The notes under the pieces are model-generated. The model saw nothing but the letters and a program-made list of their open reading frames with translations. It was not told the origin of the DNA and did no database searches. A stretch of 37,811 nt of DNA from Catajapyx aquilonaris (Eukaryota), in the NCBI GenBank assembly GCA_000934665.2, contig KZ538976.1:1-37811 (forward strand), read 5' to 3'. The position numbers and the translations under genes were made by a program. Shown here piece by piece: positions 1 to 37,811 of the stretch; within the stretch, counting starts at the first letter, position 1; each line of letters starts with the position of its first letter.

Positions 1-99
1 GCCCGATCGCACCAGTGGCGCCGCCAGTGGCTGGACCCACTTCAGCATTCTACCGTATCGATGAAGTCTGGCCACCATACCCTGTTTATACATCTTGCT

Positions 100-166
100 C
101 CTGCAGTTGAGGCCTTGATACGATGATACCTGTCCACGGACAGGCCGTTCTGTATAACACTTTTTT
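100..166 (-). mobile_element. Short fragment of the same long-TIR family
   Basis: tgcagttgaggccttgatac...ctgtccacggacaggccgttct...actttttt resembles the reverse complement of about 21496-21558. Confidence 0.5.
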
Positions 167-3100
167 AGACGAGAATTAAGCAAATTCCAGTATTATAAGT
201 GGCCTACCCTTAACTCTCAACCGCCCAATTTGCAAAAAATGTGATAATGAGCCGTGAAATGGACCGTCCTCTTATGTTAAAGAGCGGACGAAACTCTAGT
301 CGGAAGAATCCCTCCTGAAACAGGAATAAGAAAATATCGGGTTCCTTCTCAACTGACTTGGCCATCCTTTTTCGAAAAGCAGCTTTTTGCCAGTAATCCG
401 ATCTCTCAGACTGGCATTGCAAACCTCTCCAATTATTCTGCTCCAGAGAAGCTCATGTCCTCATCTTGTTAGCTCTCAAACTTTAAACTCTAGTTACATT
501 TGCTGCCATGCAATATTGAGAAAGCGAGTTTCTTTTCAACTATCAATAGGCTATACTGGGGCCAATTTTTCGAGACATGTGCAGTAATATTAATTCAGGT
601 CATTTTGTCCACAGGGTAATACATTCAAGAGGCTTAACTTTGAGCACGAAACACGAAAGGTGCAAATGGCATAGTCTGTTGTGAGTTCGTGACACGACTT
701 TTCTCTAGAAACCCAGTAGAAACCGGTCTTTTCTCTGTGGATTTTAAAATGCAGTGTGGGCTGGTTTGGATGCACTTTTTCACTCTGCCCAATAGTATAG
801 GGGGGGAAGGAACGGAACTCACTTTCTATGGAAGGCTATAGAATTTCAAACTCCAGGAATTTGCCTCGGGCTGAAATATTTGCAAATGCTGCTTGCATTT
901 TCCACCTTTTTTGTGCTACTCTAAAATTCGCTGACTGTACACGATTACGCTTTTTGTTCGCAGTTTTTTTTTTGCTACTAATGCATAATGTGTAAGTGGC
1001 TGTGCTGAGCGAAATTACTGAAAATAACGCTTTTTTGTGATGTGATATTTTTATCGGTAGTTACTACGAATCTGCCAACCTATGTTCAGAAAAAAATTAT
1101 TATTATTTAAATACAGTAATTATAAAATGTAAGCCCAATTTTAAAACTGTATAACCTCTGAAAATAGGAAACGTAGGTAATTTCTTTGGTAATCCGGTCT
1201 CCTGATGAATCTCGACAAGTTTTAGAGCCTCTCATTCATTTGCACAGAAATTCCCTTGCGAAGTAATTTTGCTCGACTTATGAAAGAGGATTTGAGATCT
1301 GAACAGAAGGTTTGTGAGAGCAGAGGTTGGTTCTGCATATATATATAAAAAAAGAGTCAGTGGCAAGGGAGGAAAAGGAAAAGGTGAAATTAGGGAAAGA
1401 ATAGGACTGTAGATTGTAAGGAATTGCATACAGAGCTTTCCCTTCCCTGGCTTCATTCTTGAGAGCAATGAGAGGAGAGGGATGGGGGAGAAGGGCATAA
1501 CCTTTTGGCCAAATTGAATTAACAATCGATTCTGCAAATAGTATTCGCAGAAGCAGCAGGCGAGGCAAGGGCTGAGCAAGGGAGGGAATAAGGTGAAGAC
1601 ATTGCATGCTTCTGGAGCTTGCATGATGAGATCCGGATTCAATTAGACCGCTTGGAGAGGGCGACTGAATACATTGTTGGAGTTCCTTGCGCTTTGGAGA
1701 AAATCACGTCCGAAGGGGTATGACAGGGTGCTGTATAATTTAAAGACAGGCTGGTACTGAGGGGAAAGGCTATTAGGAGAATTTGGTTCCTACGGGAGTG
1801 TGTAGCCGTTTGTTTTGCCCAAATGTGCCCGGAGTCAGCTGGCAACATCGCACCGTTTACGTCACGACAAATCAGATCCGTCCTGCCGTTCCCTCCCGAT
1901 CCGTGATTGGCCGGAAAGTCGTTGTGACACTGTTGTCAATTTATGTGAAAAATGGCGCGTGACTGGTTCAAGCGACATCCGACCTGATTTGCAAGTGTTT
2001 GAGAACATGTGTTTGTGTGAGAACAAGGGGCGTGAGTGGACGTTGTAGAACAAGAAACAGATTTCCGCATTTGCTCTCCTGCTTATCATGCGATGTGGCA
2101 TGAGCTTTGGTGAGCAATGACCAACCCTAATTCCACCTCCATTTCCTACCGGAACTTGCGGATATAAATCACTCACTAAGCTCGTTTTTTTGTATGCATA
2201 CGTGGCCAGTGGGCGTAACTATCATTAGCCTCATTTGGAAGAGCCAATTTTTTTTAAAAAAAAGTACCCAATGATTTAAAATTCCGCTTAATTCAATCCC
2301 ATTTGTTAAAAATCCCTCAGCTGGATTTTTCCACAGTGTATCGAGACATAAATTTGTGCCCCATTCTTATCATCTTCGTGCGTTGGAACCGTATTTTACA
2401 TGCCCGAGGGTTGCTTCTCCTTGGCAGCATTGTGTGTATGACAATAGGCAGATAGACCCCAGGGGGTTGCGGTCGTGGAAGGAAGTTCCTCCACCCCCTC
2501 CCCCTCCAAAAAAAATCCTTGAGGGGGGTCATACTCGCCGGGAATCATCTCATAGATCATATCCTATTTTTGCTTCGGACTAGGATTTACAGGTTCGCGG
2601 TTGGACTTCGTGATGGTGTGTTGAAAACTCATAAAGCAAAGGGTGGGCGCGTCAAAAATGGTTTATTAATCCGGGTTCCCGTGTATGTAGCACAGAGGTC
2701 TCTTTGAGAGTCGCAGAATATTAAAGTTCATTATATTGATATGGTTCTGGACACTTGTTGTTTCGGGCGTAGTAAATTAAGTTCACTTTGATGGCGGCTA
2801 ATTAGCATTCTGTTTCGCATCGGATTAAGCAACATGTTGATGTTTATGCTTGGCCGAGTGGGGGCTAAGTTGGTCAAAGGGAGATATTGCACAAAGGAGC
2901 TGACCCTCTCCATGTATAGACTAATTGTTGAGACCATTAAGTGCAGTGTGTGTGCTTGATTGCGTATGAAATAGTAAACTGGACAATGTTTGTACAGTAC
3001 ATATATTTGTTTGTCCCACCTACCTAACCCACTTTCAGACTACTGAGAGTGCTGAAATGTGGCACATTGATGGCTTGCTGATTGCCGTCCGAAAATTGCA

Positions 3101-5381
3101 TTTTTAAAGTCTAAAAACCTAGGTTTTTGCAAACTTTATTTGAGTTCTCATGCGAAGAACGGGTATCCTGCTAGGAGAGAAATAATTTAAAAAAAATGAA
3201 TCGACATGAAGTCAGAAAACCACAAAGTACTTAATAAAGACCTGTACATGAGGTAACAAAAAGTGTTGGTACCAGTGAATATTTCTCTCTTCATTCTGCC
3301 AAATCTTGAGGAGCTATTCCGACAGACAAAGAAGCCTACAAAGGGCTTGAAAAGCTTCTGAATGGCCCTCAATAAATCGACTTTTGCATGGCCTTCAAAG
3401 TAGGGACTTTGATTAAAGAGAAGAGGGAGTCGGGTGATGGAATGGAATAATAAAAAGCTAGGCTCACTTAACAAAAAGGGATGGGGAACGATACCATCCA
3501 AAGAACAGGATGCGTCATCGAGTCGCTTCCATGAGAAAACTGTCTTTGCTTCAGGCCATTTTGAGGACAATCAATTTCCGAGCCTGTTTTTTGGGGGGAG
3601 AAAAAGTTTTGTGATGAGGAAAAATTGAGCGGAGGAAGTCAACATTTCAAAAACGAATTAACTGGAGGCACTTGAATTTTATGCAATTTTTTTTTTGAAG
3701 ATTTGTTGGTCAACAATGCCTACTTAACCAACAGAATCCTCTGCAGTCAGCTTCTTCTGGGGGTTTTTCCAAAATTTTGGTGCACACTGCACAAGAAGAA
3801 TAACATTTGTAAGGTAAGATCTTGATTGTTCCGTCCGTTCTGGACTATTGCCTTTCTACTCTCGTGCCAAAGTGCTAGAAAAACTACTTTCCCGGCAGAA
3901 ACCTTTTTCCTAGACGAGGTAGAAAAATGCTTACTAAGGAAGCGGTTCCAATTCGGTCGGTAGAGCGATAGAAAGAAATGAAAATACATTTTTTCCCATA
4001 TTCTTGTCTTCTCCTGATTGAGATGCAACCCACAGTCTCTGGTTGACAGTGCGCCAGAATATTTATCGATTCTTTTCCAGATTTTTTTTCATTTTTTTTG
4101 TCCAGGTCACCGCTCCTGTCAGAAATTTTCCGGGCCATTTTCATTTGCCACGTCCGGCCTGAAACGTTGCCAAGTCAAAAAAAATGCCCGCCATTTTTTT
4201 TTTATCTCTGCACTTTTTGGAGGAAAAAAAATACACCTCTCCTACTCCACTTTTCGCGGCCATGACAGTTTATAAGGCTTGAATATGGCGGGGATTTCCG
4301 TACGATATATAAGAAAGGAGACGGTATAAAGGCGGTTGGAAAAAGGAGGAAAAAAAGGAACGAGGATAGAGGACGTGAGGGGGAATAGGAATGTCATGTA
4401 TCTTCTTGGTTGCAAATAGATGGCGAAATCTGGGTGCGGAGATATCGGAAAGGCGTGGGGATATCGCACGGAACATATTTTCGCGAACCGTGGCTCAGAA
4501 TTGGGGGGCTCATCGGATATATATATTTTTTGCACTTTAAGGGCTATTAATTCTGAAGAGCCAAACTAGAGGTTAATCTGGTGGGGGTGGTTTATTACTT
4601 GTCTTCTTTTGTAATCCCTTTTGTAATGTGTGCATAGCAGGAAAAACGGAACGAAAAATGAACCGCCGTAAATATTATCAAGTCCATATTTAACAGGCCA
4701 TATTCCTATTAATATAGAAAATTATTAATCATATACAGTCATAATGATCCTATATGATGCTATAAGTTCAAGAAGTCTATATTCGCTTATATGTATTCTG
4801 TTGCAAGTCTGCAAATAAAAGGAGTCAAATTTTTGTGGTATTGCCATGTCAACAATTTAATTTAAAATACTAAAATGTCACGTGAAGTGTATGAGATAAA
4901 AATTTAAAAGTCCACCATATTGCCACTTCCTGGAATGCTTCACTAACATTGTCCCTAAAATGAACCTATATCCCGATTTTCTATAGCGTAATGAAATCCG
5001 GATGCCTAGAGCAACACATAAACAATACGTTAACACGAAACGGTGCAGTAAATCAGTTTCAACACTGACGCCGTGCATGGCTCGTTACTCGTAATTATCC
5101 ACGTTGATTCCGCGTTATTGTCTATCCAATGAGCTATACACGTGGTGACAGTTAATCATATATAGACATGCTGGCCAGACACCTACAGTTCATGTTCTTG
5201 GAAATATTTCCTCGCCCATTACTGAAGGAGCTGACTATTACTGTCCTCTTCTTATTGGTCCAAACACAGTACCGACTACGGCGAACCCTTGAACATTAAT
5301 TAAATGCCAGTTAAATTAGATCAGACCTTTATTACTTTCGCAGGAAAGGCCAAATATCTGCGAGGTCGAATTTTGCAAAAA

Positions 5382-6387
5382 TTACACTGTAGCATCCAGT
5401 ATCATTGCTAGCACCCTAGCTGACAGTTTCCAGATGTCCTTATTCCAGTGAGCAGATTGCTTCCACTGCTTCAGGTTCTTGATGGCAAACTCAACGCACC
5501 TCTTCTCCAGCAACTGGCAGCTGTAGTGTTCCGCCAGTTTAAACTTGGGCTGAAGATTGGCCAGATCCAACCCATGACTGAGGTGACTCTCGCACATTGT
5601 CTTAAGCATCTCAACTCCGTACTTGTCCGCAGCCTGGAGTATCTCCTCGCACAGGGTGCTCATCTTCTCAGGCTCCTTTCCGGAGTAGATGAAGAAGAGA
5701 ACCTCCTGGAGTACCTCTTGAGCGATATCTGCGATGATGACCCTTCCAGTTTGGTTCTCCAGTGTGTCGTGGTTGAGCATCGCTGCGAAGACGGGGCTTC
5801 TGGCTGCCAGAAGGACTCGATGGGCCACTAACTCGCGGCCTTCGGAGCTGACCAAGGTGACGTCGGTGTTGAGTCCGGACTCGTACATCCGGAGAAGGTC
5901 GTCCGACAGCTGAGAGGCGTTGGGGGTGTTGATCAGGTAGTCGATGTCTATCTTCCACTTGAGGCTGATGACCATGGCGTGTTCGTCCATAGTGGCCGCG
6001 AATTTGTCATACAGCATGTCGATGTAGAGGAAGTCCTTGCAGTTCGAGGTGCACTTTGTTATGTTCATGGTTTTGTTCTTAATATCGCCCGTTATTTTCC
6101 ATTCCAACACTGGCTTCAACTGGCCGTTTATGGGGGAGATGTGTGAGAGGTTGGCGATGGCGGATTTGGCTTCGTCGTCGTCGGACGTAGTCAGCAGCCA
6201 TTTTCCTGGGGAGGTGTTGAATTTGCCGATGACAAATTCTGGGGACTGGATGGATTGGTTAGCTGGTATTCCTTGGTGGGATAGTACATCTTCGGTGGTA
6301 AAGCGCCACTGGATGCTATAGGGTGAAATCCTTGTGATTGTTCCGACGGTTAAAAGTGAGGGTTCCATGTTGGTGAATGTCACAAGG
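5382..6387 (-). CDS. SPOP/roadkill-like MATH(divergent)-BTB-BACK protein; main coding exon
   Basis: 333-aa ORF. BTB signature LSDDLLRMYESGLNTDVTLVSSEGRELVAHRVLLAARSPVFAAML...VLFFIYSG...ILQAADKYGVEMLKTMCE, then BACK-like helices. MATH-like N-part (IQWRF...SPEFVIG...KWLL). Acceptor ttttccag ends at 6388; AATAAA on minus at 5333-5328. Start codon uncertain (internal ATG of MEPSLL, or an upstream exon). Confidence 0.85.
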
Positions 6388-7181
6388 CTGGAAAATATTA
6401 AGGGAGAAATGATGAGGTGGCCTCATCGAGTAGGAACAGAATTGAAGACATGATTTTCAGTCATTTTGTCACTTTTTTTAGACGATCAAGTCGGTTTTCT
6501 ACTAGAGAAGCAATAGCTACCGGTAAGTGTTTTGAAGAAATGTGGCTGCAGATAGTAAATTTTGGATTGAAGTGTTCTAAAACAGGTCGAATAATTTCAA
6601 CGACCAATGACAGATAAATACAACCAGCCCATAACTCCAGAACTACCTAAAATTTGCTAAAATTGCTAATATGGCTTACCAATTTTTTTTGCGAATTTTG
6701 TAGGCCTACTTGTCAGAGCTCCGAAGAGAACTGCAGATCAAGGCAATGACAACCGTAACTAACTTGCGAATTAGTTTATGGAATTGTTCCATTGATGACA
6801 CTGTTTACTTCTTTTACTACGCGACGGCATCTCCATGAAAATATGAAAGGGGGGGGGGATTGTTGACTATAACAAAGTGTAGGCCGGCCTGTTACGGAAA
6901 ATGCCCATAGTGGGCATCAACAAACAGAAAAGTACCCTTTTGGAAAACGAGAATTTGGTATGTTTTTTTTTGTTTTGTGGCAACCATTGTTTTACCTTTC
7001 CTCTTTTCAACAAACGACGGAAAAATTGGATTCATCCAATTTTGTACAAAATGTGGGTTAGGCCATTGTTGCCGTACTTTGCAAGAAACCAAGCACCAGT
7101 TTTTATTATTGCCTCTGTATCTGACAGTGTAACAGTTTGACAATCTTGCAGTAAAACTGTCAGTGTTATAACTCTTCGGCG

Positions 7182-8769
7182 TCACTGTATGGTATCCGAA
7201 GGGAAAAATGTGGGCCTCAACTTCATCTCCGTCTTGATCACTGGAATTTTTGAACGACCGCGAGGGTTCCACAACACGCCATTTTCCTGCATGGTTATCG
7301 GACCGTTCAGATTGGACTCGTAGCAGTCCCTGTACCACCATGCACCGATGTGAAGCTTGGCACAACTGCTGGGCCTCTCCAAGCCTGGCTCTTCAGTCCA
7401 CAAGTCGTTGTCTACGTCTTGAGTTGAGAAGGCCATTCCCGAGTGGGACGACAAGGCGTCCTCGGCGTCCCCATTGTGCCCTTCAACCATGAGTCGATAG
7501 TCCTCATCCTCGCTTCCTAATTGGAATCTTTTGTACACCGCCAGGCTCCTGTTGCCGTCAAACCATTCCATTTCGATTCGAAGGGACGTGCTTTTCAGCG
7601 AAGATAAGAAATTGATGTTATCCAGACCTGTGGAAATTGCATGGTATATGGACCTGCGTATTAAATTTAAAAATCATGCAGTACATACCAAGCCAAAATT
7701 CGTCTTCCAAGTACCCAAAGCCATCTTTATAATCAGACCAGAATCGATAGAAGTCCATATCTCCGGAGGTTCTTCTTTGAAATACAGTCCATCCACCACC
7801 GTCAGTATCCATGTCGCAAAAGGCCTGTTAAAATTGGGTTGTTACAAGTGGGCGATATTACGCACATTATTTTAGTCTTACTTCGAAGTCAGTGCCATTC
7901 CGATGAAGGGTGTAAACACCACTGGCGATATTCTTGCCTGATAACATGACCTCAGCGCAGGTTTGGAATTTTAAATCTGAGCACATAGGTGTGTTAATTA
8001 ATGCCAGGAAAAATTAATGGTGCTTTGCTTACCATGAGTCAAGTCTGATTCAGCAAGTGAACATTTTTCGGCCTGACACCAGGAGGAATTTATCGCGTCT
8101 TTTATTTCAGTGATGTGATTGATTAAGTCTTCTTTAGTGAAGCAATGTCTAGCAGAGCTCTGGAAATATAAGTCACAATATTTTGAAATTTGTTCGTAGA
8201 AACACAAGCATTGGTCAGCTCACCATTAACTCGCCATTCAAGTCAGTAAACGGTGCCTCCAAATCATCTGAACTTCTGCAAATAAAAAACCGGTACATTT
8301 TCAAAATTAATTGAATCAAAATGTTACTGACCTTACGATATTACCGTTTCGATCGATGAGAGATGTGTTCTTTGATTTTTTGCACTTCCCTTGCAAGCGA
8401 TGCCATTTGTTTGTTTAGGTGACGAGTCACATCATTTAAGTTATCATTTACTCTATCTAAAGGAGATGTTTTAGAAACAAATACCTTGCAAATAGCGGAC
8501 CACTGAAATAATAAGTCTGACAACTTACCCAGCATGCTGAATTTATCTTGAAAGATGCTTTCAAATGCATTGAGCTTGGATTCAATTGCACTAAATTTTA
8601 GTGATAACATGCTATTCAGCGCTTTGTAAATGTCCGACACAATACTCTCCGAGGCCCTTGGCACTTCCGGTAACGTGATGGCTTCGATAGTGTCATTTTG
8701 ATGCACCGTAACAGAAATACCAGCTACAAAACTGGCAGAGACGATGAAAGCGGCAGTAAAAGTGTGCAT
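7182..8769 (-). CDS. Fibrinogen-related protein FReD1 (signal peptide + coiled-coil + FBG domain; ficolin/tachylectin-5-like), about 7 exons
   Basis: Exons spliced by eye at GT-AG sites: [17 protein letters not shown] (signal) ... [21 protein letters not shown] / [18 protein letters not shown]...[13 protein letters not shown] / LDNINFL...FSTQDVDND...[21 protein letters not shown]...TEMKLRP. An alternative upstream ATG is possible. Confidence 0.9.
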
Positions 8770-9406
8770 GATTTTTGCAAATATGCTCTCATTCATGTGC
8801 CCTAATGACCTTGACTTATGCGCTATCAAGCGGATAGAAAGTGGTGTAATCGCCAGTAAATATTTTTATGAAGGAAACAGATAAAACATGCTCATAGTCA
8901 TCTGCAATATACTGTATAAAAAGGCGTAAAAACCCCGGGACATTATTAAAAGCAAGGTTAAGAGGGGACTATTATTTCTTGTAATTTTGCTTGTGTGTAT
9001 ATTTTGCATTTGTCCCCAATGTGTGAAGCCCTGGTATATTGCATAGTGTAGGCCTACACAAGAACAAGCGATGCAGATTGACATTTTTTGTCGAAAAGAT
9101 GGGACACATCCTGGAATGAAATTGATTTCCTGATTAGAGGGAAGTCGAACCAGGTATACATTTTGAAAAGCAGCTTCCCAGTTTGAACCATTTATTATGC
9201 ACTTAGAAAAATACGAAGTACTGTATTACATTAAAATGAACATGCAGAGAGCATTTTTTAACACACAAAAGGATTAGCAAATGGCCTTTGGACTGTACAG
9301 TGCGTCCTACATCAGCCACATTTGTTACGTATATAAGTACATTATTAATATCACGGGGGTAGTGTCCGTCTGCACAGGTTTACAGCGAGATGAATGAAGG
9401 GACGTA

Positions 9407-9427
9407 CTACGTACGTACGTACGTACG
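9407..9427. repeat. (TACG)n microsatellite
   Basis: tacgtacgtacgtacgtacg. Confidence 0.8.
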
Positions 9428-9634
9428 AACGAGCATAATGAGAAGGGCTTGGACAGAAGTTAGTTCCCAAAAATGTCACTGGAAAAAATGTAGATGCCTC
9501 TTCCTCGAGTATGAGACGTCATTATCTATCGTAACATTAGTGTTCGCATTGCAGAAAAGTCGTAATCAGATTTTTACTGAACTTATTAGATCTTCTCCCC
9601 AAGTTTGTACAATTATGCTCATCACTATCGACGT

Positions 9635-11662
9635 TTAATTTGTGTCGACATGAAATGAGTTTGGTCGCACCTTCATTTCAGTTGTACTGACTTGACTTTT
9701 ACGATACCACGCCGTCTTGTGGTTGTTCCACACCACATGTCCCCCTATCCCATCTAACGGGCCGTTTAGATTCGAATTATAGAAGTAGCTCTGATACCAC
9801 CAAGCGCCGGTGTACAGCTCGGCCAGGTTACCCGGTACGCCGTCATTGTCTCTGTCCCGTGTGCTGAAAGCCCATCCAGAATGCAACGTCAATCCGTCGT
9901 CGTCGTCGCCACTGTAGCCTTCCACCAGAAGGCGATACTTGTCATCTTCTCCTCCGACATAAAACCGACTGTAGAGTGCAGAAGTTCCGTTTCCGTCAAC
10001 ACGTCCTATTTCCACCCGAAGTGATGTTCTTTCTGCTGCAGTTAGCATGTGTATTTTGTCCAGACCTGCAAAGACAAGCGGTTTTATGCAATAGTTGCAG
10101 CCAACGTGTGAGTGACCAACCTAGCCAGTGGTCATCCGTCATATTTCCGAAGCCTTTCTTGAAGTCTGACCAGTATCTGTTGAAGTATAGCTGACCGGAT
10201 GTTCGCCTTTGTAATACGGTCCAGCCTCCTCCGTCAGTTTTCATGTCGCAGTAAGCCTGTGGTATTTATTTAAACTGTTTAAAACTGTCAGAAACGCGTT
10301 TCAGACCGAAGAGCTGGTTGATTAATTACTTTACATTATTTCCTATTATAGCGACAATACCTTACTTAGCTAGGAATATTATAATATACGCTATGTTATA
10401 AGTTACCTTAAATTGATAGCCGTCATGCAATTGTAAGGTGTAAACACCGCTGATGACATTTCCTGCAGTTCTGGCTTCAGCACAATTTCTGAAAATTCTA
10501 CCTAACAAGATTGAAATTTGTGTGTTAGTATTGGAAAACTAAGCAACTTTTCATTCGCTATCTTACTTTCTGGAGTGATACTTTCCACTGCATTATCTGT
10601 AGTAGAGGAGTGAATGCTCTCTTCATCTGGATGATTTGAATGCTGCAACTGTTCCAGTTCTGTATTACTTGGTGCAGCATTGTGGCATTTCCTGGTGATA
10701 TCAGTGTCCTTGACATCCTGAAGAATATAAGCGGCTTCACTGATTTTACTAACACAAGGTCCAATCAAAAAATAATTCCCTCATCCAGGCAGCACATTGT
10801 CTGGAGGAATAGGAAATACTGTTCAATTCTCACCACCAATCTCACCGAGCATTGTGAGTGATAAGTGTTAATTGTGGAATCAGTTTAATTATACATTTAT
10901 ATTTGCATACAGGTGGCAAAAATGATTAGTGGCAATGTGATTAGTATTGATTCCGTCCAATGAAAAGGATTCATTGTCCACACCTCGCCAGGTCAACCTC
11001 CAGCAGATGAGCGAACAGTTTTTGACCAAACTTGAAATAAAATAAACACAGCACCAATATATACTACCTTGTGCATCTCAGAAATGGAAACTGCGATGTT
11101 GCCGAGAATGTCTTCAGTTCTGTACAAAAATTAAAGGTAAATGCCACATTATAAGCTTAATATGCTTTATGGCGTCACAAAATTAGAAAATGTGAAGTGA
11201 AAAGCTATTTCCAATAACAGAAAGCAAACTATAAGTGTGGCGCAACATTGGAAGAACTACGACAAAACATGTGCATACACGTATATGTGTAACTGAAGTT
11301 ATCCTACCTTTCCGAATTTTTCCCCACATCAGAAGCAAGGACTGCTATCTGTTCGGCCAGTTTTTTCAATTCATTCTTTTGCTCAAGTTGACACTGATTC
11401 AGCTTCTCCTCTGGTAAAAATTAATATAAAAGATTAACGACTCATTAATGAAAGTTCAAAAACACTCACCTAATATGTTAATTTTCATGTTAATTTGCGA
11501 TTCCACATCCTTGAATTTGGCTTCCAAGAGTTCCTGCAATGCTCGGTACATTGTTGAATCCTTAACGTCATCAGGATGATCTTTTCGCGACTCATTTTCT
11601 ACACCGCAGATTATGTCCACTAAACAGAAAGCAACAATGAGCTTACCAATATGCGACCACAT
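9635..11662 (-). CDS. Fibrinogen-related protein FReD2 (signal peptide + coiled-coil + linker + FBG domain), multi-exon
   Basis: [20 protein letters not shown] signal at 11662; coiled-coil exons; FBG exons [20 protein letters not shown] / [18 protein letters not shown]...HWLG / LDKIHML...FSTRDRDND...GAWWY...SNLNG...TEMKVRP. Splicing of the middle exons (about 10.7-11.3 kb) is not resolved unambiguously. Confidence 0.85.
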
Positions 11663-14553
11663 TGCGACGAGAATGCAGCTTTCAAGTCTACCAGTATGAC
11701 CTTTGACCTCTATTTCTCTCTCTATCTCTCCTCCAGACGAATTTCTAGGAAAAGAAGCGATATGATGTACAGTCCTGGAAATAACGTCCCCCCCATAAAA
11801 AGGGGGTCAACAATCAATAAGGAAAGTGCAAATTTTTGTCCCCCAACTCAATGTCAGCACATGTGGCGCTCTAAACTTGTTTACGTCAAGGGCTATGCGT
11901 CTGATTTTTCAGCTGTCGCACTCTACAAACAAACGCCATATCCAGCTGATACAGTTGAATGCTACAGCGAGCATGATTTTGCACGTAAATTAAATGTCAC
12001 TCCGCACTTTTTGATGCGAATATTTGGACCCGACCATTATACGGCGGCGGTCCCTTCATCAACTGTCCAATCAGAAACCCCCGAAAATTAGCTATCTGGC
12101 TGTTTTTTTAAAATGATGGGACGAAATCAAAGACCTGAATTGTAACCTGGGGCTAACATTTTTGACGGTGGTCGAGCTTTCAGAGCAGCAAAAAAAAATC
12201 GGGCATCAACCCCTCATCGAAAAAATATTTTTTTTTTTACAAAATGGATTCTAACCTAAGGCTACGTTTAGTTGGGTGCATGTAACTGGAAATGGAAGCT
12301 CATCAGGGTCCCATTTCCAGGCCGCTATTTCCACATTACCCTCATAGCAGAAATCCAATATGTGTCTTTTCAAATTTGCTTTCCGGGAGCCCTTTTCCGT
12401 TGCAGGTTATATATCTAAGGAATAGAAGAGAAAAAAAATAAGGGGGAGGGTAGAAAATAAGTGAAATAGAGGCCTCTGAGTGTAGAGGAAGGCGTGTTCG
12501 ACCTTTAACGACTGGGGAGGCGATCTCCGGAACAATTTCCCAGCTCCGGATTGAATTCTGAGCGGGGACAGGGTTGGGTGGGTGTTCCGGAATGGGAGGC
12601 GAATCATGAAACTAATAAAACTGTCGTCATAAAAGAGGGGGCTGTGCAGCTAGGCCTCACTCTCCCTATTGCCACCACAATTTTCCCTTAACCAGCTTAG
12701 GTACTTCAGTTTTTAACGGGGCTAGAAACTATAGGCAAGCACAAAATGGCTATGGTGTTAAAGATTGAGCTGTGCGCGTCTCTTGCCCTAAGGGACTTTG
12801 AAGTTTCTTGGCTGATGTTGGGGGGTGACAAACAGATGGCGCTAGGATGCGTCTAAGTAGCGCCATCTGTTGGTTTGCTTGCTAAACGTGCGGTAGGCCC
12901 GAGAATTTTGCTTGAAACAATGGATGTGTAGATTTTAGGCCATTTTTGTTACATGAAGACTTGTTTGCCAATCTGGGTAATTCTAAGCTCAAAGGAGGTG
13001 CTACATATTGAGTGTAGGTGGCTAAGTGTCCATGCATAAATCAAGGAATGCAGCAGCATTTCTGAAGCAGCACCGATATGACTGAGACTAGCGGACTCTA
13101 GCAAATGCGGTTGCATAACTGAATTACAATGAGGTACCGGCAGGCGGTATACCGTGATAAGGAAGGGAACAAAGGGTCGTGTGGAGCCTGCCAAAATCCT
13201 ACTTCAACACCGTCGCGGTCCGCTGTTGTTCCTGCATTATATTCTGAGCTGTAGAGGGCGGTAACAAAGCTAGACGATAGTAATCCCACTGAATCCGGTC
13301 AAATACCCGTGGGCAACATAGCGGGTATGAAGGCTTAAATTTCTGCCGCAAAAGTTGCTGTCCCGTTTATTCAGTCTGCCATGTCGTACGGAAAATGATT
13401 TAATGGGCAAACCAAGGGAGGAGGATTTTACGGCTATTTTGTTTGGCAAATTGCTTGTGGGAGCGGAAACGTGATTACATCCAGTAGACATGTAGGAATA
13501 GGCCTACTTCCAAGGTGAAATGCACACTAGGGACGGATTTTTTGCCATTGTTACATACGGCTGAAGGCAACATTGTCCAGTGTAGTTTATGGCACAAAAG
13601 TGGTAGGATACCATGCAGATCATTACTCACAATATTTAACCATTTGGCAGCTTTGTTTGCAAAGTAAATCTCTGATCGAGATGCCCAGCCCGCTCACAAA
13701 CGAGCCATGAATATCAATAAGAACGATTAAGTCTAACCTATCAAAATTAATAGATCACAAGACATACAAATTCGACCTGGGTCAATATTTAAACTCGGCT
13801 TAATTGGCACAGCGCTGAACTTGTGCCAAAAATCCAATATTTTTTTCCAGCAATTTTCTGCCCAAACTTGATGGATAGAGAGGCTTCAAAATTCGTAGAA
13901 AGAGCTCATCCTGACCAGCAGCGTTGACTTTGAGTGCATGTCCAATATTGTACGGAAGCCAGGGCCCCGTGTTCACTTTATAAAATCAGGGCAGCCGAGC
14001 GACAAAAGAGGACATGCTTCATTGGAAAATGGAACGGAAGCCATCAGTAGTCGACAGGAGGAAAAGAGAGATAATATAGTATGTAGAAGAAGCAAAAAAA
14101 ATGTCAGATGGATATGAGTGACTGTAGGGTCCGGATAATGAGAAGTTGGAGGCATGTTAATGAAACGAGAGACGCCATTTTCAATCGGGTGGGATTAATT
14201 AGGCGCTTTATTGGGGGAGTTTAAGTGGCGAGTTAGGGTAATTAGCTCAAGAAGCGAACAGGGATTCTCAAGTGTTTTGGTGGGCCATTTTGGGGACGGA
14301 AAATCGAATCCGTGCCGTGGAGAGATTTTGTGCATATATTGCCCTATTTTGTCACAGTATAAGGGCAGCCTCTGAATCATCGCAATTTATAAGAATTTCA
14401 GTCGCATACACTAAAGTTCTGGTTTTACATCAAAGTTCATGCTATGTCAGACAAATACTAGACTTCAAAGAGCAACGAGATTACAAAAAAAAAAAACTAT
14501 AGGAAAGAGTCCGAGTATCTTCTGTTTTGCAGCTGAGAGCTATATCGGGCGTG

Positions 14554-15472
14554 CCGGGTGTGCCAGGCCAATTGTTTGGGAGATTTACAATGTTGGGCGC
14601 TCATATTTCACGAGCTTCCTTCGTATATATGTACAGTATACTTTTTTCTGCCCTCCTTCTACTTTTTTTTTTCTCTTGGTATTTTCCACTGCTGCGGATT
14701 CCCCCTGGTGGCCCTGAGAAGCCAGAGTTCTCCAGGGGCATCGCCCGAATAGATGAACTAAACCATTTCCCACTTTCAGTCTCAAATCAATACACCTCAC
14801 AGGATTTTCCTGGTGAATAAGTGGTTGGAAGAGCCGACACTGAACCTCACATTGCACTTGGAAAGCGAATAGCCTCTCATTTGTGGAAATTTTTTTGTGG
14901 GTTGAGGAAAATATGCGGAGGTTATACTCTCTCAAGAGGGGAAAAAGCTTTGCGGAGATGTCATGGGGGGTTAGCTTGTTATTCTAGCCTAGATTGGCAT
15001 CCTTGGCGTCTGTGCTGTCAAGGAGGTCTCCTGTGAGCTTTGTGAAGCTGAGGGTATATTGCTGCAAGGTGCTTCTAAACTGTAGAACCACGCGATTCAA
15101 GGGAGTAAAATGAAAAATGTGTAATGTCTAAAGGTGGTCCAGGCCGCAAAATGTTACAATCTATTTTAAATCACATACACAAAAAAGTTACATTTTTAGT
15201 GTCCTTCATGTGAATAAATGGCCTGCACCACATTTTTCATTTTTGGCCCATTTAATCTGGGTTGATCAATTATGAAACACCCTGTATAGATGTTGCCGCA
15301 TGGGGAGATGGGATGCTGCTTCTTTACACTGCTCGTGGAAGGTGATCGATGACCTAAAAATTATACGCATCATTAGCCTAAGGGTAGGCTGCAGTCTTTG
15401 ATGCCTGGCCTATTTCGACGAGGACCCCGTACTTGCGTTTTGAAGTGAATGCTAATTGGCCAGGCACACCGG
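14554..15472. mobile_element. Possible old Tc1/mariner-like non-autonomous element
   Basis: ccgggtgtgccaggccaatt (14554-14573) and aattggccaggcacaccgg (15454-15472) are near-inverted; an internal mariner-like end tgaaacaccctgta lies near 15273-15286. No intact TA TSD. Confidence 0.4.
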
Positions 15473-16690
15473 AGTAAACTAATAACAAGGAATCGGGTTC
15501 GTATATTGGATGGGAGAGTTATGATTTATTCGACAATTTCCGGGAGAAGGTGGTGAAACTCACACTTCAGTGAAGATCTAGTTCACTGACTCAATTCTTG
15601 TACCAGTCATTAATGGTATTTGTTAATTTTAACGACTATTTTGCTACAATTTTGAACAATTTAAATAAAAATAAGCTCAATCAACCATTTGTTTACATGT
15701 CAAATAACATGAATCGACAACGATGCTACCCAATTTTGAAACATATTCTGTCGATCTGCTGACCATTAAATGGATCATGTTTAGTCAACACTGTTTACAC
15801 TATACGAAACAATAAAGCTATACGATATAATTAGCCCCCCCTAGTGCAGGTGCTCTATTTTCTATGCAAAGAGTTACACCCCTCGGGCCTCTGCCACTAG
15901 GATTACACCGCATTCATGCCCATGTTGCGCATCCTGATCATTGTTTACGACATTCAGGGAAACAAAGTTGCATTAAACGAGCGGGCATAATACAGCCCAA
16001 GTGTGAAATGGAAATAGTCCTGCAAAGGCATAGAAAGCCTATGCCAGCTTTCTCCGGGTCGCTTGGGGCACATTAACAAACTGCGAGCATCCCGAGAGCG
16101 CAGTTTTTCCACCCAGAAATTATCCCAAAAAGTTAGCTCCTGTTCGTTGGAGCCTTAAAAGTTCATGCCCTGCAAAAATAATAATATAAAAACTAGGGAC
16201 CTGAGGGCAACCTCACGCCATTTCTCTTCAGGCCCGGTTTTTTTTTCTTCGTTTTAAGTGGCGAGATTTTCAGTGGGGTAGAAAAGAGACCCCAGGCGAC
16301 CCCTTTTTCAAGCTCTTATCCGATCGCAAGCTTTTAATTTGCAGTCCGTTGGGGGAGGATGGAAAAACTGCCGTAAACAGAGCCCTACCAAGTTTTCTCA
16401 TCTGTAGTCCAGAGAGGGATGCTGGGAGGAGAAAAAAAAGGCGGGTCTCGGTGCCAAGTGATCTGCTAGGGCGCCGAGTTTAATGAGTGAATAATTGTTT
16501 TTCTGCAGAGTGGGACAGGAACAGTGGAGGGTCGTTTGTTTGGAGGAATTGAGGAAAAAGAAAAGGGTAGGGGGCGAAAGTGTGGGGGCGATTTAATTGC
16601 GTGCGATTGTGTGTGACTGGAGCAAGATGGCGGACTGGCTTCAAATTCTTTCAAGATCATATTTACACTGCTTAGAGAACGAATGCTTCA

Positions 16691-16768
16691 AAATTGTGTT
16701 TTATTTATTAATATAATATTATTAGTAATGTTACTAATAATATTATATTAATAAATAAAACACAATTT
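16691..16768. repeat. Perfect AT-rich palindrome, 38-bp arms, 2-nt loop
   Basis: aaattgtgttttatttattaatataatattattagtaa-tg-ttactaataatattatattaataaataaaacacaattt. Confidence 0.95.
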
Positions 16769-18030
16769 GAATTTGATATTGTAGGGCTACAGTTCAGAAT
16801 CAATCCTTTCAAAAAGAAGTCCTGCTAGGCGTTATGAAAGCCATTAAAGTATTGGGCAACTATGCACAGAAGTGTCTAATATAGCTCCTGATATTAAATA
16901 TACGGTACTAAATGGACTATTTGGTTTAATTGCATCGCATGAACCATATTTGTCACCTTAAGATATAGCCTATAGAGTCGAACAATTTCGAGCTGATTTC
17001 TTTTGTTGTTGTGATGCAGCACTGGCCTTAAACAAAGGAGCAGGAAATAAATTAAATGAGTGGAGTGGAAGTCTGGAACGCAATAAGGAGTCGGTCGAAA
17101 ATTGGGTCGTAAGGTTTTACGAGGGCTCCCATTTTGAGCGTCGCCCTCAAAGCGCTTTGTGCAGGAAACACTCGTCATTTTCTTCGAAGCTCGCGATGGA
17201 TTAAAGGAGTTCGAAGATGTTTTCCTGCACATTTCCTCCGAATTAGGATGATGTTGAGTGTCTCAAGATCTCTCTGCCGTCCGTATCATATCGCGGATTT
17301 GGATTGCACCAGATCAGCAATCGCTGTTTGTTTTTGTGTCGAAAGCACTGTTGCACACTGTGTTGTTTTCCCCTTCTAAAGGTTCTGTAATTTGGCCCGT
17401 GACTGTGCTTTGACCTCTAGGCGCCTCTAGGTGTGACTTTGTAATATTGACTGATGATAGAGTACGCAAATAATTACTCATAAGTAACCATTACGTCCTA
17501 CACCAGTAGCCTGGGAAATATTTTGTTCAGCAGTGGATCTGGCGATCAGATTTATCGAAACGGTTCATTAGCAAGATTTTGAGATAATTACGGTATTCAT
17601 ATGAAATCAGAAGGTGATAAATGCTTATATCAGTAACATAATTCAGAAGATACAGTAATATTTTATACAGCTCCTCATATAGGAACTGTTGGAAAGTAAA
17701 TTGTTCGAAATTTAGAAGCTGCGAAAAATCTTCAAAAACAACACTTTTCTCTCCATTTTTACTTATTTTGAAACCGAATCCTCTGATAAAAAGTGCAACA
17801 TAAGCTTTTATGAGGAAGGAATCATTATCTCGACGCACGTGCGATGAGTCTAGACGCATCACACATTTATATTATAAACGAAGAGATAACAATAATAATC
17901 TCTCCGGATGAGTCGAGGGAAACGGATACGCGCCCTCAAGTGTGCATACTACAGTATATTTGCGAGAGTGGACCTGGTTTTCCTAAACGACAAATCTTCA
18001 TAGAAAGCACAGTCTGCCAGTGATTCAAAG

Positions 18031-18750
18031 ATGAATGTGATCTCCGTGCCACTGATTCTCCTTGTCGGTAAGTAAATCAACCTGCAGGCCTCCTATTTGA
18101 CATTTTGTGTCTCCAGAAAAATTCTTCAACTATGTTTGTTCTCATATTAGCAGCCGCAATCTGAATATATTGTCTTATATGGAAGTAGTGAAGTGAGACG
18201 GCCTTGACTTTGCTCCGATTAACATTGTGCTTATACCTCCATTTAGTTGTGGTCATTAGCAAATGCCAGTATGAAGAACTATACCACAAAGGGTTCTATC
18301 AGGCACTCGACCTAGTGGCAGCCTGTCCTCTAGGTTCCCCCGTATCTAAAGATATCCAAGCTGTCGGATATGCCCTGCTGAGCTCAAATGCGGCGCGCAT
18401 CAAGCGGGCATTTTGCAAGTACGTACCAATATATACACATTTCTGCAGTAAAGGGCGATGCCCCTTCATTATGTGAGATTGTCTCAAAAATAATTTCCTT
18501 TTCATATTCAGAGTATTGCTAGTAAACCGACTCAGATGCTTGCAAGACATAGCTGATGACGATGACTCTCCAGACCAGAATGCTGCCATGGTATCGATCA
18601 AATTGTGGAGTGTAAGTTTACTTATGACATGTTTAATATTGTCCTCTGTGCGCCTGGAGAATCATGGGTTTACTAAGAAAATAGTGATATTTCTTTCAGG
18701 CGGTGTGCGATGTTGAGGAATTTGGTGCGGATTCGTCATGCAGTGCCTGA
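18031..18750 (+). CDS. Small secreted Cys-containing protein, copy A1 (119 aa, 4 exons, no hydrophobic tail)
   Basis: Exons 18031-18067, 18247-18418, 18512-18611, 18700-18750, all GT-AG and phase-consistent: MNVISVPLILLVVVVISKCQYEELYHKGFYQALDLVAACPLGSPVSKDIQAVGYALLSSNAARIKRAFCKVLLVNRLRCLQDIADDDDSPDQNAAMVSIKLWSAVCDVEEFGADSSCSA*. AATAAA at 18859-18864. Same exon structure as paralog A2. Confidence 0.8.
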
Positions 18751-20193
18751 CCATAATTTTTCATAACCACGCTTATGATAGGATCAGAATGGTTATGAAA
18801 AATGGTATCTTTCATACGAAATTAGGCAAGTGCCAGAAGCTGGCACGGTACTTACTGCAATAAAACTAATTAACTCATATAGTGGTAACAAAACAGTTTG
18901 TAGTCTTCCCGTATTTTTCTCTTCCAAAACCTCCAACTATTGAGCATCCCACATCGTTTTTTGTTTATTGGTAGAAATAGACTATCTCTCGGGCTATCCC
19001 GTGAGAATGAATCGTAACCAATTTTGGACTGTAGCTGAAGTATGCTGGAAAACTGGCACCATGTGTGAAATATACTTTTAGCGGAAATAGGCTCCACGCG
19101 TGAAAGATCAAAATTGGTATGATTTATGATGATACCATACTGTCTTGGTGCACTACTTGTATTATAAGTATAGCATATAAAATATTGTACTACATGTAAA
19201 ATACTGTTTCAGCCTATTTTAGGCCATTTACGTTGTTTCAATACCGAAAATAATGGTCCTGGCTTTGCACTATTTTAAGGGGAACTTGTGGTAAGGATGC
19301 ACCACCACATCAAAGAGGTGAGTCACTCCTTTTAACATCGCAGTGTGGGTTTTTGACCTTTTCTCCGAACCACATTTTAGCACAGAAGGGATGATGATCC
19401 CATCACCATATCTGATGACACATCCTCATACCTAGACCACAGGTCCTGTGCCGTTTATGGAATGTCATGTGAGACCCAGAGGGTAATGGACCAGGGATTT
19501 TGACGTCGTTAACTACCGGTACCCCACTCAATAAATACTGACTGGTTGACAAGAACAGGGTAGATAGGTAGGAGAATAAGTAAAGACCGAGAGTTCAGTT
19601 CAGTTCGTTAGGAGAGTGAGTTACCAGATGTACCACAGACAGTAGCCATCACGAAGCCAGAAGCCATCGCCTGACCTACCGGTCACAACCATCCTGAAGG
19701 CCAGGATCAGACGACTCCAGGCCTAACTAGGCCCTACTTGAACGGAATAGTGGCCTAACGCTCCAAAACTACTAAGTGGGCCCTATTCATAACAATACCG
19801 TACAGTCATGCTAGTAATCCTATACTTAGCTAACGTTGAATGTGATAATTGAATGAACATTTCAGAAACTTTTTTAGGATCGCGGTCCTCCGTAAGTCAG
19901 AGCGCAACGCCAGAAGCTCATTCCATTTAACGTGGTAGGATATAGCATGATAAGGCACATGAAGTTTTTTTTAAAGCTGAATCCAGATAAAAAATGCAGC
20001 GTAACCTATTATAAGGTGAAATAATATTTAGCCACACTTGTACCACGAGATAACAATAATCTCTCCGGAAGAGAAGAAGGAAAACGGAAACGCAACCGCA
20101 AGGTTGCATACTCTATATGCGAAAGTGGACCTGGCGATTTTCCTCACCACAAATCTTCCTGAGAAAGAACAGTCTGCCAGCAGCAATTCAAAG

Positions 20194-20926
20194 ATGAAGG
20201 TGATCTCCGTGCCACTAATTCTCCTCGTCGGTAAGTAATAAATCAACCTGCTGGCCTTCGGCATTTGGTGTCTTCAATAGAATACTTCAGCTAAGTTTGT
20301 TCTTAGCAGCATGCAATCTGAATGGTCCTATATTGACACTATATCATGAAGTGAGACGGCCTTAACTTGACTCCAATTAATAATCTACTTCTGCCTCTAT
20401 GTAGCCGTGGCCATTAGCAAATGCCATGCGGAGCTATACCAGAAAGAGTTCAACCAGGCCCTCGACCTACTGTCACACTGTCCCGTAGGTTCCCCCGAAT
20501 CTGCAGATGTCCAAGCTGCGGCATATGCCTTGCTGAGCTCAAACAAGGCGCGAATCAGGCAGACATTTTGCAAGTATGTGTCAATGTGCACATTTTTGCA
20601 GTAAAGGGCCCAGCCACTTCGTTACGTGAGATTGTCTCAAAAATTTCATTTTCCATACTCAGGATAATGCTGGTAAACCGACTCAAATGCTTGCAAGACA
20701 CAGCTGATGACGATACCTCTCCTGACCAGAATGCTGCCAGGGCATCGATTAAATTGTGGAGTGTAAGTTATGGCATGTTTAATATTGGAGAGTGATGGAA
20801 TTACTAAGAAAAGAGTGATGATTCTTTCAGGCGTTGTGCGATGGTGCGACTTTGTCATGCAGTGGCAGACCAGAATTTTTCATAACCATGCTGATGCTGC
20901 CTATTGTCGCTTTCATGCGAAATTAG
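20194..20926 (+). CDS. Small secreted, putatively GPI-anchored 4-Cys protein, copy A2 (133 aa, 4 exons)
   Basis: Exons 20194-20230, 20405-20573, 20663-20762, 20831-20926: MKVISVPLILLVAVAISKCHA|ELYQKEFNQALDLLSHCPVGSPESADVQAAAYALLSSNKARIRQTFCKIMLVNRLKCLQDTADDDTSPDQNAARASIKLWSALCDGATLSCSGRPEFFITMLMLPIVAFMRN*. N-terminal signal peptide and C-terminal hydrophobic tail. Confidence 0.82.
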
Positions 20927-21301
20927 GCAAATTCATCAGAGACAGGTACTTACTGCAATAATAGTTATTCACTCAGAGTGACGACAAAATTATGTTGTCT
21001 TATTTTTTGTCTTCAAAACCACTAAATCCTTGAGCCCCTCATTGGTATAAATGGCTATCCTGTGATAATATTGAATGGTAACACAATAATTTATGGACTG
21101 TATAGTTGAAGTACGGGTAACCGGCACAAATAGTGAAATAAGATATTTTTGGCGGAAATTGTCTCAACTCACGAGAGACCGAAATTTTGTGTAATATGAT
21201 TGTGACATTATTGTCATACATGGCGCATTATTTCATAGTAGGCCTATAGCATGCAAAGTATCGTGCAACATGAAAAATACATATAGTGGTTATCCCACTT
21301 A

Positions 21302-22430
21302 CAAGGGAAGACCGTGACGTGCAACTAACGGATTTGGACAAAAATCGCTCTGTGGGTAAATCACATGCGTAGAATTCACTGGTGAACGTAAAAACCCACA
21401 CTTCGCAGCCATTTACGAGATATGAGCGACGTCAGATCCGGCGGGCTCAATGCTTGCATCCTCTTGCTCCCTTTTTAGACTTTTTATCATCACCGAAAAA
21501 AGTCTCTTAGAACGGCTCTGTCTGTCCGTCTGTTGACAGGTATCAGGGCCTCAACCGCAACAGATAGCGGCAAACACGGCTTTCCACTTGTAGTTCTTCA
21601 TATGCAGGGGAAGGTATCATCATTCCATGCCACTTCAGGTAATAATTTGTGTCAGTGTTTAACGGAGTCTGTAAGGCGCCCATCCTCGGCGAGAAAAACG
21701 TCTTATATGATAAATAAAGGGATCCAGTGCATACTGCTCATTTCTTGTGTTTATTATAACTAACTTATTAATATATTAGGCTAAAGCATGTGCCACATGA
21801 CATTGAATTGTAGTATGTGCAGCCAAAAGGCGGGAGGGAGAAGGGGACAAAACAAGATTGGCAAATCACGTGAGTGTGATTAGAATATACTTTTTCTCAT
21901 TCTTTCCAGTATGAAACTTGATGGGTAATAATTTTTCCCCAAAGAAAGTAACATTGACGATGAAGTAGTCTAATTCAAGTGTAATAGTACATTACTAAAT
22001 TTACAAATAGTTATAAATGATTACAGTAGAAGCCCTATTATCCGTCACGGGACTGGGGCATTGGTCTCAAGCTCTGACGTAGACTTGTGCGGATAGAGTG
22101 AACCCGGAAAACCGGAAGTGTCGGGTCACCGGAAGTTGGCCATGACACCTATTTAGGTCACGTTTAATCCGAATCCGAAAATCGTTTGCCGCTATCTGTT
22201 GCGGTTGAGGCCCTGATACCTCTCAACAGACATTTTTTCGATGCTGATAAAAAGTCTAAAAAGGGAGCAAGAGAGACTATATTGAGCGCGCCGGATCTGA
22301 CGTCACTCATATCTCGAAAATGGCTGCGAAGTGCGGGTTTTCACGTTCACCAGTGAATTCTACGCAAGTGATTTACCCACTGAACAATTTTTGTCCAAAT
22401 CCGTTAGTTGCACGTCACGGTCTTCCCTTG
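21302..22430. mobile_element. Non-autonomous DNA transposon with long TIRs (about 274/247 bp) and TTA target duplication (PIF/Harbinger-type TSD)
   Basis: Starts caagggaagaccgtgacgtgcaactaacggatttggacaaaaa; ends tttttgtccaaatccgttagttgcacgtcacggtcttcccttg. Arms 21302-21575 and 22184-22430; tta at 21299-21301 and 22431-22433. Confidence 0.85.
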
Positions 22431-22911
22431 TTAGTTTAGTCAAGGGGCGCAATGGAAAATCAGTGCATCCAGGTAAAAGGTAATATGGGAGGTAGGCAAA
22501 AAGTGTATGTAACATGTTTGTACAAAAGCAAAGAGTTGCTTATCAGTAAATGTATCATCTTGTAAAACCTGTTATAACTCTCGTGGTTAACAATTCTTCA
22601 CAACTAAACATTTCCGACAATAATTAGACAATAACAGCAACAACAAAAACCATTTACGATAAAAGAGGCTAGTTATAACAATACAGTCGTGTATTGTAAT
22701 AAAAATACTTCTTTGATTTTTAATTATAATGTTTTATTTAGCATTTAATATTTTCAAGAACAACCCTAATATCCCCCGAAGTTTCTGCACGTTATTTTTC
22801 CGGACCTTGTGTAAAAACGATTTTATCAACTACTGCCTTTTTGATTTCCTTCTTGAAGAAGAAATAAGACCTACTCTGTAAATAACATCCCTAGCTTATA
22901 ACAGAATACTC

Positions 22912-25900
22912 TTATTGTACAAAGTAAAGTGCAGATATGATACCTCTGGTAGTACTAGTAAAGTCTGAATCAGTATGATTGAAAAACTCCACATTAACAT
23001 TCCTGCAACTAATGTTTTCAAGGCAATTTGAACAATATTGCATTCCGTCTGATTCGGAACAACATTCGGTGGTGAAATGTGGAATAAAAATTGACATCGT
23101 GTACATTTTGCCTCGTTCCATGAGAATCGGGTTACCAAACATTACTTCATACGGACTACTTAAGGAACTGTGGAAATTTGACAGTTCTTTTGAGTCGTCA
23201 GTCAACACTTTTACCTGCATATCGACCAGTGTTTTGCTGACTTTTGGGTAATGTTGACGATTATAATAATATGTATTCCTGTCCCCCTCTACATACCTCT
23301 CCACAATTTTAATGCCAGTTAAATAACACTTTTTGGGACATGTGGCCTGGAACTTCAGAACGTGATTTTCTGCCTGAGCAGAATGTCGATATGATATATC
23401 AAATTGATCCGATCTCCTGCACATAAATCCTCTGTCTGTGACTCTTTTGTTGCTCTTCTGTTCCGAAGGAGGCAAATTTTGTAGAAAATAGTACATGTAT
23501 GTGCTCAATTGCTTGTAACTGAGGATTCGATCAGGGACAACGTGGGTAACAAATTCATGCGGCGTCATGGATTCAAAATTGATGAGTGGCAAGACAGGAT
23601 CTAGTTGTCGTCGAAGACTTTCTGGAGTTGATGTCCGATTGGTTCTCCACAATATTGATGTCTTAGCCCTAATTTATGTGAAAGAGGAAACATTTTAGCA
23701 TGGGGTTTAACAACTGGCATGCACTGATCTTACCATTGCATTGTAGATTGGTAAATTTCTAATTCGGTGGCTGCCAAAAATGGACTGCTCAATATCTTTT
23801 CAATAACATTATTCGGTAGCATGAAAAAATTCATTCCATTAAGGACTTCTTTTGCATTCACGTCAACAAACTGGAAATATACATACACGCAACATTAATT
23901 CGGATATATTTGAATATCATACTAATATTACTATGTCGCAGGTAATTAGATTTGGTGTGTGTTAACACATTCAGTGTTACTGCTGAAAGCAAATTATTGC
24001 CCAGAAAATACTGGATACAGTCAGATGACTGATTGCTAGTGACAATCACATCATGCGTCCACGTTTAAATGATAAGTTAATAATTTTTCTCGAGTGAAAG
24101 GACCATACCCTCAAGCAGAGTTCTTCCAATTTCGATTCGTTGTAAAATGTAGCTTTTTGTAGTGACTCTAAAACGTTGCTAGTGGATATTCCCGTATTGA
24201 GGTACTGAAATGGAAAAAAATATGAGACTGTATTTTTATAAGTACTCTCATTATTCCATACCTCTACCAGTTTTGAGGTAATTAGTTGCCTGTAGTTGAC
24301 AACGACAATGATGATGGTGGTGACTTTACACGGTGGGTTGCCTTCTTACAGCTAATTACTTTTAAATACCCTATTTTATTTATAGCCTCCGTAATATTGA
24401 ATTTAGAAATTGGTACGATATGGAAATACCTTAAGAAAACCCACCCAAGTAAGAAAATAATCCATAATACTCTGTCCCAATGAATAAAGTCCGCCCCTCT
24501 ACAGTGCTGGCCATATATCGAGGCAACCGCCAGCGATATTTTTCCGAAGCGGCAGAAGAAGGAATCAAAGATAAGCATGCTACAAGCCGGGCGAGCAAGA
24601 TTCCTTCTTCTGCCGCTTCGGAAAAATGTCGCTGGCGGTTGCCTCGATATATGGCCAGCACTGTACAATTGGAGATTGGTCTCGATACCTTAGAAGTGAT
24701 ATGATTGTGGCCATGTTTTGCAATATGTATAATAAAAAGCAATAAGATTCGGATAACTGGTATAAATCTCAGTTTATTGTAAGAGCCATGAGGCATGACT
24801 AATTTTTAGATGTGACATTTTGATACAGTTGTTAAGCTAGGTGCAATAATTATTATAAATCTGGCATGTTTGGACTATTGAAATCAAGAGTGAACTAATT
24901 CATTCCCTCTTGTATAAATTCGTCGATGCTTGGAATTACCTCGCTAGTCTTTTCTAGCAGATGTCCCATTTGGAACTTGTTCGCCAAATACCACAAGTCC
25001 CAGGCATCCGGCATAGAACTCATTTCTGTGTCATCCTTGTAAACATAGCTAAGCAGCTTCTCAAAAATATTTGCATCCACATCTGATATGTCCAGGGTGC
25101 CATTCACGTCCCTTCTTGATTCTCCGTAGAGGTCCTTTGCGAATACAGGACTGCTCATTGCCAGAAGCAAGCGGTGGGCCTGTGAAGTTCAGTTATAATA
25201 AATTATTTGAGAATTTTGGTATAACGTAGTCTATCTACGTATTTTAACAATCTCACTGCTTGAGCAGCTTTCAGTGTCTGTATGTACAAAGGTAAAACCA
25301 AAATACAGTAGTGTATAACGTTAGCGAGCACCCTTCGTTTAAGAAGAACCACGAAATGTAATTATGTACCTGTTGAGGCATTTTTGTTGTGTAACAAAAA
25401 CAACAATGACATTGATCATATGGTGGGAATAAAAAACTGAGTCTATTGTTCTCAAATATAGCTTGGCTATTATTTAGGCCTCTCATGCAAACCATACAAC
25501 GTAAGAAATTCGTGCTAAATGTAAGTGTTTGTATCGATACTTACGGGGAATATTTTCTTGTCCTCTCCAACGCATAGTTTGATATCGGAAAAAATCTCGG
25601 ACTCAAAAAGGTGACTTGCTCTATTTCTCAGGGAAGTGGTGGCTGTTTGCCATTGGTGCGATTCTTCCTTCTCCGGCTGTCTTCCATCATCCACAGTGGG
25701 TGACGCCGTTTCAGTTGATGAAGATATTATGCCTAAGTCCTTCTCTCCTTGGGATTGGTTGAGTCTATAAAATGCCAACATATTATACTGGTTTCTATAT
25801 TATTTTACAATTGAAACAGAAAGCGACGGAAAGTTTACTGCAGCGAAGGCTCACTTGTTAAAATGTAGAAAAAATCACACTACCAATTTCAGTCCCTCGA

Positions 25901-26127
25901 TTTACATTGGAATGTTAAATTATTATAAAATTGCAGAAGCCTTCTGTGCCATTCGCAATTTGCTGTACAATAGTTTCATCTCAGGTATAACTTTGAAATT
26001 TAAAATGTGTAAATTGCATTACTTACTCCAAATCATGTTCTCCCGGATATTCATCTTGAGACTACTGGCCGTGGGCTATCCCCGTGATAAAAAGAACAGC
26101 CAGTAGCGTAGCAAAAAGTGTCCCCAT
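22912..26127 (-). pseudogene. BTB-BACK-PHR gene copy B1 with signal-peptide exon carrying an in-frame TAG at codon 22 (pseudogene, null allele or sequencing error)
   Basis: Exons 26127-26027, 25764-25545, 25179-24940, 24204-24109, 23870-23734, 23668-22912 (1551 nt, in frame). WQ...SLRNRASHLFESEIFSDIKLCVG / AHRLLLAMSSPVFAKDLYG (BTB); BACK; PHR C-terminus (VMFGNPILMERGKMYTM...TSTTRGIISALYF). TAG at 26064-26062 where B2 has TTG. Confidence 0.75.
24502..24663. mobile_element. Tc1/mariner-type MITE (162 bp) in an intron of B1
   Basis: 65-bp TIRs (CAGTGCTGGCCATATATCGAGGC...) with one mismatch, TA on both sides; absent from the homologous intron of B2 (about 31155). Confidence 0.92.
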
Positions 26128-26935
26128 CTTCTTAGGTGACAGTGAGCAGCAAATTAAGATTATCGCAGGCTGAGTGACTTATTTATACAAGTCCTATATC
26201 GCTCTACTGCCCCATGTGCACCATCTGTTCCCAAGTTGACGCCGGAACTTCTAATCAATCAGCACAATCGTGAAAAATCACATGCACATTTGACGCCTCA
26301 GTGACCCAAACACTTGGCCCACATTTTGATGCATCATCTTGCTGATATGTTTCGAAGGTTCAGGATGGTTCACTGCCAAAGTTCCCCCAGGACCAGGAAA
26401 ACCAAGTCAAAAACTGATATTTGTTTTTGCAAGACAAACAGTTCTGGACTTATCATGCAAATACTCTAATCATTAAAAATGATTGCTTCCACCGAGATTG
26501 CAAACTAGTTGCTTGAGAAACAATCCTTAACCTCATTTCTAGAGCTGATAACTGCACTGCACCATATTGCATGTATAAATCATAAATTCATCATCATCAT
26601 CATCATGATGGAAAAGATACTTTTTCAAGCAAAACCAGCTAGATCCAATGATTCCAATCCGACCTCAAAATTTTTGGCTTATCTATCAATCCACGATTTT
26701 CAAAACTTGCATAAAATGCATAAAAACGCCATTATTTTCATGACTTCCCCCCTATCAGCTACTTTCAGTTTGCAACCGTCTCTCGATGACAGGTATTTCA
26801 CCTCTCCTGTAAAATTGCTTATAATGGACAGAGCTGACTTTTCTTTTGAGCTCTTCGTTTATGTTTAAAACATAGCTTAGGTAAGATGTGATAATTCCAA
26901 CACCAAATGGAAACTTTTGTAGTTTCTTAAGTATA

Positions 26936-27245
26936 TAGTAAGGGAGATCGGGGTCTGTTGTAGCACTTTTTAGTCTGGATTTTTTAATTCAGTTACATAT
27001 GCATTAGGCAAAGGTTTACGACATGGTGGAAATAAGGCAACATTCCTCTATGTAAAATTAAAATGTAAAATATAAAAGAACCAAAAACCAAAAAGGATAA
27101 GCCTGTTTTGCCTGGCTTACAGGCCATAGTGAGACACGTGCTATATGAGTTTCAGCTTCAGAGCCTTCCAAACGTATAATTATTATTGGCATGTTACAAC
27201 CGTACCGTGTACATAGTGTACAACCGACCCCGGTCTCCCTTACTG
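26936..27245. mobile_element. pogo/Tc1-like MITE (about 310 bp)
   Basis: tagtaagggagatcggggtctgttgta ... tacaaccgaccccggtctcccttactg: about 27-bp imperfect TIRs. TA on the left, CA on the right. Confidence 0.7.
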
Positions 27246-28093
27246 CACAAAATGAAATCTAATTAAATGACATTACTAGGGAGAAGCTCCTCTCTTTTCA
27301 ATTTGTTATTTATTTATGAGTGTTGAAAAATTAGCAGAAAATTTTACAAAATATTCCCAACGAGTGTCGGAATTGCCCTGCATGTAGGCATAGGGAGTCA
27401 CTAGTACTCGTAAGTGTTTAATTGACTCCAGGTGGGGTGCATGTAACACCTGAACTATAATTATGACTGTGTTCATAAATTTTTAAAAATAAGTAATATT
27501 ACGGTATGGCACTTCGTTGTAAATATAGTGAAGTCCACTCATATTATTTTGTACGTGAATTTATTAATAATATTAAGTACCGGTACATATTTTCTGGGCC
27601 AACATTATCAGTCAAAATAGTCTTCAGTATATATATATCAGAAATCTCCTAAAATAAGAACAACAACATCAAGTTCAAAATAGTAATGAATTTTATTTGA
27701 GTCTGAAAACTGAAATGCATGTAGGGTAACATGAGGAATTCCAACATGAGGCGATACCAGCAACTCGAAAATTTATGGTTTTATTATTTTCTCTTCTATA
27801 TTTTTCAGTCCATATTCACTATTTTATCGACTTCGTGATAAGAGCATATTGGCTGTGCCGATGTATACAGATGAAGAATTTATTGCAAGTCATTTGATAA
27901 AATTGACCCAAGTTTATTTTTAGCATCGTACAGTACTTTCAGTTTTGTGCAAGTAGGCCTAGGTGCTGGTGGCACTACCTGATTTTCCTCACCACAAATC
28001 TTCCTGCGCAAAGAACAGCTTGTGCCGACAATTAAAAGATGTGTGTCACCTCCGTGCCACTGATTCTCCTTGTCGGTATACTGTCAGTGAATC

Positions 28094-28103
28094 NNNNNNN
28101 NNN
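28094..28103. other. Assembly gap (10 N)
   Basis: Run of N inside intron 1 of the A3 relic. Confidence 1.
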
Positions 28104-28174
28104 ATATGTTAGCAGCTGCAATCTGAATAGTCACATATTGACAAAAGTCCACGGACACGACCCCTATAGTCTTA

Positions 28175-28492
28175 TCTTATCGCCTGCCGGGGCGTTTTGC
28201 ATGAGGTGCTCACCTGAGACCGCCATGAGACCTTTCACGGAGCAATTACTCGTATGTGGCGACCCTACCGGACTGCGCTGAACTTAATAGGTACAAAAGG
28301 GAAGCGCTGCATGCGGGCCCAACATGGCCGCCGGCGACCATGTTCAGTCCCCCAATGTAGCGCTTCCCTTTTGTACCTATAAAGTTCAGCGCAGTCCGGT
28401 AGGGTCGCCACATACGAGTAATTGCTCCGTGAAAGGTCTCATGGCGCTCTCAGGTGAGCACCTCATGCAAAACGCCCCGGCAGACGATAAGA
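28175..28492. repeat. Near-perfect fold-back palindrome (138-bp arms plus inner 12-bp hairpin), probably a non-autonomous element
   Basis: Arms 28175-28312 and 28355-28492 are reverse complements with few mismatches; centre aacatggccgcc/ggcgaccatgtt at 28321-28344. Lies within an insertion (28143-28526) bracketed by ATTGAC direct repeats. Confidence 0.9.
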
Positions 28493-29334
28493 GGGAGTGA
28501 CTTGACCTGAGTATTCTAAGACCATGATTGACTATCATGGAGTGACACGGCCTTGACTTTGCTCTGCAAAAAAATAAACCAAATTTGTTAATAATAAGTC
28601 AGAAAGTTATGTCCAAGTTATGTCAATACAATACTGTCCTGTACTGTAATATACGTACATGGCACTGTACAGTTTTATTTACGATTCCGACTTATACACG
28701 TTTAGACATCAACCAACACCACTGCAGTCCGGCACTTTCATAAAACGGTATAATTTTTAAATACGTGTATAATGTTTTATTTCACATTTAATATTTTCAA
28801 ACCGTGGATAGCTAAAAACGAAGATTATGAACCCGCGGATAACTGAGACTCGCTGTCTTCATAATCATATCTATAGTATATTACGTACATGAGCTTTGAT
28901 GATGAATTTCTGGATATCGCACTACCGCTACAATCATCTATGCAGTCTTACATTATTGGAGAGAAACTCAGAAATAAATCTTGGACAGCCGGGGATAAAC
29001 AATTCTCTCGGCCCGATAGGCTTCAAAGATTGCATTCTGGTCCTTGTCCAAATAGCCCAGAGACCCCTGAATTAGGCGATGGAAGTGTCGCAGGCTGTAT
29101 CCACTATATTGAAACTTGTATAAGGCGCTCTTTGTTTAAGGATAATTATCTTTATTTTAGGTTCTTATGCATAAAATTATAGCCTGAAATACCTAACATG
29201 CTATCCCCCTATTATTTTTCCTCGCCCTGCATATAGAAACGATTTATCAACTGCTGCCGTTTTTATTTCCTTCGTGGATAAGATACACTCTGCAGATAAC
29301 ATTTTGTGCATCCTGAGTTTATAACAGTATGGTA

Positions 29335-32300
29335 TTATTGTACAAAGTAAAGTTTAGATATAATACCTCTGGTAGTGCTGGTAAAGTCTGAATCAGTATG
29401 ATTGAAAAACTCCACATGAACATTATTCCTGCAACTAATGCTTTCAGGGCAATTTGAACAATATTGCATTCCTTGTGATTCACAACATTCGGTGGTGAAA
29501 TGTGGAATAAAAATTGACATCGTGTACATTTTGCCTCGTTCCATGAGAATCGGGTTATCAAACATTACATCATACGGACTACTTAAGGACCCGTGGAAAT
29601 TAAACAGTTCTTTTGCTTCATCAGTCAACACTCTCACCTGCACACCGTGTAATGATCTGTCTCGGATGCTGACTGATGGTATTTCTCGAGGTATTTCTTC
29701 ATAATCGTTATATTCATAACTGGAGCTATCTCTCTCTCCCTCTACATACCTTTCCACAATTTGAATGCCAGTTAAATAACACTTTTTGGAACATGTGGCC
29801 TGGAACTTCAGAAAGTGATTTTCAGCAGGAGCATTCCGGCGATATGATATATCCCATCGATTTGATCGCCTGCACGTTGATATTCTCTTATTTTTGACTC
29901 TCGCATTGCTCTTCTGTTCCGAAGGAGGCAAATTTTGTAGGAAATAGTACATGTGTGTACTCAGTTGCTTGTAACTGAGGATTCGATCAGGGACAACATG
30001 GGTAACAAATTCATGCGCCGTCATGGCTTCAAAGTTGATGAGTGGCAAGACAGGCTCTAGTTGTCGTCGAAGACTTTCTGGAGTTACAGTCACAACTGTT
30101 ACAGCCCTATTGGTCCACCCCCACAATTTTGGTGACTCATCCCTGTGAAATAAAGATAAATCATTTTAGCATGGGGTTTTACAACATTGGCATATACACT
30201 GATCTCACTCTCGTATTGTAGATTGGTAAATATCTAATTCGGCGGTCCTATTGGTCCGCCACAATATTGATGACTTGGCCCTGTGAAAGAGGAATCATTT
30301 TAGCATGGGCTTTTACAACATTGGCATACACTGATCTCACCAATGCATTGTAGAGTGGTAAATATCTAATTCAGTGGCTGCCAAAAATGGACTGCTCAAT
30401 ATTTTTGAAATAACATCATTCGGTAGCATGAAAAAATCCTTTCCATTTAGGACCCTCTTTGCATTCACGTCAATAAACTGTAAATATACATACATGCAAT
30501 ATTATTTCAGATATATTTGAGAATCACACTGATAATACTCTGTTGCGGGCATTTCATAGATTTAGTGTGAGTAAACACATTCAATGTTAATTACTGCTGA
30601 AGCAAATTATTGCCCAGAAGAAATTCTTGCTACTTTACAGTCAGATGACTGATTGATAGTGCCGATCACATCATGCTTCCACATTTAAATGATAAGTTAA
30701 TAATTTTTTTCACGAGTGAGAGGACCATACCCTCAAACAGAGTTCTTCCAATTTCGATTCGTTGTAAAATGTAGCTTTTTGTAACGACTGTAAAACGTTA
30801 CTAGTTGAGATTCCCGTGTTGATGTACTGAAATTGAGAGAAACATCAGACTATATTTTTTGAGCAGGCCTACTGTATAAAGGAGTACTCTCATGATTCCA
30901 TATCTACAGTATATACCAGTTTCAGGTCGATTAATTTGTTAATAACAATAACAACGACAGTGATAATGAAGATGAAGTAATAATACTTCACAAGACGGAT
31001 TTTCTCTCTTATAACTATTCACATTTAAATGCCTTACTCTACTTACAACTTCCATAACGATGAATTTAGATAGTGGGAGGAATAAACTCGAGAAAACCTA
31101 CCCAAGCAAGGATATAATGCACAAAAACTGCCCCGAAATAAAATTCCAGCCCGTCTATATCCTGTAATACGATCTCGAAACCTCAGAGGTGAGTGCATGG
31201 CCATTTATTGCAATTAACTAGCAGGTTACCCGGCGTTGCCCGGGTATGTTGGGATGCTGTTAAAGGTACGGGTACATATATATTAGGAAGTTTGTTTGTT
31301 TGTAAAATTTGCGTTCCATACACTGGAACTCGATACACCTTAAAATAAGGCCAAGTTACAATAAGGCAAAGTTTGTCACTATCTGGGATAGATTGCCTGC
31401 TTTGGTTATAGCGTAGTCAATGTAGACATTCTGATTGGATGTGTAAAAAGAGGAATAGGGATGGAGTTGTCCCAGGAAAAGACTTCACAGCCATGTTTTT
31501 TTCCCCAGAATATTTGACCCTCAACCCCACCTCACACCCCCACCTCTTTCCAACTGTTTGCCCTGAAGAACTTGAGAAATGTATATACCGATGCCTGGTG
31601 GGAAATTTTGTTTTCAACACTGCGTAATTTTTGAACAAATCATTTTTCTTGTATTTATTTGTGTCGAGAAGAGTCTAATTTCAAATCTACAAAATCCCAG
31701 AATGACCATACCATATGAACTCACGTGAGGTGGCCAATTAGCGTAATTGGCGGATGAGTTGAATAATTTACGGCGATGGGACTTGTAAAAAAAGAGCCGC
31801 AAGATATACTTGGATAGATGCAATGCAAATGCATTACTTTGATAGGTATTGTGCATAAGGGCATTTCCATGGGATTGCGAACTTGGGAAAAGATAAATTG
31901 TCGTTGTTGCTATAGGAGTTGATGTAATTATGTTAATTGTTGAGGCGCGAGTAGGGAGAAGATTCGGGAATATGCGTGTTGTGGGAGTTATAAGGTTCAT
32001 TTTCGGAAGCTGAAACATGCGGCGTTTAGATTCCTTGGAAAATGTAACCCCCGATATGCTAATTTAAGGCGGTGTAAGGGCCTTCCCCTGGATTTCTATA
32101 AGGGACAAACATCCAAACTAACAAACTTCCTTATTTATAGATATAGAGATAACATGAGTAACAAGATTAAGACAACTGGTTGAAAGATTGGTGCATTGTA
32201 GTAGCACAGGCAACTACGTCCATGAGAAATAACGGGTACGGTATTGATATTTCGCATTTTGATACAACTGTTAGGTCAGGTGCAATAATTATAAATCTAG

Positions 32301-33550
32301 CAGATTTGAACTATTGAAATTAAGAGTGAATCAATTAGTTCCGCCTTGTTTGAATTCATTTACTTTCGGAATTACCTCACTCGTCTTTTCTAGCAGATCC
32401 CCCATTTGGAATCTGTTGGCCAAATACCACAAGTCCCAGGCATCCGGCATAGAACTCATTTCTGTGTCATCCTTGTAAACGTAGCTAAGCAGCTTCTCAA
32501 AAATATTTGCATCTACATCTGATATTTCCAGGGTGCCATTCACGTCCCTTCGTGATTCTCCGTAGAGGTCCTTTGCGAATACAGGGCTGCTCATTGCCAG
32601 AAGCAAGCGGTGGGCCTACAAAGTTGGTATGTATTAATATATTCAGTATAATCTCACTGCATCGTGAAAAGCTTTTATAGTACACCTACACACTGTATAA
32701 TAGACTATATGCACCAAAAAGTAACAAAAAATCTAATAGGTCTACTAATGAGCAACATTCGTTTAAGAAGAACCATTAAAATAATGTAATATTCTTTACT
32801 TATGCACTTGAGGCCTGCTTTTTGCGTAGCTAAATACAACCGTAACATTCATCATATTTAGGAAATTAAAAACTGCGCCTTATATTGTTGCCCCGTTGAA
32901 AAATATATATCTTGACTATTATATTTAGGCGTCACTTGCAGACCTACAGCGTAAGAAATTTTAGTGTTTGTACTTACAGGGAATGTTTTTCTGTCCTCTG
33001 CAATGCACAGTTTTATATCGGAAAATATCTCAGACTCATAAAGGTGACTTGCTCTATTTCTCAGGGAAGTGGTGGCTGTTTGCCATGGGTGCTCTTCTTT
33101 CTCCGTTTGTCTTCCATCTACTGCCGTTGTCGCTGTGTCAGCTGATGAAAATAAGCCCAAGTCCCTCTCTCCTTGAGCTTGGTTGAGTCTTTTAAAATGA
33201 CAACAAATTAGTCGACACTGATTTATTACTATTTTAAAATTGAGATAGTAAGCAAGGAAAAATCTGCTGCAGCAACGGTTCACGTTTATTAAATGTTAAA
33301 ATCACCGCGCTATTTTCAGATCCACTACTTACCTGAAAGTCTTAATTAGTAATATTGCAGAAGCCTTCGGTGTCTTACGCAATATGCAGTAGTTTTAAGT
33401 TAGGAATAACTTTAACATTTATCATTATTGTGTGAATTACAATACTTACTCCAAATCATGTTCTCCTGGATATTCATCTTGAAACAACTGGCCGTGGGCT
33501 ATCCCCGTGATATAAAGAGCAGCCAGCAGGATAGAAAAAAATGTCCCCAT
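29335..33550 (-). CDS. BTB-BACK-PHR (BTBD1/2/3/6-like) protein copy B2 with N-terminal signal peptide, 554 aa, 7 exons
   Basis: Exons 33550-33450, 33188-32978, 32615-32376, 30826-30731, 30477-30341, 30280-30209, 30142-29335 (1665 nt, open). Starts MGTFFSILLAALYITGIAHG|QLFQDEYPGEHDLELNQAQG...; BTB, BACK and PHR motifs as in B1. Confidence 0.85.
31218..32149 (-). mobile_element. Non-autonomous Helitron in intron 3 of B2
   Basis: Minus strand begins TC (tctctatatctataaataaggaagtttgttagtttgg) and ends with a GC hairpin (tacccgggcaacgccgggta, 31246-31227) followed by CTAG. Inserted between A and T, no TSD; absent from the B1 intron. Confidence 0.85.
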
Positions 33551-33976
33551 CCTAAGGTGACTAGTCAACGAATTGAGATTATTCTGATTCCAGGCTGTGT
33601 GACTTATTTCTACACGTCCTATATCGCTCTACTGCCCCATGTGCACCATCTGTTCCCAGTTCGGTAAAGTTGACATAACTTCTAATCAATCAGCACAATC
33701 GTGAAACATCATGTGCATATATTGGGCCCCTCCGTGACCCAAAGACTTGACCCACATTTTGATGCATCATCTTACTGATATAATATGCTGATGGTTCGGC
33801 ATGGTTCACAGCCAAAGTTCCCGCAGGACCAGGAAAACTAAGTCAAAAACTGATATTTGTTTTTGCAAGACAAACAGTTCTTATCATGCAAAAACAAAAA
33901 TCAGAAAAATGAATATTATTGCAGCCGTCAGGGTTATAAACTATTAATAGTGCTGAAGAGTGTAGGCCTATATACA

Positions 33977-34016
33977 TTGCTGCTGCTGTTGTTGTTTGCT
34001 GTTGCTGTTGCTGTTG
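33977..34016. repeat. Imperfect (TGC/TGT)n microsatellite
   Basis: tgctgctgctgttgttgtttgctgttgctgttgctgttg. Confidence 0.75.
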
Positions 34017-34914
34017 TAACGACCAATTAGCTGGTAACACCCTGCTACTTGTGTAGTCTGGTGGTGCTGAAACCAGCATTTCTCATGTGGTATAATATCT
34101 TCTCCGGTGTCTCCGTGAGTACAGTTCCCGCAGCGTTAGTTGAACCGTGATGATAAAAAGATGAAAAACGAGCGTGTCAGATAACATCTGTGCAGCGTTG
34201 ACCACTCGTAGCGTGTGGTGCAAAAAGCACTGTCTGGCTGCTGCTACTATACTGGTGGGGTTGCAAAAGATTTAAGCGTCCCCTGGTGGTGGAAAGTAGA
34301 AGGACACTTCCCTGCCCCGGTTAATGAGAAACTCCATAGATCAAAATTACGGAGTGGAGAAAAGCTTTTCCTCCTGGCCTCGCCATCACTTTGCAGATGG
34401 AAATAGGTCAGGTCATATTGCTAAAATGCTATATTCCTGTTGGATGAGACGGGACAAAAAAAAGGACTGGTTCTCCCCAAATGCGGTAATGCTGTGCTAA
34501 TTCTAATTAAATCTCATGCAGTATGCGAAGGTGCTGCTAATATATTCATATCGGGTATGCAAATCATTTCCGGAGGGCGCAGCAAAAGGCGTTGCTTGGG
34601 AGGAATGTGCCACGGAAAAGACCCCCGAGTTTCCGGGTGTCCTAATGAATCCCTAGGAAATATGGGGTTTTCCTGGGCCAGCATACAGAACTAGAAGATC
34701 ACATGCAAAGGCTCAGACGGAAGATTTACGGTCGGTCTCTTTGTCAATTCGGCTCGTAAGATCCGCGAGCCATTTGCAGCCTCGAAAATGCCTAGGGAGC
34801 GAACCGAGTACGTGATGGTTGAAACGTGTGTGTATTGCTATTCCCTGCATGTCTTAAAGGTCCAGCCCCATGATATACTGTACAGTACATGAGGTTTATT
34901 TCTTGCAGGAGGAA

Positions 34915-35215
34915 GCCAACTCCGATGTTCCGGAAAACCAGACGCAAAGGTCAGTTTTACACTTTTCCGAAGAAAAAAGTCTTATAGAACGGAAGTCTGT
35001 CTCTCTGTGGACAGATGTCAGACAGACAGAGCTATTCTAGGACTTTTTTCGATTTTCGGGTTCCGGGTTCACTCTATCCGCCCCTTCCACCTGACCTCCC
35101 AGTCCCCCAGAACACCATTTCCCCCCTCCCAGTCCCGTGACTCACGTTGGGGACAATAGCAGTAAACATGAAAAAGTCTACTCTAATCACCCTCACTTGA
35201 TTTGCCAATCTTATT
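34915..35215 (-). mobile_element. Deleted relic related to the 21302-22430 element
   Basis: ttccgggttcactctatccg, cccagtcccgtgac and ctaatcac..cac.tgatttgccaatctt match reverse complements of about 22089-22108, 22044-22057 and 21855-21883. Also carries the aaaaaagtct...agaacgg...gtctgtc TIR sub-motif folded back on itself (34973-35050). Confidence 0.65.
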
Positions 35216-37811
35216 TATATTTTTACCTATAATATGGAGAGAACTCATCTAAAGTGTCCACTTTTGGTACGTGCAAAGCCTGGTGTGTATAGTACATTCC
35301 AACTGCTGGAATTTGAGGCGCGTCTGAGTCCAAAAGCGGTGGTCTGGCTCTGAGACTAATTGGAGCTCCTTGTGGTCTCATTTAATGGACTTCCCCTTTT
35401 CCTTTTGCTCCAGAGAGCTCAGGTGGAAGGTTAGGGACGTGGTTGAACTGTAGTCAATCAAGGTGAAGTAGAAGGGGGGGGGAGGAAAGGACTTGATTGC
35501 TGCACGAGATGCTTCCGGATGAAGGCCAGTTCATTAATCCGATAACCCTATTCATATCGGATATTGCAAGATGAGTTATTAAAAATACTGGTTGCCATGA
35601 TTGGTATAACAGGGTTCATCCTGGGTGGTAGATAACCTATCAACCTCTCTTGTGCGACGGGTTATGTAATTTACAGGGGCTTTATTATACTCAAACAGGA
35701 TCGCTGATGAATAAAAACTCATATTTCGAAAAGCCAATGGAGAGAGTCCACAAAGCAAGCTAACAAACACCGCTGTTGTAGCATCAGCATAATTTTTGAT
35801 GGCCCGACGGGGTTCTTCGTTTTTCGCAACTCTCTGGGCTGTTTTTCTACCAAATGTTGCTTTTTGCTTGGTCAAAACACGCGGCGTATTGTTGCTCTTT
35901 GTGTGTGTTTTTTTTCACGCGTCTCTTCCTGTGTCCGGAGCCATAGGTCCACACAGTTCGGGTCGCTCCCATCACACATTTCACTGCATTCCCACTCTTC
36001 CCGAGGGGAGGTCCGGGAGAAGCGCCCCTCACTAATGCAATAGCCACTTTGTTTCGTTTCAATCCGCCAAATTGAACGCACCCAAACACCAACTCCCAGA
36101 AACACCAATGGTCACTGGAGGAATTTTGTTTGTTTGTTTGTCCCCGTAATTTCATTAGCCCGCCTAAAATAATTGCATTGTGATTGTACAATGTTTGAAT
36201 GGGATGGGGTGCAGAAATTTTTAGTTCCAAATTATTGCCACTAGTAATTTGAAAATGGTGATATAATTTGTAGATTTTCAAAATTGCCTACATTACACAT
36301 AATTTCATTATTAATGTTACAAAGCTTTTATTGATATGGGTATATTACAATGGTCGTGTTGTGCCCTTAACGGTGCCCTTTTTGTAATTGGATATGGAAA
36401 TAAATAAATAAATACAACTTTACAGATTGGGCTATATATGTGGAAGGGTCGACTGAAGTATAGCTTCGTTGTATTCAAACATTTAGGGAAGTGGACTATT
36501 TATGGGTCGAAATAGTACAATTGCAAGCGAGCCGACTCTGTTTTAGAGATTACATTATTACCTCCTTGCTTTTCTGCTGAGGCCAGCAACGGCAGCGATA
36601 ACTACTTTGCACGATACATTCAAGCCAACTTTGTCCATAATTTTCTGCAAGATACACCGGTTCCGGAACCAGATTATTTCCCACGCCGAGAGGTCCATTG
36701 GCACTGCACATTTCCACACCCAAGTACGAACTTATCTTCTGGCTTCCATTATTCAACCACCCTCCGGTTGCATCAGAACCTACTTTGCAGATTTCACCAC
36801 CTTTAAAAGATTCCTACAAAAAGTTTTTCGGCGACAATAAGACGACAGGACCGGAGAGGAACTTGTGCATCTGTTGCCATCCGCACCTTTTTTTGGGGGA
36901 GAGCCTTAGCTCGCATTGTACCTTTGATCGATGAGGCGGCGGATTATCACCTCAAAGCGATCCCGGAACTGCGATGAAAGTAGCAAATCGATAGTTTTCT
37001 CTTCGAAACCTTTAACCTCCCAAGAGCCTCTTTTCTCTTTAAATGAAAAACACGAGGGCGTCCCAGAGACACTCAACATTTTCCTTGCAATATTTTAATC
37101 ACCGAAAGAATAACGGGCGGGCGGGAGGTTATTTGCAAAAAAGAAAGTCGCAACAATAGGGGATTAGCAACAATGCGTCATCCTGGGGACAATGAGCTAG
37201 GAGTTACGAGGCACTTAGTTAGAAAGCGGCGTCATCACGAGTAATGGGACAATTTCGCAATCGTTATCTTTCTTAATAAAGCTGTGCTTAAGACGATCGA
37301 GGCAGTATTGTGTGTATTACGATCTCTATTTTTTCTGCAAGTAATTATCTACTGGCAGCTTGCTCATCCTCAAGTTAAATTCTGGTTCGATGGAAAGGCA
37401 TCAAGGTATTGCGTTGAAGCTTCCACTTTGCATGATTTATACGTAACATGTTGCATGGCTTGTACGGCGGGCTTGTAATTATTGTACAGTGCAGTTTATA
37501 TGCCAGTGCTTGCTGGCATGGTTCAAAAAAAAAGCGCTGCTGGTTGTTTGCACAAACCCAACTCGTAACTCTTGGAGACGATTGGAAAACCGCGGAGGTA
37601 AATGCCACGCCGCAGATTGGACGCTGGAACTATTTTTGTCAATCTTGCAGCCAATCGCTATAACTCACGAACTGGCCGGATAGCCACTGATTGGGTGGTT
37701 GCCATATTTCTGCAAATGACAGGGACAAATTCGTTTGAAAAAGTACAGCTGCAGTTTCATATATAGAATTGGCTTGAATCTGTACCTCTGTTTGTCCGTG
37801 GTGAGTCATCA

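Follow-up and report, generated by a model that had tools for sequence, protein, structure and literature searches.

Can a protein built like an intracellular Cullin-3 adaptor be addressed to the secretory pathway? BTB-BACK adaptors are textbook intracellular Cullin-3 (Cul3) substrate receptors, and the BTB-BACK-PHR (BBP) family includes Drosophila lute together with BTBD1, BTBD2, BTBD3 and BTBD6. In the text available from three sources, BBP proteins appear as Cul3 adaptors that work inside the cell (PMC1257465, PMC4033408, bioRxiv 10.1101/575910), and a BBP protein is described as shuttling between nucleus and cytoplasm (bioRxiv 10.1101/575910). The question is raised by a gene, hereafter B2, located on the minus strand of the window, i.e. 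the whole stretch of 37,811 nt analysed here from contig KZ538976.1 of Catajapyx aquilonaris, for which an earlier note had proposed a short first exon encoding a secretory signal peptide ahead of the exons for BTB, BACK and PHR domains. A paralogue, hereafter B1, lies in tandem with it, and the features of both copies are collected in Table 1.

Table 1. Features of the tandem copies B2 and B1 (positions in the window)
Feature	Positions	Strand	Remarks
Upstream block common to B1 and B2	33551..33912	-	Likely promoter; blastn boundary 33912/26482
B2 exon 1	33450..33550	-	Supported by sequence, splice phase, crude signal-peptide test and Kozak-like context
B2 predicted signal peptide	33550-33491	-	MGTFFSILLAALYITGIAHG, predicted cleavage before Q
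B2 intron 1	33189..33449	-	261 nt, GTAAGT...AAAAG
B2 exon 2	32978..33188	-	Acidic linker, then BTB start; no in-frame Met; dN/dS 0.21 vs B1
B2 exon 3	32376..32615	-	BTB core; Pfam BTB E 1.2e-13; dN/dS 0.08
B2 exon 4	30731..30826	-	BTB end and BACK start
B2 exon 5	30341..30477	-	BACK; Pfam BACK E 0.0015, below cut-off, 45-aa piece
Optional in-frame exon (72 nt, 24 aa)	30209..30280	-	AG/GT-flanked
B2 exon 6	29335..30142	-	BACK end, PHR-type beta domain with cysteine-rich loop, stop codon
B1 exon 1	26027..26127	-	Length as in B2; in-frame TAG at 26064-26062 (codon 22)
B1 exons 2-6	22912..25764	-	Frame otherwise open; Pfam BTB, BACK, PHR
B1 exons 2-6, borders	25764-25545, 25179-24940, 24204-24109, 23870-23734, 23668-22912	-	

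Gene model and predicted start exon of B2

On the minus strand, positions 33550-33450 (101 nt) read from an ATG to GA/GTAAGT, the slash marking the exon-intron border, and translate as MGTFFSILLAALYITGIAHGQLFQDEYPGEHDL, in agreement with what the earlier note had read there. With the acceptor AG at 33190-33189, exon 1 joins position 33188 in phase 2 and the frame continues into the BTB exon, so that the junction previously put forward is in frame; reading through the exon 1 donor leads immediately to a TAA. ATG 33550 is the earliest Met following the in-frame stop upstream and stands in a Kozak-like context (A at -3 and G at +4). Immediately 5' of this ATG there is an AG (cttag/G), at which an upstream exon could join. 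The complete B2 model comprises the six numbered exons of Table 1, with canonical AG/GT borders and an open frame of 530 aa; the 554-aa model proposed earlier is reproduced if the optional in-frame 72-nt exon is added. This potential exon, absent from B1, arose when the exon 5 end, the intron and the beginning of exon 6 were duplicated in tandem within B2.

Regarding the position of the start, translation beginning within exon 2 or exon 3 was considered and rejected, exon 2 being devoid of Met and the next Met downstream lying inside the BTB core. Since exon 2 lacks a Met in B1 and B2 alike and is yet constrained in frame, an upstream start exon is required. The homology between B1 and B2 stops 360 nt upstream of the ATG (blastn boundary 33912/26482), so that the shared promoter and start most likely lie within that block, where a long stretch 100% identical between the two copies contains a TATA-like GATATAGG.

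The N-terminus encoded by exon 1 opens with the uncharged n-region MGT, devoid of positive charge, followed by the core FFSILLAALYITGIA of 15 uncharged hydrophobic residues and then by A-H-G, with Q as the first residue past the predicted cleavage site; A thus occupies position -3 and G position -1. The residues past this site form an acidic stretch, so that it is the C-terminal side whose translocation is favoured. The N-terminus shows the hallmarks of a eukaryotic cleavable signal peptide, namely a short n-region, a hydrophobic core of 7-15 residues and small residues at -3 and -1. The signal-peptide test was a crude home-made rule rather than SignalP. Of the 300 open frames in the window that start with ATG and reach 34 codons or more, six passed this rule, exon 1 among them; another of the six, an ORF beside a fibrinogen-domain gene, probably begins with a true signal peptide. 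Within the 4.6 kb upstream of exon 2, 48 ATGs gave 86 candidates running from ATG to a phase-2 GT, three of which passed the crude rule, all of them from ATG 33550, and among the candidates listed the chosen donor alone shows the full GTAAGT on the intron side. Judged from these sequence features, exon 1 appears to be the sole plausible start exon, and its product looks like a cleavable signal peptide, as the earlier note had claimed, this being a prediction of the crude test. Exon 1 would accordingly be expected in the B2 mRNA.

Domain architecture and the Cul3-binding surface

Domain and structure searches were run on single exons rather than on the whole protein. The BTB domain is clear in exon 3 of both copies (Pfam PF00651, E 1.2e-13 in B2 and 8.7e-14 in B1), and the PDB sequence matches of this exon are KLHL3, BTBD6 and SPOP. 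For BACK, the 45-aa exon 5 gives a weak match that falls short of the cut-off in both copies (PF07707, E 0.0015 in B2 and 0.0029 in B1), and exon 6 opens with a stretch predicted to be helical, in a low-confidence model. The sole Pfam match of exon 6 is PHR (PF08005) in both copies, weak and below the cut-off (E 0.0052 in B2 and 0.019 in B1). In the ESM Atlas, the nearest clusters of exon 6, and of its PHR part alone, are named PHR or BTBD6, with scores of 0.94-0.95 and 191-202 of 256 features shared with the PHR clusters. The AlphaFold model of the whole exon 6 had a mean pLDDT of 38.2 and was left out of the fold search. The model of the PHR part, with a mean pLDDT of 52.8 and core strands at 65-84, retrieved solved PHR domains with Foldseek at ranks 1, 2, 4 and 5, the PHR matches being MYCBP2 PHR2 (3hwj, E 3e-4), MYCBP2 PHR1 (3gbw) and BTBD2 PHR (3no8). 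The BTB-BACK-PHR architecture announced in the earlier note is thus upheld, strongly by Pfam for BTB and weakly for BACK and PHR, the latter being backed by the Atlas and Foldseek, and B2 is accepted as a divergent member of the BTBD1/2/3/6 type.

Whether the Cul3-binding residues are retained, a check called for by the earlier note, was examined for region i alone, that is the phi-x-E motif together with residues of helix alpha3, using HMMER alignments to KLHL3, BTBD6 and SPOP. In KLHL3, M83-S84-E85 form the phi-x-E motif in Cul3 binding, and the substitutions A77E, M78V and E85A each abolished measurable Cul3 binding, according to the part of the source available (PMC3616122). Opposite the KLHL3 residues A77, M78, M83, S84 and E85, B2 carries K, D, S, R and R, B1 being identical there, and BTBD6 (2vkp) retains A, M, L, A and E at those positions. 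Region i of B2 is therefore replaced, with S-R-R at the position of the phi-x-E motif in exon 3, which favours a Cul3-independent role; by analogy with the KLHL3 mutants, B2 may have lost Cul3 docking.

Besides the NGT sequon located in the same exon 3, the sequons NES and NHT are conserved between B1 and B2, making three N-glycosylation sequons in all, and ten cysteines stand at matching positions in both copies, five of which share a single PHR loop; beyond the N-terminal core there is no further hydrophobic segment. The sequons and the even number of cysteines would fit a luminal or extracellular life, each being a weak indicator when taken alone. Of note, the cysteine-rich loop (about 29428-29502, minus strand; B2 residues 476-500) gathers five Cys in about 20 residues in both copies, in a low-confidence model, and may represent either a disulfide knot or a site for metal binding.

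Paralogue B1 and competing readings

B1 shares the six-exon layout of B2, every splice site being intact in the one as in the other. Exon 1 shows 90% identity between the two, with 10 of 101 bases differing and no indel, compared with 86% for the upstream 360 nt (27 gap columns) and 74% for intron 1 (23 gap columns); exon 1 is therefore better kept than intron 1 but little better than the putative promoter. The replacements in the hydrophobic core of B1 (F>L, S>A, I>T, A>V and Y>F) leave it hydrophobic. The earlier statement that exon 1 is kept in B1 consequently holds for its length and hydrophobic start but fails for the open frame, a TTG>TAG change having closed codon 22. With a dN/dS of 0.78 over exon 1 and 1.43 over the signal part, and with an identity near that of the upstream block, conservation of this exon between the copies is no proof of coding.

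Over exons 2-6, B1 and B2 differ with a dS of 0.28 and a dN/dS of 0.34, and all ten gap blocks of the protein alignment preserve the frame, which together indicate that, ever since they duplicated, the two copies have spent most of their history as functional genes. Within this tandem pair, B2 is intact and subject to purifying selection. As for the TAG in B1 with the rest of its frame open, it means either that B1 is dead or that exon 1 is unneeded for the B1 protein. Our reading is that B1 lost its function recently, represents a null allele or suffers from a single-base sequencing error, and the pattern of exon 1 fits a loosely constrained signal peptide combined with such a recent nonsense change, null allele or base error; the nonsense codon equally warns that exon 1 may be dispensable. 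Of note, the same TTG>TAG change (26062-26067, minus strand) also creates CA/GTAGTC, a phase-2 GT from which the signal peptide could be spliced to exon 2 minus 13 codons; this is a weak donor, matching 4 of 9 consensus positions by hand count, and its use is speculative.

Several other elements were seen in the window. On the minus strand, a single-exon open frame of 346 aa (5382-6422) has a strong BTB match in Pfam (E 1.2e-23) together with a BACK match of SPOP type that is weak, its N-terminal part of about 170 aa being without assignment; it represents a second, unrelated kind of BTB gene. Exons for fibrinogen C-terminal domains, a type common in secreted invertebrate lectins, occur at 7182-7673 and 9635-10120 (both minus strand; Pfam E 3.5e-29 and 1.5e-27), and between them an ORF (8341-8865, minus strand) has a signal-peptide-like start; together, they resemble a tandem set of fibrinogen-related genes with secreted products, at about 20 kb from B2. 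Two near-perfect hairpins, one inside B1 intron 3 (24500-24665; 67-nt arms 99% complementary, 32-nt loop) and the other between B1 and B2 (28175-28492; 143-nt arms 96% complementary, 32-nt loop), the latter with 10 consecutive N beside it (28094-28103), have the appearance of miniature inverted-repeat elements.

The most serious competitor of a secreted B2 is an ordinary BTB-BACK-PHR protein of the cytosol or nucleus, the true start of which would lie elsewhere, upstream of 33912 or in some unrecognised place, the 101-nt exon then being 5'UTR or an alternative exon with a signal-like frame arisen by chance. The closed exon 1 frame of an otherwise intact B1 speaks for it, as do the dN/dS of exon 1 near 1 and the intracellular nature of all BBP proteins described so far in the available text of the three sources (PMC1257465, PMC4033408, bioRxiv 10.1101/575910). 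Nonetheless, we hold it to be rather unlikely, for no other in-phase candidate within 4.6 kb combines a good donor with the look of a start exon, the duplicated unit extends no further than 360 nt upstream, a signal-like frame is expected by chance in about 2% of cases and the phi-x-E motif of a Cul3 adaptor has been replaced. A rather different reading, in which B1 and B2 would be decaying, lineage-specific duplicates without function, could draw on the B1 nonsense codon, on the internal duplication in B2 and on the lack of any sequence relative in the libraries searched; against a dN/dS of 0.34 overall and 0.08 in the BTB, ten of ten gap blocks in frame and intact splice sites on both sides, it is very improbable.

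Exon 1 could also be used with its signal left uncleaved, in which case B2 would be a type II membrane protein with its domains luminal or outside, a protein retained in the ER or Golgi or, more remotely, a cytosolic protein attached to membranes through N-myristoylation at its MG start. The absence of positive charge in the n-region speaks for such a reading, and the M-G-T-x-x-S start of B2 fits the N-myristoylation consensus. However, about 15 uncharged residues make a short core for a membrane span, mean hydropathy over 19-residue windows of B2 reaching 1.59 at best, the -3/-1 site offered by A-H-G is good and the C-terminus carries no KDEL-type signal. This makes an uncleaved signal improbable, and cleavage after A-H-G is retained in what follows as part of the preferred reading, namely that B2 enters the secretory pathway.

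A putative secreted branch and its known counterparts

That B2 is a protein of the secretory pathway, with a BTB-BACK-PHR architecture and a cleavable signal peptide, is given about an even chance. If so, the B2 protein would be translocated into the ER and its signal cut after A-H-G, leaving a mature chain made of the acidic linker, the BTB dimerisation module, BACK and the PHR beta-sandwich. It would then work, extracellularly or within the secretory pathway, as a binding or scaffold protein dimerised through BTB and without Cullin-3 docking, in a mode that in principle might be akin to that of vertebrate LGALS3BP and BTBD17. The other role suggested in the earlier note, an effector passed on to another cell, finds no support in the features seen here. 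A broader proposal, somewhat less probable and put forward tentatively, is that a lineage-specific branch of the BTBD1/2/3/6 type moved to the secretory pathway through gain of a signal exon, loss of the Cul3 motif and acquisition of a disulfide-rich PHR loop, its product being a dimeric extracellular recognition protein. At present, this is a gene-model prediction from one animal genome, with one member of the pair disrupted in the decisive exon. Should it prove true, secreted BTB proteins would have arisen a second time, independently of LGALS3BP/BTBD17, the BTB-BACK scaffold would have been reused extracellularly more than once, and the little-understood PHR domain would gain an extracellular binding role amenable to assay.

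Relatives of B2 were sought in several collections. A phmmer search with exon 6 against 1.84 billion representatives gave a single match (E 8.4e-4), covering 41 residues of a 6382-aa protein, which was rejected as spurious. Homologous-protein searches with exon 6, exon 3 and the alignment A2 returned nothing up to E 10, a scan of metagenome contigs gave 413 pattern matches, none of which encodes a relative, and PDB sequence searches with exon 6, exon 2 and the profile A2 yielded chance-level matches only. In open-access text, genome annotations being outside the scope, no description of a signal peptide on a BTB-BACK-PHR protein was found, and the words 'signal peptide' and 'secreted' are absent from the available text of two BTB-BACK-PHR papers (PMC1257465, PMC4033408).

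Compared with the BBP proteins BTBD1, BTBD2, BTBD3 and BTBD6, B2 has BTB, a probable BACK and a C-terminal PHR beta domain in the same order, its BTB core aligns to that of BTBD6 (2vkp), and its PHR model matches BTBD2 (3no8) and the MYCBP2 PHR domains. It departs from them in the predicted signal peptide, which stands where the N-terminus of BBP proteins is cytosolic, in the S-R-R that takes the place of phi-x-E among the Cul3 region-i residues, and in a PHR domain that holds an acidic insertion and a loop rich in cysteines; it is moreover so divergent that the Pfam PHR match stays under the cut-off and that phmmer finds no relative among the 1.84 billion representatives. According to the part of the source available, LGALS3BP (Mac-2BP/90K, BTBD17B) is secreted and comprises a signal peptide, an SRCR domain, BTB/POZ, IVR and a C-terminal domain, where BTB serves as the dimerisation module (PMC5015019). 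Unlike LGALS3BP, B2 has no SRCR match in the exons scanned, Pfam finding none in exon 2, and its C-terminal domain is of the PHR type, which may set it apart from LGALS3BP and BTBD17, these systems being compared by description rather than by sequence. With a predicted signal peptide, BTB, a probable BACK and an additional C-terminal domain, B2 would share the general layout of LGALS3BP and BTBD17, which would then be its closest analogues in mode of action.
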